From an uncultured delta proteobacterium (GTDB lineage Bacteria; Desulfobacterota; Desulfuromonadia; Geobacterales; DSM-12255): DNA of 64,000 nt. Shown here one piece after another: positions 1-64,000 of this stretch. A program made the position numbers and the translations under genes. Under the pieces are notes generated by a model. That model did no database searches. It was not told where the DNA came from and saw only the letters and a list, made by a program, of their open reading frames with translations. Each line of letters starts with the position of its first letter. Position 1 is the stretch's first letter. Location: contig CAWBBV010000007.1 in NCBI GenBank assembly GCA_963787125.1, forward strand, positions 256,001-320,000, written 5' to 3'.

Positions 1-129
1 ACTGTGCCGGCTATGGAAAGCAGGGGAGGCGGCATCGGCAGCAGTAATTTATTCTTGATTTAGCGACTTTACAGGGCTATATCTAACACCAGAGTTTAAA
101 GACCTCCTCATTGATGGAGACAATATCTG

Positions 130-888
130 ATGAATATCAGGGTTCTCGGTTGCGCCGGCACAGTATCGACAGAGTCCAAAACATCGGCATTCCTCATTAA
201 TGATAACATCCTGCTGGACGGTGGCACAATCTGCTCGTCCCTGTCCCTTGAAGAGCTACAAGCGCTTAAACATATTTTCATATCACATCCCCACTTCGAT
301 CACATCAAGGGACTCCCTTCGCTGGCGGAGACGCTTGTTTTCATGGATGAGCCGCTGCCAATCACCATACACGCTTCCGCAATGGCGATAAAGTCGATTC
401 GCGAGCATATAATGAACGGCATAATCTGGCCGGACTTCTCAAAATTGCCGAGTGAGAGCGCCCCGGTGATCAAGTACAATTGCCTGGCCGAGGGGAATCC
501 CGTCAGGGTTGATGGACTTGCCGTCACACCTTTCTTTCTCTATCACAACTATTCGGATTTTGGCTATCTGCTTGACGACGGCAAAAGTTCACTTCTTTAC
601 ACGAGTGATATCGGGCCTGATGCCGAGCTCAGCACAAACGGGCTGGTGCCTGATTCGCTGATAATTGAGGTCTCCTTCCCGAATGAGAACGAGGAACTTG
701 CCCTGCGTACCGGGCATCTTACACCAATATTACTGATGGATATGCTTAAACGTCTCCCAACCTTGCCACGCAACATCTATGTTTCGCATCTCAAAACCTA
801 CTTCAAGGATAAGATAGTACGACAGCTTACGTCACTCGGTCTGTCGAACCTGACTGTGTTGAATGATGGCGATATCCTGGAACTCTGA
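130..888 (+). CDS. MBL-fold metallo-hydrolase, 3',5'-cyclic-nucleotide phosphodiesterase (class II-like)
   Basis: HPHFDH (HxHxDH) motif, LLDGG, IIWPDFSKLP, IEVSFPN and GHLTP motifs typical of class II PDE-like proteins. Confidence 0.75.
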   Translation: MNIRVLGCAGTVSTESKTSAFLINDNILLDGGTICSSLSLEELQALKHIFISHPHFDHIKGLPSLAETLVFMDEPLPITIHASAMAIKSIREHIMNGIIWPDFSKLPSESAPVIKYNCLAEGNPVRVDGLAVTPFFLYHNYSDFGYLLDDGKSSLLYTSDIGPDAELSTNGLVPDSLIIEVSFPNENEELALRTGHLTPILLMDMLKRLPTLPRNIYVSHLKTYFKDKIVRQLTSLGLSNLTVLNDGDILEL

Positions 889-902
889 ACGTACCAAAAA
901 AA

Positions 903-1700
903 TCAGCTCAGCATTATGAATCCTGCCTGTCTCCCCGTCTCACCTGCATCACGGCGATAAGAGAAAAACCAATCGTGCTGACAGCAGACGCACTGGGGGG
1001 TCGTCTCAATATGCTCATCTTGAATCCCGGCGGCCAGCAGCTGCTGCCTGTTTGCAGCGGCAAGATCAAGTTTCCATTTGCCGTTGCCACTCTCCTCTGC
1101 ACAGTAGCCCCACTCGATACCACTCTCTGAAAACGCCTTCATTACCGGCTCGTCTACTTCATAGCAACATCCTTTGATCGCCGGGCCGAGCGCCGCCAGA
1201 ATATGGCTGGAGTTTGAGCCGAAAATCTTTACAAGAGTTTCGACACCTTTGGCGGCGATGTTAGCGGCAGTTCCTTTCCAGCCGGCATGGAGAGCGGCAG
1301 CAACCCCTTTAACCGGGTCAAGAAGAAGGAGCGGCAGGCAGTCTGCCACGCCGACAGCAATCATTATTCCCGGTTGGTTGGTAACAATACCGTCACACTG
1401 CAACCGCTGGAAGTGTGCATAATCTGGGTTTGGCTCATCTATAACGAGAATGTCGGTACCGTGGCATTGGTTGACCATTACCAGTTTTTCAACTCGTGTA
1501 CCGAATGTTCTGGTTAGAAGGCTCCTGTTACCCTGGACATTATGGGGCGAATCAAATGTGTTGGCACCGAGATTAAGTGAGTTGTACGGCGCCCTGGAAA
1601 CCCCTTCGTGGCGGGTGGTGAACCCCTGGACAGAAACCTGACGCTCAGCCATATGAGCAGGTTCAAGGTAGTGGATATTATTTTTACGTATTATCTCCAT
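903..1700 (-). CDS. pgeF: Peptidoglycan editing factor PgeF / YfiH-family purine nucleoside phosphorylase
   Basis: FTTRHEGVS, SLNLG, QCHG, ADCLP, HAGWKG, FFSYRR motifs; lies directly after rluD. Confidence 0.9.
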   Translation of the reverse strand: MEIIRKNNIHYLEPAHMAERQVSVQGFTTRHEGVSRAPYNSLNLGANTFDSPHNVQGNRSLLTRTFGTRVEKLVMVNQCHGTDILVIDEPNPDYAHFQRLQCDGIVTNQPGIMIAVGVADCLPLLLLDPVKGVAAALHAGWKGTAANIAAKGVETLVKIFGSNSSHILAALGPAIKGCCYEVDEPVMKAFSESGIEWGYCAEESGNGKWKLDLAAANRQQLLAAGIQDEHIETTPQCVCCQHDWFFSYRRDAGETGRQAGFIMLS

Positions 1701-1730
1701 AAAATACTCCTAATTTTATTGCTCAAATTC

Positions 1731-2687
1731 TCAACATTCAACAGATTTATCAAGGTAATCCAGAATGCGCTGCATATCTTCCGGAAGTTCAGAGTCAAAC
1801 TCCACATATTCACCTTTAACGGGGTGGATAAATCCGAGGGTCTTTGCATGAAGGGCCTGACGGCCAAGCTCTTTGACGAGAGATTTAAGTTTAGCATCTT
1901 TGATGTTCCCCAAACGGGCGTCGCCACCATAGACAGAATCACCGAGAAGAGGATGTTTTGCTTCAGACAGGTGAACTCTGATCTGGTGTGTCCGTCCGGT
2001 TTCGAGTCTCAATTGGAGCAGGCTGACTCCGGGGTAGCGAGCCAGGACCTTCCAGTGAGTGACTGCATGCCTGCCATGCTTTGAGTTACCGGACATCTTT
2101 TTCCGTTCTACAGGGTGACGACCGATGTCGCCTTCTATGCGGCCCTTGTCGGTTTTCGGTGAGCCGAAAACTAGGGCAAGGTAGACCCGTTTTACTGTAT
2201 GCTGGCTGAATTGGGCCGCAAGCCCCTGATGGGCTGCATCATTTTTGGCAACGACCAGAATTCCAGTGGTGTCTTTGTCTATCCTGTGCACTATGCCGGG
2301 TCTTACCTCGCCGCCGATGCCGGAGAGGTCGGTACAGTGGGCGAGCAGGCCGTTGACAAGCGTACCGCTGGGTGCGCCTGCTCCGGGGTGAACGGTAAGC
2401 CCTGCCGGTTTATTGACAACAATAACATCAGCATCCTCAAAGAGAATGTCGAGCTGCATTACTTCAGGCAGCGCTGTTGAGGGTGCGGGTGGAGGGACAC
2501 AGATCGTGATCACTTCCCCCTCAGAGATTTTGTGGGACGATTTCACGGCTATCCCGTTAACCAGGATCTGCCCTTGCTCTACCAACCGCTGAACGGCCGA
2601 GCGAGTGAGTTCCTCAAGTGAAGCTGCAATGAATGCATCGAGTCTCTCTCCGCACTGTTCTGCCGTTACTATAATTGATTCGTCCAT
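1731..2687 (-). CDS. rluD: RluA-family 23S rRNA pseudouridine synthase with S4 domain
   Basis: N-terminal S4 domain (RLD...SR), NKPAG, GIVHRIDKDTTG, GRTHQIRVH. Confidence 0.92.
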   Translation of the reverse strand: MDESIIVTAEQCGERLDAFIAASLEELTRSAVQRLVEQGQILVNGIAVKSSHKISEGEVITICVPPPAPSTALPEVMQLDILFEDADVIVVNKPAGLTVHPGAGAPSGTLVNGLLAHCTDLSGIGGEVRPGIVHRIDKDTTGILVVAKNDAAHQGLAAQFSQHTVKRVYLALVFGSPKTDKGRIEGDIGRHPVERKKMSGNSKHGRHAVTHWKVLARYPGVSLLQLRLETGRTHQIRVHLSEAKHPLLGDSVYGGDARLGNIKDAKLKSLVKELGRQALHAKTLGFIHPVKGEYVEFDSELPEDMQRILDYLDKSVEC

Positions 2688-2697
2688 TTACCCCGCC

Positions 2698-2742
2698 AAA
2701 AAAGTAAAGGCGCGATTGGTCAAAAACCGCGCCCCGCTTTAC
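2698..2742 (-). terminator. Putative intrinsic terminator just upstream of rluD
   Basis: Minus strand gtaaagcggggcgcg...cgcgcctttac followed by T6. Confidence 0.45.
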
Positions 2743-2842
2743 CGTTAGCTGCTATTTAAGTAAGTAGAAAGTTACTTTCTGCACGTTTCAGGGAGAAAAT
2801 AACTTCATCAACACACTTATCCTGTCTGTCAAAGGTCCGGGA

Positions 2843-3106
2843 TCACCAGATTCTGGACTCGATCTTGCCGGCCCGCTTTACCAGCACATCAACTATGGCC
2901 AGGTCAAAGAAGTTTGTTCCGGAGAGCTCTGGTGAGACACGAGAGTTATAATGCTGTCTCCCTTCTTCCAGCTCGTCAGTAAGAATGTCAAACAGAGTGT
3001 CGTTCTTTATGCCGTCTTCAACTTTTTCACGATTGTAAATCGCAACATCAGAAAGGATTGCCCGTGCCAATCTTCTGGCCTGGTCAGGATTTTCGATAAA
3101 ATTCAT
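2843..3106 (-). CDS. Conserved small hypothetical protein (ARRLARAILSDVAIYN type)
   Basis: ATG at 3106 preceded by GGGGGAAG; 87-aa protein-like ORF between degP-like gene and rluD. Confidence 0.7.
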   Translation of the reverse strand: MNFIENPDQARRLARAILSDVAIYNREKVEDGIKNDTLFDILTDELEEGRQHYNSRVSPELSGTNFFDLAIVDVLVKRAGKIESRIW

Positions 3107-3173
3107 GAAGCTTCCCCCGTTGCGCTGCAAGCTTGCAAATAATTACTGATTATACTGAAAATTTCATCTCTTG

Positions 3174-4601
3174 CTACCTTAATTTTAAGGCAAAGTAGAT
3201 ACTTGCATTTCCGCGCCGTACAAGCAGAGCCACACTGCCCCGTTTTTCCGCAGACTTCATGGCTGTTTCATACTCCGCAAGAGTGGCAGTTCTGTTTTGA
3301 TTTACCGAAATAATTATGTCACCGCGTTGGATGCCACTTTCAGCGGCGCTGCTCTCCGGCTCGACTGCAGTGACTATTACCCCGGCAATCCCTCCTCTAG
3401 CCTTGCTGCGCGGAAGTTCATCGACATCAAGTCCTAACCAGGCTGCCACTGCCTTTGTCGGCCTGGGTTTCTTTGCCTCGGCGCTCTCGCCGCTGGCAAG
3501 TTGCAGACTGATCTTCAGCTGCTTGCCGTCACGGAAAATTTCGGCAATAATCTCTTTACCGATTGCGGCTTCGGCAACTGCGAGCTGAAGCTGGCGGGCG
3601 TCCTTGATCTCTTTGCCGTCAAAAGTGACCAGAATGTCCCCCTGCTTAAGTCCGGCTTTTTCAGCCGGGCTGCCGGTCATGACGTCAGAAATCAGGGCAC
3701 CCTTGACTCTTTGCAGCCCAAATGAGGCGGCAATATCTTCTGTAACCGGCTGAATGGCAACTCCGAGCCAGGCTCTTGTCACACTCCCTTTTTTTATCAG
3801 CTGCTCAACGACCTTTTTGGCCATGTTGACAGGTATTGCAAAACCTATCCCCTGTCCGGCAGCGACAATCGCGGTATTTATGCCGATAACTTCACCGTTC
3901 ACATTGAGTAAGGGCCCGCCTGAATTGCCAGGATTAATGGAGGCATCGGTCTGGATAAAGTTCTCAAAGGTCTCGATCCCCATGTTAGAGCGACCGGTTG
4001 CCGAGACAACACCGACAGTGACCGTGCGGTCGAGTCCGAACGGATTGCCGATGGCTATCGCCCACTGCCCGACTAAAAGTTTGTCCGAGTCCCCGAGCAC
4101 TGCCACGGGGAGCGGTTCCTTGGCGTTTATTTTGATAACGGCAATATCAGATTTCGGGTCACTGCCGACGACTTTAGCGTCATAAATTGTTTCATTGGAG
4201 AGTTTCACCTGAATACTCTCGGCATCCCGCACAACATGGTCATTAGTGATGATGTAGCCATCCTTGTTGATGATAAAACCGGAACCAAGGCTCGACTCCT
4301 TCCGGTAACGGGGCTTGGATGGCATCTCTTCAAAAAGATCACCGAAGAATGGGGCAATCTCGATAAACGGTTGTACAACCTTTTTTTTGCTGACTGTAGA
4401 GATGTTGACGACTGACGGGGTGACCACTTTAACAAGATTGGTGAACGCCTGCTGGGTAGCCAGAATGTCCTTCGGCACTTCCTTTACCGGTGAATCAACT
4501 TTGCCGGTTTCGTAAAAGATGTTTTTCTCTTTTTCTTTACCACAGGCAGAAAGAGAGAATAGAAGGGCTGTCAGCAATATAAACAGACGTTTAAGTAGCA
4601 T
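3174..4601 (-). CDS. Do/DegP-family serine endoprotease with two PDZ domains, predicted lipoprotein
   Basis: GSGFII, TNDHVV, IQTDASINPGNSGGPL, two PDZ domains, lipobox LSAC. Confidence 0.92.
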   Translation of the reverse strand: MLLKRLFILLTALLFSLSACGKEKEKNIFYETGKVDSPVKEVPKDILATQQAFTNLVKVVTPSVVNISTVSKKKVVQPFIEIAPFFGDLFEEMPSKPRYRKESSLGSGFIINKDGYIITNDHVVRDAESIQVKLSNETIYDAKVVGSDPKSDIAVIKINAKEPLPVAVLGDSDKLLVGQWAIAIGNPFGLDRTVTVGVVSATGRSNMGIETFENFIQTDASINPGNSGGPLLNVNGEVIGINTAIVAAGQGIGFAIPVNMAKKVVEQLIKKGSVTRAWLGVAIQPVTEDIAASFGLQRVKGALISDVMTGSPAEKAGLKQGDILVTFDGKEIKDARQLQLAVAEAAIGKEIIAEIFRDGKQLKISLQLASGESAEAKKPRPTKAVAAWLGLDVDELPRSKARGGIAGVIVTAVEPESSAAESGIQRGDIIISVNQNRTATLAEYETAMKSAEKRGSVALLVRRGNASIYFALKLR

Positions 4602-4819
4602 GGCTCAGGTACCTCGAATGGTGTATGAAGCTGTTGCAAGGGTAGTCAAATGCAGGTGACTTGTCAACCTGCTCCGGTTTTAGCAATGCCGGTTTTGCAG
4701 TCTGTCTTTCCTGATTGTCCGGTTTAATTGACATTTTGCAGATTTATTCTTGCACAAAATAATATCAAATGAAAGAATGTCAAGGTTTTGAGAAAGCTGG
4801 TTACCTGGAGCGGTAAATT

Positions 4820-5713
4820 ATGGATACACTAGATATCCTGGAAAACGAATCAATCCGGATCATCCGCGAAGCGGTAGCGCAAGCTGAAAAACCGGCAATG
4901 CTCTATTCTATCGGCAAAGACTCTTCTGTGATGCTTCATCTGGCGCTGAAGGCGTTCTACCCGCTGAAACCGCCCTTGCCGCTGGTACATGTGGACACAA
5001 CCTGGAAATTCAAAGAGATGATAACCTTTCGCGACGAGACTGTTGCCCGGCTCGGTCTGGAGTTGATAACCTATACGAATGAAGAGGGGGTCGCGCAAGG
5101 GATCTCGCCATTCACCCATGGCAGCAAAGTCTACACTGATATCATGAAAACCGAGGCGCTGCGTAAAGTGCTGGATATGTTCCGTTTTGACATGATTTTC
5201 GGTGGTGCGCGCCGGGACGAGGAGAAGAGCCGGGCCAAGGAGCGGGTCTTCTCCTTTCGCGATGCGGGGCACAGGTGGGAGCCGCGCGGGCAGCGGCCCG
5301 AACTCTGGTCGATCCCGAATCTGCGCAAAAAGAAGGACGAGAGTTTCCGGGTTTTCCCGCTGTCGAACTGGACTGAACTTGATGTCTGGCGATATATTCA
5401 GCGCGAAAATATTCCGACCGTCCCGCTCTATTTTGCGGCAAAACGCCCGGTGGTAAAGCGTGACGGCCAGTGGCTGCTGCTCGATGACGAACGGCTGAAA
5501 CTTTTGCCGGGAGAAATGGCTGAAATGAGAATGATCCGTTTCCGAACTCTTGGTTGCTATCCGCTCACCGCCGGGGTCGAATCAACTGCTGCTACGGTCG
5601 CCGAAATAGTTGCCGAACTGGAAGCTGCCGACACCTCCGAGCGCTGTGGCCGGCTGATTGATTTTGATCAGGCGGGCAGCATGGAGAAAAAGAAGCAGGA
5701 GGGGTATTTCTGA
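4820..5713 (+). CDS. cysD: Sulfate adenylyltransferase subunit 2
   Basis: [45 protein letters not shown]. Confidence 0.96.
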
Positions 5714-7623
5714 TGAGCGGCGAAGTGCTGAAATTTCTCACTTGCGGCAGTGTCGATGACGGCAAATCAACCTTGATAGGACACCTGCTTTACCTGACGG
5801 GCAATATCCCTGTTGATCAGCTGCAAACTCTTGAGAGTGAAAGCGCCAGAATCGGCACCGCTGGAGGGGCCATGGACTATTCGCTGCTTCTTGACGGCCT
5901 GATGGCTGAGCGGGAGCAGGGGATTACCATAGATGTTGCTTATCGCTATTTCAACGCTTGCGGTCGCAAATTCATTGTTGCTGATACGCCGGGGCATGAA
6001 CAGTACACCCGCAACATGGCGACCGGTGCGTCTCAGTGTGATGCTGCGCTGATATTGGTGGATGTCCAGCAGGGGATCCTCCCCCAGACGCGGCGCCATG
6101 CTCTTATCTGCGGCTTGATGGGGATAACCCGTTTGCTCTTTGTCATCAACAAAATGGATCGTGTTGGCTTTGATGAAGTGGCCTACCGACGGGTGGAGAC
6201 CCAGAAGACAGCACTGCTTGCCGACCTTGAGAGTTTCGGTCTGAACCTTGTCGAATCAGCGGTCATACCGGTTTCCGCCCTGACCGGAGACAATCTGGCA
6301 ACAGTTTCCGCCAACATGGCCTGGTACTCCGGCGCAACGCTTCTTGAATGGCTTGCTGCTGTCGAACCGGGGTCGTGGCGGGATGCTGCAGCGCTCCGCT
6401 TGCCGGTGCAGTATGTCATCAAGGGGCAACGGGGCGGCGAGGGGTGGCAGCATACTGCTGCAGCTGAGCTAAAGAATGCTGTCGGCGGAACTTTTCGTGC
6501 CTATGCCGGCACTGTGACTTCAGGGTCGATTGCCTGCGGCGATGAGCTGATCTCTCTGCCGGCGGGACTGCCGGTAAAAGTCGCTTCAATACTGGCCGGT
6601 GACCGGCAGGTAGAGTCGGCGTCAGCCGGTATGGCTGTTGCGGTGACACTGACGGGGGAACACGATATTGTCAGCGGTGACCTGTTGGTTCCGTTACGAG
6701 AACGGCCTGAGGTTGCCGACCAGTTCAAGGTGCGACTAATCTGGATGGATGAAAGTCCGCTTTTTGCCGGTCGCCAGTACGACCTGCATGGCGCTGCCGG
6801 TGTTGCCAAGGCAGAAATAATGCGGCTGCGCAACCGGATAGAGCCGGAATCACTCCGGCGGCTGGCGACCCACAACCTTGCCAAGAACGATATTGCTGAA
6901 GCCGAAATTCACCTTTCCAGGCCGATCCCCTTCGACCCTTATGCCAAAAATCGCGAAACCGGCGCATTCATCCTTGTCGACCGCCTGACCAATGCCACTG
7001 CCTGCTGCGGCATGATTCTCCATTCACTGCGCAAAGGGGAAAACGTCCACTGGCAGCCGGAAACAGTCAGCCGTCAGACCCGCAGCGGCATCAAGGGGCA
7101 TGCCCCAATGGTTGTCTGGTTTACCGGGCTATCAGGTTCCGGCAAATCAACTGTCGCCAACGCCCTGGAGTCAAGGCTCAATGCCATGGGACGCCATACC
7201 ATGCTCCTGGACGGGGACAATATCCGCCACGGTCTTAACCGCGACCTTGGCTTTACCGAGACTGACCGGATCGAAAACGTCCGCCGCATCGGTGAAGTTG
7301 CCAAGTTGATGACAGATGCCGGCCTGATTGTTATTACAGCATTTATCTCCCCCTTCAGAGCGGAGCGGAATCTGGTTCGGGAGATGCTGCCCGAAGCAGA
7401 ATTCATCGAAATCTTTGTTGATACCCCGCTGGAAATCTGCGAACAGCGAGACCCCAAGGGGCTCTACAAAAAGGCGCGGCTGGGGCAGTTACCCAACTTC
7501 ACCGGCATCAGCTCTCCTTATGAAGCGCCACTCGATCCGGAGCTGGTAGTTGACACCACGACTGTTTCGCTTGAGGAAAGCGTGGAGAGGATACTGCACT
7601 TAATTGAAAGGCAGGGTAGATAG
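5713..7623 (+). CDS. cysNC: Bifunctional sulfate adenylyltransferase subunit 1 / adenylylsulfate kinase (CysN/CysC fusion, NodQ-like)
   Basis: [35 protein letters not shown]-terminal [12 protein letters not shown] and [14 protein letters not shown] kinase domain. Confidence 0.95.
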
Positions 7624-7625
7624 CC

Positions 7626-7709
7626 ATGATTGATTGCCCTAAAATTTCCATTGTCACCCCTCCTTCAATCAGGGGGAGTTCCTGGAAAAGACCATTCTTT
7701 TCGGTAGTT
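7626..7709 (+). pseudogene. Degenerate 5' fragment of GT2 glycosyltransferase (copy 1)
   Basis: Reads [28 protein letters not shown] across two 1-nt indels; matches the N-terminus of 9429..10391. Confidence 0.8.
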
Positions 7710-7738
7710 ATTGAATCCGAATTTCGGAGATATACCAT

Positions 7739-8008
7739 ATGGCAATGAACAATGAGCAACTCGAAATAGTTAAAAAAATGGTCATTGAGTATGGCGCAAG
7801 TCGTCTGATCCTTTTTGGTAGCATGCTTGACAATCCGACAGAGGCTAGAGACATCGATCTCGCTTGTGACGGTGTCTCCGGCTGGAAGCTGTTTGAGTTG
7901 GCTGCACGATTGGAAGAAGCGCTACACACGCCACTTGATCTTGTCCCTTTAACACCAGCAAGCAGATTTACCCGATTAATAGAAGAAAGGGGACAACGAT
8001 TACTATGA
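7739..8008 (+). CDS. Minimal nucleotidyltransferase (MNT) antitoxin
   Basis: 89 aa, LILFGS...DIDL motif and later PLDLV; overlaps the downstream HEPN gene by ATGA. Confidence 0.85.
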   Translation: MAMNNEQLEIVKKMVIEYGASRLILFGSMLDNPTEARDIDLACDGVSGWKLFELAARLEEALHTPLDLVPLTPASRFTRLIEERGQRLL

Positions 8009-8466
8009 CTTCAGCTCAACTGCGAGAAGAGATTGACATTGAAATGGACTGTCTCAGCACATTGGCGCAGGAGATTAACTCGCTACAAAAGGATGTAGAA
8101 GGACGTGAAGCTACTGTCCGGGAAAGGACCGCTGCGGCGGCATTTCTTGCCCAGTTCTATGGAGGGATTGAAAACATACTTAAGCGAATCCATCGTTACT
8201 ATGGACTGGACCTCCCGACAGGTGACACCTGGCACCTTGATTTATTTAGAAGGTTTTGTTCGCCTGCCCATGAATTAATGCCCCTGCTTTTTGAGGCGCA
8301 ACTTGCAATGGAGCTTTCACCTTTCAGGAAGTTTCGTCATGTTGTACACCATGGTTATGGATTTCAGGTTGAGTGGGAAAGGATCATTGCAGGGATTGAG
8401 TCTGTTGAGGGCGTTTTTGCCGCTTTCAGGGTCTCAGTGAACCGATTTGTAGACGATTTAAAGTGA
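8005..8466 (+). CDS. HEPN-domain (HepT-like) ribonuclease toxin
   Basis: [15 protein letters not shown], RxxxxH motif (FRHVVHHGY); paired with MNT. Confidence 0.82.
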
Positions 8467-8473
8467 GGTTGTC

Positions 8474-8614
8474 ATGACTACCCTCCCCAAAATATCCATA
8501 GTTACCCCCTCCTTCAACCAGGGGAAGTTTCTCGAAAAGACCATTCTCTCCGTGCTTGAGCAGGGATACCCCAATCTTGAGTACATCGTCATCGACGGCG
8601 GCAGTAATGTCTAA
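8474..8614 (+). pseudogene. Truncated 5' duplicate of GT2 glycosyltransferase (copy 2, 46 codons)
   Basis: [46 protein letters not shown]; near-identical to 9429 gene up to GGS, then diverges. Confidence 0.88.
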
Positions 8615-8619
8615 AGTCA

Positions 8620-8650
8620 TTTTAAGCGCGGAGTTGCAGAGGCATAGAGG
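8620..8650. repeat. Degenerate left arm of GxxExxY-associated palindromic repeat
   Basis: ttttaagcgcggagttgcagaggcatagagg resembles ttttaacgcagagccgcagaggcacagagg at 9063-9092. Confidence 0.65.
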
Positions 8651-9049
8651 GTGAGGCGTATGCATTTGAATGAAATTTCCAAATGTATTGTGGATGCAGC
8701 AATTGAAGTTCATAGGAATCTTGGTGGGCCAGGTCTTCTTGAAAATGTTTATGAAGAGGCATTGGCTTGGGAGTTGCTTCAGCGCGGTTTTATAGTTGAA
8801 AGGCAGCTTCTTGTGCCGATATTTTACAAAGGCAATGAACTGGGATCGCCACTTAAGCTTGATTTGTTGATTGAAAAACGCATTATCGTCGAAGTGAAAG
8901 CAACCTCGAATTATAACCCGATATTTGAAGCTCAGATTCTTACCTACCTCCGCATGATGGATCTCAAGGTTGGATTAGTCATCAATTTTGGTGAGAAATA
9001 TGTTAAAGATGGCATCCGGCGGGTGGTAAGCGGACTTATTGAACCGTAA
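8651..9049 (+). CDS. GxxExxY protein (PD-(D/E)xK nuclease-like)
   Basis: AIEVHRNLGGPGLLENVYEEAL (GxxExxY), LDLLIE..IIVEVKA, AQILTYLR, GLVINFG; start GTG 8651 or ATG 8660. Confidence 0.93.
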   Translation: MRRMHLNEISKCIVDAAIEVHRNLGGPGLLENVYEEALAWELLQRGFIVERQLLVPIFYKGNELGSPLKLDLLIEKRIIVEVKATSNYNPIFEAQILTYLRMMDLKVGLVINFGEKYVKDGIRRVVSGLIEP

Positions 9050-9063
9050 ATTCAAAAACAATT

Positions 9064-9223
9064 TTTAACGCAGAGCCGCAGAGGCACAGAGGAAAACAAA
9101 AATCCCAACAATGGGTTTCTATTTACTATGATTATTTGTTTATATAGTGGTTTTCACCGCGTCTCTGCGTCTTGTGTTAAATACAGGTTTTAAAAAGGTG
9201 TCAAGATGGGCGTAGAAGCTATC
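9064..9223. repeat. Palindromic element copy 1 (left arm 9064-9092, AT-rich spacer, right arm 9155-9181) plus RBS/ATG tail
   Basis: Direct repeat of 9286-9446 (offset 222-223 bp; about 2 substitutions and 1 indel); arms are imperfect inverted repeats built from 8-nt (x)cgcagag units. Confidence 0.9.
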
Positions 9224-9278
9224 TGCCAAAAATTTTTATCGTTACGCCGTCCTACGAAATGGTGGCAGTAATGTCTAA
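9206..9278 (+). pseudogene. Internally deleted 5' fragment of GT2 glycosyltransferase (copy 3)
   Basis: MGVEAI/(L)PKIFIVTPSY then ggtggcagtaatgtctaa (GGSNV*), the same end junction as copy 2. Confidence 0.7.
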
Positions 9279-9285
9279 AGTCATT

Positions 9286-9446
9286 TTAAACGCAGAGCCG
9301 CAGAGGCACAGAGGAAAACAAAAATCCCAACAATGGGTTTCTATTTACTATGATTATTTGTTTATTTAGTGGTTTTCTCCGCGTCTCTGCGTCTCTGTGT
9401 TAAATACAGGTTTTAAAAAGGTGTCAAGATGGGCGTAGAAGCTATC
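9286..9446. repeat. Palindromic element copy 2 plus RBS/ATG that starts the intact GT2 gene
   Basis: tttaaacgcagagccgcagaggcacagagg ... ctccgcgtctctgcgtctctgtgttaaa then atacaggttttaaaaaggtgtcaagATGggcgtagaagctatc. Confidence 0.9.
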
Positions 9447-10391
9447 CTACCCAAAATATCTATAGTTACCCCCTCCTTCAACCAGGGTAAGTTCCTCGAA
9501 AAGACTATCCTCTCCGTGCTGGAGCAGGGATACCCCAATCTTGAATATATAATTATCGACGGCGGCAGTACGGACGAGTCGGTGGATATTATCAAAAAGT
9601 ACGCAGACCGTTTGACTTATTGGGTCAGCGAGCCGGATCGGGGCCAGAGTCACGCCATCAATAAGGGCTTTGAGCGGGCTACGGGGGAGATCTTCGGCTG
9701 GTTGAATTCGGATGACTGGTATCATCCGGGGGCGCTGCAAGCGGTGGCTGAGGCTTTTGCCGCCAATCCTGAGGCCGGGGCGGTGGTTGGGGCTGGGGAG
9801 ATGCTGTTTGAATCAACCAGAGACGTCATCCTGGTTGAACCTTTTTCAGTGAATTTAACGACTTTGTATGGTGCTGTTGACAAGTTTTTCATGCAACCTT
9901 CCTGTTTGTTTACTCACACTGCATGGCTTGAGTGTGGTCCTCTTGATGAAAATTTGCACCTTGCAATGGATCTGGATCTCTGGTTGCGGGTTGCAAAAAA
10001 ATATCGATTTGCTTTGACAGATATGAACCTTTCCACAAGTCTGGTTCATCCTTCAGCAAAAACAAAGGCATTGGCTGCGCAATCTTTAGTAGATGCATGT
10101 CTTGTTATTATGCGACATGGGGGAGTCAATGAAGGTAGAGGACGGCTGGTTAAATTCGTCGAAGAACTGTACGAAACAAGAGACAGACTGATTGCGGCTA
10201 ATGATAATATTGAATTTATAGCCAAGGAAATTGCTGAAATCAATACAGTAAAGTCTGCAAAAGAAAGCTTTGTTGAGAAGCTGCAAGAAGAGTTGGCGGC
10301 GAAAGATGCCCGTTTAACAGCCATGGAAAACTCTTTAAGTTGGAGAATTACAGATCCATTCAGAAAGATAGCGAACAAAATTATGTCCTGA
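9429..10391 (+). CDS. Glycosyltransferase family 2 with C-terminal coiled coil
   Basis: [33 protein letters not shown]-terminal helical segment ending SLSWRITDPFRK. Confidence 0.92.
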   Translation: MGVEAILPKISIVTPSFNQGKFLEKTILSVLEQGYPNLEYIIIDGGSTDESVDIIKKYADRLTYWVSEPDRGQSHAINKGFERATGEIFGWLNSDDWYHPGALQAVAEAFAANPEAGAVVGAGEMLFESTRDVILVEPFSVNLTTLYGAVDKFFMQPSCLFTHTAWLECGPLDENLHLAMDLDLWLRVAKKYRFALTDMNLSTSLVHPSAKTKALAAQSLVDACLVIMRHGGVNEGRGRLVKFVEELYETRDRLIAANDNIEFIAKEIAEINTVKSAKESFVEKLQEELAAKDARLTAMENSLSWRITDPFRKIANKIMS

Positions 10392-10447
10392 CCCTGAGCT
10401 TGATTTAACGCGATGCAAAAATATCATAACTGCTTCAGTAGCTGGAT

Positions 10448-13400
10448 GTGCGAATGAAAACTATATCGATAGCTGACAATATCAACAACAAAATTAAAGT
10501 TCTTTATCTGTCCCACTCTGCTGAACTATCTGGTGGCGGAGAAATATGTCTTTTAACCCTGTTGCGGCATCTGGATAGGGAGAGCATTGAACCGATCGTG
10601 TTATTCCCGACCGATGGGCCGTTCAAGGACGCTGTCGAGCGACTGTTAATCAAAACCTATATCGTGCCGATGGAATGGTGGGTGGAGACAGAATATGGCA
10701 TCCCTTTTCAGGATGAGAGTTTTGCTGAACGTGTCGGACTCATTGGCGAGATAATTGCGCAAGAGCAACCTGACATAATTCACACAAATACATCGGTGCT
10801 CTGGGAAGGGGCTGTTGCGGCAAGAATTCATAATGTCCGTCATGTCTGGCACATCCATGAAGTCTTGGCAGGGCACCCGAGTCTTACTCCAGTATTGCCA
10901 CTTTCACTGCTATACTTTGTTATTGAGACATTTACAGACAGAGTTGTTGCTGTGTCTGATACGGAAAAACGTGAGCTGACCAGATATATTTCCCCGGACA
11001 AAATTACTACAATTCATAACGGGGTTGAAGCGCGGCAATTTTCTCCGGAAACTGGAATTTCTCTCAGGGAAGAGTTGGGTATAGCTGCTGGAGATGCAAT
11101 CGCTCTGACTTTAGCTTCACTTGCCAGGTTCAAAGGGATTGACACACTGCTCGATGCGGCACTGCTTGTAAAAGAGAATAACGATAAGATCAGATTTGTT
11201 CTTGCCGGCAGCGGGACAGATGATGCTATTGAAGCACTGAACAAAAAGATTGCCCGGCTTGGTTTGGTGGATGTTATCCACTACCTCGGTTTTCGCAGTG
11301 ATGTCGAACATCTCCTGGCGGCAGCAAATTTTCTGGTGGTTTCCTCCATTAACGAATCCTTTTCACTGGTAACAGCAGAGGCGATGGCCGCTGGTAAGAC
11401 GGTCATAACAACGGATTGCGGTGGCCCTGCTGAACTGGTTATTGATGGTGAAACCGGATTTATTGTGCCTGTAGGTGATGCTTCGTTATTGCGAGAGAAA
11501 ATGCTTCAACTGACAGCAGATGAGCAGATGATGAAGACTATGGGCAATAACGGGCGTAAGCGGTTTATGGAATGTTTTACGGCTGACATTTATGCAGAGA
11601 AGTTCCTGCTTTTATATAAAGAAATTAGTCGTTTTCCTGGGCTGCCTACGCTAACTGGTAGCGAAAGCAGGTTGATTCAGGACGCGGCTTCTTTTTACCA
11701 GAACCATCTGGAAAAGATGAAGAAACTTCTTGCCCAAGAGAGGATAATCGCAGAAAAAAATTATCAGATCGCAGAGCGAAACCAACAGATCGAACTAAGA
11801 GATAATGAAATAAAATATCAAATAGAAGTCGGAAAGCAGAATGTTGCAGGGCTTGAGTATCGTCTGAATCAGCAGCTTGCCGAGCTGGAGTATCGTCTGA
11901 AACAGCAGCTTGTAGAGTTGGAACATCAACTGGCTTCGCGTGATTTAGAGATTCAAAATCTTGACGCACAACTCCAGCAGCGGGAGGAGCTGTTAGGGCA
12001 CAAAACACAGCAGTTGCGGCATAAGGATGAACTGCTGAACGCCACCTATGATTCCCTTTCCTGGCGGGTTACCAAGCCGCTCCGCAAGTCGCATGCCTTT
12101 ATTATGAGGTCGCTGATCTCTCTTGAAGGAGGAAAGCGCCAAGCTCCTTCAGTACAGATGCTGCCAGAGAAAGAACTGCTTATCCATGAACAGTTGCTCG
12201 GTGAACTGCGGACCGGTAAAGGCTCGACATTTGATGTCATCGTCTTTCCGGTTATCGACTGGCATTTTCGTATCCAGCGTCCCCAGCATCTAGCCATGAG
12301 TCTGGCGCGGGAGGGTCACCGCACTTTCTATCTGACAATAGATTTTATTGTGAGCGGTGAGCCGGGGTTTCAGCTTGTCGAGAACCCGGCTGAAAATGTG
12401 TTTATAGTGAGACTCGTCTGTTCGGCTCATCGCTCGCTCAATGTCTATCAGGACGTTATCGGCAAGGAGCAGCGCCAGTCGCTCGTGGCCTCGCTTCTGT
12501 CGTTATTCGATAGTTGTGGAGTGACAGATCTGGTTTCGATTATAGATTTACCTTTCTGGCAATCGGTGGCGACAGCACTTCCCGGCAATCTGGTAGTCTA
12601 TGACTGTATGGATCATCATGCCGGTTTTGCCACCAACTCCAATCGCATGCTCCGGGAGGAGCAGCAGCTTCTGGCCGGTGCCGATCTGGTTATTACAACA
12701 TCAGAGCGGTTGTCTCAGATTGTCGCCAAGAAGGCGGCGAATATTATCATCCGCAACGGCGCCGAGGTTGACTTTTTCTCCAAACGACCGCAAGAGCTGC
12801 AAATTTCGCAGGGGAAGCCGGTAGTCGGCTATTACGGAGCAATTGCAGAATGGTTCGATATTGATTTGGTCATCGCAGCTGCCAGGGCCTGTCCGGACTG
12901 GGAGTTCGTTCTGATTGGCTCCACTGCCGGTTGTGAAACCCGCGAAGCTCGTAACCTTGCCAATATCACCTTTATCGGTGAAGTTCCCTATGGAAGTCTG
13001 CCGGGCTACCTGTACGCCTTCGATGTCTGCATGATTCCTTTCAAGGTTATCGAGCTGACACTCTGTACCAATCCGGTGAAGGTGTACGAGTACCTGAGTG
13101 CCGGCAAGCCGGTGGTATCGACTGCACTGCCGGAAGTTCAACTCATGGGCGATGTGGTTCACTGTGCTTCATCCACGCCCCAGTTTATCACTGCGCTGCA
13201 GGTTGCCATGCTGGAGAGCAGCGACACAGAGCTTGCCCGTCGCCGGGCAACCTGGGCTCAGCAGCATGATTGGCGTGAGCGGGCGCGGCAGTTGACCCAG
13301 ACGCTGCATGGGCTTTTTCCGAAAGTGAGTGTGGTGGTTCTTACCTACAATAACCTGGACCTGACCAAAGAGTGTCTCGCCAGCCTGCTGACAGAATCCG

Positions 13401-14080
13401 TTTATCCGGAGTGGGAGCTGATCATTGTTGACAACGCCTCCAGCGACGGCTCGCGGGAGTATCTGACGGAGTTTGCGCAACTGCATCCCCAGACTAAATT
13501 GATCCTCAATGATAAAAATCTCGGCTTTGCCGCGGGTAATAATGTGGGTCTCAAGGTTGCCACCGGGGATTATCTGGTCATCCTCAACAACGATACCAGG
13601 GTGACGCCGGGGTGGATGACCGATCTTGTCCGTCATCTGCGCCGGAATGAGCATCTGGGTCTGGTCGGGCCGGTGACTAACAGCATCGGTAACGAGGCGC
13701 AGATTGCCATTGTCTACCACAAAATAGAGGAGATGCGGACAAAGGCGGCGGAATATACCTCCAGTCACGCACGCAAGCGAATTGATGTCGAGACCGTAGC
13801 TTTCTTTTGTGTGGCCATGCGCCGTTCCACCTGGGAAAAGGTTGGGCCGCTTGATGAGGCGTTCACGGTAGGCTTTTTCGAGGATGACGATTACTGCCGG
13901 CGGGTTGCGCAGGCGGGGCTGAAGGTCGCCATTGCCGAGGATGTCTTTGTCCATCACCAGCATTCGGCTTCATTCAATATTCTGCCGCCGGAAGAAAAAC
14001 AGGCAATCTTTGAGCGCAACAAGCAGGTCTTCGAAGCAAAGTGGGGGAAGTGGATTCCTCATGCCTACCGCAGTAAATGA
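10448..14080 (+). CDS. Large multidomain glycosyltransferase (GT4 - coiled coil - GT4-like - GT2)
   Basis: ESFSLVTAEAMAAG (GT4); Q/E/L-rich coiled coil and SWRVTKPLR; QRPQHLA...NPVKVYEYLSAGKPVV; VSVVVLTYN, VDNASSD, LNNDT, FFEDDDYC (GT2). Confidence 0.9.
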   Translation: MRMKTISIADNINNKIKVLYLSHSAELSGGGEICLLTLLRHLDRESIEPIVLFPTDGPFKDAVERLLIKTYIVPMEWWVETEYGIPFQDESFAERVGLIGEIIAQEQPDIIHTNTSVLWEGAVAARIHNVRHVWHIHEVLAGHPSLTPVLPLSLLYFVIETFTDRVVAVSDTEKRELTRYISPDKITTIHNGVEARQFSPETGISLREELGIAAGDAIALTLASLARFKGIDTLLDAALLVKENNDKIRFVLAGSGTDDAIEALNKKIARLGLVDVIHYLGFRSDVEHLLAAANFLVVSSINESFSLVTAEAMAAGKTVITTDCGGPAELVIDGETGFIVPVGDASLLREKMLQLTADEQMMKTMGNNGRKRFMECFTADIYAEKFLLLYKEISRFPGLPTLTGSESRLIQDAASFYQNHLEKMKKLLAQERIIAEKNYQIAERNQQIELRDNEIKYQIEVGKQNVAGLEYRLNQQLAELEYRLKQQLVELEHQLASRDLEIQNLDAQLQQREELLGHKTQQLRHKDELLNATYDSLSWRVTKPLRKSHAFIMRSLISLEGGKRQAPSVQMLPEKELLIHEQLLGELRTGKGSTFDVIVFPVIDWHFRIQRPQHLAMSLAREGHRTFYLTIDFIVSGEPGFQLVENPAENVFIVRLVCSAHRSLNVYQDVIGKEQRQSLVASLLSLFDSCGVTDLVSIIDLPFWQSVATALPGNLVVYDCMDHHAGFATNSNRMLREEQQLLAGADLVITTSERLSQIVAKKAANIIIRNGAEVDFFSKRPQELQISQGKPVVGYYGAIAEWFDIDLVIAAARACPDWEFVLIGSTAGCETREARNLANITFIGEVPYGSLPGYLYAFDVCMIPFKVIELTLCTNPVKVYEYLSAGKPVVSTALPEVQLMGDVVHCASSTPQFITALQVAMLESSDTELARRRATWAQQHDWRERARQLTQTLHGLFPKVSVVVLTYNNLDLTKECLASLLTESVYPEWELIIVDNASSDGSREYLTEFAQLHPQTKLILNDKNLGFAAGNNVGLKVATGDYLVILNNDTRVTPGWMTDLVRHLRRNEHLGLVGPVTNSIGNEAQIAIVYHKIEEMRTKAAEYTSSHARKRIDVETVAFFCVAMRRSTWEKVGPLDEAFTVGFFEDDDYCRRVAQAGLKVAIAEDVFVHHQHSASFNILPPEEKQAIFERNKQVFEAKWGKWIPHAYRSK
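11852..11932 (+). repeat. 33-bp in-frame tandem repeat (LEYRLxQQLxE) in the coiled coil
   Basis: cttgagtatcgtctgaatcagcagcttgccgag / ctggagtatcgtctgaaacagcagcttgtagag / partial third copy. Confidence 0.8.
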
Positions 14081-14098
14081 CCAGTTATTTACAGATTC

Positions 14099-16149
14099 AT
14101 GCACATTCTTAAACTATTCGGGAGCAGTATGTGGCCATTTGGGCAGTTATCTAGTAACCGCCGGCAAGAGTCGCTGTATCAGCGGATACAGAATCTGCCC
14201 GGATGGTTTAAGTGGACGGAGCGCCGCGCGCGCTATCGTGAGATTGTCTCCGGCGCTGAACCGTATCATGGCAGACCACACACGGTAATCCTCGATCTCA
14301 CCTCACGCTGCAACCTGCGCTGCGCCATGTGTTTTCAGTCTCTCCACGCCAAAGGCAGCTTTGTCACAAGTGATCTCAGTGACGACTGCCTGGAGCATTC
14401 ACTCAGCTTTACAGCATCTGCGTCGCAGGTTAATCTTTTCGGCACGGGCGAGCCGTTTCTGGCGAAAAAACTGGAAGAGGTAGTCACGACTCTCCATTCG
14501 AGTGTAGACGAGATCGTGATCAGCACGAACGGCACGATTTACAATGAGAGGATTACCCGCTCACTAGGCAAGGTGACCCGTTTGATTTTCAGTATCGACA
14601 GTGCTGACGCGGAGCAATTCGAGCGGATCAGGGTTGGTGCACGGTTCGAAAATGTCTTGGATAATATTCAGGTCATCAGGCGAGACTTCCCGAAACTTTA
14701 TCTTTCGTTCGCGGTGACTGTTGCCCGTTACAATCTGCAGGAATGCGCCGCAATTATGGAGTTAGCTGCTTCTTTGGGGGTGAATCACATCCAGTATCAT
14801 AGAATGAGTGCCATCGGTGAGGCGATGCAGCAGGAGGAGTTGAACGGCAGTGATGCCCTTGTCGTTGCCGATGTTTACCGTGAATTGAGTGCCATGGCAG
14901 AGCGCACGGGCGTTACTTTTAGCTGGGGTGTCATATGCCGATGAGGAATGTTGATTGGAGTTTGCTCGGGGTTAAACTGCCCTACTGTCTGGCTCCCTGG
15001 ATGGTTGCCTACATCCAGTCTGACGGTCTGGTTCGGCCCTGTTGCATCCATCCTCCAACACTGGGCAATACGAATGTCAATACTATGGAGGAGATCTGGA
15101 ACGCACCCTCTTTTGCCGGATTGCGACAGTCTATGCTTGGTCGGGCACCTCTACCAGAAATATGTACAACATGCAATGATGGCTTGCGCTATGTAAATGT
15201 GGATGAATATGTATTATTCCAGATGGAGGAGATGTGTGCACGAAATGAATCCGATAAGGTTCTGCGGCTATTTGAAACTCTGGCACAGCAAAATGTTCTC
15301 ATAGAAGGTGCTATTCCGATTATTGCCCTGCTGTTGGAGGACATGAGATCTAACGGCGAACTCTTAGAGGCTTTGAGATTCTTTGAATCTCTGGTGAAGC
15401 ATAAAGTGCTGCTTATCGAAGCCATGCCTATAATTGCTCTTCTCTTGGAAGATTTGAGCGCAACCGGTGAAATTCATAAGGTTTTGCGATTGTTTGAATC
15501 TCTGGTGCAGCATAATGTTGTAATTGTAGAAGCTTTTCCGCTTATAAGTAAGTTGCTGGAACAGATGTATGCTCAAGGTGAAGCAGAAGAGGCCAGGCGG
15601 CTGTTCACTAATCTGGTGCAGCATAATGTAGTGATCGTTGAAGCTTTTCCTCTTATCAGCAGGTTGTTAAAGAAGATGTGTGCTGAGGGTGAAATCGAAG
15701 AGGCCAAACGCCTGTTCACTGATCTGGTGCTGAATAAAGTGATCATCTTTAAAGCGGTACGGTTTATGGCGCCACTTTTTGGCACCCATTATTTTTATTG
15801 GTGCTCGTTTATTCCTCCTCAAAGAGCTTTACTCTGGAAGGTTTGGTATGTTGGCTATCTTGTCCAACTATTTTTTGCCGGGGAAAGGTTGCAGGGGGCG
15901 CCGTTCAGCTTCGATCCCATGTTTTGGTGGCATGTTTCCGGAAAGTTTCCCGAAGTCGCTGATAGACTTAAAAAACTGGTCGGGATCTGTTACTCTTCTG
16001 AAGAAGAATTGTTTCAAGCAGTTGGGCATTGCATTGGTGCTGAACTAACGGAAGAGTGCCGACCGTTGCTCGAAGCCGAGCTGGTAATGATTCGTGACCC
16101 GCGAAGACTGGGGAGAGAGTTGTTGCGGCGTCTGGTGACGCGGCAATAA
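14099..16149 (+). CDS. Radical SAM/SPASM protein with C-terminal 37-aa helical repeats; split by a 1-nt frameshift near 14925-14944
   Basis: CNLRCAMC (CxxxCxxC) and GEPF in 14099..14944; CLAPW...PCC...CTTC SPASM/twitch domain in 14935..16149; one extra G in the gggg at 14925-14928 fuses them. Confidence 0.75.
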
Positions 16150-16188
16150 TAGTCTGAAGCGATAGGCTGAATTACTTCAAGAGGGTAC

Positions 16189-16949
16189 ATGGAGCTGTCA
16201 TTATTATTCAAATTTATTAGAAATATGAAATGGCATTGTCTCGGAAAATGTACGGTCTGTGGTAGACGCAGCTTATTTCTGTGTCTGTATGATCAGGTTG
16301 ATGCCCAAAACCAGATGAGCTGTATTTTCTGTCATAGCTCTTCACGAAAAAGGCACGTGGCAAAAATTATCAGAGATATTTTTTGTTTCAATGCACCATT
16401 CAAACATATCACCAGTACCGGCATATCCATTTATAACACCGAAAGGAAAACATTTTCAGTCACTATCATGCAGGCTATGAAGGCTATCACTGTTCGAGTT
16501 ATTGGCCGGATGTTTTGCCGGGCAAGGAAATCAGTAAGAATGTATCCTGTCAGGACTTGCAGCAGTTCAGCTTCCCGGACGAAAAATTTGATTTGGTAAT
16601 CACAGAGGATGTTCTTGAGCATGTACGGGATGATGCGGCTGCTTTCGGGGAGATTTACCGGGTACTTAAACCGGGCGGGCGGCATGTGTTTACAATTCCT
16701 TTCCTGTTGGACATGCCAACGTTAACCAGGATCGATACTTCAACGCATGAAGACCTGATGCTGTTGCCGCCCGAATGCCATGGGGATTCTCTTCGGGGGC
16801 AGATTATCACCTATAGAACCTATGGGAACGATCTTTTCGCAGAACTGGAAAAGGTCGGGTTCAACACCAGCATGTTCATATCCCGCTATGAAGATCTCAG
16901 TTATGGCATCGTCGACAGTTATGTATTTGTATCGATTAAAGAAAGGTGA
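16189..16949 (+). CDS. Class I SAM-dependent methyltransferase with N-terminal Cys motifs; frameshifted near 16441-16450
   Basis: CTVC...CIFCHSSSRKRH then, in the shifted frame, QDLQQFSFPDEKFDLVITEDVLEHV...LKPGGRHVFTIP; +1 A in gaaagg restores the frame. Confidence 0.75.
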
Positions 16950-16955
16950 AATTAT

Positions 16956-18449
16956 ATGGATAAGTTAAAAAGTAACTGTATGTCAGAATTCAACCTTTCT
17001 ACCGATACGACCTTTGTCATACGGAATATATCCCGGATTCACTCCCTAAAGAGCTTGGTCAGTGCCTTACTCCATCCGCGAGCGTTGCTAAATAGACTGT
17101 TAGCCTCTAGAAGTATGTCTCCCTGGATTGAAACTGTTCATACTACTCCTTCGCGCTTAGGACTGGTTTTGTTGGCAGGAAATGAGTCTGTTTTTCCGAA
17201 TGTAAAAGTTGGTGAAAATTACAGGCTGTTCATCTGTTTTGGGAGTGGACTGCCAGAAATCAGCAAAGATGGTCTCGGGGTAATTATCAAGTTCTTGGAA
17301 ATTAATAAAGAACCGCGAGCCATTTGGTCGTACCATCTTCCGTCAGCAACAGTTGGCGCAACATTCCTCGAGTTAGAAATTGATATCGGATTCTTATGTA
17401 ATTGTGTCGGCAGGTTCTCAGTAGAATGCAACCCTGGTCCGGAGTCAGATCCGAGGGCTGATTGGTTGGCAGTATACGAACTGGTGGGTTGTCATTCAAA
17501 GAGAGTTAGTCTAATGCGGGCTCGAGCATTTCAAGATATCAGGATAAAAAATGAGCTGGCTCATTTTGAACATGTCTACAGTCACGATATGTATAAATCT
17601 GATACCAAGCCTGAAATAGCGCTCCCAAAGTTAAATCCGTATAATTTCGCTCACGAGCTCATGAGAAAAGGGGTAGCGAAAAATCCGCCTGATTTTCACA
17701 AAAGATTTGCCGAAAAAGCAGTAGGTGCAAACTTCCAGGTATTGTCGTTATGTTGCGGTGCCGCCAGATTCGAAGCATCTTTTGCACAGACTACTACAGC
17801 AGCAATCGAAATTACTCTTTTTGATCTGAATGAAAAGCTGCTTGTTGATGCGAAATCTAAATTTCCTGGGAATTGCACGGTCGAAACGGTATGCGGCAAT
17901 ATTAATGACATATCAGGTTGGGGTAAAAAGTATGACGTGATCATCTGCATATCTGCGCTTCATCATGTTGTTGAACTGGAGAAACTGTTTTGCTTTATCG
18001 ACAGTGCGTTAAAGCCGGAGGGTGAATTCTGGGTGATAGGAGAATATATCGGCAAGAATGGTAACAGGTTATGGCCGGAGGCATATACTGTCGCCAACAA
18101 TTACTTTAAGTCGCTGCCGGAAAAATATCGAATCAATCATTGTGCTTATGGTACCCCTCAGGTTGATAGTGAACTTCCAAATGTAGATTGTTCTATTAAA
18201 ACATTTGAGGGGATCCGCAGCCAGGATATCGAAGGATGCTTGTCTGATTATTTCGAAGAAGTATATTCATTAAAAGAAGACTGCTTTTTATGGAGATTAT
18301 TCGATCTTTCATACTACGAAAATTTTACAGAAGACAATGAGGACGTCAAAAACTATATTCGTGAAGCTGTCTCATTGGAACTGCAATTTTATAATGCTGG
18401 CGGGAAGCCTACTACCCTGAACGGTATATACAAAGCAAAAAGGCGGTAG
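16956..18449 (+). CDS. Class I SAM-dependent methyltransferase with N-terminal extension
   Basis: VLSLCCGAA motif I, FDLNE, YDVIICISALHHV, LKPEGEF. Confidence 0.75.
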   Translation: MDKLKSNCMSEFNLSTDTTFVIRNISRIHSLKSLVSALLHPRALLNRLLASRSMSPWIETVHTTPSRLGLVLLAGNESVFPNVKVGENYRLFICFGSGLPEISKDGLGVIIKFLEINKEPRAIWSYHLPSATVGATFLELEIDIGFLCNCVGRFSVECNPGPESDPRADWLAVYELVGCHSKRVSLMRARAFQDIRIKNELAHFEHVYSHDMYKSDTKPEIALPKLNPYNFAHELMRKGVAKNPPDFHKRFAEKAVGANFQVLSLCCGAARFEASFAQTTTAAIEITLFDLNEKLLVDAKSKFPGNCTVETVCGNINDISGWGKKYDVIICISALHHVVELEKLFCFIDSALKPEGEFWVIGEYIGKNGNRLWPEAYTVANNYFKSLPEKYRINHCAYGTPQVDSELPNVDCSIKTFEGIRSQDIEGCLSDYFEEVYSLKEDCFLWRLFDLSYYENFTEDNEDVKNYIREAVSLELQFYNAGGKPTTLNGIYKAKRR

Positions 18450-18550
18450 GCGAAGTTGTCAGTCTTGCCAATTGTAGTTCTGGATGTTTGAATCCCGAAA
18501 CCTCAGGTAGAAACAAACCCTGGTTAAGAGATCATGAAGACACTTTATAA

Positions 18551-21031
18551 TTGTTGTTGGAAAATCGATATAGATTAGGAGTATTGATGAACCGTATTAC
18601 GACACTTTTATTGTTACTCCTTTTTGCTTTAGGATCTGCATTAACCATTTTTGGGCTGAGCCATCTGGCCTTTCCTGAAGCGCTGTCATTAAGCTTTGCT
18701 GGAGTTCTAATCTATATTGGATCGTTGGTTTTCTGTGCGGTCCTCGTTTTGATGGGGGCTAAGTGGAGTCGGCGCAACCCGATGATTATCGGGGGGAGTA
18801 TCATTGTCGGACTTGCTCTGTTATCCGGTGCAATATGGCCACTTATGGTCACTCTGTGGTTTGCTATTGCCTCAACTCTTCTTGGACGAACCATTCTTGC
18901 AGCGTTCAGGTTTAAAACAAATGACATTGATTGGACGGTAAGCTTTCTTGTCGGTGCCGGTGTGTATGGAAGCGCAGTAGGGTTGTTTGCACATTTCCCG
19001 GTCAACTATCCTGGTGTTTATGGTGTGCTGCTTGCTCTGCCACTGATACTGGAGCGGCGTTTGCTTTTGGATTTGATAGAGTCGATAGGCAAAACCCTTG
19101 CTCAGGGCAATCCGCCAGAAGAACGAACCGCTTGGCTCGAAGTATTAATCGCAGTAGCTGCACTGGTTCACTTTGCTGTAGCCCTTATGCCAGAGGTTGG
19201 CCATGACGCTCTGGCCATGCATCTGTTTATTCCAGCTCATCTGTCATTGCGCCATCAATGGGGCTTTGATGTCAGTACCTACGTTTGGGCAGCCATGCCG
19301 ATGCTGGGTGACTGGATCTTCTCTCTTTGCTATATGCTGGCAGGTGAGACGGCAGCGCGACTGATTAACGTAGGGTTTATTTTTGTTCTGGCAAAGTTGA
19401 TTCGCGATCTTGTCGTCTGGGCGGGCGGGACCTCTGCCGGAGCAAGGTGGGCGGTTCTCATCTTCTTGTCGACACCCCTTACTTTTACCGAAAGCAGCAG
19501 CCTGTTTATCGAGTCGGTCTGGGCAGCGTTTGTTGTCGCCGGGACACTTGCGTTGCTACGAACATGTGCGGCGAGCGATAGTCGTAAAATTGATCTGCCT
19601 CTTGCCGGGATCCTGTTGGGATCTGCTCTGGCTGCTAAAGCAGTAACCTTAACGATACTTCCCGTTTTACTATTATTAGTTATTTGGCGGTACAAAGTCT
19701 TGTTGAGAGCGGAGTACTATCGTGGCTTGGTGCTTGGCCTGGGCGTTTTTATGCTGCTGGGACTGATCCCCTACGTAACGTCTTACACGCTAACAGGTAA
19801 TCCGGTGTTTCCTTTTTACAACAATCTGTTTCAGTCACCGTATTACCCGGCTGTCAAATTCGAAGGCCCGTCAATATTTGGCAAGGGGGTAACGTGGGAT
19901 GTGTTGTATCAGGCGACGTTCCATTCTGAAAAGTATCTGGAGAGCAAACCGGGCGCTGCGGGTTTTCAGTGGCTATTATTGTTTGTGCCGGCAGTTGCAG
20001 CTTTAACTGTTGGTCGGCAGCGCAGAGGCTTGGCGCTGGTGCTCATCGGTGTGTCCTTCGTCGTAATTACTTTTCAGCCGATGAGTTACTTGCGCTATGT
20101 TTTCCCGTCATTTGCCATCTTTGCTGCGGTTATGGGGCTTGCCTTCTCAGAGGGGTGGGGGGGCAAACAATCTTTGCAAAGGGTTGGTTGTATTACCGGT
20201 TGTATTGTTGTCGTGCTCAATCTGCTGTTCCTCCGGGCCGGTACTTACTATGGTGATTTTTCACTCAAGGCGTTGATGAGCGAGGCTGGTCGCGAGGCTT
20301 ATCTACAAGAACGACTGCCGATCAGAAACGCGATTAAAGTCGTCAATCAGCTGAACATGGGACGAACCCCTGTGGCTGTCTTATCGTCGCCCCTCACTGC
20401 CGGTCTGGCAGCAGACGGGCTTTATCCCAGCTGGTACAACCACAAGTTTCAAACCCTTATAAACACGGCAAATACTGACCGTGAAGTTGCCAAGGTTTTG
20501 CTGGGTAAAGGCGTTGATTTTGTCATACTGGATACAAGTTGGGGCGATGCCCAAAAACGATCGCTGATAGAAAATGCTACTGAAAAAATCTCTGACCTTG
20601 GTTCAGTTTCTGTCCGGTCTTTGCGCAAGGAGTATCTGTTCAAGACGGAATTATTGAAAAATACCGGCACTTTTGACACTGAGGCCTGGTCAAGGGCAGA
20701 AGGGGTAGTTATGACGCCAACAGGTGAAGCTGTTGTCACTGTTACGTCAACAGCTACGCAGATAGTACCCGTTACACAGGGTCACCGCTATCTCAATGCC
20801 AACGTGGCGTTGTGCAAGGATCAACCTGCCCAGGGGCGCTTACAAGTCAATTGGCTTGATGCCAAGGCTCAATTTGTCAGTACAGATATTCGCCTGTTCG
20901 ATTGCACAAATTTACCGGTCAAACACTCCATGGAGGTGATTGCGCCACCCAAATCGGCGTTTGCAGCTGTCTATGTCTCCGGGCATACTTCTATCCCCTT
21001 GGTGTTTAAGGAGGTCTCATTTTTGCAATGA
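18551..21031 (+). CDS. Polytopic membrane protein, GT-C / PMT-like glycosyltransferase with C-terminal soluble domain
   Basis: Many TM segments, DALAMHL motif, TGNPVFPFYN, YLRYVFP; start may be ATG 18587. Confidence 0.6.
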   Translation: MLLENRYRLGVLMNRITTLLLLLLFALGSALTIFGLSHLAFPEALSLSFAGVLIYIGSLVFCAVLVLMGAKWSRRNPMIIGGSIIVGLALLSGAIWPLMVTLWFAIASTLLGRTILAAFRFKTNDIDWTVSFLVGAGVYGSAVGLFAHFPVNYPGVYGVLLALPLILERRLLLDLIESIGKTLAQGNPPEERTAWLEVLIAVAALVHFAVALMPEVGHDALAMHLFIPAHLSLRHQWGFDVSTYVWAAMPMLGDWIFSLCYMLAGETAARLINVGFIFVLAKLIRDLVVWAGGTSAGARWAVLIFLSTPLTFTESSSLFIESVWAAFVVAGTLALLRTCAASDSRKIDLPLAGILLGSALAAKAVTLTILPVLLLLVIWRYKVLLRAEYYRGLVLGLGVFMLLGLIPYVTSYTLTGNPVFPFYNNLFQSPYYPAVKFEGPSIFGKGVTWDVLYQATFHSEKYLESKPGAAGFQWLLLFVPAVAALTVGRQRRGLALVLIGVSFVVITFQPMSYLRYVFPSFAIFAAVMGLAFSEGWGGKQSLQRVGCITGCIVVVLNLLFLRAGTYYGDFSLKALMSEAGREAYLQERLPIRNAIKVVNQLNMGRTPVAVLSSPLTAGLAADGLYPSWYNHKFQTLINTANTDREVAKVLLGKGVDFVILDTSWGDAQKRSLIENATEKISDLGSVSVRSLRKEYLFKTELLKNTGTFDTEAWSRAEGVVMTPTGEAVVTVTSTATQIVPVTQGHRYLNANVALCKDQPAQGRLQVNWLDAKAQFVSTDIRLFDCTNLPVKHSMEVIAPPKSAFAAVYVSGHTSIPLVFKEVSFLQ

Positions 21032-22047
21032 ATAGTCAAAGATGCAGCGAGGCTGAATTCACTCATAGTGGTCGTATTGCTGTCGTAATACCTGCGTACA
21101 GGGTCACTCGACATGTTTTAACGGTTGTTACACAGATGCCTGCAGAAGTATGGCGAATTTATGTAATCGATGATGCTTGCCCTGACGGCTCAGGTAAAAT
21201 TGTTGAGTCTCAAGTCAGCGATCTTCGCGTTCGTGTGGTCTATCACCAAATAAATCAGGGCGTTGGCGGAGCAGTAATGACCGGTTACCGTGCCGCCATT
21301 GCTGATGGGGCCGAAGTCATCGTCAAAGTGGATGGTGACGGGCAGATGGATCCAAGCTTGATCTTCAATTTTGCTGAACCGATTCTTGCCGGCGAAGCCG
21401 ATTATACTAAGGGGAACAGGTTTTTTGACCTTGAAAGTGTCCGCGCCATGCCAGGAATCCGGATTTTTGGCAATGCGGTGCTTTCTTTAATGTCCAAACT
21501 CTCTACAGGCTATTGGGATTTATTCGACCCGACCAACGGCTATACCGCTGTTCATGCAAAAGTTGCCGGTCAGCTCCCTTTTGATAAGATCAGCCGGCGC
21601 TATTTTTTTGAAACCGACATCCTTTTCAGGCTTAACACTATTCGTGCAAAGGTGATCGATGTGCCGATGGCAGCAAAGTATGTAGACGAAGTCAGTAATC
21701 TGAAGATTTCAAAAATTTTCGGTGAGTTTCTTGTTAAGCATTTGCGGAATTTCCTGAAACGAATTCTCTATAATTACTATCTGCGGGACTTATCGCTAGC
21801 TTCTCTGGAGTTACCCCTGGGCTTGTTCTTATTGCTATTCGGAGCTGTTTACGGTTGCTACCATTGGTTTGTTTCTGCTCGTGCCGGTGTAACTACTCCG
21901 GCCGGTACAGTTATGCTTGCTGCTCTGCCTGTTCTTATGGGGCTCCAATTTGTGATGGCTTTTCTTGGTTATGACATTGAGTCTGTTCCCCGGCGTTCAA
22001 GGCATACTACGTTATGCTCTAAACGGATGCTGAAAATTGAGGGATAA
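21028..22047 (+). CDS. Polyprenol-phosphate glycosyltransferase (DPM1/GtrB-like GT2) with two C-terminal TM helices
   Basis: VVIPAY, IDDACPD, NQGVGGA, KVDGDGQMDP, DPTNGY. Confidence 0.85.
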   Translation: MNSQRCSEAEFTHSGRIAVVIPAYRVTRHVLTVVTQMPAEVWRIYVIDDACPDGSGKIVESQVSDLRVRVVYHQINQGVGGAVMTGYRAAIADGAEVIVKVDGDGQMDPSLIFNFAEPILAGEADYTKGNRFFDLESVRAMPGIRIFGNAVLSLMSKLSTGYWDLFDPTNGYTAVHAKVAGQLPFDKISRRYFFETDILFRLNTIRAKVIDVPMAAKYVDEVSNLKISKIFGEFLVKHLRNFLKRILYNYYLRDLSLASLELPLGLFLLLFGAVYGCYHWFVSARAGVTTPAGTVMLAALPVLMGLQFVMAFLGYDIESVPRRSRHTTLCSKRMLKIEG

Positions 22048-22773
22048 GTGATGAACGATCATGATATTAATCAACCACATAAAAAAATAGCTGCCCATCC
22101 GGATCACAAAGCTTACCTGCAGCAGTGGGCTGAGCTCTACGAAGGGAATAACTATGATTCGGGGTTGACCGGCTACTTCCTTAAAAAGAGTCACGAATGG
22201 TCTGAATTGCGATTCGGGCCTGATGCTCACTTTGCGAAGGTACTCGAAGTCGGGGCGGGCACCGGGATGCACCTCAAATATGTTCGCCACTCCTTTGACC
22301 AATACGTTTTGACAGACCTTAACCCGCCGCTGATGGATAAGATTGAACTCCCGGAATCTACCCGAGATTCAGGAAAAGTTGTAATTTCCACTGAGGATGC
22401 GACGAAACTTTCCTTTCCGGATAACACGTTTGATCGTGTGATTGCGGCCCACGTACTGGAGCACTTGTACCGCCCGCACGAAGTATTGCTTGAATGGGGA
22501 CGGGTTTTGAAGCCTGGCGGAATACTGACCCTGGTTCTGCCCTGTGACCCAGGTGTTCTTTGGCGTTTAGGCCGTTTTGCAGTTGCACGCGGGAAGTTCA
22601 TTGCTGCTGGTTTGCAATACGATTATTGGATGGCCCGAGAACATGTAAATCCGATTAACGTACTCGAAGCATTTATTCACCACTACTTTTCAGATGTTAG
22701 CGAAGAGTGGCTGCCCATGCGTATTCCGTCAATTGATTGCAATCTCTTTTACATTGCCCACGTAAAAGTTTGA
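22048..22773 (+). CDS. Class I SAM-dependent methyltransferase
   Basis: VLEVGAGTG, DATKLSFPDNTFD, HVLEH, RVLKPGG. Confidence 0.88.
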   Translation: MMNDHDINQPHKKIAAHPDHKAYLQQWAELYEGNNYDSGLTGYFLKKSHEWSELRFGPDAHFAKVLEVGAGTGMHLKYVRHSFDQYVLTDLNPPLMDKIELPESTRDSGKVVISTEDATKLSFPDNTFDRVIAAHVLEHLYRPHEVLLEWGRVLKPGGILTLVLPCDPGVLWRLGRFAVARGKFIAAGLQYDYWMAREHVNPINVLEAFIHHYFSDVSEEWLPMRIPSIDCNLFYIAHVKV

Positions 22774-22807
22774 TGCAAAATATTTATCTTATTTATCAGG
22801 CGCCTGA

Positions 22808-23928
22808 ATGAAAAAAATCCTCATAACCTTCGGCACCCGCCCTGAAGCTATCAAGATGGCTCCGGTAGTAGAGGTGCTTAAAAAAGAGCGCCGCTTCGAT
22901 GTGAAAGTCTGCGTCACGGCCCAGCACCGGCAGATGCTTGATCAGGTGCTGGAGCTGTTTGCGATCACACCGGATTTCGACCTGAACCTGATGAAGCCGG
23001 GGCAGGATCTGACGGACATTACCAGTAATGTGCTGCTCGGGATGCGCGGCGTGCTGCGAGAGTGGCGGCCGGACTGGCTGCTGGTGCATGGCGACACGAC
23101 CACGACCTTTGCTGCCGCCCTGGCAGCCTACTACGAAAAGGTGGCGGTGGGGCATGTGGAGGCTGGGCTGCGGACCGGCAACATTTACTCCCCCTGGCCG
23201 GAGGAGATGAACCGCCGCCTCGCCGGGGCGATTACTGCGCTCCATTTCGCCCCTACTGAACTGGCGCGGCAAAACCTGCTGCGGGAAGGGGTTGCCCCTG
23301 AATGCAGTCCACGTTACCGGTAACACGGTAATTGATGCCCTGCTGGAGGTGGTGGCGCGTATCAGGAACGATGCGGAATTAAAGGCTCGCTTTGCCCGGC
23401 AGTTCGACTTTCTTTCTCCAGGTAAGCGGCTGGTGCTGGTAACCGGCCACCGGCGGGAGAACTTTGGCGCCGGTTTCGAGCGGATCTGCAGCGCCCTGAA
23501 GAGCCTTGGTGGAACGGAATGATGTGGAGATCGTCTATCCGGTGCACTTGAATCCGAATGTGCAGGAGCCGGTGCGGCGGATTCTTGGAGCTGCGCCACG
23601 GGTGCACCTGATCGAGCCGCTCGATTATCTGCCTTTTGTGTATCTGATGGAGCGCTCAACCTTGATTATTACCGATTCGGGAGGGGTACAGGAAGAGGCG
23701 CCATCTCTGGGGAAGCCGGTACTGGTCATGCGCGATACCACCGAGCGGCCCGAGGCTGTGGTTGCCGGAACCGTAAAGCTGGTCGGTACGGACGAAGCGG
23801 CCATTGTCCGGGAGGCTGCCCTGCTACTTGATGATCAAGGAGCCTACCAGCGGATGGCACAGGCCCATAACCCCTATGGCGACGGTTTGGCTTGCGGGCG
23901 GATCGCCGGCATTCTCGGACAGGTATGA
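22808..23928 (+). CDS. wecB: UDP-N-acetylglucosamine 2-epimerase (non-hydrolysing); two +1 frameshifts (~23295, ~23506)
   Basis: [26 protein letters not shown] / [17 protein letters not shown] / [28 protein letters not shown] across three overlapping ORFs. Confidence 0.9.
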
Positions 23929-25040
23929 AGAAAATACTTTATCTGATGCACCTCCCCTGGGACTGGATCAAGCAGCGCCCCCATTTTCTTGCCGAGGAGC
24001 TGGGGCGTTTTGCTGATGTCTCGGTCGTCTATCGCTATTACCGGATACCGTTTTCCGGGCAGATGGTGGGGAATCCGGTGGCCCCCTGGATAAAGGTCCG
24101 CCCCCTGGTAATTCTGCCGTTCAACCGCTTTGCCTGGGTGGCCAGAATCAACGGAGCGATCATCCGCTCCTATCTGCGCCGGGCGCTGCAGGAGTGCGAT
24201 ATTGTCTGGGTTACCCATCCAGAAATGTTTATTGCCATCAAAGATGTAATTCCGGCTTCAGTGCAAGTGGTTTACGACTGCATGGACAACCAGAAGTTCT
24301 TTAAGTCGGTTGTTGAACGCAGCGGCCAGGCAGAGCGGGTTGATCTTTGGGAACGGGCGCTTTTGCAGCGCTGCGACCGGGTATTTACGTCGTCGGCGTA
24401 TCTGGCGCAGATGCTGCGGGACGACTATAATTATTGCGGCGAGTTGACGGTAGTTAATAACGGCATCTCTTTGAATTTTGCTCCGGAAGGCTCACCGCTT
24501 GATGAACCGTTTACGGCGGCTTTCTCCGGCCACGGCTTCAAGCTGACCTTTGTCGGCGCCATTGACAGCTGGGTGGATTTTCCGCTGCTTGAAAGGGCGC
24601 TGGCGGTCTATCCAAAGCTGACCATCAATCTGGTTGGCCCTAACATTGTCCCCGTCCCTTTGATCGACCGGCTGCGCCATCTCGGCCCAATCCCTCATCA
24701 CCTGCTGGCCGAGGTTATGGGGCGCTCCGATGCGCTGGTCATGCCATTTAAGGTGAGCACTCTGGTTGAGGCAATGGACCCGGTCAAACTTTACGAATAT
24801 GCCTGGAGCGGTAAGCCTGCCCTTGCCAGTTATTATGGTGAGACGCGCAAGTTCGCTGAGTTTATCCAGCTATACCGGGATGCCGATGAATTTATAGCCC
24901 TTTTAGGGCGGATTATGACAGGTGAATGCCGCCCACGGCCCGCAAGTGACTGTACTGCCTTTGGTGAGGCTCATTCCTGGACGCGGCGTGCCCAGGTCAT
25001 GGCTGCTCATCTCGGGCTTGATTTGAGCGGAAACGGTTAA
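23925..25040 (+). CDS. Glycosyltransferase (GT-B, GT4-like)
   Basis: ATG 23925 overlaps the wecB stop; [22 protein letters not shown]. Confidence 0.8.
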
Positions 25041-25045
25041 ACGAA

Positions 25046-25915
25046 ATGTCAGCACCTGCTACCGCCAGTATCCTTGCCATTATCGTTGTTTACGGAAAGT
25101 CCCTCAGGGAGTCGGCCACCTTTCAGTCCCTGGCTGCCTCCTTGTGGCAGGCGGATGCTCTCCTTGATATGTTTGTTTACGACAACAGTCCGGAACCGAT
25201 GCTGACAGAGCCGATCGCGATTGACGGGCCGTTCCGGCTAACTTTTCATCATGACCCGGCTAATGCCGGAATCAGCGCTGCCTACAATGTCGGGGCTCTC
25301 CTGGCGCGAAAAATGGGAAAAAAATGGCTGCTGCTGCTGGATCAGGACACAAACTTTCCTCCCGAGGCGGTAGCGACTTACGCCAAAGCGGTGAGCAAAT
25401 CCGGCGATGTGACTCTGTTTGCACCACGGCTTGTGGCCGGCGACAAACTTCTCTCCCCTTGCGGTTACCTGGCGGGCATCGGCTATCACCTGGGTCAAGT
25501 CCCTACAGGCGCCTTGGCGCTCACGAACAGAGCTGTTTTCAATAGCGGCATCCTGGTCCAGCTGGCAGCTTTTGAGGCGTGTGGCGGCTATGATGAAAGG
25601 GTCAGGGTGGATTTTGCAGATTTTGCTTTCATGAATCGTTTCCGCCAACGCTATCAGGAGGTCATGGTGTTGGATCTGATCTGCGAACATGGGTTTTCCA
25701 ACCTTGAAGAGATTACTATTGAAGCGGCACTTGGCCGCTTTAACAACTACTGCCTTGATGGCCGGGCTGCCGCCGCCACGCCGCTCCTCAAGCTTACCCA
25801 CGCTTTGCTGGTGCTGCGCCGCAGTCTTGTCCTGACCCTGCGCTATGGTTCGTGCCGCTTTCTTGCCAAGTTGCCGTTATACTTCTCAGGGAGAGAAAGG
25901 ATGATGTCTTCATGA
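25046..25915 (+). CDS. Glycosyltransferase family 2 (rhamnosyltransferase-like)
   Basis: IIVVY, YDNS, NAGISAAYNVG, LLLLDQDT, FNSG. Confidence 0.8.
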   Translation: MSAPATASILAIIVVYGKSLRESATFQSLAASLWQADALLDMFVYDNSPEPMLTEPIAIDGPFRLTFHHDPANAGISAAYNVGALLARKMGKKWLLLLDQDTNFPPEAVATYAKAVSKSGDVTLFAPRLVAGDKLLSPCGYLAGIGYHLGQVPTGALALTNRAVFNSGILVQLAAFEACGGYDERVRVDFADFAFMNRFRQRYQEVMVLDLICEHGFSNLEEITIEAALGRFNNYCLDGRAAAATPLLKLTHALLVLRRSLVLTLRYGSCRFLAKLPLYFSGRERMMSS

Positions 25916-26622
25916 TCTCGGTCTGCATGGCTACCTGCAACGGCGAGCGATTCATCCGCCGGCAGCTGGAGAGCATCCTTTCCCAACTGGCTGTTGATGA
26001 TGAACTTGTTATCAGCGATGACTCATCAGCTGACTCAACCCTCGACATCGTTAGCTCTTGCAATGACACCAGAATCAGGCTTTTCCCGAGGCAAGCCTTC
26101 AGATCCCCTGCCCTTAATTTTGAGTTTGCTCTCAAGCAGGCGCGGGGTGAGGTAATCGTGCTTGCTGATCAGGATGATATCTGGCTGCCGAACAAGCTTG
26201 CGGTGGTGAGGAACTTTTTTTTAAATAACCTGAATCGCCCGCTGCTGGTTGTTCTTGACGGGACTGTGGTTGACGGGGAGGAGCAGGAGATCTATCCGTC
26301 GGTGCTGGCAAAACTCAAAGCCGGGCGCGGTTTCTGGAAGAATCTTTATGACAACCGCTATCTCGGCTGCTGCATGGCGTTCAGCAGGGATCTGCTGGAG
26401 CGGGCATTGCCGTTTCCGCGTAATATTCCGATGCATGATATCTGGCTCGGCCAGCTGTGTGAGCGGATTGGCGCCACCGAATTTCTCCCGGTGGTGACGA
26501 TGAAGTACCGCAAACATAGTGCCAGTGTCACTGACTTCAAAATTCAATTTAAACCGCTACTTCAGATCAGGAGGCGATTGATTCTCGCATGGAATCTACT
26601 GCACCGCGCATATCTATCGTAA
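25912..26622 (+). CDS. Glycosyltransferase family 2
   Basis: MISVCMATCNGERFI (ATG 25912, ATGA overlap), SDDSSAD, ADQDDIW, HDIW. Confidence 0.88.
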   Translation: MISVCMATCNGERFIRRQLESILSQLAVDDELVISDDSSADSTLDIVSSCNDTRIRLFPRQAFRSPALNFEFALKQARGEVIVLADQDDIWLPNKLAVVRNFFLNNLNRPLLVVLDGTVVDGEEQEIYPSVLAKLKAGRGFWKNLYDNRYLGCCMAFSRDLLERALPFPRNIPMHDIWLGQLCERIGATEFLPVVTMKYRKHSASVTDFKIQFKPLLQIRRRLILAWNLLHRAYLS

Positions 26623-27389
26623 TGCCGAGCTTCAATCAGGTGCAGTTCCTGGAAGAGGCTGTCCGCTCGGTGCTTGATCAAAAGGGAGTATCCCTGGAAC
26701 TGCTGGTTATGGACCCCGGCTCAACTGATGGCTCGCGGGAACTGTTGCAGGAGCTGCAGGCGGAGTATGGTGACAGTCTCCGCCTCTTTTTTGAGCCGGA
26801 TAAAGGTCAGTCTGATGCCGTCAACAGGGGGCTGGCAGTGACTAAAGGGGAGCTTTTGGGGTGGCTCAACTCGGACGATCGACTCCGGCCCGGAACATTG
26901 GCACTTGTCGCAGGTCTGCTTGCAGACGACCGTCCTGCCTGGCTTTATGGGCGGTGCGGCATGATTGCTGCTCAGGGTGAAGATGTCACAAGCCTGATCG
27001 TCAGGTACAAGAACTGGCGAGGAGCATCTTTCTCCAGGGCGAAACTGTTGACGGAGAACTTTATTCCCCAGATGGCAGTTTTCTGGAACCGGCAGATGTG
27101 GGAGAGGGGAGGGGGGCTGGAAATAAGCAAGCATCTGGATATGGATTATGACCTCTGGCTCAGGTTCGCTGGAATTGCCGCTCCTATTGTTGTTCGTCGT
27201 GAACTTGCGGATTTCCGGATTCATGGCGAGGCTAAGGGGAGTTTGAAAAGCGGCGAGCAGCTTGAAGCAGCCTACGAAACTGCAAAATACCACGCTGCAG
27301 GGCTTGGGCATAAAGGGAGAGGGGCGCTACTGATACATAGATTGCTTGGGCTCCGGACCAGGCTGCTTTATTTAATCCTGAAACCTTAG
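26589..27389 (+). CDS. Glycosyltransferase family 2
   Basis: ISIVMPSFNQ, GSTDGS, GQSDAVNRG, WLNSDD, MDYDLWLR. Confidence 0.88.
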   Translation: MESTAPRISIVMPSFNQVQFLEEAVRSVLDQKGVSLELLVMDPGSTDGSRELLQELQAEYGDSLRLFFEPDKGQSDAVNRGLAVTKGELLGWLNSDDRLRPGTLALVAGLLADDRPAWLYGRCGMIAAQGEDVTSLIVRYKNWRGASFSRAKLLTENFIPQMAVFWNRQMWERGGGLEISKHLDMDYDLWLRFAGIAAPIVVRRELADFRIHGEAKGSLKSGEQLEAAYETAKYHAAGLGHKGRGALLIHRLLGLRTRLLYLILKP

Positions 27390-27394
27390 CCGTT

Positions 27395-28264
27395 TTACCC
27401 CAACGCCGCCTTCATCGCCTCGCCCATTTTCGTCGGACTCGCCGCGACGGTTACCCCGCATTCAGTCAGGATCCTTATCTTGTCTTCAGCTTTACCTTTG
27501 CCACCGGTTATGATTGCTCCGGCATGCCCCATTCGTTTGCCGGTCGGGGCGGTAACCCCGGCGATGAAGGCTGCTACCGGTTTTTTCATGTTGGCCCTTG
27601 ATCCAGTATGCAGCATCCTCTTCCGCACCGCCACCGATCTCGCCGATCATGAAGACCGCTTCAGTGTCAGGATCCTTGTTGAAAAGATCGAGGCAGTCGA
27701 TGAATTTCATGCCGCTGATTGGGTCGCCGCCGATGCCGACGCAGGTTGACTGGCCGAGCCCCATGTCTGTCAGCTGTTTGACCGCTTCGTAGGTGAGGGT
27801 GCCGCTGCGGGATACCACGCCGATTTTGCCCGGTTATGGATGTAGCCAGGCATGATGCCGACCTTGCACTCTCCGGGGGTGATGACTCCGGGGCAGTTGG
27901 GCCCGACAAGATTCATCTTCTTGCCGTCAAGAATCCTTCTGGCCAGCACCATGTCTCTGACCGGAATCCCTTCAGTGATGCAGATGGCAAGGGCAATGCC
28001 GGCGTCAGCAGCTTCCAGGATGGCATCGGCCGCCGCCGGAGGTGGTACGAATATCATGGAGACGTCTGCCCTGGTATAGTGAACAGCTTCCTCGACAGTA
28101 TTGAAGACCGGTATCCCCTCGATATGGATGCCGCCTTTGCCAGGGGTGACACCGGCAACGATCTTCGTGCCGTAATCGCGACACTGCTGGGTGTGAAAAA
28201 GACCGCTCCTGCCGGTAATCCCCTGGACGACAATCTTTGAGCTCTTATTGAGAAGTATTGCCAT
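27395..28264 (-). CDS. sucD: Succinyl-CoA synthetase alpha subunit; two frameshifts (~27834, ~27596)
   Basis: [27 protein letters not shown] / [20 protein letters not shown] / MGHAGAI. Confidence 0.92.
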
Positions 28265-28289
28265 TTGTTTATCTCCGTTAGGTATCTTT

Positions 28290-29447
28290 TCAGCCGAGCA
28301 TGGAAACAATCTTGGCAGCGCCATCGCCGAGATTATCGCCTATCTGTACATTAAGGCCTGATTCAAGCAGCAGCTTCTTCCCCTCTTCAACCTTGCTGCC
28401 GTCCATCCTGACTACAATCGGCAGAATGCACTGTACTTCCGAGGCGGCTTCTATGATCCCTTGGGCAATTACATCACAGCGCATGATGCCGCCGAAGATA
28501 TTGACAAAAACACCTTTTACATCGCAGTCTTGGAGGATTATCTTGAAAGCTTCTGCAACCTTTTCCCTGGTAGCGCCGCCGCCGACATCGAGAAAGTTGG
28601 CCGGCTGCGCGCCGAACTCTTTGAGGACGTCAAGGGTTGCCATGGCCAAGCCGGCACCGTTAACCATACAGCCGACATTGCCGGTCAGCTTGATATAAGA
28701 GAGGTCATACTTGCCGGCGGTAATCTCTAAAGGATCGAGCTGGGAGTAGTCGAGCATGTCAGGGTATTCGCGATGGCGGAACATGGCGTTGTCATCAAAA
28801 TTTATCTTGGCATCCATTGCCATCAGCCAGCCGGCTTTAGTAATAACCAGCGGGTTTATCTCAACCAGGAAACAGTCCTTCTCCAGCGCACATCTGTAGA
28901 GATTCTGGATAAGCTCGACGCAATCCTCGCAGATAGTGCCAGTAAGGCCAAGCGCAATGGCAATCTTCCGAGCCTGGAATGGTCTGAGGCCGGTAAAGGG
29001 GTCAATATTCAACATATGAATCTTGTCCGGAGAAGCTTTGGCGACCTCCTCGATATCCATGCCGCCTTCGGCGGAAGCGATCAGGCAGTATCTTGATGTT
29101 TCGCGGTCAAGGGTAATTGAGAGGTAAAACTCACGGGAGATTTCAACCGCTTCTTCAATCAGGATCCGGCGAACTCTCAGTCCTTCCGGTCCGGTCTGGG
29201 GGGTGACAAGTTTTTTACCAAAAAGCTCCTTACCAAATTCTTGTGCCTGTTCCGGGTGGTGGACAAGCTTTACACCTCCTGCCTTACCGCGACCACCGGC
29301 ATAAATTTGTGCCTTGACGACACAGCGACCTCCCATCTCTTTGGCAGCCCGTTCAACCTGGTCTGATGTTAAGGCTACCCGCCCTCTCGGGATCGGAATG
29401 GAGTAGCTGTTTAGAATCTCTTTAGCCTGATATTCGTGAATGTTCAT
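28290..29447 (-). CDS. sucC: Succinyl-CoA synthetase beta subunit
   Basis: [41 protein letters not shown]. Confidence 0.96.
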
Positions 29448-29508
29448 GGCTTACTCCCTAAACTGAAGAGTGAATATTATTGGTATATTTTAAACATACA
29501 TGTGCAGA

Positions 29509-29536
29509 TTGACAAGGGAATCACAGTTAATATAAT
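29509..29536 (+). promoter_or_regulatory. Sigma70-type promoter candidate
   Basis: TTGACA-N16-TATAAT, perfect hexamers. Confidence 0.6.
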
Positions 29537-29576
29537 TTACAAAAACGATATACGTGAGTAGCGTGCAGGTGGTTTT

Positions 29577-29594
29577 TAGGCACAATGTGTGCAT
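29577..29594 (+). promoter_or_regulatory. Sigma54 (RpoN) -24/-12 promoter candidate
   Basis: taGGCACaatgtgtGCAt, GG-N10-GC spacing. Confidence 0.55.
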
Positions 29595-29799
29595 GATAGC
29601 TGAAAGGTAAATGAACGCGCTGGCGGATATCTCCTGTTATTAGAGCGTTGTCTTCATTAATTAAATAGTGGTAATGGTCACCCGGACGTGATTTAACGTT
29701 AGAGCCGCTGTTATTTCGCTATGAAATATTTCTGATCTATGAACTAATTTAAATGATAAAAGTTAACTAATAATGTTTAACCACATGGAGGACACAGGC

Positions 29800-32700
29800 A
29801 TGAACAGTAAATTTGCAAAATGGGGCTTGTCACAACTGCTGATGTTAGTGATGCTCGTCGCAGCCGGTTCGGCATTTGCCGCCGCTGGTGATTCACTGCT
29901 TCACAACAGTAACAATCTCGGTACCAAGTATGGGACATGGGGCGTTACTGGTGGAACATACGGTCAATTTTCCTGTGCCACCTGCCATAACAAGACGACT
30001 AACAACGTCAAGCGGGTCGAAGGCTCGATACTTACCAAGTCGGTCACATTTAACAATATGACCGGATTTGGTGATGACTCGATCAGTCGCAGCACTTCAT
30101 TCCGGGTCTGCGAAGTCTGTCACACCCAGACAAAATATCACCAGTACAATAACACCGCTCAGTCTGGCGGCTTGACGCACCCTAACGGCGATTGTACTTC
30201 CTGCCACAAGCATAGCGATGCCTTCAGACCTTCTGCCTGCGATAGCTGCCATGGTCACAATGCTGCCAGCTCAAACCCGATAGTTACCGGACAGCATGCC
30301 GCGCATACTAATAACGTTGCAACCCTTGGCGTTAATTTCAGCTGCGCTGCCTGTCACGCTCCAACTGTCAGTGACGACACGACATTCAGTAATGCAGCCA
30401 ATCATAATAACGGTGTGAAAAACTACGGCGGCACCAACGCCGGTGCTTACACTGCCGGAACCGGCAACTGTACGGCAACCTGCCACACAGATGGCAAAGG
30501 TGGTGTTCCGGCAACTGCTGTCAACTGGAATGCCGGCCCTGCACTTGATTGCAAAGGCTGCCACGGCGGCGGTACCAGTCAGGCCGGTGAACCTGTTTAT
30601 ACCAGTGGCGCAGCCGGCAGCGCCACAGCAAATACCCACCCGAAGCATGTCGGCACAACCGGCGCCAATGCAACCTGTCAAAACTGCCACGGCGCAACCA
30701 TGAGCGGTACCGGTTTGAATGCCAGCGGCAAGCATGCAGATATGACTATCGATGTTGTCCAGGGTAACAGCAAAACATTTACCTACACAGTCGGCACCAA
30801 GACCTGTTCAACATCATCCTGCCACGGCGGTAATGGTATCTTTACTCCAGCAGCAGCCCAGTGGGGCGCCACCCTTAACTGTAACGGTTGCCACGGCGGC
30901 CCTGCAGCTCTCGGCAGCAACATCCTTGCCAGCGGCAAGCACACAGCACATATCAACAACGGCAACCTCGGAGCATTCGGCTGCGTTGAATGTCACGCCA
31001 AGACAGTATCAAGCGATACCGTCATTGGTACACCGGCAATGCACCTTAACAACATCATGAACTACTCCGGCGCCAAAGCCGGTAAGTCAAGCACCTACGC
31101 AGCAGGCAACTGTTCCGCCACCTACTGTCATACTGATGGTAAAGGGACAGCGAAGAGCATGGCTGCCAATCTCTGGACCGGTGCAACCACCCTTGACTGC
31201 AAAGGTTGCCACGGTTCCGACGCCTCCCCGGCCTTCACCAGCGTCGCTGGCGAGCCAAACTACACCAACGCCGGTGCCAACCTGGCTAAATCCAACAGCC
31301 ACCAGAAGCACACCACAGCCGGTGCCAGCAGCTGCGTAAGCTGCCATGGAACCACCGTTGACGCAGCCGGAGCCATTCTTGCCGGCGGCATCCACATTGA
31401 CAAGGCAATCACCGTAGTCCAAGGCGGAACCGCAACCCTGACCTACGGCGCCAACAAAACCTGTTCAACCAGCAGCTGCCACAGCGGCGGCGGCATCGTA
31501 GCATCAGTGGCAGCAGCCCAGTGGGGCGCCACCCTTAACTGTAACGGTTGCCACGGCGGCCCTGCAGCTCTCGGCAGCAACATCCTTGCCAGCGGCAAGC
31601 ACACAGCACATATCAACAACGGCAATCTCGGAGCATTCGGCTGCGTTGAATGTCACGCCAAGACAGTATCAAGCGATACCGTCATTGGTACACCGGCAAT
31701 GCACCTTAACAACATCATGAACTACTCCGGCGCCAAAGCCGGTAAGTCAAGCACCTACGCAGCAGGCAACTGTTCCGCCACCTACTGTCATACTGATGGT
31801 AAAGGGACAGCGAAGAGCATGGCTGCCAATCTCTGGACCGGTGCAACCACCCTTGACTGCAAAGGTTGCCACGGTTCCGACGCCTCCCCGGCCTTCACCA
31901 GCGTCGCTGGCGAGCCAAACTACACCAACGCCGGTGCCAACCTGGCTAAATCCAACAGCCACCAGAAGCACACCACAGCCGGTGCCAGCAGCTGCGTAAG
32001 CTGCCATGGAACCACCGTTGACGCAGCCGGAGCCATTCTTGCCGGCGGCATCCACATTGACAAGGCAATCACCGTAGTCCAAGGCGGAACCGCAACCCTG
32101 ACCTACGGCGCCAACAAAACCTGTTCAACCAGCAGCTGCCACAGCGGCGGCGGCATCGTAGCATCAGTGGCAGCAGCCCAGTGGGGCGCCACCCTTAACT
32201 GTAACGGTTGCCACGGCGGCCCTGCAGCTCTCGGCAGCAACATCCTTGCCAGCGGCAAGCACACAGCACATATCAACAACGGCAATCTCGGAGCATTCGG
32301 CTGCGTTGAATGTCACGCCAAGACAGTATCAAGCGATACCGTCATTGGTACACCGGCAATGCACCTTAACAACATCATGAACTACTCCGGCGCCAAAGCC
32401 GGTAAGTCAAGCACCTACGCAGCAGGCAACTGTTCCGCCACCTACTGTCATACTGATGGTAAAGGGACAGCGAAGAGCATGGCTGCCAATCTCTGGACCG
32501 GTGCAACCACCCTTGACTGCAAAGGTTGCCACGGTTCCGACGCCTCCCCGGCCTTCACCAGCGTCGCTGGCGAGCCAAACTACACCAACGCCGGTGCCAA
32601 CCTGGCTAAATCCAACAGCCACCAGAAGCACACCACAGCCGGTGCCAGCAGCTGCGTAAGCTGCCATGGAACCACCGTTGACGCAGCCGGAGCCATTCTT

Positions 32701-34506
32701 GCCGGCGGCATCCACATTGACAAGGCAATCACCGTAGTCCAAGGCGGAACCGCAACCCTGACCTACGGCGCCAACAAAACCTGTTCAACCAGCAGCTGCC
32801 ACAGCGGCGGCGGTATTGTCTCCGGCGTAGCTGCTGCTCAGTGGGGCGCAACTCTTGATTGTGCCGGTTGTCATGGTAACAAAGCCAACGCTGCAACCAA
32901 GCTGTCCGGCGCTCATAATTCTCACTTGAACAGTGCGTCAACGGGTGGAAACTTCAGCTGCGTAGATTGCCACGCAAATACAGTATCAAGCGATACAGTA
33001 ATCAGCAACACAGCTAATCACATGAACAGCCTGAAGAACTTCTCCGGCGCCAAGGCTGGAAAAAATGTAACCTGCGCAACCATCTACTGTCACTCCAACG
33101 GCAGAGGTAGTTTCGCTGTTATCCCGACATGGACCAGTGGCACGAACCTTGATTGTAACGGTTGCCATGGTAGCGCTGCTGCACCTCTCAGCACAAACTA
33201 TGCACACACAACACACGTTGTCACCAAGGGCTTTACCTGTAATTACTGCCACAGTGCTACAACCACCAATGGTACAAGTATAACCGGCTCTACTCACATC
33301 GACGGCAGCGTTAATATTCAGGTCGGTGCTTCATTAACATTCAATTCCAAGTCAGTAAGTTTCACCGGTGCAGGTACGACCTGTAGCAATATCTCCTGCC
33401 ACTCACCAGGAGCAGGAGCTAATGCAGGTACTGCTACTTGGGGTGTGAAAGCTACTTGCGAAACCTGTCACCCGAAAGCCGGACTCTCCGGTAACCACGC
33501 TGTCCATATGGGTGCTCTTACCCTTACTGACAGTGCAATACTTTACAACATGACTGCTAACCGCACTCCGGTTGCTAACGACACAGTCAAGCAGTACGGT
33601 TTTGGTTGTGCAAGCTGTCACCCGATGGATATTGCCAACCACCTTAACGGCTCAATCGACGTTGATATGGGCGCCAAGGTTGCCGGGGTCGGCACAATCC
33701 GCTTCCTCAACTCGACAACAGCCGGCCAGCTGCCTAGCTACTCTAGCGGAGCATGCAGCAATATTTACTGCCATAGTAATGCTTCAAGGGTTGCCACCGA
33801 GCTTGTCTACAAACCGACCCCAGCGTGGGTAGGTGGTTCATTCACTGGCGATCGCTGCGCTGCCTGCCATGCAAATCAGCCGGTTACAGGCGCCCATTCT
33901 GCTCACGCAGTCGGTAATCATACTGACAATATCTATAATGGCAAAAATGGTAAAATCGCTACCAGCGGCAGAGCTAATACTGCTCACGGAAATCCAGATA
34001 ACTCCACTACAATCGGCTGTTATATCTGCCACCAGGGGACTGTAACCAGCAAGGCTAACGACCTGAATGTCAAGTGCGTAGGTTGTCACTACTCCGGCAA
34101 CACAGTCGGCGCTACCCTTAAAGGCGTTGCGACTATCGCAAATCTCAAGAACCATGTTAACGGTACACGCGAGATTCAGTTCCTCGCTGTCAACGTAAAA
34201 AGCAAAGCCCAGATCAGAAACGAAAGCTTCAATTTCTACTCAGGTGTCTGGCAGCGTAGCTCATACAAAAACATGTCAACACTCTCATACGACACAGCCA
34301 AAGTTGCTTTGGATACAGCATCTATGTGGCATCCAGGTTCGCCTATGCAGAGCAGCTGTACCAATGTTGCCTGTCACAACCTGACAAACAAGTTTGTCAA
34401 ATACAGTTCAGCTAACGGTAAGGGCATTGGTCTCAAACCGGTATTCTGGAACCTTGCAAACTGGAACGATGCCAACAAGTGTATGGACTGTCACGACAAG
34501 CTCTAA
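29800..34506 (+). CDS. Giant multiheme c-type cytochrome (CxxCH/CxxxxCH-domain, extracellular type), ~41 heme motifs
   Basis: GGAGGA RBS before ATG 29800; signal peptide ending AFA; my count is 29 CxxCH + 1 CxxxCH + 11 CxxxxCH; rich in T/A/G/S/N. Confidence 0.92.
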   Translation: MNSKFAKWGLSQLLMLVMLVAAGSAFAAAGDSLLHNSNNLGTKYGTWGVTGGTYGQFSCATCHNKTTNNVKRVEGSILTKSVTFNNMTGFGDDSISRSTSFRVCEVCHTQTKYHQYNNTAQSGGLTHPNGDCTSCHKHSDAFRPSACDSCHGHNAASSNPIVTGQHAAHTNNVATLGVNFSCAACHAPTVSDDTTFSNAANHNNGVKNYGGTNAGAYTAGTGNCTATCHTDGKGGVPATAVNWNAGPALDCKGCHGGGTSQAGEPVYTSGAAGSATANTHPKHVGTTGANATCQNCHGATMSGTGLNASGKHADMTIDVVQGNSKTFTYTVGTKTCSTSSCHGGNGIFTPAAAQWGATLNCNGCHGGPAALGSNILASGKHTAHINNGNLGAFGCVECHAKTVSSDTVIGTPAMHLNNIMNYSGAKAGKSSTYAAGNCSATYCHTDGKGTAKSMAANLWTGATTLDCKGCHGSDASPAFTSVAGEPNYTNAGANLAKSNSHQKHTTAGASSCVSCHGTTVDAAGAILAGGIHIDKAITVVQGGTATLTYGANKTCSTSSCHSGGGIVASVAAAQWGATLNCNGCHGGPAALGSNILASGKHTAHINNGNLGAFGCVECHAKTVSSDTVIGTPAMHLNNIMNYSGAKAGKSSTYAAGNCSATYCHTDGKGTAKSMAANLWTGATTLDCKGCHGSDASPAFTSVAGEPNYTNAGANLAKSNSHQKHTTAGASSCVSCHGTTVDAAGAILAGGIHIDKAITVVQGGTATLTYGANKTCSTSSCHSGGGIVASVAAAQWGATLNCNGCHGGPAALGSNILASGKHTAHINNGNLGAFGCVECHAKTVSSDTVIGTPAMHLNNIMNYSGAKAGKSSTYAAGNCSATYCHTDGKGTAKSMAANLWTGATTLDCKGCHGSDASPAFTSVAGEPNYTNAGANLAKSNSHQKHTTAGASSCVSCHGTTVDAAGAILAGGIHIDKAITVVQGGTATLTYGANKTCSTSSCHSGGGIVSGVAAAQWGATLDCAGCHGNKANAATKLSGAHNSHLNSASTGGNFSCVDCHANTVSSDTVISNTANHMNSLKNFSGAKAGKNVTCATIYCHSNGRGSFAVIPTWTSGTNLDCNGCHGSAAAPLSTNYAHTTHVVTKGFTCNYCHSATTTNGTSITGSTHIDGSVNIQVGASLTFNSKSVSFTGAGTTCSNISCHSPGAGANAGTATWGVKATCETCHPKAGLSGNHAVHMGALTLTDSAILYNMTANRTPVANDTVKQYGFGCASCHPMDIANHLNGSIDVDMGAKVAGVGTIRFLNSTTAGQLPSYSSGACSNIYCHSNASRVATELVYKPTPAWVGGSFTGDRCAACHANQPVTGAHSAHAVGNHTDNIYNGKNGKIATSGRANTAHGNPDNSTTIGCYICHQGTVTSKANDLNVKCVGCHYSGNTVGATLKGVATIANLKNHVNGTREIQFLAVNVKSKAQIRNESFNFYSGVWQRSSYKNMSTLSYDTAKVALDTASMWHPGSPMQSSCTNVACHNLTNKFVKYSSANGKGIGLKPVFWNLANWNDANKCMDCHDKL
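30850..32813 (+). repeat. Three near-perfect in-frame 660-bp tandem repeats (220 aa, 6 heme motifs each)
   Basis: Sequence repeats at +660 and +1320; only one synonymous difference seen (C at 30966 vs T at 31626/32286). Confidence 0.95.
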
Positions 34507-34542
34507 CATTAGCAGTTAATAGCTTGATTACATGGTAACATT

Positions 34543-34575
34543 GCCCCCTGATCGTTTCGGTCAGGGGGTTTTTTT
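34543..34575 (+). terminator. Intrinsic terminator after the cytochrome gene
   Basis: gccccctgatcg-ttt-cggtcagggggt then T run. Confidence 0.85.
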
Positions 34576-34589
34576 ATGGTAGCCGGTTA

Positions 34590-34617
34590 TTGAAGTTGCC
34601 GGATATTTGTGTATAAT
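34590..34617 (+). promoter_or_regulatory. Sigma70-type promoter candidate for the DUF4337 gene
   Basis: TTGAAG-N16-TATAAT ending 35 bp upstream of the ATG. Confidence 0.45.
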
Positions 34618-34652
34618 GCGCGCAATCTAGAACGCACGGAGGATACAACCTA

Positions 34653-35189
34653 ATGGCTGACGACAAAAAAGAGCCCTGGCTTAACTATCTGGCGCTAACG
34701 ACCGTAATACTTGCTGTCTGTGCAACACTTTCCACCTTCAAAGGTGGCGGTTACTCGACAAGGTCTGTCATGAGTCAGACACAAGCATCTGATCAGTGGG
34801 CATATTTCCAGTCAAAGAGCATTAAGAGTTATCTGTACGAGATGCAGAAAGACAAGATGGAGCTTGAGCTCAAAGCTGGCAGCGGAAAAATATCAAGAGA
34901 TGCGGCGGAAGAGTATTCAAAACGGATTGATGATTATGGCAAAAAAATAGCTAAATATGATAAAGAAAAAACTGATATTCAGGCTGAAGCCAAGCGGTTT
35001 GAATCGGTGAGAAACGATGCGCAAAAGCATTCGCAAATATTCGGAATTGCGGTCATCTATCTGCAGATTGCAATACTGCTGTCGTCCATAGCAGCGCTGA
35101 TAAAGAAGAAGATGCTCTGGCTGCTGGGTGTTATTGTCGGCTGTGTCGGAGTCGTATATTTTGCCAATGGATTTTTTCTGTTCATGTAA
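34653..35189 (+). CDS. DUF4337-family membrane protein
   Basis: LALTTVILAV, ASDQWAYFQSKSIK, LQIAILLSSIA. Confidence 0.75.
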   Translation: MADDKKEPWLNYLALTTVILAVCATLSTFKGGGYSTRSVMSQTQASDQWAYFQSKSIKSYLYEMQKDKMELELKAGSGKISRDAAEEYSKRIDDYGKKIAKYDKEKTDIQAEAKRFESVRNDAQKHSQIFGIAVIYLQIAILLSSIAALIKKKMLWLLGVIVGCVGVVYFANGFFLFM

Positions 35190-35211
35190 ATCAGATTCAG
35201 TCTGATTTTAT

Positions 35212-35247
35212 AAAAGCCCCTCAAACTTATGGTTTGAGGGGCTTTTT
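35212..35247 (+). terminator. Intrinsic (possibly bidirectional) terminator
   Basis: aaaagcccctcaaac-ttatg-gtttgaggggcttttt. Confidence 0.85.
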
Positions 35248-35386
35248 CGTTTTAATCAGAATTTGAAGCTGCAATTAGCGATAATTTATAAACAAGTAAA
35301 GTCAAGTGAGTGATTATATGTATTTTTATAAAATAAAATCGACACTAAATGAAATAGTGCCGCCTTGATTGGATATTCCGTCTTTT

Positions 35387-35428
35387 TTGACTTGTGTCAT
35401 AAGCAAACGGCATTTTACAAAATATGGT
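35387..35428 (+). promoter_or_regulatory. Crp/Fnr-family (Fnr/HcpR-like) box with class II -10, upstream of the nar cluster
   Basis: TTGAC-ttgt-GTCAT (35387-35400); TATGGT at 35423, same spacing as the 48382 site. Confidence 0.6.
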
Positions 35429-35509
35429 GGTTGAAAGGCATCTGTGACGAGTGTCTTAAGTTTTTTGTTTATAACGCCATTTATCAGAAAATTAGCGGAG
35501 GGACTCAGA

Positions 35510-36343
35510 ATGAAATGTCACCTTAAGGTCTGCTCAGCAACTGTGGTAATGATGATTTTTTTATTCGCCAGCACTGCAAAAGCGAATGACGGCAAAATAG
35601 TGTTCGACAAGCAGTGCGCCAGTTGCCACACCATCGGTGGTGGTGAAAGTGGCGGCCCGGATCTAATAGGGATTACAGGAAAGCGTCCCGAAGCATGGTT
35701 GGTCCGGGTAATAGTCGAACCTGATAAGCTGACTGCTGAAAAGGATCCTGTTCAAGAGGGATTGATTAAGAAGTTCGGCTTTGAGATGCCGAATATTGGA
35801 GTTAATCGGGAAGATGCAAAAAAAATAATCTCCTATTTGCAGCAGAGTGGCGCAGATGGACATACGGCAAAGAGCTCTGTTAAGGGTGCTCCGGATGTGC
35901 AGACTAAAAAAGTGACTGAAAGTGCCCCAGCCATAAAACAAGCAGAGCTCTTACTTACTCCGGAATTGATTGCTAGCGGGCGGGCTCTGTTTATCGGCGA
36001 AAAGAAGTTCTCCAAGGGTGGCGCATCATGCTCATCATGCCATGCTTTCGGAGCTCAAGGCGTTGCCAGCGGCAATCTGGCAGCAGATCTTACCAGCATA
36101 TATGACAAAATGGGTGAACAGGGGATGCGTGGGGTTCTTAAAGCGCTTAAATTCCCGATCATGAAGAAGATCTATGCTGATAAACCGTTGACGGATGAAG
36201 AGGTAACCGCTTTGGTCGCCTTTGCCAAAGATGCGGCAACAAAAAAATCTGCACCTGATGGAGGTAGTTTTCCTCTGGCAGGTATTGTTGTCTTTATCTG
36301 TGCAATTATTGCTTTAAGTCTCTACAAGAGGAGGATTGGCTAA
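35510..36343 (+). CDS. Diheme cytochrome c with C-terminal membrane anchor (NarC-like)
   Basis: Signal peptide, CASCH...GPDL and CSSCH, C-terminal TM helix; RBS GGAGGG before ATG 35510; stop overlaps narG start. Confidence 0.85.
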   Translation: MKCHLKVCSATVVMMIFLFASTAKANDGKIVFDKQCASCHTIGGGESGGPDLIGITGKRPEAWLVRVIVEPDKLTAEKDPVQEGLIKKFGFEMPNIGVNREDAKKIISYLQQSGADGHTAKSSVKGAPDVQTKKVTESAPAIKQAELLLTPELIASGRALFIGEKKFSKGGASCSSCHAFGAQGVASGNLAADLTSIYDKMGEQGMRGVLKALKFPIMKKIYADKPLTDEEVTALVAFAKDAATKKSAPDGGSFPLAGIVVFICAIIALSLYKRRIG

Positions 36344-39300
36344 TGTCGCATGAACGAATTAAAGATGAGGTTTGTCCGGCAGGCCAGGAGTGGGAGGAGT
36401 TTTACCGCAATCGCTGGCAATATGACAAAGTGGTGCGTAGTGCCCACGGGGTCAACTGCACCGGTGCCTGTAGCTGGATGGTGCATGTAAAGGACGGTAT
36501 TGTCGCCTGGGAGCTGCAAGCCAACGACTATCCACAATTCAACGGGGACATCCCCAATCATGAGCCGCGTGGATGTCCCCGGGGGATAAGCTTTTCCTGG
36601 TACCTCTACTCTCCGCTGCGCGTCAAGCATCCCTACATGCGCGGTGTGCTGATAGATCTCTGGCGCCGGGCGCGGACAGTTCATGCTGATCCGTTCGAGG
36701 CGTGGAAAAGCATCGTCGAGAACCCCGAGTCGCGCGAGAGCTATGTCACGAAACGCGGCATGGGGGGCTTCCGCCGCTCCTCCTGGGACGAAGCGAATGA
36801 ACTGATCGCCGCCTCATCCCTCTACACCGCCAAGAAGCATGGTCCGGACCGGGTCATCGGCTTTTCTCCCATTCCGGCGATGTCGATGATCAGTTACGCG
36901 GCCGGTACCCGTTTTCTCCAGCTGCTTGGCGGCGTTGCCATGAGTTTCTACGACTGGTACTGCGACCTGCCACCGGCCTCACCCCAGGTCTGGGGCGAAC
37001 AGACCGACGTCAATGAATCGGCTGACTGGTATAACGCCTCCTATATAGTCCTCTGTGGATCAAATGTTCCCATGACCCGCACTCCTGACGCCCATTTTAT
37101 GACCGAGGCCCGCTACCGCGGCACCAAGGTCGTGGTCATGTCGCCGGATTACAACATGGCCTGCAAGTTTGCCGACGCCTGGATGCCGGTTGAACAGGGT
37201 CATGACGGCGCCTTCTGGATGGCGGTTAATCATGTCATCCTGACCGAATTCTATGCAAATCGCCAAGTTTCATTCTTCGACGACTATGTGCGCAAGTACA
37301 CCGATCTGCCGTTTCTGGTTAAACTGTCCGAAAAGGACGGTACCCTGCGCCAGGGAGAATTCCTGCGTGCCTCTGAAATGGAGCGGGCCTCCGGCATCGA
37401 GAACGCCGACTGGACGCTCTGCGTCGGCGATAGCGCCGGCAACGTCCGCATCCCCCATGGCAGCCTGGGTTCACGCTGGAGCAAGCAGGAGGGGAACTGG
37501 AATCTGGACATGACCGATCTCGTGGATGGCGGCGAAATCGACTGCGCCCTGACCAACCTGGGCCAAAAAAGTGCTGCTGTCCGCTTTACCTTCGAGGCTG
37601 ACGGCGATGTTGTCAGAAGTGTTCCGGTACGACACGTCATGACAAATGATGGCGAGGTTACCGTCGCCACCGTGTTTGACCTTATGATGGCCCAGTTCGG
37701 CGTTGCGCGGGGTCTTGACGGTGATTACCCGAAAGACTATCAAGATGACAAACCGTTTACTCCGGCCTGGCAGGAAAAATATACCGGCATAGCTGCCGAG
37801 AGCCTGATCACCATGGCTCGTGAATGGGCAGTTAACGGCGAACAGAGCGGCGGTCGCAATATGATCATCGTTGGTGCCGGTATCAACCACTGGTACCACA
37901 ACGACCTGATCTACCGGGCCGCCATCACCGCCCTGATACTGACCGGGAGCGTCGGCAGGAATGGCGGCGGACTCGGCCATTACGTCGGCCAGGAGAAGGT
38001 CGTGCCGCTGGCCCCCTGGACCAGCATCGCCATGGCCCAGGACTGGACCAAGGCATCAAGGCTGCAAAATACCCCCAGTTTCTGGTACATGCACTCCGAC
38101 CAATGGCGCTATGACCGCAACTTTGTCGACTATTTCAAGCCGGAGACCGGCGAAAACATGCCGATGCATACCGCCGATTTTAATGCCAAAGCGGTTCGGC
38201 TCGGCTGGCTTCCCTTCTCACCCCATTTCAACGAGAGCCCGATCCGTTTGATGGAGCAGGCTGCCGCAGCCGGTGCCACGACCGATGACGAAGTCCGTGC
38301 CTGGTTGGTGGGGCGGCTCAAGAGCGGCGCAACCCGTTTCGCCATTGAAGATCCGGACGGGGAGGGGAATTCTCCCAAGGTCTGGTTTATCTGGCGCGGC
38401 AACGCCATCTCTTCCAGCGCCAAAGGACACGAATTTTTCCTCAAGCATGTCATCGGCGCTCCCAACAGCAGCTTTACTGCCAGAGAGGCGGCCAAGGGGC
38501 AGGTCAAGGATATCGTCTGGCACGAGAAAGCCCCCAGCGGCAAGATGGATCTGGTGGTTGACCTGAACTTCCGCATGGACACATCGACCCTCTATTCCGA
38601 CATCGTGCTGCCGGCCGCGACCTGGTACGAGAAATCGGATCTGAATACCACTGACATGCACTCATTTGTCAACTGCATGGACGCTGCCGTTGATCCGGCC
38701 TGGGAATCCAAATCAGATTGGAGCATTTTCGCGGACATCGCTAAAAAAGTCAGCGAACTTGCGCCCGGACATTTCCCGCTACCGTTCAAGGATATCCTGG
38801 CGACGCCGCTGTTGCACGACACCCCGGGGGAAATCGCCCAGCGGAGTGTCAAGGACTGGAAACTGGGGGAGTGTGAGGCAATTCCGGGCAAGACCATGCC
38901 GAACTTACCCATCGTCGAGCGTGATTACGTCAATCTCTATAACCGTTTCATGTCGCTCGGACCACACATTGGTCACCTCCACGCCCACGGCGTGAATTTT
39001 GAGGCGGAGGATGTGCACGCAAAGCTCCTCAAGGAGATGCCGACCCGTTCATGGGGGGGTAAAACCTGCATCGATCTGGAAGATGCCCGTATCGTCGCAG
39101 ACGTGCTGATGGCTTTTGCCCCGGAAACCAACGGTGAACTGGCCCATCGTGCCTATCAGAATCTGGAGAAGCGGGTCGGCAAGCCGCTCAGTCAGATTTC
39201 TGCCGGTAACCGCGACTTCCGCGTCAGTTGGGAGGATATCACCCAGAAGCCGCAACGTTTTATCAGTACGCCGGTCTGGAGTGGACTGGTCAACGAGAAT

Positions 39301-39919
39301 CGACCGTACGCCCCATACACCCTCAATGTGGAGCATGGCGTCCCCTGGCGCACCCTCATCCGGACGCCAGTCACTCTACCTCGATCACCCTTATTACGGC
39401 GAATTCCATGAGGGGTTGCCGACTTTCAAGGCAAAGCTCGACACGGCCATCCTGGACGAAACCGAGGGTGAAACCGGCCTGGTTCTGAATTTTCTTACGC
39501 CACACGGCAAGTGGGGCATCCATTCCACCTACACCGACAACCAGCGGATGCTGACTCTTTCGCGGGGTGGTCCGGTCGTCTGGCTCAACCATGAAGATGC
39601 TGCCGGTGCCGGGATTGAAGATAACGAGGCGATCGAGGTCTTTAACGCCAACGGCGTCGTCACCAGCCGCGCCTGTGTTTCGTCGCGGATTCCAAAAGGA
39701 GCTGCCGTCATGTATCACGCTCCGGAGAGAACCCTCGATGTGAAAAAGTCCCGCAAAAGCGGCAAGCGCGGCGGCGTGCACAACAGCCTCTCCCGTATCC
39801 GACTGAAGCCGACGCTGATGCTTGGCGGCTATGCACAGTTCAGTTACTACTTCAACTACTGGGGGCCGACCGGAGTTAACCGGGATAGCTACGTGGTTGT
39901 CAGAAAGTTGAGGGGGTGA
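36343..39919 (+). CDS. narG: Respiratory nitrate reductase alpha subunit; +1 frameshift near 39358
   Basis: HGVNCTGACSW, PRGCPRG, SFYDWYCDLPPASPQ, WRTL/SGRQ, TPHGKWGIHSTY; no Tat motif seen. Confidence 0.95.
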
Positions 39920-39923
39920 AACG

Positions 39924-41375
39924 ATGAACGTCAGAGCACAACTGGTAATGGTATTCAATCTGGACAAATGCATCGGTTGCCATGCCTGCAGCATCTCCTG
40001 CAAGAATATCTGGACCGACAGGAAAGGGGCCGAGTACATGTGGTGGAACAACGTCGAAACCAAGCCCGGCGTCGGTTATCCGAAAAATTGGGAAAGTCAG
40101 GACAAATTCAAGGGGGGCTGGCGGCGAGATGACGGCAAACTGAAGCTGCGGGCTCTGGGAAAAGGGCCGACACTGCTCAACATGTTCTTCCAGCCCAACA
40201 TGCCGAAGCTGGATGACTACTACGAGCCGTTCGATTTCGATTACAGCAATCTCTACAAGGCGCCCCCTGGCAGCGACCAGCCGGTGGCCGAAGCAATTTC
40301 ACAAATCTCCGGCAAGCGGATGGAGGAGATCACAAACGGCCCCAACTGGGACGACGATCTCTCCGGCTCACAGATCTATGCCGTCCAGGATGTCAATCTC
40401 GAAGATAGCACCCTTGTTGCTGACTATGGCCGCATGTTCATGCAGTATCTCCCCCGTATCTGCAATCACTGCCTGAACCCGGCCTGCGTCGCCTCCTGCC
40501 CCTCCAGGGCCATCTACAAACGGGGTGAAGACGGTGTCGTGCTGGTGGATCAGGAGGTCTGCAAAGGTTGGCGTTTCTGCACCAGCGCCTGTCCGTACAA
40601 GAAGGTCTATTTCAACTGGCAGAGCGGCAAGGCGGAAAAGTGTATCTTCTGTTTCCCCCGCACCGAGTCCGGTCAGTGCAACGCCTGCGCCCACAGCTGC
40701 GTCGGCCGGATCCGCCATGTCGGCGTGCTTCTTTATGATGCCGACCGGGTTGAAGCTGCGCTTTTAAAAGAGGATGCCCAGCTGGTAGCGGCTCATCGCG
40801 ACGTTATCCTGGATCCACACGATCCGCAGGTTCGGGAAGCGGCCCGCAAAAACGGCGTCACTGATCAGTGGCTTGAGGCGGCGGAAAAGTCCCCGGTATA
40901 CGCTCTGGTGAAGGAATTTGCCGTGGCCCTGCCGCTGCACCCGGAATTCAGAACCATGCCGATGGCTTACTATATCCCGTCCCTCTCCCCGGTTATTTCC
41001 AGTGGTGGCGATCTTCACAAACTTGCCGACCATGGCACCTTCCCGCTTCTGGCATCGATGCGGGCACCGATCAGTTTCCTGGCAAGTCTGCTCTCAGGAG
41101 GCAATCAGGAGATAATTGCCGAGGTGCTGCGCAAGCAGATCGCCCTGCGGCTCTTCAAACGGGCCGAAAATCTCGGCCAGACTATTGAACCGTCAATTCT
41201 GAAAAATGCCGGTCTGGATGAAGCGGGAGCCAACAAGCTCTACCGTCTCTTCACCATTGCCCCTTACCGTGAACGCTTCATCGTCCCGACGCAGCAGCGG
41301 GAGATGCAGGGTCCGCAAGAGCGCAAGGGTGCCAGTGGCTTCGGAATTCTGAAGAAGACCAGGAGGCCGAAATGA
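39924..41375 (+). CDS. narH: Respiratory nitrate reductase beta subunit
   Basis: NLDKCIGCHACSISCKN, CNHCLNPACVASCP, CKGWRFCTSACPYKK, LPLHPEFRTMPM. Confidence 0.96.
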   Translation: MNVRAQLVMVFNLDKCIGCHACSISCKNIWTDRKGAEYMWWNNVETKPGVGYPKNWESQDKFKGGWRRDDGKLKLRALGKGPTLLNMFFQPNMPKLDDYYEPFDFDYSNLYKAPPGSDQPVAEAISQISGKRMEEITNGPNWDDDLSGSQIYAVQDVNLEDSTLVADYGRMFMQYLPRICNHCLNPACVASCPSRAIYKRGEDGVVLVDQEVCKGWRFCTSACPYKKVYFNWQSGKAEKCIFCFPRTESGQCNACAHSCVGRIRHVGVLLYDADRVEAALLKEDAQLVAAHRDVILDPHDPQVREAARKNGVTDQWLEAAEKSPVYALVKEFAVALPLHPEFRTMPMAYYIPSLSPVISSGGDLHKLADHGTFPLLASMRAPISFLASLLSGGNQEIIAEVLRKQIALRLFKRAENLGQTIEPSILKNAGLDEAGANKLYRLFTIAPYRERFIVPTQQREMQGPQERKGASGFGILKKTRRPK

Positions 41376-41920
41376 CCAGAGCCGACAGCTACGAAGCCCT
41401 GTCCCGGCTGATCGACTATCCGGCGGAGAAAACCGGACTACAGAGTGACTGCACTATGGTGAGTGGCTTTATGAAGCAGCAGAAGATGAATTCAAAGCTG
41501 CTTTCAGCCTTTGCTGATTTTGCCGAAACAGCAACTCTGGCCGCGCTGCAGGAGGAGTACGTCGCCACCTTTGACTTCAATCCGGCCACCGCCCCCTATC
41601 TTGGTCATCACCTGTTTGGCGACAATCAGAAGAAGGGTGGTTACATGATCATGCTGAAGCAGGAGTACCTGCGGTGCGGCTACAGCCCCGAAGGGGTCGA
41701 ACTGCCTGATCATCTTGCCGTGGTGCTGGGGTTCCTGGCCCACCTTGCCAGGGGGAAAGGCACCGTCCCCCGGCAGAAATTCATTGCCGATTGCGTTTTG
41801 CCGGGGGTTGAACGATTGCATACCGCTTTTGGCGAGCGGCAGGAGTCACCTTGGAAATCCCTGGTTGAAACAGCAAGGCTGCACTGTGCTGAAGATTGCA
41901 AGGAGGTGCATTCATGTTAG
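41372..41920 (+). CDS. narJ: Nitrate reductase molybdenum cofactor assembly chaperone
   Basis: LIDYP, QEEYVATFD, ELPDHL; operon position. Confidence 0.88.
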   Translation: MTRADSYEALSRLIDYPAEKTGLQSDCTMVSGFMKQQKMNSKLLSAFADFAETATLAALQEEYVATFDFNPATAPYLGHHLFGDNQKKGGYMIMLKQEYLRCGYSPEGVELPDHLAVVLGFLAHLARGKGTVPRQKFIADCVLPGVERLHTAFGERQESPWKSLVETARLHCAEDCKEVHSC

Positions 41921-42585
41921 ACAGCTTCATTTTCGTAGTTATGCCCTACGCAGCCCTGGCGTTATTGATCTTTGTCACACCCTACCGCTACTACAGTAAC
42001 CGGCTGACCTGGACAGCCTATTCAACCCAGTTCCTGGAGAAGAATACGCTTTACTGGGGCTCTGTGCCGTGGCATTTCGGCATCCTCCTGGTACTGCTGG
42101 GGCATCTGGCCGGGGTTGTCTGTCCCCACGCCATGCACAGATTGCTGGCCAACCAGCAGCTGCTGGTCCTTTTGGAGAGTGTCGGGCTGGCGTGCGGCCT
42201 GCTGGCGTTAATGGGAAGCGTCCTGCTGCTCTTGAGGCGCGTCAATAAGGGTATTCTGAAGCAGGTTACCTTCTGTAGCGACTGGGTGCTCCTCTATCTC
42301 CTCGTCATGCAGGCCGCCACCGGGATTTATATCGCCACCGCCATGCGCTGGGGCTCTGTCTGGTATCTGGATACGGCAGTGCCATATTTCTACTCGCTAC
42401 TGTCGTTCAAGCCTGAACTGGGGTATGTGGCGGATTTCCCGCTGATCTTCAAACTCCATTCTGCCGGAGCCTTTCTGATACTGGCGCTGCTGCCTTTTAC
42501 CAAGCTTGTTCACCTCCTCTTTTCACCGGTGGCTTTTTTGAGAGATGCGCCGATTCTTTACCGCTGGCGCGGTAATAGATTTTAG
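41914..42585 (+). CDS. narI: Respiratory nitrate reductase gamma subunit (cytochrome b)
   Basis: STQFLE, WHFGIL...GH, FKLH, PFTKLVH; AGGAGG RBS before ATG 41914. Confidence 0.92.
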   Translation: MLDSFIFVVMPYAALALLIFVTPYRYYSNRLTWTAYSTQFLEKNTLYWGSVPWHFGILLVLLGHLAGVVCPHAMHRLLANQQLLVLLESVGLACGLLALMGSVLLLLRRVNKGILKQVTFCSDWVLLYLLVMQAATGIYIATAMRWGSVWYLDTAVPYFYSLLSFKPELGYVADFPLIFKLHSAGAFLILALLPFTKLVHLLFSPVAFLRDAPILYRWRGNRF

Positions 42586-42691
42586 TCCCCTCTCCATGAG
42601 GGAGAGGGCTAGGGTGAGGGGGAAATGCTGGATACTTGCACCGCTCCCCCTCATCCGGCCTTCGGCCACCTTCTCCCTCAAGGAGAAGGGA
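42586..42691. repeat. REP/REPIN-like double-palindrome element between narI and narK
   Basis: tcccctctcc-atga-gggagagggctagggtgaggggg ... ccccctcatccggccttcggccaccttctccctcaaggagaaggga; the two halves are inverted copies, each with its own hairpin. Confidence 0.8.
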
Positions 42692-42725
42692 TTAGCCGAG
42701 ACTTAGACATTGCCCAAGAAGGAGT

Positions 42726-44252
42726 TTGCAGATGCTGGCAGTTGCAACCTGGAAATCCCATAAAAACCTCTTTCTCAACACCCTTGCCTTTACGGTCTGC
42801 TTTGCCGCCTGGATGTTCAACGGCGTGCTGGTGACCTTTCTGGTGGACAATCAGGTCTTCAACTGGGGGCCGGTGCAGATCGGCTGGCTGTTCGGCATTC
42901 CGGTTCTGACCGGCTCCATATTTCGCCTCCCTGCCGGTATGCTGACCGATAAATTCGGCGGTAAACCGGTCTACGGAACGCTCCTTATCCTTTGCGCCAT
43001 CCCAATGTATCTGCTCTCCAAAGCTGACAGTTTTAACTCGTTTGCCCTTTGCAGCTTCGGCTTCGGCATGGCAGGCGTCAGTTTTTCCATCGGCATCGCC
43101 TTCAGCTCGGTCTGGTATCCGCGCGAGCGGCAGGGGACGGCGCTCGGTATTTTTGGCGCCGGCAACGCCGGGGCTGCACTGACGACGCTGTTCGCCCCGA
43201 CCATGCTCAACAAGTTGACCAATAACGGCACCAATATCGAGGGGTGGCGCGAGCTGCCGATCTATTACGCGCTGATCCTGGCAACTATGGGGGTAATTTT
43301 CTTCATCTTCAGTGACAACAGAAAACCGGCCAGTTCCAACAAGACTTTCATCCAGATGCTGACACCGCTCAAGCATGTGCGAGTCTGGCGTTTCGGACTG
43401 TACTACTTTCTGGTGTTTGGGTGCTTTGTTGCCTTTTCCCAGTGGCTCGTCCCCTATTTTGTCAATGTCTATTACCTGCCGCTGGTTACTGCCGGTCTGT
43501 TCGCTTCCATGTTCAGTCTCCCCTCAGGAGTGATCCGCGCCCTTGGTGGCTGGATGTCCGACAGGTTCGGCGGACGCCAGATCATGTACTGGGTGCTGGG
43601 GAGTTCGACGGTCATCAGTTTGATGGTGATGATCCCCAAAATGGAAATTCAGTCCCCCGGACGCGGGGTTATGGCCAAGCGTGCCGGAGTGGTACAGACG
43701 GTGACTGAGGGCTCTGTTGTGGTGAAGGAGGTTAAGATCACTTCTGAAGTTCTCGGCGATCAGACCTACAAGTTGAAGGCAAAGCCGGAGGTTATGCAAA
43801 GCTTTGATGGCCGGATCCTTGTCCTCCCCGGCAAGCAGACGTGGCAGGAACCGGTGGTAAAGCCTGGTCAAGCGGTGAAGAAGAAGGAACTTTTGGCCAA
43901 AGGGGTGACCAGGATCTATTTTCAGGCCAATGTCTGGATTTTTGCTGTGCTCGTGCTGCTGCTCGGCACAATCTGGGGTATCGGCAAGGCGGCTGTCTAC
44001 AAGCTGATTCCGGACTATTTTCCGGATGAAGTGGGAGTGGTCGGCGGGATGGTGGGGGTGCTGGGCGGTTTGGGAGGTTTTGTCTGTCCGATAGTTTTCG
44101 GTTACCTGCTTGAATGGACCGGGCTATGGACCAGTTGCTGGTTATTCATGCTGTTTCTGTCGGTTGCTTGCCTGGTTTCGCTGCACTATGTTGTGCAAAA
44201 AATGATGAAGGATAAACATCCCGGAGATATGCGGGTGTTTGAAAATAACTGA
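42726..44252 (+). CDS. narK: NarK/NasA-family nitrate/nitrite MFS transporter with a soluble loop insertion
   Basis: PVLTGSIFRLPAGMLTDKFGG, ALGIFGAGNAG, GVVGGMVGVLGGLGGF; start may be ATG 42732. Confidence 0.9.
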   Translation: MQMLAVATWKSHKNLFLNTLAFTVCFAAWMFNGVLVTFLVDNQVFNWGPVQIGWLFGIPVLTGSIFRLPAGMLTDKFGGKPVYGTLLILCAIPMYLLSKADSFNSFALCSFGFGMAGVSFSIGIAFSSVWYPRERQGTALGIFGAGNAGAALTTLFAPTMLNKLTNNGTNIEGWRELPIYYALILATMGVIFFIFSDNRKPASSNKTFIQMLTPLKHVRVWRFGLYYFLVFGCFVAFSQWLVPYFVNVYYLPLVTAGLFASMFSLPSGVIRALGGWMSDRFGGRQIMYWVLGSSTVISLMVMIPKMEIQSPGRGVMAKRAGVVQTVTEGSVVVKEVKITSEVLGDQTYKLKAKPEVMQSFDGRILVLPGKQTWQEPVVKPGQAVKKKELLAKGVTRIYFQANVWIFAVLVLLLGTIWGIGKAAVYKLIPDYFPDEVGVVGGMVGVLGGLGGFVCPIVFGYLLEWTGLWTSCWLFMLFLSVACLVSLHYVVQKMMKDKHPGDMRVFENN

Positions 44253-44272
44253 CGGTAGATGAGGAGACAACA

Positions 44273-45646
44273 ATGGCACGTGTATTAACGATATGGAATC
44301 CGGAAGATAAGGAATTCTGGGAAAAGGAAGGGAAAGCCATTGCCAATCGCAACCTCTGGATTTCCATCCCGGCACTGCTACTGGCCTTCTCGGTCTGGAT
44401 GGTCTGGTCCATGGTGGTAGTGAAATTGCCATTGATCGGCTTCAAATTCGACACCAACCAGCTTTTCTGGCTGGCCGCAGTGCCGGCACTCTCGGGTGCT
44501 ACCCTGCGTATTTTCTATTCTTTTATGGTGCCGATTTTCGGCGGTCGCAGGTGGACCGCGATCTCCACCGCATCGTTGCTCATTCCTGCCATCGGTATCG
44601 GTTTTGCCGTGCGGGAACAGTCCACCAGTTACACCATCATGCTCATCCTGGCACTTCTTTGCGGTTTGGGCGGTGGCAACTTCTCCTCAAGTATGGCTAA
44701 TATCAGTTTTTTCTTTCCCAAAGCCCAAAAAGGGACTGCTCTCGGGCTTAATGCCGGTCTTGGCAATCTGGGTGTCTCGGTGATGCAGTTTTTAATTCCG
44801 CTGGCAATTACCGCCGGTGTCCTTGGCGGGGTCTGCGGCGATCCTCAAGTCTGTGTCGTCAAAGGTGTGCCCACCAATCTCTGGCTGCAGAACGCCGGCT
44901 TCATCTGGGTACCGTTTATCGTCGTCGCCACTATAGCCGCCTGGTTCGGCATGAATGATATCGCCAGTGCCAAGGCTTCATTCAAGGATCAGGCAGTGAT
45001 CTTCAGACGCAAGCATAACTGGTTGATGTGCTGGCTTTACCTCGGCACATTCGGCTCATTCATCGGCTTTGCCGCCGGGTTTGCTCTTCTCACCAAGAAG
45101 CTTTTCCCGGAGATAGACCCGACCCAGTACGCTTTTCTTGGGCCGTTGGTCGGCGCCATTGCCCGCCCTATTGGCGGCTGGATCTCCGACAAACTTGGCG
45201 GCGCGCGCGTCACCGTTTGGACTTTCATTGCCATGGTGTTGGCAGTGTTCGGCGTACTGGCCTTTCTCCCCCACAACGGCCAGGGTGGGAGTTTCTTCGG
45301 TTTTTTGGTCATGTTCCTGGTTCTGTTTACCCTGACCGGAATCGGCAATGCCTCGACTTTCCGCATGATTCCGATAATCTACATTACTGAACACCAGCGT
45401 GCCTCTAATGGCAGAAGTGAGGCTCAAATTAACATGGATGCTGCCAAGGAGGCTGCTGCCGCCCTCGGGTTTGCCGGTGCATTAGGCGCTTACGGCGGGT
45501 TCTTCATTCCCAAAAGTTTCGGTACATCTATCGCCATGACCGGAGGTCCGGAGGCCGCTCTCTATGGCTTCATTGCATTTTATATGTTATGCATCATCAT
45601 GACCTGGTGGTTCTACTCACGCAAAAATGCCGAAATGCCATGTTAA
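44273..45646 (+). CDS. narK: NarK-family nitrate/nitrite MFS transporter (NarK2-like)
   Basis: WNPED..FW, RNLWISIPALLLAF, GGGNFSSSMANISFFFPK, GAYGGFFIPKSFG. Confidence 0.93.
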   Translation: MARVLTIWNPEDKEFWEKEGKAIANRNLWISIPALLLAFSVWMVWSMVVVKLPLIGFKFDTNQLFWLAAVPALSGATLRIFYSFMVPIFGGRRWTAISTASLLIPAIGIGFAVREQSTSYTIMLILALLCGLGGGNFSSSMANISFFFPKAQKGTALGLNAGLGNLGVSVMQFLIPLAITAGVLGGVCGDPQVCVVKGVPTNLWLQNAGFIWVPFIVVATIAAWFGMNDIASAKASFKDQAVIFRRKHNWLMCWLYLGTFGSFIGFAAGFALLTKKLFPEIDPTQYAFLGPLVGAIARPIGGWISDKLGGARVTVWTFIAMVLAVFGVLAFLPHNGQGGSFFGFLVMFLVLFTLTGIGNASTFRMIPIIYITEHQRASNGRSEAQINMDAAKEAAAALGFAGALGAYGGFFIPKSFGTSIAMTGGPEAALYGFIAFYMLCIIMTWWFYSRKNAEMPC

Positions 45647-45700
45647 GAAGTTCAGCTGTCTCAAGGGAATCTAAATAGTCCTCAACGAGGGCAAAACAAC

Positions 45701-47522
45701 GATAGTGTCAAAAGTTTCATGAAAAGCCGGGATATTGAAATGGAAAGTACTCGAAAGTAAACGATGCCCTTCATCTGCATCTTTTCCGAGTCTGTCCAGA
45801 CTGTGACTTCACTACTTTGTGGTTACTGGCTTGAATTTTGGGCAAGCCACTCTGTGACCAGGCACGTGAGATAGTTGGTCAGATTAAAACAACAATCAGT
45901 AAATTGATCTTTGAAGACGGGAAGTCAGGCAGCTAGCGAGAGGATCTTGGTCCATCTAGCCTGAATGGTCGGCAGTGCCTTCAACTCCTGCAAAGGCACC
46001 GGTGGTAGATATTTTAGCGACATGTGAGGCCTGAGGAAGTTGTAGTGGGTCACAAACAGCGTAGTTAAAGATACCGCACCGTTTGTGCTGTTGAATCCTG
46101 CTGCTGGCCTTACATGATACTTGAAGGTTCTGTTGAGCCGCTCAACGAGCTGCTTGAAGGATCTGTACTCTTCGGACTCGGCATCAAGGTTTTGGAGGCC
46201 AATAACCTTTTTGTGCTGAATCGTCTGGGAATCATCAGTCTGGGCATTGATGAAATGAATGCCAGCTGGATAAGAAGGGTTTCCGTCGCTGACAAGGGTT
46301 ATTTGCTGATCGGCAGAAGCAGTCCTGATGGCTTCATTCATAGCGATAATGGCAGGCTGAGTGCCCCTGTTATCGGCCACGTGATAGGCGGAGATTTTCA
46401 GGTTCTTTGCCGAGATAAAAAAGAAGACATAATGGTGCTTGCCCAGGATCTTGATGTAGGTCTCATCACCTGCAGAGATATTATCGATATGGCCTTTATG
46501 CTTGAGATTGAATCGGTGGCAGTGCCAGGCGGCGCCAGCGGCATAATTGAGAACTGTCTGATGAGAAACCTTGATACAGAAGACTTCGCGCAGGATTTGA
46601 GCAGTTTTTCTGGCCGGAACGGCGAATGAAACATAGAAAGTCAGAATCAGGCCAAGCACGTTTTCGCTGTTATGGATTCTCGCCAGTTCGACCGGCGGTT
46701 TGTCCGGAGAAGAGAGTTCCAACTCTTCCGGTTTGTAGTGATATTCGCGGTACTGGTAGTTGATTTTGAACTGAGAACTTTTCTTTTTCATCAGCTCTTT
46801 CTCGGCTTTATTGAGCTTGGCAAGCGCCTGGATACGGTGAGGACAGTTATCATTTGGGCACTTGTGGATGGTCACTTCCTTTTGCGACTTCCACCTGAAG
46901 AGAGCCAGCCCGCAATGGGGACAGAAGAGCTTTGACTTTCTGTTGGTTCTGAAGCGCTGTTGGAGTTGGAAGAGTTGAGAGCAAACCTTGCAGAGAACTT
47001 GAGAGCGCTTCTTTCCGTCGTTGAAGTAGAGATAAGTATTTGGCGCTCCGCAGCAGGGACAGGTGACATGCACTGGAACCGGTGATGAACCCGCCCGGAG
47101 CTTGACCGGAGCAAGAGACTTTCCGTGAAGTGTTTCGTACTCAATCAGGAGTTGCCGGTAGTCTTTTTGATCGAGGTCTTTTTTTTAAACTTTGGGGGCT
47201 CAGTCAGTGGCGGCTTGGGATCGACAATAAAGTTTCTGTAGTTCGGATGTTTCTCTTTGAAATCGTCCTTTGGCTTAACTTCAGGATTACGATTTTCGAG
47301 GACATCTGACAACCCGACGACGATCTGTTCAATCTCGGTCTTTGTAAACTTGGAGCAAATCCAGACAACAAACCGGGCAGTTTTGGATAGGTACGACATG
47401 AGCTAGCCCTCCATAACTGGCATTCTTAACCAGAATCACGGGGGGAGGCAAGACTTTGATTGGTAATGCATTGAAATTAGAACTGAAAAGCAAAAAGACA
47501 TGTCAAGAAGTTTGACACAACG
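45701..47522 (-). mobile_element. Insertion sequence, IS6-like DDE family, 1822 bp
   Basis: 8-bp direct repeat AAAACAAC at 45693-45700 and 47523-47530; imperfect terminal IRs gatagtgtcaaa / tttgacacaacg; internal DDE transposase. Confidence 0.85.
45925..47399 (-). CDS. DDE transposase with N-terminal zinc ribbons; two frames joined by a -1 shift at A8G (47178-47186)
   Basis: CPCC..CKVC..CPHC..CPNDNC; GDETYIK, SDGNPSY, VERLNRTFK, HYNFLRPH; upstream ORF 47145..47399 joins at TTT AAA AAA AAG. Confidence 0.85.
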
Positions 47523-47545
47523 AAAACAACCAAAGGGAGAATATT

Positions 47546-47833
47546 ATGAAAATTACCAGTAGATTTTCCGCAGTAATTACCATCCTTGCCATTTCCACTT
47601 TCGCTGGGACGGTCTTCGCCGCCGATGTTATTGATTTGCCTGCTTCCATGGGGAAGGTCAACTTTCCGCACAAAAAGCACCAACAGATGCTGAAGGATTG
47701 CACAAAATGTCATGAAAAAGCTCCGGGTAAAATTGCAGAGCTCGGCAAAGATTGGGCTCACAAGACCTGCAAAGGGTGTCACACCGAGATGAAAAAAGGA
47801 CCTGTTGCTTGCAAGGATTGCCATAAGAAGTAA
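47546..47833 (+). CDS. Periplasmic triheme cytochrome c7 (PpcA family)
   Basis: Signal peptide, GKVNFPHKKH, CTKCH, AHKTCKGCH, GPVACKDCHKK. Confidence 0.93.
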   Translation: MKITSRFSAVITILAISTFAGTVFAADVIDLPASMGKVNFPHKKHQQMLKDCTKCHEKAPGKIAELGKDWAHKTCKGCHTEMKKGPVACKDCHKK

Positions 47834-47865
47834 GCAGCCACAGCGTATCGATAAGGAGAAAATCA

Positions 47866-48300
47866 ATGAGTGATCTGACGTTTGCCAGCTTGAGTGAGCA
47901 ACTTGTAAGAGAAAGCTGCGATGCTATTCTGTTTTCAGATAAAGAGGGCATAATCCGTCTCTGGAATAAAGGCGCTGAGGCGATGTTTGGTTATAGTTCC
48001 AGCGAAGCCGTTGGCCGGAGTCTGGATCTGTTTATTCCCGAAAATCTTCGCGGACGTCATTGGGAAGGGTATAATAAGGTCATGGTCAGCGGCGTGACCC
48101 GCTACGGCACAGAACTTCTCGCTGCGCCTGGTATCTGTAAGGATGGTACAAAGCTTTCCCTTGAGTTCAGTATGGTGATTGTTCGCGGTGATGATGGCGC
48201 TGTGCTTGGAGTCGGGGCGATAATTCGCAACGTAACCGCTCGTTTCAAGAAAGAGAAGGAGCTTAAAGACCGTCTCAAAGAGTTGGAAGCAGGCCACTGA
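47866..48300 (+). CDS. Stand-alone PAS-domain protein
   Basis: DAILFSDKEGIIRLWNKGAEAMFGYSSSEAVGRSLDLFIPE. Confidence 0.88.
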   Translation: MSDLTFASLSEQLVRESCDAILFSDKEGIIRLWNKGAEAMFGYSSSEAVGRSLDLFIPENLRGRHWEGYNKVMVSGVTRYGTELLAAPGICKDGTKLSLEFSMVIVRGDDGAVLGVGAIIRNVTARFKKEKELKDRLKELEAGH

Positions 48301-48344
48301 AACTGAATCCACTTGCAGATTGATTATAACGGCAGGTTAAAAAT

Positions 48345-48371
48345 GCCCCGATTCGTGCGGGGCTTTTTTTT
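48345..48371 (+). terminator. Intrinsic terminator
   Basis: gccccg-attcgtg-cggggc then T8. Confidence 0.8.
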
Positions 48372-48379
48372 GGAATGAA

Positions 48380-48423
48380 ATTTGACTTAGGTCAAGTTGA
48401 TTTTGGCTAATAAGTAATAGCGT
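48380..48423 (+). promoter_or_regulatory. Crp/Fnr-family (Fnr/HcpR-like) box with class II -10, upstream of ferredoxin and nitrite reductase
   Basis: atTTGAC-ttag-GTCAAgt with perfect palindromic core; TAGCGT at 48418. Confidence 0.7.
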
Positions 48424-48544
48424 TGTGAAAGTTTTTTCATCCAGTTAATTGAATGTTCGTGGATATCTGGTATTTATTTATAGTCTTACTCTGAAGGTAA
48501 GCTTATAAAAAACTGCTGCTGAAACTGATTTAAACGGGACTTGA

Positions 48545-48739
48545 ATGCCTGAAGCACACTATCTCATCCAGGGCAATATCAGCTGTCTGGCGTTAAAAGG
48601 AGCCTGCTTTGCCTGCGTTGATCACTGCCCCCGCGAGGCGGTCAGCATGGCTCTGGGGGTCGGGATTGTTGTCAACCAGGAGCTTTGCGACGGCTGCAGA
48701 GAGTGCGAAGCTGTCTGTCCAAAAAAAACTGAAAATTAA
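48545..48739 (+). CDS. Small 2x[4Fe-4S] ferredoxin-like protein
   Basis: CLALKGACFACVDHCP and CDGCRECEAVCP. Confidence 0.75.
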   Translation: MPEAHYLIQGNISCLALKGACFACVDHCPREAVSMALGVGIVVNQELCDGCRECEAVCPKKTEN

Positions 48740-48795
48740 CGGAGCAATAGATGTTGGCAGGTGTATTAATTAAAATCTATGAAAAGGAGTAACGA

Positions 48796-50427
48796 ATGAA
48801 AAAAAGACTGTTCACAGCCTTGGTAGTCGGCAGCGCAGCTGTTGCCTTGGGCATCCCTGGTGTTACGGCAGCGGCCAAGGCAAAGCCTGCGGCGAAGATG
48901 GCCAATGATGGCCGTGCCAAGTGCTATGAGTGCCACGATGAGGTGAAAGCGCTGAAAGAGGGTTCCAAACATGCAAAGCTTGCCTGTACTGTCTGTCATG
49001 ACAAACTTGATGCCCATATGGACGATCCGGAGAAGAACAAGCCGGTAACGGTTATTGATCAGGCCCTTTGCGGCAAATGCCATAAGGACCAGTTTGAAAG
49101 CTTCTATAAAATCAATCACGAAGCCGCAGCCCGTAAGGAGAAGGGGATTCCGTCCGGCCGATCGCCGATGCAGGACAAGTTGCTGGCGCCTTACGGCTTC
49201 ACCTTCGAACATAATGAACCCCGCGGCCATGCCTATATGGTTATCGATCAGTTTGCGGTCGATCGTTTTCAGGGGGGGAGATTCCAGTTCAAGGATGGCT
49301 GGAAAGGGGCTGACGCCAACGGAAAAACCTGGGATGTTCTGGTTGACAAGGCTGAGGGAAACAAGGAGTGGAAGCCGCTCTCCCAGAGTGCCATGGCAGG
49401 TAACCCGACCTGTATTCAGTGCAAGACCTCAGACCATATCCTGAAATGGAAATTTCTGGGGGACAAGGATCCCAAGGCAAAGTGGAGCCGCGAATCTAAT
49501 ATTGTCGATGTGGCCAAGGACACTAATAATGCGGTCGGCTGTATTCACTGTCACGACCCGCATGGCACTCAACCCCGTATTGTCCGCGATGAACTGATTA
49601 ACCAGATTGACAAGGGTTCCAAAATGTTTGCCGGCAAGGATGGCAAGACGGATCTAAAGGTAATCAGTTTCCGCGACGGTTTCCGCAAGATAGGGGTGAT
49701 GAAAAAAACTGACTCCCGCATGATGTGCGCTCAGTGTCATGTTGAGTACGCCTGCGGCAAAGGGTATGAATTCGGCACCGCTAAGCCTGTCGGCTTTGAT
49801 GATCAGCGCACCAATCATATGCCGTTGAAGCAGGTTAAGGAGCTGCTGGAACATTATCGTGCTTTGAAATTTTTCGATTTCAAGCATGAGGTGACCGGGG
49901 CGCAGTTAGTCAAACTTCAGCATCCCGAGGCAGAAACCTATTCAGGTAGCGTGCACGACAAAGCTGGAGTCCAGTGTCATCAGTGCCATATGCCCAAGCA
50001 GAAGGGCAAGGGGGGGAAGACCTTCTCAAGCCATGGTGTGATCCGTCCTAGAAATCATATCAAGGAGTCCTGCCTGGGATGCCATCCCAAGGATACAGTG
50101 GAGAAAAAACTTTTTGAAATTGACACCATCCAGAATTATACCCGCGGCAAGATGCGCAAGGCAGAGTACTGGCTGGGGCAGTTGATTGACACCTATGCGG
50201 CCGCACAGCGTATGGGGGTTGTGCCGACCGTCCTTGATCAGGCCAGGGTCAAGCACGAAGAGGCTCACGTCCTTTGGGAGTGGTGGACTGCCGAGAACTC
50301 CGATGGGTTTCACAACCCTGGACTGGCACGAGACAGTCTTGGACTGTCCATAACAGCTTCCAAAGCCGGGGTAAAGGTGCTCAACGATGCAATGGCAGTG
50401 ATCAGGAAGGATGAAGTGAAGAAATAG
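48796..50427 (+). CDS. Octaheme ammonia-forming cytochrome c nitrite reductase (ONR/TvNiR type)
   Basis: 7 CxxCH + catalytic CIQCK; EHNEPRGHAYM, CAQCHVEY, KLQHPE, AENSDGFHNP; signal peptide. Confidence 0.9.
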   Translation: MKKRLFTALVVGSAAVALGIPGVTAAAKAKPAAKMANDGRAKCYECHDEVKALKEGSKHAKLACTVCHDKLDAHMDDPEKNKPVTVIDQALCGKCHKDQFESFYKINHEAAARKEKGIPSGRSPMQDKLLAPYGFTFEHNEPRGHAYMVIDQFAVDRFQGGRFQFKDGWKGADANGKTWDVLVDKAEGNKEWKPLSQSAMAGNPTCIQCKTSDHILKWKFLGDKDPKAKWSRESNIVDVAKDTNNAVGCIHCHDPHGTQPRIVRDELINQIDKGSKMFAGKDGKTDLKVISFRDGFRKIGVMKKTDSRMMCAQCHVEYACGKGYEFGTAKPVGFDDQRTNHMPLKQVKELLEHYRALKFFDFKHEVTGAQLVKLQHPEAETYSGSVHDKAGVQCHQCHMPKQKGKGGKTFSSHGVIRPRNHIKESCLGCHPKDTVEKKLFEIDTIQNYTRGKMRKAEYWLGQLIDTYAAAQRMGVVPTVLDQARVKHEEAHVLWEWWTAENSDGFHNPGLARDSLGLSITASKAGVKVLNDAMAVIRKDEVKK

Positions 50428-50446
50428 TTGATGCCAGCAAGCATGT

Positions 50447-50480
50447 AAAAAAGAGGGCGGACGACAGTCCGCCCTCTTTT
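50447..50480. terminator. Bidirectional terminator between convergent genes
   Basis: aaaaaagagggcggac-gaca-gtccgccctctttt. Confidence 0.88.
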
Positions 50481-50505
50481 ATTGTGGAGAGGCTAAACTG
50501 CAAAT

Positions 50506-51243
50506 CTAATAGTATTTTTCCAGAAGTTTGCTGGCTTCAAGGATGAATTTACTGTCAGGAAAGTCTGTGGAAAGCCGGTTGAAGGCATCTTTAGCCTTAT
50601 CAGGCAGACCGCTTTTAAGGCGGGATGCTCCGAGCAGGAACCAGGTTTCATCGTGAAGCGGGCTCTTGGGAGAGACTGCCAGAAGCTCTTCAAGGCGCTT
50701 GATGGCAGACTCGTACTTTTCTGTCCGGTAGTAGAAGCTGGCAACATACTGCTCATACTGGATCTGCTGCTGGAGAACGGCTTCACGTTTCTCTTTAACA
50801 TCCGCTGCATACTGTGACTTGGGGAATTTATCAAGGAACTCATCAAAATAGATAATTGTGTTCTTCTGCGGAGTTTGATCCCGGTCCATGCCGGTGATCT
50901 GGTTGAAGTTTGCAAGTCCGACCCGGTAGAGGGCGTATGCAGCTTTTGGGTGGGTGGGGTGGAGTTTGCGGAACTGATTGTATTCTGAAGACGCTTCAAT
51001 GAAGCGTTCAGACTCAAAATAGGCGTCAGCAATACGCAGTTCGGCATTGCTGGACATCTCGGTTGAAGCGTAAGCGTCCCTTACCTTTTTGTACTGGGCA
51101 ATGGCATCGTCATAATGCTTGGATTCATAAAGGCTTTCGCCCTCTTTGTAGATTGCTGCAGGCTGCGTTTCAATAGGGACGGAGGCGCAGGCAGAGAGGA
51201 GCGAAAGGAGCAGCAATGGGGCAAGTTTTCGTGAATCAGGCAT
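50506..51243 (-). CDS. bamD: Outer membrane protein assembly lipoprotein BamD
   Basis: Lipobox LSAC, TPR repeats, F..LHPTHP, DRDQTP. Confidence 0.88.
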   Translation of the reverse strand: MPDSRKLAPLLLLSLLSACASVPIETQPAAIYKEGESLYESKHYDDAIAQYKKVRDAYASTEMSSNAELRIADAYFESERFIEASSEYNQFRKLHPTHPKAAYALYRVGLANFNQITGMDRDQTPQKNTIIYFDEFLDKFPKSQYAADVKEKREAVLQQQIQYEQYVASFYYRTEKYESAIKRLEELLAVSPKSPLHDETWFLLGASRLKSGLPDKAKDAFNRLSTDFPDSKFILEASKLLEKYY

Positions 51244-51412
51244 TATTTATATCCTGGATAAGTTTCCGGACAAGTTAGTGAAACCAATCAAAAAAGTCAA
51301 GCATATGCAAATAGCCAGCTGATAACAGCACCTTAAACAAAGAGCAACAGAGAAATCGTAAACAATAACGAGTAACTCTGTTGCTCCGTGTGACAAATGC
51401 GTATTCAGGTGG

Positions 51413-53209
<1,797 letters not shown>

Positions 53210-53360
53210 ATCTCTACTCCTAATGTGATTCCTGATCCGAAATCTGAAAAAATGAAAGACGGGCGGTTCCGTCGTCAAAAAGCTTTTAACTATGCCAATA
53301 AAGTGCTGATAATTCAAGTTAAAATTTATTTTTAAATTATGGCAACCTTTTCTTTTACGG

Positions 53361-54473
53361 CTACCTGATCGGAACCAGATCGATAACCGTTATTTCCGGT
53401 GGCGCCAGAAATCGTATCGGCGGTCCCCATTCTCCCGTGCCGCGGCTTACATAAAGATGTGAGCCGTTTTTTAATTCAGTCAGCCCGACTCTTACCGGAA
53501 AGCTCAGCCAGGTAATAAAGTTGAACGGAAATATCTGTCCTTTGTGGACGTGACCTGAGAGTTGCAGTTCGAATTTACCCGCAGAGCTGTTTTCAAGGAT
53601 GGGACGATGTTTCAAAAGTAGCCTGAATGTGTCTTGCGGCAAGGCTTCCAGGAGGTTTCTTTCAATAACTGCATTTACCAGCCGCGCAGCCTTATTATGC
53701 GAGTCATCAACACCGGTAATGCAAAGTCCGGCGCCAGTATTGAAATTTTCGTTTTTCAGCAGCTTGAAGCCGGCGCCCTGCATAAATTTAACAGAATCAT
53801 CAACCCCGGCGTAATACTCATGGTTGCCAAGGATCGCATACTTGCCAAGGCGAGGGTTGACATTGAGGAAAAGTTGCTCAAGACCGATAAAATGTTTTTG
53901 ATGACCATCGACAAGGTCTCCGGTTGAGACAAGAATGTCCGGCGATGCCGCCTTGACAGCTTGCAGAACAGCTTTTACTCTGCTTTCCCGCACTATTTGT
54001 CCTATGTGAAGATCAGATATCTGGACGATTCTGATTCGGCCGATATTTGCCGGAAGACGGTTACTCTTGATTGTCAGCTGTTCAGTGACTATATTCAATG
54101 CTTCATGGTAGCCATAGATTCCTATAACCAGAGTGTAAGCGGCAGACGCAATAAAAAGCGTTTTTGGCTTAATTTTTAGAGAAGTTTTGGCGAGGGTCAG
54201 GTTAACAATGTCGATAACCACTGCGGCGCTAACAAAAAGAAAGAGCAGCCCCATCCAGAGATAGCCGCTGCCGGACAGAATGTCCGCTAGATTCTCGTAT
54301 CCAAAAGACTCCAGTTTTCGGGATAGAAGCGGCGAGATGAATAGAAATGCCAGCAAAGCGATGAAGAGAAACTGCTTCTTCAGGGAAAGAGGGTATGCTC
54401 GCTTGAGTTTTATGTAGAAATAGAGATGCGCTCCACCATAAGCAATAATGTAAAAGGTGAGAAATCTGTACAC
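53361..54473 (-). CDS. Membrane-anchored metallophosphoesterase (YkuE/YaeI-like)
   Basis: N-terminal TM helices, SDLH, TGDLVD, GNHE, LSGHVHKGQIFPF; likely GTG start 54473. Confidence 0.88.
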   Translation of the reverse strand: MYRFLTFYIIAYGGAHLYFYIKLKRAYPLSLKKQFLFIALLAFLFISPLLSRKLESFGYENLADILSGSGYLWMGLLFLFVSAAVVIDIVNLTLAKTSLKIKPKTLFIASAAYTLVIGIYGYHEALNIVTEQLTIKSNRLPANIGRIRIVQISDLHIGQIVRESRVKAVLQAVKAASPDILVSTGDLVDGHQKHFIGLEQLFLNVNPRLGKYAILGNHEYYAGVDDSVKFMQGAGFKLLKNENFNTGAGLCITGVDDSHNKAARLVNAVIERNLLEALPQDTFRLLLKHRPILENSSAGKFELQLSGHVHKGQIFPFNFITWLSFPVRVGLTELKNGSHLYVSRGTGEWGPPIRFLAPPEITVIDLVPIR

Positions 54474-54506
54474 ATCCACCCCCGATTGTTTTTTAGAGGC
54501 ATTAAG

Positions 54507-55901
54507 ATGCAGCTTTTGCGTAAAAAAGTCATGCAATTTATCAGGTCACACAGCTTGTTCACTCCTGGAGACAAGGTCATTGTTGCCTTCTCCGGCGGAG
54601 CTGATTCTATGGCGATGTTGGATATTCTGGCGCATCTACCGGAGTTACCGCTCAATCTTGTGGTCGCCCACTTGAATCACCGTTTGCGGGGAGATGAGTC
54701 GGATATTGATGAGCTGTTTGCGCGGCAAATTGCGGAGAAATATGCTTTGCCGCTGGAAATATCGAGAGTTGATGTCGCTGCGTTTGCAAAGGATAAAGGG
54801 TTGTCGCTGGAGGAGGCCGGGAGAGATGCAAGGCGCACCTTTCTGGCGACAGCTGCGAGGAAGCATGGCGCCTTAGCTGTTGCTCTTGGACATCACCGGG
54901 ATGATCAGGCGGAGACTTTTCTCCTCAGGCTTGTCAGGGGGGCGGCAGGGAGCGGTTTGACCGGGATGCAACCTGAAAACCGCGGAACTCTTTTTGTCAG
55001 GCCGCTGCTCTGCCTTGATCGTTCTGTAATAAAGGCTTATCTGCACAAGAGGTCACTTGCGTGGCGAGAGGACGCCAGTAACAGCGATACTAAATTTCTC
55101 CGTAACCGGATCAGGCATGAACTGCTGCCATTGCTGATGAATTATAACCCCTCCATTACAGGACTGCTCAATCAGACGGCAGAGGCGCTTGCAGCTGATG
55201 AAGAGCTGCTTGTGGCAGTGACTGAAAATGCTTTTTTGCGGCTTGGTTCAACAGTTTCTTCAGGAATCAACCTCAATATCGAGTTGCTCAAAAAAGAGCC
55301 GGAGGCACTCCGAAAAAGGCTGTACCGCAGGAGCCTGTCTGCTCTCAGAGGTGACCTTAGGCGGATATCTTCAAGACATCTGGCTGATATGGATAAGTTG
55401 ATGCTTTTGAAAAAAGGGAGCGGCAGCCTTGCGCTCCCTTTCGGGACTCTTGTGGTGAGAGAGTACAACTCATTGCTAATAACAACTAAGACTGCTACAG
55501 AATTGGTAACAACGCAGGGTGAAATAACGATCAGCAGTTGTGGTTCCTTCCGTTTGACACGCTGCCGGACGCTTACAATTGAAAACGTGGCTGCTGTCAC
55601 CATTAACCGGCAGACAGCAGATAAGGAGACCGTATTCATCGATTCCGAGCAACTCCCTTTCCCCTGGACAGTTCGCAGCTTCATTGAAGGTGATCGTTTT
55701 GTTCCTTTAGGGATGCAAGGACGCAAGAAGGTGAAGGATCTGTTCATTGATAGGAAAATCCCCTGGAATGAACGTCGTAATATTCCGATTCTTCTCTGTA
55801 ATGAGGAGATCTTCTGGGTTGGCGGGGTGCAGCTGGCAGAAAAAGCAAGAATCAGTGCACCGGCAAAAAACCTGCTCTGTTTGCGGATTGGTTACAGTTA
55901 G
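54507..55901 (+). CDS. tilS: tRNA(Ile)-lysidine synthetase
   Basis: AFSGGADS, HLNHRLRG, HHRDDQAET, RNRIRHELLP; ATG 54507. Confidence 0.94.
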   Translation: MQLLRKKVMQFIRSHSLFTPGDKVIVAFSGGADSMAMLDILAHLPELPLNLVVAHLNHRLRGDESDIDELFARQIAEKYALPLEISRVDVAAFAKDKGLSLEEAGRDARRTFLATAARKHGALAVALGHHRDDQAETFLLRLVRGAAGSGLTGMQPENRGTLFVRPLLCLDRSVIKAYLHKRSLAWREDASNSDTKFLRNRIRHELLPLLMNYNPSITGLLNQTAEALAADEELLVAVTENAFLRLGSTVSSGINLNIELLKKEPEALRKRLYRRSLSALRGDLRRISSRHLADMDKLMLLKKGSGSLALPFGTLVVREYNSLLITTKTATELVTTQGEITISSCGSFRLTRCRTLTIENVAAVTINRQTADKETVFIDSEQLPFPWTVRSFIEGDRFVPLGMQGRKKVKDLFIDRKIPWNERRNIPILLCNEEIFWVGGVQLAEKARISAPAKNLLCLRIGYS

Positions 55902-56034
55902 TCGTAGTCACGGCATGAACCGTTACGGCATTAAATCTTGTCTTGATGCCACTGTTGTGATAATTTTTGGTGAATTTGCAGTAGACTTCGCAGCGCTCCA
56001 CGAAGAGTGCTCGTTGTTATAAAAGGGGGCAATT

Positions 56035-57855
56035 TTGAACCAGTTTTATAAAAACCTTTCCTTGTGGCTTGTCATCAGCCTGATGATGATCCTTCTCTTC
56101 AATCTCTTTAATAAGCCAAAACCGGTACAGGAAAGGCTTAATTACAGTGATTTCATCACAGCTGTTGATGGTGGTAAAGTCAAGTCCGTCGTCATTGCCG
56201 GTAATGATGTTCACGGTAAGTATACAGACGGCAAGGAGTTCACTACCTACAGGCCCTCTGATGCTTCTATCTCAGAGTCATTACTTGAGAAAAAAGTTGA
56301 GGTTTCTGCCAAGCCTGAAGAGGAAAAATTCTCCTGGTTCTCAATTTTCATCTCCTGGTTTCCGCTGATCCTTTTGGTAGGTGTCTGGATATTCTTCATG
56401 CGCCAGATGCAGGCTGGCGGCGGCAAGGCGATGTCTTTTGGCAAGAGTCGCGCCAAGCTCCTGACCGAGTCGTCGGTGAAGATAACCTTTGAAGATGTTG
56501 CCGGGATAGAAGAGGCAAAGGAGGAGCTTGAGGAGATAATTCAGTTCCTTAAAGATCCGAAGAAGTTCACCAAGCTTGGTGGGCGGATTCCTAAAGGTGT
56601 CCTGCTCATGGGGCCTCCCGGTACAGGCAAAACCCTTCTTGCCCGGGCTATTGCCGGTGAAGCGGGAGTGCCGTTTTTTTCGATCTCCGGTTCTGACTTT
56701 GTCGAGATGTTTGTTGGTGTCGGCGCAAGTCGTGTCCGTGATCTCTTTGTTCAAGGGAAGAAAAGTGCTCCCTGTATCATTTTTATAGATGAGATTGATG
56801 CTGTCGGTCGCCACAGGGGCGCAGGTCTGGGTGGTGGTCATGACGAGCGTGAGCAGACGCTGAATCAGCTGCTGGTGGAGATGGATGGTTTTGAGTCAAA
56901 CGAAGGGGTCATCCTGATCGCGGCAACGAATCGCCCGGATGTTCTCGATCCGGCACTGCTGCGACCGGGGCGTTTTGACCGGCAGGTAGTAGTGCCACGG
57001 CCGGATGTCAAGGGCCGGGAGATGATTCTGAAAGTTCATGCCAAGAAAGTTCCTTTGGCCGATGATGTTAATCTTGAGCTGATGGCGCGGGGTACTCCCG
57101 GTTTTTCCGGTGCTGATCTTTCAAATGCGGTCAATGAGGCTGCTCTCTTGGCTGCCAGAAGGAACAAAGAGAAAGTAGAGATGATTGACTTTGACGATGC
57201 CAAGGACAAGGTGTTGATGGGCGTCGAGCGGCGGAGCATGGTCATTTCCGAGGAAGAGAAGAAGAGCACTGCCTTTCATGAGGCGGGCCATACCCTTGTT
57301 GCCAAACTTTTGCCTGGCAGCGACCCGATCCACAAAGTATCCATCATCCCTCGTGGCAGGGCGCTTGGTGTTACGATGCAGTTGCCGATAGAGGATAAAC
57401 ACAGTTATACCAAAGAGTCTCTGCTGGATCGCATCGCTGTTCTTATGGGAGGGCGTGCAGCGGAGGAAATTGTCTTTAACACCATGACAACTGGTGCCGG
57501 TAATGATATCGAGCGTGCTACCGATATGGCGCGCAAGATGGTGTGCGAATGGGGGATGAGTGACAAGCTTGGCCCGGTCTCATTCGGCAAGAAGGATGAA
57601 CAGATCTTTTTGGGGCGCGAGATGGCGATGCAAAAAAACTACAGCGAAGCGACTGCCGTTGAAATAGATACGGAAATTCGTAAAATAGTTGACGAAAATT
57701 ACGCCAGAGTTAAGCAGATGCTGACAGAAAACCTCGACCTGTTGCACATAATTTCGCAAGCGCTGGTAGAAAAGGAGAATCTGAGCGGAGCTGAGGTTGA
57801 TGAATTGATAAAACCTGCATCACCGGTTGCAACAGAAGCTGAAGCCGCTGTTTAA
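56035..57855 (+). CDS. ftsH: ATP-dependent zinc metalloprotease FtsH
   Basis: [25 protein letters not shown] start. Confidence 0.97.
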
Positions 57856-58713
57856 ATGATTCCGCCGGTGTCGTCAAAAGAGCTATGGTGTTTTAAGGAT
57901 CGCAGCATCGAGCTTTCCTCCAGACCGTGTCTCATGGGGATTCTGAATCTAACCCCCGATTCATTCTCTGACGGCAGCAGCTATCGTTCAGTTCAGGATG
58001 CTGTTGCTGCGGCCGAAAAGATGGTTGCTGACGGCGCTGATATAATTGATATCGGTGGCGAGAGTACCAGGCCGGATGCCAAGCCTGTTGATGCTACAGA
58101 AGAGTTAAGCAGGGTAATCCCGGTTATAGAGCGGCTTGCCGGCCGGGTTACAGTCCCGATTTCCATTGATACCTGGAAAGCTGAAGTCGCTGAAGCCGCT
58201 CTGAAAGCTGGCGCGCAGATCATAAATGATATCAGCGCAATGACTTTTGATCCCCAAATGGCAGAAACTGTTGCCGCATCCGGAGCAGGGATTGTCCTGA
58301 TGCACACCCGTGGCAGGCCTGCCGAGATGCAGAGAGATACCGGGTATACTGATATTGTTGCCGAGATTTCTGCTTTTCTTAAAGAACGAATCGCCGTGGC
58401 GCTTGCTGCAGGAATCAGGGTAGAACAGATTGTTGTTGATCCCGGTATCGGCTTTGGCAAAAGCGTGTCCGGTAATCTGGAGATCATCCGCAGGCTTAGT
58501 GAGTTTTCATGTCTGAACAGGCCAGTTTTGATCGGGACATCAAGAAAATCTTTTATCGGCGCAGCTCTTGGCCGAGATGTCAATGCTCGCCTTTTCGGTA
58601 CGTCTGCTTCTGTTGCGGTAGGCATGATGAACGGAGCGTCGATATTCAGAGTTCATGACGTTAGCGCTATGCGTGATTGTGTTGATATGGTAAGGGCTAT
58701 TATGAAATCATAA
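57856..58713 (+). CDS. folP: Dihydropteroate synthase
   Basis: MGILNLTPDSFSDG, GGESTRP, DPGIGFGK, GTSRKSFIG, RVHDV. Confidence 0.96.
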   Translation: MIPPVSSKELWCFKDRSIELSSRPCLMGILNLTPDSFSDGSSYRSVQDAVAAAEKMVADGADIIDIGGESTRPDAKPVDATEELSRVIPVIERLAGRVTVPISIDTWKAEVAEAALKAGAQIINDISAMTFDPQMAETVAASGAGIVLMHTRGRPAEMQRDTGYTDIVAEISAFLKERIAVALAAGIRVEQIVVDPGIGFGKSVSGNLEIIRRLSEFSCLNRPVLIGTSRKSFIGAALGRDVNARLFGTSASVAVGMMNGASIFRVHDVSAMRDCVDMVRAIMKS

Positions 58714-58725
58714 CTGTATTTTTCG

Positions 58726-59514
58726 GTGAAAGCTATGTGGGCTCTGCTGCAAAAAACTGATTGGCTGCTGACCAGCGCAGACATCCTGCTGGTCGCAATC
58801 AGTATCTACCAACTTCTTCGCTTTTTGCGCGAGTCCACTGCCGTGCGCATCTTGCTTACTCTTCCGTTAGTCATAATTGCCTATCTTTTTGCCCGCCTCT
58901 CAGGATTGATTACCTTTACCTGGCTGCTCGACAATTTTCTAACATCGATGCTCCTTGTCATGGTCGTTATTTTCCAGTATGACATTCGTCGGGCGATGCT
59001 TTCCTTCAATCGCAGCAGGGTAGCCAAAAACGGTGATGCAGAAATCGATGAAAGTGAATCTGACCTTGTTCTGCAGCAGCTTGTTGATGCTGCCCGTGCA
59101 CTGTCAGAACGGCGTAATGGCGCGCTGATAGTCATTCAGAGGGAAATGTCGCTAGAGCTTTTCATGGCTGTGGGGACGCAGATTGACGCTAAAATTACCA
59201 GTGAACTGATTACATCAATCTTTCTACCCTATTCGCCGATTCATGATGGTGCAGTGATTATCCAGAACGGCAAGCTGACGCAGGCTGGTTGCTTTCTGCC
59301 GTTAACTCAGAATCCTGATATCGCCAAGGAGCTAGGCACAAGGCATAGGGCCGCAATTGGGCTTACCGAGCTGGTTGATGCTTTGGTGATTGTTGTTTCC
59401 GAGGAGACAGGCTCAATTTCAGTCGTTTCCGGCGGGAGGATAACCAGCGATCTTGAATCTGCTGCGCTTAAGAAGCTGCTGCGGCGATTGGTCGAACCGA
59501 GGTGGTTGCAATGA
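58726..59514 (+). CDS. cdaA: Diadenylate cyclase CdaA
   Basis: Three N-terminal TM helices, HDGAVII, LGTRHRAAIG, VSEETG. Confidence 0.92.
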   Translation: MKAMWALLQKTDWLLTSADILLVAISIYQLLRFLRESTAVRILLTLPLVIIAYLFARLSGLITFTWLLDNFLTSMLLVMVVIFQYDIRRAMLSFNRSRVAKNGDAEIDESESDLVLQQLVDAARALSERRNGALIVIQREMSLELFMAVGTQIDAKITSELITSIFLPYSPIHDGAVIIQNGKLTQAGCFLPLTQNPDIAKELGTRHRAAIGLTELVDALVIVVSEETGSISVVSGGRITSDLESAALKKLLRRLVEPRWLQ

Positions 59515-59894
59515 GCTTCCCGGTTATCCGCTCAGCTAATTTTCAGCTGAAACTGCTTTCACTGCTGCTTGCCTCTCTTCTCTGGCTTTTTGTAGCCCTT
59601 GAGACGAGCGATCAGCTGGAAATACCGCTCTCTGTGAGTTATGGCCATATCCCTGCCGGACTTGTGGTAAAGACTTCTGCTCTTTCTGGGATGTCGATCA
59701 GGATTGAAGCCCCAAAGATACTGCTTCTGCGGCAGCAGTTGAAAGGCGCTTCAGTGTTGCTCGATCTTTCCGGGGCAAGTGAAGGCAGAACAGTTTATTC
59801 AGGGTTGGAACGTTCGGTTAAGCTCGTTAAAGGGGTAAAACTGCTGGCGCTGTCGCCTGTTGATGCAGAGGTTACTCTTGTCCCTTTCAAGTAA
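59511..59894 (+). CDS. Short CdaR/YbbR-like protein
   Basis: [15 protein letters not shown] anchor; lies between cdaA and glmM; ATG overlaps the cdaA stop. Confidence 0.7.
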
Positions 59895-59920
59895 AAAATG
59901 ATCTTTTCACAGGAGGGAAG

Positions 59921-61276
59921 ATGAAAAAACTGTTTGGTACCGACGGCGTCCGCGGGGTTGCCAATGTATATCCGATGACCTCAGAGATGGCGATGCAGAT
60001 TGGCCGCGCCGCCGCATATCTTTTCAAAAACGGTAATCGCCGGCACAGGATTGTCATAGGCAAAGATACAAGGTTGTCTGGGTACATGATAGAAAATGCC
60101 CTTGTCGCCGGGATCTGCTCTATGGGGGTTGATGTTCTTCAAGTCGGGCCTCTGCCGACCCCCGGCATCGCTTACATAACTTCGTCAATGCGTGCAGACG
60201 CAGGGGTTGTTATCTCCGCATCGCACAACCCTTTCCAGGATAACGGTATAAAATTCTTTTTCAAAGATGGGTTTAAACTTCCAGATGAGATTGAGCTTAA
60301 AATAGAAAAGCTGATTTTCTCTGAGAAGATCGATTCTTTAAGGCCGGTGGCAACTGAAGTTGGCAAAGCCTATAGAATGGATGATGCTGCCGGGCGATAT
60401 GTAGTCTTTTTGAAAAGTGCTTTTCCAAAGGATCTTGATCTTGCAGGGATAAAGATAGTTCTGGATTGCGCCAATGGTGCTGCTTATAAGGTTGCACCTG
60501 CAGTGCTTGAAGAGCTTGGTGCTGAGGTCATCCCGATTGGGGTTAAGCCGAATGGTACCAATATTAACGCCGGTTGTGGTTCGCTTTACCCTGAGGTAAT
60601 GAGTGAGGCGGTCAAGATTCATCGTGCTGACCTTGGCATTGCCCTTGACGGCGACGCCGACAGGGTTATTTTTGTGGATGAATTCGGCAATGTGGTTGAT
60701 GGCGATCAGATCATGGCTATCTGCGCAACCGATATGATCAAACAAAAAAAACTCCGCAAGAACACGCTTGTTGCTACAGTCATGAGCAATATGGGGCTTG
60801 ACATTGCCATGAGAAAGGCTGGCGGGAAAGTCATCAAGACTGACGTCGGTGACAGGTATGTTGTCGAGACAATGCGTAAAGGTGGCTACAATCTTGGTGG
60901 CGAACAGTCCGGCCATATGATTTTTCTGGATCATAATACGACCGGTGACGGGGTCCTCTCCGCACTGCAACTTTTGGCAATAATCCGTAGAAGCGGCAAG
61001 AGTCTGTCTGAACTTGCCGAAGTGATGATCCCACTGCCGCAGGTGCTGGTAAATGTCAGGGTTGCAGAAAAACGTGATGTGCTGGAAATTCCTGCTGCCG
61101 CCGAACTGATAAAAGCTATAGAGGCAAAGCTCGGTCTTGATGGCCGGATTCTCATCCGCTATTCCGGCACAGAACCGCTCCTTAGAATTATGATTGAAGG
61201 ACAGGATAAATATCAGATCACAGGTTGGGCAAAGGATATCGCCGAAGCCGTAGAGGCAGCTATAGGGGAGAAGTAG
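59921..61276 (+). CDS. glmM: Phosphoglucosamine mutase
   Basis: [45 protein letters not shown]. Confidence 0.97.
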
Positions 61277-61277
61277 A

Positions 61278-61997
61278 ATGGCAAAACTTGGCGTAAATAT
61301 CGATCATGTGGCGACTGTCAGGCAGGCGCGCGGAGGTTTAGAGCCCGATCCAGTCGCTGCTGCCGCAATTGCTGAATTTGCGGGTGCAGATGGAATAACA
61401 GTGCACTTAAGAGAAGATCGGCGCCACATTCAGGACAGAGACCTTAATATCCTCAGAAAAACCATTAAAACCAGACTGAATCTGGAGATGGCGGCAACTG
61501 ATGAAATGGTTTCAATAGCTCAACAGCTAAAACCTGACATGTGTACTCTTGTGCCGGAGAAGCGGCTTGAACTGACTACCGAGGGTGGGCTTGATGTTCG
61601 CTGCAATATGGAACAGATAAAATCGGCAGTAGAGAGGCTGCGTGGAGCCGGGATACCGGTTTCGCTTTTTATTGATGCCGACCCTGACCAGATCAAGTCT
61701 GCCGACAAGGTCGGAGCTGATTTTATCGAGATCCATACAGGCCTGTTTGCGGAAGCTCCCGACTGGAAGAGTGAAGAAAAAGAGTTGATAAGGATCGAGA
61801 ACGGGGTGAAATTGGCACAAAAGCTCGGTCTTGGAGTAAACGCCGGCCATGGCCTTAACTACTCAAACATCAAACGGATTACAGCGATAAAGGGGATAGA
61901 AGAGTACAACATCGGCCATTCGATCATCTCAAGGGCAGTCATGGTCGGACTTGAAAAAGCAGTCAGGGATATGGCCGAGCTGGTCAGGTTTGCCTGA
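61278..61997 (+). CDS. pdxJ: Pyridoxine 5'-phosphate synthase
   Basis: [39 protein letters not shown]. Confidence 0.97.
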
Positions 61998-62008
61998 GTA
62001 AAGCTTTA

Positions 62009-62938
62009 TCAGAAGTCCTGGAGCTGTTTGTACTTTTTCTTGCTTTCGGTGAGCTGGGCAGAAATTTTTTCAGGAAGGACAGCTTTAAGTTCCTTGGCAC
62101 TACTCATGAACTCATCATCTGATTTTTTTACTGCAGCAGCATATATTTCGGAGGTTCCGGCAGTGGAAGTGATAGTCGAGTGAAGTTTTGAATATGATTC
62201 ATTTAGTTTAGTTAGTGCATCTCTGCTTGCGGCGAATTTTTCTGGTGCCTTGCCAACTCGCATTACCAGGGTGTTAACATCGTTAATAGCTGATTTTGAT
62301 AATTTTTGTTCGGCTGCCGTAAGGTTGGTTGATATTCCGCTCTTCATGTCTGTAGTAAGGCGACCGCTGATCTTTATTTCAAGATCACGGGCCGACTTGA
62401 TTACCCAAATAGCCCGCACATAATTTTCAGTGTATTTTGTAGCAAGCATATCCTGATACCAGTAATAACCACCACCCGCGGAAAAAATCACGATTACTGC
62501 AAGGGCCGCCGCTAACTGTGCTGGCCCCCCTGGAAGTCTGAATCCTGATATTTTTGTAGAGGCTTTGGAGGCAGAGGTGAAAGGGTCATGGTGAACATGC
62601 GTTGTGCCCCCGATTTTTATCTTGCTGAGGATGTTAAAAGAGGCCAGCAGCTTGCCAAGCTGTTTCTTGGCAGAAGACGTTGTTTCAATAACCAGAAAAT
62701 CCGGGTAAATGGCGTGGCAGCTCAGGCAATAGATTGCAGACCCTGGACGATTGCCGCATTCAGCACAGGAGATATCATCAGCCTTATAAAGAGCCCGCCT
62801 TGCAAACGATACTTTGCGGATGACAAGGTTCGCGCTGCATTCAGAACATTTATTAAATGAACCTTCAGGGGGGATGTCGGCAGAGTCAAATTCTATCTGT
62901 GCATTACATTTTGGGCATGAAGATGTCATCTTAAGCAA
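62009..62938 (-). CDS. Zinc-ribbon (MJ0042-like) membrane-anchored protein
   Basis: CPKC/CSEC and CAEC/CLSC pairs, one TM helix, helical C-terminal domain. Confidence 0.7.
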   Translation of the reverse strand: MLKMTSSCPKCNAQIEFDSADIPPEGSFNKCSECSANLVIRKVSFARRALYKADDISCAECGNRPGSAIYCLSCHAIYPDFLVIETTSSAKKQLGKLLASFNILSKIKIGGTTHVHHDPFTSASKASTKISGFRLPGGPAQLAAALAVIVIFSAGGGYYWYQDMLATKYTENYVRAIWVIKSARDLEIKISGRLTTDMKSGISTNLTAAEQKLSKSAINDVNTLVMRVGKAPEKFAASRDALTKLNESYSKLHSTITSTAGTSEIYAAAVKKSDDEFMSSAKELKAVLPEKISAQLTESKKKYKQLQDF

Positions 62939-62971
62939 TCACCCTCTTATTAGCGAACTTAATTTCCGGAA

Positions 62972-63466
62972 TCAAAGCGCGTACCTGGAAGCCATGTCGC
63001 AAAAAGCGCCATCATCGGCGCGAATTATGTCATCCAGGCTGACATTATCTATTGTCGAAGGTGCTGTTACGCCATCAGGCCCTTTACTGTATAAATCAAA
63101 GTCTGAGTTCATTAGACCTGGCCCAGTGCGTTCTAAATGAGCGGTATCCCTGTATACGTATGGCGAACCCCAAGGGTCCAGCAAATCTTGTCCCCCTATC
63201 TGTTCAAGACTTTCTGGGATTTTACCCTGGTCTGTGGCAAAAGCAGATATCTCTTTTTCAAGATTACGTATTTCGGAGCGACACCTCGCAACTTTGGCCT
63301 TGTTTATAAATTCCGAAAATCCGACCATTGCCATTGTTGCAAGAACTCCAATTATTGAAACCACAATTAGCAGCTCTACAAGCGTAAAGCCACGGTTGTT
63401 TTGAGCAGTGCCTACAAAACCCAAACGCTTTAACCGTAAATTGGACGCTCCGTGATTAATTGCCAT
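62972..63466 (-). CDS. Type II secretion pseudopilin (GspG-like) / prepilin
   Basis: G|FTLVELLIVVSIIGVLA, DPWGSPYVY, FDLYSKGPDG. Confidence 0.85.
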   Translation of the reverse strand: MAINHGASNLRLKRLGFVGTAQNNRGFTLVELLIVVSIIGVLATMAMVGFSEFINKAKVARCRSEIRNLEKEISAFATDQGKIPESLEQIGGQDLLDPWGSPYVYRDTAHLERTGPGLMNSDFDLYSKGPDGVTAPSTIDNVSLDDIIRADDGAFCDMASRYAL

Positions 63467-63618
63467 TTTGATTGTCCATGTATACTTGATTCCACATGCG
63501 TGCGACTGAATTGATAAATTTAATGTTTTGATATTCGGTTAATTTCCGGTTATTTTCAAGCAAAAAAGCATTGTTAGGCATTATTTGTTTTTATTGGAAA
63601 GGCAGAAGGTAAAGCAAG

Positions 63619-64000
63619 ATGACCGGCAAGATCGATTCTCTCCTTAAAAAACTGAAGCTTCGCTGGAAGATGCTGGTCATGGTGCTTCCCCTTGTCATTA
63701 TTCCGATTCTCATTGTGGGCGGAGTGACCGGCTATATTGCCAATCATCATGCCTATCTGGGGATCACCCAGGCGAGTAAGGACGATCTCGATCATATGGC
63801 GAGCTTTACCATTGACCTTCTCCAGTCGCATCATCAACAGTTTCAGGTCTACAAACAGGACAAGGAGAGAATATTCAAGCAGGAGTTGGCAGCTCTGGCG
63901 ACTCTTTCATACAATATGGTTGAAGCGCAAAGCCGGCAGTTATCTGTCGGGCGGATTGATCGCAATACTGCCTTGCAAGAAGCCCGGAGCGCATTGAAAA
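63619..64000 (+). CDS. Partial membrane sensor protein (Cache-type sensor kinase or chemoreceptor N-terminus)
   Basis: MTGKIDSLLKKLKLRWKMLVMVLPLVIIPILIVGG... reading frame open to the window end. Confidence 0.6.
   Translation, partial: MTGKIDSLLKKLKLRWKMLVMVLPLVIIPILIVGGVTGYIANHHAYLGITQASKDDLDHMASFTIDLLQSHHQQFQVYKQDKERIFKQELAALATLSYNMVEAQSRQLSVGRIDRNTALQEARSALK

Follow-up and report, generated by a model that had tools for sequence, protein, structure and literature searches.

Between a conserved cysNC gene and a live GT2 glycosyltransferase gene, the genome studied here (G000) carries three dead copies of the glycosyltransferase gene start, with small cassettes of toxin-antitoxin and nuclease type stacked between them. 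The region lies in the window, that is, the whole stretch of 64,000 nucleotides that was analysed, on contig C7 (605 kb) of a 4.2-Mb draft genome in 30 contigs. The stacking of relics and cassettes is confirmed. What is observed is the anatomy of the array, its recurrence in related genomes, the allelic divergence of relics, junctions that vary on the left and are inherited on the right, and the lack of a recombinase gene. The reading that we favour, with a probability of roughly 0.6, is that cassettes are imported along with a donor GT2 start in successive rounds of one-sided recombination, that unequal crossing-over duplicates the resulting units, and that addiction opposes their loss. The features of the region are as follows.

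5713..7623, + strand: cysNC, a sulfate adenylyltransferase subunit fused to APS kinase (PF01583, E 6e-70; PF00009, E 8e-42)
7626..7705, + strand: GT2 start relic 1, ending near codon 27, with a 1-nt deletion
7739..8008, + strand: MNT-type nucleotidyltransferase (antitoxin-like), first gene of cassette 1
8005..8466, + strand: HepT-like HEPN RNase (toxin-like, predicted), second gene of cassette 1
8474..8606, + strand: GT2 start relic 2, 44 GT2 codons; the ORF continues to a stop at 8614 (46 codons)
8607..8650, + strand: junction and left arm of the GxxExxY unit, recurring at 9271-9314 (89%) and in the related genome G008
8651..9049, + strand: GxxExxY PD-(D/E)XK nuclease gene (predicted; PF13366, TIGR04256), cassette 2
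9062..9185, + strand: hairpin unit 1, with a left-arm copy, a 62-nt spacer and a right arm (from folding and inverted repeats I3 and I4)
9206..9270, + strand: GT2 start relic 3, internally deleted, with the same end junction as relic 2
9271..9428, + strand: second GxxExxY unit without an ORF, comprising the junction, hairpin unit 2 and the live gene's ribosome-binding region
9429..10391, + strand: intact GT2 glycosyltransferase, 320 aa (PF00535, E 2.9e-31)

The intact GT2 gene is the first gene of a glycan locus of about 18 kb, in which it is followed by GT4/GT2, radical SAM/SPASM, methyltransferase and epimerase genes. All four copies of the GT2 5' end described in the earlier note (relics at 7626, 8474 and 9206, the intact gene at 9429) were found, and the MNT-HEPN pair, GxxExxY gene and ORF-less palindromic unit said to lie between them were confirmed by profile matches, repeats and folding. 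The MNT and HepT-like genes overlap by 4 nt, and the HepT-like stop is 7 nt ahead of the ATG of relic 2. The HepT-like protein matches PF20797 (HepT-like_2) at 85.8 bits, with a cut-off of 27, and an R-x4-H motif that fits the R-x4-6-H form of type VII HEPN proteins can be read by eye in its translation. The MNT protein matches its families below their cut-offs (PF18765, E 9e-5 and 23 bits for a cut-off of 26.9; NF047752, E 8e-6 and 25.7 bits for a cut-off of 60), and a GS..DxD motif (GS..DID) is visible by eye. Homologs of this pair were found in four genomes of other families, with one of the four (L109) directly upstream of a GT2-like gene, a number too small to use. The predicted GxxExxY nuclease matches PF13366 (PDDEXK_3; E 5e-37, 127.2 bits, cut-off 22) and TIGR04256 (132.8 bits, cut-off 35), contains both G-x-x-E-x-x-Y and E-x-K, and is 89% and 85% identical in amino acid sequence to the copies in L029 and L030.

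Imperfect inverted arms, assembled from a motif some 8 nt long, flank the GxxExxY gene. The palindromic unit described as empty belongs to a tandem pair, with units of about 222 bp that are 93.8% identical over 195 nt; the partner of the 9271..9428 unit is 9046-9223, and 9173-9223 is 100% identical to 9396-9446. Hairpin unit 1 folds at -38.4 kcal/mol (z -5.05) and hairpin unit 2 at -42.5 kcal/mol (z -5.46). Relic 3 starts with 18 nt exactly as in the live GT2 start, continues with about 37 diverged nt (codons 7-18) and an internal deletion, and ends at the junction that also ends relic 2, GGCAGTA followed by ATGTCTAAAG. Relic 3 and the empty unit had been taken for a separate entry, and more plausibly represent a GxxExxY unit that was duplicated and later lost its ORF, given that the relic 2 junction is shared, that the independent assembly of G008 shows the same tandem of a GxxExxY unit and then an empty hairpin unit, and that G016, another relative, holds three such units. 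The sequence after codon 44 is the same in G000 and G008, with a variant in G016. The idea that the GxxExxY protein acts as a nuclease that homes to the DGGS site found no support, since the codon-44 junction represents one shared event rather than repeated independent hits. A dispersed repeat or MITE was rejected, since neither the 400-bp unit nor the GT2 start has a further copy in the 4.2-Mb genome.

The GT2 start copies in the window are 81-90% alike. Relic 1 is 85.7% identical to relic 2 over 63 nt, with differences that fall mostly on third codon positions in an alignment read by eye. Relic 2 aligns at 8478-8606 with 9442-9570 of the live gene (90% over 129 nt), still matches PF00535 (E 1.4e-9), and loses its GT2 homology after codon 44 (DGGS). 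Against the live gene it shows 10 synonymous codon changes and a single non-synonymous one (p = 8e-6 for 10 of 11, with an assumed neutral expectation of 25%), and so represents the start of a once-working allele rather than a decayed duplicate. The proposal that the copies differ in decay therefore describes them poorly, the 10:1 ratio of relic 2 being that of a displaced allele. Comparison of relics with the live or a sister copy gives synonymous to non-synonymous counts of 10:1 in G000, 18:4 in G008 and 12:2, 13:2 and 5:2 in G022, and true orthologs give 18:2, 19:4 and 6:1. The relics of G016 are near 1:1 (4:4, 7:7, 6:4 and 5:5), and thus carry no allelic signal. Relics are closest to copies in their own genome, relic 2 of G000 for instance at 90% to the live gene versus 76-86% to orthologs; same-genome similarity of this kind would also fit duplication in place followed by gene conversion.

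The earlier note had allowed for a one-off tandem duplication, which is not the case, given that arrays recur in the Geobacteraceae relatives G008, G016, G020 and G022. The largest is in G016, where nine relics and about ten cassettes precede the intact GT2 gene, and PIN, PemK, DUF4160/DUF2442, DUF5615/DUF433, UPF0175/DUF3368 and GxxExxY cassettes, the last in three units, alternate with relics. G022 has six relics and five toxin-antitoxin pairs, and the arrays of G008 and G020 are smaller than either. The same cassettes appear in different order in G016, G022, G008 and G020. Small cassettes lie ahead of GT2 in 8 of the 12 family genomes in which the region is readable, five of them with relics (G000, G008, G016, G020 and G022); other genomes carry a single cassette here or none. 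The comparison of cysNC-GT2 alleles that had been proposed thus yielded both empty and differently loaded ones among these 12 genomes. In G015, cysNC runs straight into the GT2 ortholog, and the position is occupied by another MNT/HEPN pair in G010, by a 23S_rRNA_IVP gene with its own arms in G001 and by another GxxExxY gene in G013. The relatives therefore support the claim that cassettes entered one operon position repeatedly, with dead starts upstream and the live gene downstream. On contig C220 of G010, cysNC is followed by a GT2 start with stop codons and then by unrelated DNA, and this relic without a cassette indicates that relics mark locus replacement as such.

An order-wide search with the GT2 N-terminus shows how confined the relics are. 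Among the 150 matches listed (there are 84 further ones), 10 lie in open frames shorter than 100 aa, all of them in 6 of the 23 genomes of the family of the window, and none of the 150 is such a short-frame match from the 128 genomes of four other families. Conservation of the GT2 5' block reaches well beyond these relatives, with 75.7% identity to a glycosyltransferase on a Nitratidesulfovibrio plasmid. Beyond a 107-nt GT2 match on three Nitratidesulfovibrio plasmids, no plasmid carrier of the region was found, and a search for phage carriers gave no match.

The junctions of the cassettes differ between their two sides. In 8 of 17 right junctions, the final gene of the cassette lacks a separate stop codon and terminates at a TGA or TAA that overlaps the GT2 ATG (ATGA or TAATG), and a further 6 of 17 leave 1-7 nt before that ATG. 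The left leaders of cassettes are about 0-50 nt. For a given cassette followed across genomes, the right junction is constant and the left junction varies. For example, the relic ahead of the 65-aa/PIN pair breaks off near codon 100 in G016 and near codon 90 in G022, that ahead of the DUF2281/PemK pair at codon 78 in G016 and near codon 107 in G022, and that ahead of the antitoxin/PIN pair near codon 97 in G008 and near codon 103 in G022. In G016 a PIN pair adjoins a GxxExxY arm on its left, and in G020 it is joined there to codon 85. Across genomes, relics end at codons ~19, 27, 38, 44-47, 70, 78, 85, 88 and 100-120, which argues against a fixed recombination site, and no shared motif was seen at cassette ends in the 25 junction pairs inspected. 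The pattern of variable left and inherited right junctions, together with the allelic divergence of relics, bears on homology-facilitated illegitimate recombination or insertion-duplication as a candidate process. The right junctions are strikingly tight, which random illegitimate joining does not predict and which counts against the favoured recombination reading. We assume that this tightness reflects old, compacted donor junctions that were inherited, along with selection for translational coupling.

The statement that no integrase or transposase is nearby was upheld, given that no such family occurs among the 27 ORFs scanned with Pfam in positions 1-29447 of the window; these are 27 of the 28 ORFs of at least 110 aa, two of them nested or overlapping, with the reverse-strand ORF at 22796-23659 left out. 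Tyrosine recombinases (PF00589) number zero on contig C7 and eight elsewhere in the G000 genome. The absence of IntI and attC also held: an IntI-like gene is absent nearby, and with 14 of 17 junctions at 7 nt or less or overlapping the ATG there is no space for attC, an argument from space rather than from an attC-specific model. The cassettes of the window, G016 and G022 all lie on the array strand, as co-oriented promoterless cassettes would. A promoter scan of 7400-9700 gave 4 candidates versus 3.1 in shuffled sequence, not above expectation, and a terminator scan gave a similar result; the array would probably be co-transcribed with the operon. No known RNA family was found in 7400-9800 at E up to 1.

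The layout of relic, cassette and intact gene is seen at other genes as well. On contig C16 of G000, an hsdR-like start relic is followed by AbiEi/AbiEii and then by the intact gene, and on C4 copies of a Vsr start have SLFN/AlbA_2 and Fic genes between them. At 214.5-221.5 kb of C7 there are five 3'-end relics of a GT-like gene with toxin-antitoxin pairs between them, including two identical MNT/HepT pairs at 215.8 and 219.8 kb. The layout also occurs at a GT2 paralog in G020, and G008 and G020 share an SLFN/AlbA_2 cassette that immediately precedes a different GT2 gene in each.

The array mode is not general for toxin-antitoxin genes. In G000, 9 of 50 toxin loci are bracketed by repeats versus 12 of 400 random sites (Fisher p = 1.3e-4), and four of those nine belong to one array; gene-end bracketing as a rule was rejected, since 41 of the 50 are unbracketed. 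On C27, a perfect 46-bp repeat flanks the HicAB locus and is a duplication of a tRNA 3' end, and a HigBA-like locus on C9, outside the set of 50, is bracketed by a REP-like hairpin of 70 bp. A survey of GxxExxY loci, which bears on the scan for duplicated gene starts suggested in the earlier note, came out against a wider link, with GT2-start relics at two Geobacteraceae loci only among 80 GxxExxY-related loci from many phyla. Direct flank repeats of at least 40 nt occur at 29 of 78 such loci versus 7 of 70 shifted controls, and by position are mostly tandem hairpin units beside the ORF. G000 has five further GxxExxY genes, all intergenic and free of relics. A general tie between GxxExxY and duplicated gene starts was therefore rejected. 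Inverted repeats lie within 300 nt at 58 of the 80 loci, a count taken without a control set.

In the favoured recombination reading, incoming DNA would derive from related strains that already bear a selfish cassette fused ahead of their own GT2 start. The first ~130-360 nt of GT2 are unusually conserved at the DNA level, and could therefore act as a homology anchor. The right side would be joined by homologous recombination within GT2, and the left side by an illegitimate join inside the resident GT2 gene or by an out-of-register join to its start, with a linear piece or a small circle (insertion-duplication) as the substrate. The resident GT2 start would persist as a dead relic, and since the donor cassette and donor GT2 start would now head the operon, the gene would stay intact. 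Repeated rounds would stack relics and cassettes. As soon as the locus has two GT2 starts, unequal crossing-over could duplicate or delete whole units, and may have produced the second GxxExxY unit of the window and the three of G016. Recombination between the two left-arm copies would delete the GxxExxY ORF and leave the "empty" hairpin unit. Loss of toxin-antitoxin genes would be counter-selected by addiction, and we propose that arrays therefore tend to grow.

An assembly artefact, in which short reads from several GT2 paralog starts were mis-joined, is hardly credible. The genome is a draft, and the 222-bp tandem is unspanned, so that its copy number rests on the draft assembly: among the contigs of public run X1, which may come from the source sample, none spans the whole tandem. 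However, these contigs reproduce 8499-8666 with 0 differences and 9000-9194 with 1 difference, the same architecture appears in four other independent assemblies, with an identical junction sequence in G008, and similarity of 81-90%, rather than identity, makes collapse or mis-joining unlikely. The best of the public runs holds at most 0.16 of the sampled words, and parts of the region that lack cover are uninformative. As a separate observation, run X2 has a joint from 8390 to 9450 that places the HEPN end directly on a GT2 start; the X2 joints are only a hint of differently loaded alleles, as the contigs concerned mostly show 85-95% similarity and probably belong to other organisms. It is also doubtful that the GT2 start was duplicated in tandem in place and decayed, with cassettes arriving separately and gene conversion keeping the copies alike. 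The closeness of relics to same-genome copies would agree with this, as would the neutral-looking changes in the relics of G016, and some units were clearly duplicated in place (the 222-bp tandem, the three GxxExxY units of G016 and the identical MNT/HepT pairs of C7). Yet such duplication does not account for a different selfish cassette in each interval, fused to the next ATG, nor for the shared cassettes that are reordered in G016, G022, G008 and G020, and the synonymous excess in G000, G008 and G022 is unexpected for a dead duplicate.

A dedicated capture system, in effect an integron analogue, would use an enzyme encoded elsewhere to insert promoterless cassettes at the start codon of a target and duplicate the gene start. 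The precise right junctions, 8 of 17 with the stop inside the GT2 start, the co-oriented cassettes trimmed to their ORFs on both sides, the recurrence of the layout at unrelated genes (vsr, the hsdR-like gene and the GT2 paralog of G020) with defence-type cargo, and the single SLFN/AlbA_2 cassette ahead of two GT2 genes are what such a system would produce. It is nonetheless improbable, given that left breakpoints are scattered and differ even for the same cassette, that the 25 junction pairs have no common end motif, that the contig has no recombinase, and that relic 2 differs from the live gene by 10% at synonymous sites, unlike a fresh target-site duplication. The "system" of cassette accretion claimed earlier thus finds no support as a dedicated one, with GT2 breakpoints from codon 19 to about 120 and left junctions that differ for one and the same cassette.

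Several known systems resemble these arrays in part. Superintegrons carry toxin-antitoxin cassettes, and the GT2 array is likewise a one-directional series of small, trimmed and mostly promoterless cassettes beside a fixed point, many of them toxin-antitoxin cassettes that are shared and reordered between genomes. It differs in that contig C7 has no IntI, that 0-7 nt before the ATG leaves no room for attC, and that the repeat is part of a protein gene, with a 3' end that varies, rather than a recombination site. The orphan toxin/immunity arrays that lie downstream of cdiA and rhs and consist of displaced 3' tips would grow when a new allele enters by recombination within the conserved part and pushes the former tip aside, and their fragments permit later homologous exchange. 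In G000, G008, G016, G020 and G022, too, a module is preceded by a conserved fragment of the main gene, and the 3'-end relic array at 214.5-221.5 kb of C7 is a direct counterpart. In the GT2 array, however, a 5' start is displaced upstream, the main gene is a glycosyltransferase and not a toxin, and the modules are independent PIN, PemK, HEPN and PD-(D/E)XK genes, not alternative ends of GT2.

Accretion of att-flanked elements and their integrase-less remnants at tRNA genes and other gene ends, of which HicAB on C27 is a classical case, also leaves rows of partial genes by serial insertion with replacement ends; its att repeats are fixed in extent and integrase-dependent, whereas the GT2 relics range from about 19 to about 120 codons with no integrase nearby. 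Hairpin-bounded small ORF cassettes (four-helix-bundle 23S_rRNA_IVP, a name that we take to refer to 23S rRNA intervening sequences, and GxxExxY) are represented by the inverted arms of GxxExxY and by the 23S_rRNA_IVP gene at the GT2 position of G001, although such cassettes are usually intergenic and have no gene-start relic. The mechanism proposed here is homology-facilitated illegitimate recombination or insertion-duplication by a circle that enters in a single crossover, both of which are known from laboratory transformation. They give one homologous and one arbitrary junction, and leave the target gene intact when the homologous piece includes the end of the gene. A literature search at the level of titles and abstracts found no report of natural multi-unit arrays built by such recombination around toxin-antitoxin cassettes, and no prior description of such relic-cassette arrays.

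A more speculative extension, which we consider rather unlikely, is that conserved gene ends, such as the first ~45-120 GT2 codons, act as portable attachment sites in a RecA-driven, recombinase-independent platform. Circles of relic and cassette would loop out through recombination of the repeated starts with each other and re-enter homologous starts, within one genome or in a different one, without breaking the gene, and would be held there by addiction. If so, this would be a general route by which toxin-antitoxin and defence genes spread without mobility genes, surface-glycan and restriction loci would contain integron-like reservoirs, and start-codon-precise fusions would be a requirement of the platform, for translational coupling of the target gene, rather than chance.

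How chromosomal toxin-antitoxin and small defence genes move without mobility genes is an old open question, for which these arrays provide a readable record. They reveal which junction is inherited and which is newly made, that the target gene stays intact, and that whole units are duplicated and lost. The model that results can be tested: in it, a conserved gene end serves as homology anchor opposite a single arbitrary join, after which unequal crossing-over and an addiction ratchet shape the array. Annotation is affected too, since a relic can readily be mistaken for a small gene or an N-terminal extension. As many as about ten selfish cassettes can sit at the head of a surface-glycan operon that still retains its first gene, and the arrays bear on the understanding of how glycan loci are exchanged.

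Four starts of the family-2 glycosyltransferase (GT2) that heads the glycan locus are stacked with small cassettes between them, as the earlier note had claimed; three are relics, at 7626, 8474 and 9206, and the fourth, at 9429, is intact.

Features of the array in the window
4820-5713, cysD, preceding cysNC
5713-7623, cysNC, directly after cysD and followed by the GT2 relics
7626 to about 7705, relic 1, beginning 2 nt past the cysNC stop
7739-8008 and 8005-8466, overlapping MNT/HepT-like pair, between relics
8474-8606, relic 2, 90% identical to 9442-9570 and cut after codon 44
8651-9049, GxxExxY PD-(D/E)XK gene (TIGR04256, 132.8 bits)
9206-9270, relic 3, whose first 18 nt are the live gene's own
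between relics, two tandem units of ~222 bp, each folding as a strong hairpin (z about -5)
9429-10391, intact GT2, downstream of the three partial starts

Over 63 nt, relic 1 shares 85.7% identity with relic 2; it has a 1-nt deletion, and the match is lost near codon 27. The first 18 nt of relic 3 are followed by ~37 diverged nt in another frame, still readable as a GT2 N-terminus, and then by an internal deletion; its end junction is that of relic 2. The HEPN side of the toxin-antitoxin pair is solid (PF20797, 85.8 bits), and the MNT side carries the motif with scores under the Pfam and NCBIfam cut-offs. A Pfam scan of 27 ORFs of 110 aa or longer in window 1-29447 found no integrase or transposase family, and neither the repeat unit nor the GT2 start has an additional copy in the genome. 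The glycan locus extends to about 27.4 kb. Within it, a UDP-GlcNAc 2-epimerase at 22796-23925 is open in its C-terminal part only (23506-23925; profile positions 212-346 of 347) and may be broken or mis-started. On the minus strand at 31087-32742, three identical 111-aa ORF segments form a perfect tandem repeat with 660-bp spacing (31087-31422, 31747-32082, 32407-32742).

The GT2 start was searched at the DNA level in 41 relatives plus all 23 genomes of the family, and the ORFs between relics were classified by Pfam. Several matches on a single contig were found in G016 (8), G022 (5) and G008, all relatives in the family. The G016 array has nine relics, with all elements on one strand upstream of the intact GT2. 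In G022, six relics are separated by three PIN pairs, DUF2281 + PemK and NTP_transf_2 + HepT, and the array terminates in a different GT2.

Order of elements in three arrays of relatives
G016: antitoxin + PIN; relic; DUF4160 + DUF2442; relic; deleted GxxExxY; DUF2281-like + PIN; relic; arm remnants; relic; intact GxxExxY; relic; DUF5615 + DUF433; relic; lone 65-aa gene; relic; deleted GxxExxY; relic; DUF2281 + PemK; relic; UPF0175 + DUF3368; intact GT2
G008: MazE + PIN; antitoxin + PIN; relic; GxxExxY with the window's junction; hairpin unit; short relic; IS-like insertion; second junction + empty hairpin unit; broken PIN pair; SLFN/AlbA_2 gene; GT2
G020: MazE + PIN; 16-codon relic; PIN pair; GT2

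The short relic of G008 is split by a ~1.3-kb insertion (L014:5745-7060) with inverted ends and two opposite-strand ORFs, which by eye looks like an IS3-type element. Remnants of a 23S_rRNA_IVP-type arm lie inside the G016 array (L013:7680-7440).

The earlier note had called for comparison of cysNC-GT2 junctions among relatives, and both empty and differently loaded alleles were found. In G015, cysNC directly abuts GT2. In three genomes a single, relic-free cassette immediately precedes the GT2 ortholog: in G010 an MNT/HEPN pair unlike that of the window, placed between cysNC and GT2, in G001 a 23S_rRNA_IVP gene and in G013 another GxxExxY gene. Other sugar genes occupy the position in G007 and G019, and no cassette was seen in G003, where the locus was read without Pfam. 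In total, cassettes occupy the GT2 position in 8 of 12 readable genomes, with relics in five of those eight. A search of the order (151 genomes) with the 47-aa GT2 N-terminus listed 150 matches and left 84 more unlisted; of the listed ones, 10 sat in open frames of <100 aa, all within six family genomes, and such short frames are absent from the matches listed for the other 128 genomes. The GT2-start array is therefore not a one-off. In G001, the arms of the 23S_rRNA_IVP (four-helix-bundle) gene extend into the GT2 N-terminus, where they are translated as PSPEP repeats (L023:2576-2962).

A dead duplicate decaying in place is expected to spread its differences over codon positions, which is not what is seen in G000 (the genome holding the window), G008 or G022. 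Over 41 codons, the synonymous to non-synonymous ratio is 10:1 for relic 2 against the live gene, 18:4 for the G008 relic against its live gene, and 12:2, 13:2 and 5:2 among the G022 relics, compared with 18:2, 19:4 and 6:1 for true GT2 orthologs; with the neutral share taken as 25%, 10 synonymous changes out of 11 have p = 8e-6. The synonymous excess implies that these relics diverged while parts of working genes, and their substitution pattern identifies them as displaced starts of earlier GT2 alleles. The G016 relics, with ratios near 1:1 and many internal deletions, are older or more decayed and carry no signal for or against allelic origin. Relics are most similar to copies in their own genome, which fits closely related donors or subsequent gene conversion. 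What comes after cysNC on contig C220 of G010 (L016:10097-10238) is a GT2 start relic interrupted by two stop codons, and beyond it unrelated DNA; no cassette is present. Relics thus record downstream locus replacement as such, of which this one is a scar.

Both junctions of 25 cassettes were read. Of 17 that directly precede a GT2 start, eight end in a TGA or TAA overlapping the GT2 ATG, six are separated from it by 1-7 nt and in three the overlap is longer. Where a cassette is present in two genomes, its right junction is homologous between them. The left junctions differ, and relic ends are dispersed from about codon 19 to about codon 120.

Left junctions of shared cassettes (relic codon)
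65-aa/PIN pair: about 100 in G016, about 90 in G022
DUF2281/PemK: 78 in G016, about 107 in G022
Antitoxin/PIN: about 97 in G008, about 103 in G022
PIN pair: GxxExxY arm in G016, codon 85 in G020

An inherited right side with a newly made, arbitrary left side is the prediction of one-sided recombination, not of a site-specific system. The exception to the scattered left ends is the junction after codon 44 before the GxxExxY unit: relics 2 and 3 and G008 share it exactly, and a variant of it occurs three times in G016. When an upstream relic and the live start undergo unequal crossing-over, the whole unit must be copied in tandem, with the middle relic ending at the old junction, so the model gains support from this exception too. 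The "empty" unit consists of the junction, left arm, a 62-nt spacer and right arm; since the GxxExxY ORF is flanked by two left-arm copies (8626-8650 and 9068-9092), recombination between these would be expected to yield it.

Of what the earlier note had proposed as a cassette-accretion system, the accretion is supported by the comparative sequence data, and the scattered, differing left junctions and the lack of any PF00589 match across the whole 605-kb contig argue against the dedicated system. A dedicated, start-directed mechanism is quite unlikely; the main reason to retain it is that random joining predicts neither the start-codon precision seen in eight independent cassette types nor the shortness of their leaders. 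Old, compacted donor junctions together with selection for translational coupling of GT2 could account for both. Such a mechanism is also the core of the idea that conserved gene ends serve as portable attachment sites for cassettes, which we consider doubtful, if conceivable. The accretion reading itself fits poorly with the diverged 37 nt of relic 3, which are bordered by 51 nt showing 100% identity to the live unit.

The same layout recurs at other sites of G000, all outside the window, on contigs C16, C4 and C7.

Other sites with a relic-cassette-gene layout
C16:6251-11700 (G000): hsdR-like start relic of 62 codons, 11680-11384, minus strand, 192 bp, 89.6% identical to the live start; AbiEi/AbiEii, 11379-9765, between relic and intact gene; intact hsdR-like gene of 1126 aa, 9631-6251
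C4:1500-5000 (G000): three to four Vsr endonuclease gene starts, 79-173 bp, 84-95% identical, with an SLFN/AlbA_2-HATPase_c_4 gene (460 aa) and a Fic gene between them (Vsr, Fic and SLFN Pfam-confirmed)
C7:214500-221500 (G000): second array, lying 35-41 kb before the window begins; intact GT-like gene, 221480-220605, minus strand
L017:14105-16661 (G020): GT2-paralog start relic cut near codon 43; SLFN/AlbA_2 gene; intact paralog

The second C7 array has five direct repeats (46-158 bp, 85-96% identical) with the 3' end of the GT-like gene. Each relic comprises the last ~55 nt of that gene (C-terminal SLSWRITKPLRW motif) and ~100 nt downstream with periodic GGGAACTG-type arms, and the cargo is MNT/HepT (two identical copies), a HigB-type pair, an antitoxin/PIN pair and another pair on the opposite strand. 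The SLFN gene upstream of the G008 GT2 ortholog is by eye very similar to that of the G020 site. Gene-end bracketing is not general for toxin-antitoxin genes, as 41 of 50 G000 toxin loci have no bracketing repeat. Two bracketed loci are explained otherwise: HicAB at C27:528-1620 lies between perfect 46-bp copies of a tRNA 3' end and resembles an integrase-less islet, and a HigBA-like pair at C9:93465-94389 lies within a perfect 70-bp REP-like hairpin also present elsewhere in the genome. In G030, from another family of the order, a homolog of the window MNT/HepT pair (L109:2919-4662; 58-60% aa identity) likewise stops 2 nt short of the ATG of a putative glycosyltransferase-like gene, judged from translation, in a sugar locus.

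Each GxxExxY gene, at the six G000 loci as well as at loci L029-L108, carries its own pair of inverted arms, with a short motif every ~8 nt and a sequence that varies between loci; inverted repeats lie within 300 nt at 58 of 80 GxxExxY loci, a count made without a control set. The proteins are 61-77% identical in >10 phyla, including Chloroflexota, Planctomycetota, Verrucomicrobiota, Acidobacteriota and an archaeal bin, implying frequent transfer. Many ORF-less hairpin units stand in tandem at 230-234 kb of the contig (C7:230300-233800).

Although superintegron-like in its effect, the array is by the defining tests not an integron: it lacks IntI and leaves no room for attC. The closest mechanisms are two: the displaced-tip (orphan) arrays of cdiA/rhs, here mirrored to the 5' end and differing in cargo, which is unrelated to the main gene, and laboratory insertion-duplication and homology-facilitated illegitimate recombination. 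In the literature covered in full text, outside which most subscription journals lie, no description was found of gene-start relic arrays with toxin-antitoxin cassettes.

Strains differ in the selfish cassette fused upstream of the GT2 start, and the GT2 5' block is conserved as far as a Nitratidesulfovibrio plasmid gene (75.7%). Under the proposed accretion by one-sided recombination, incoming DNA, whether a linear piece or a circle, would recombine by homology in this conserved 5' part, and its left side would be joined either to a resident start, out of register, or to a point within the resident GT2. One intact GT2 would survive, and the product would therefore be tolerated; events in the gene body, of which none is seen, would kill GT2. 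The repeated starts then permit duplication and deletion of units, which the duplicated units demonstrate, with addiction presumably countering loss of the toxin-antitoxin pairs. This last step fits the frequent deletion of the non-addictive GxxExxY ORF, the one most often lost (two of three in G016, plus one unit in G000 and one in G008).
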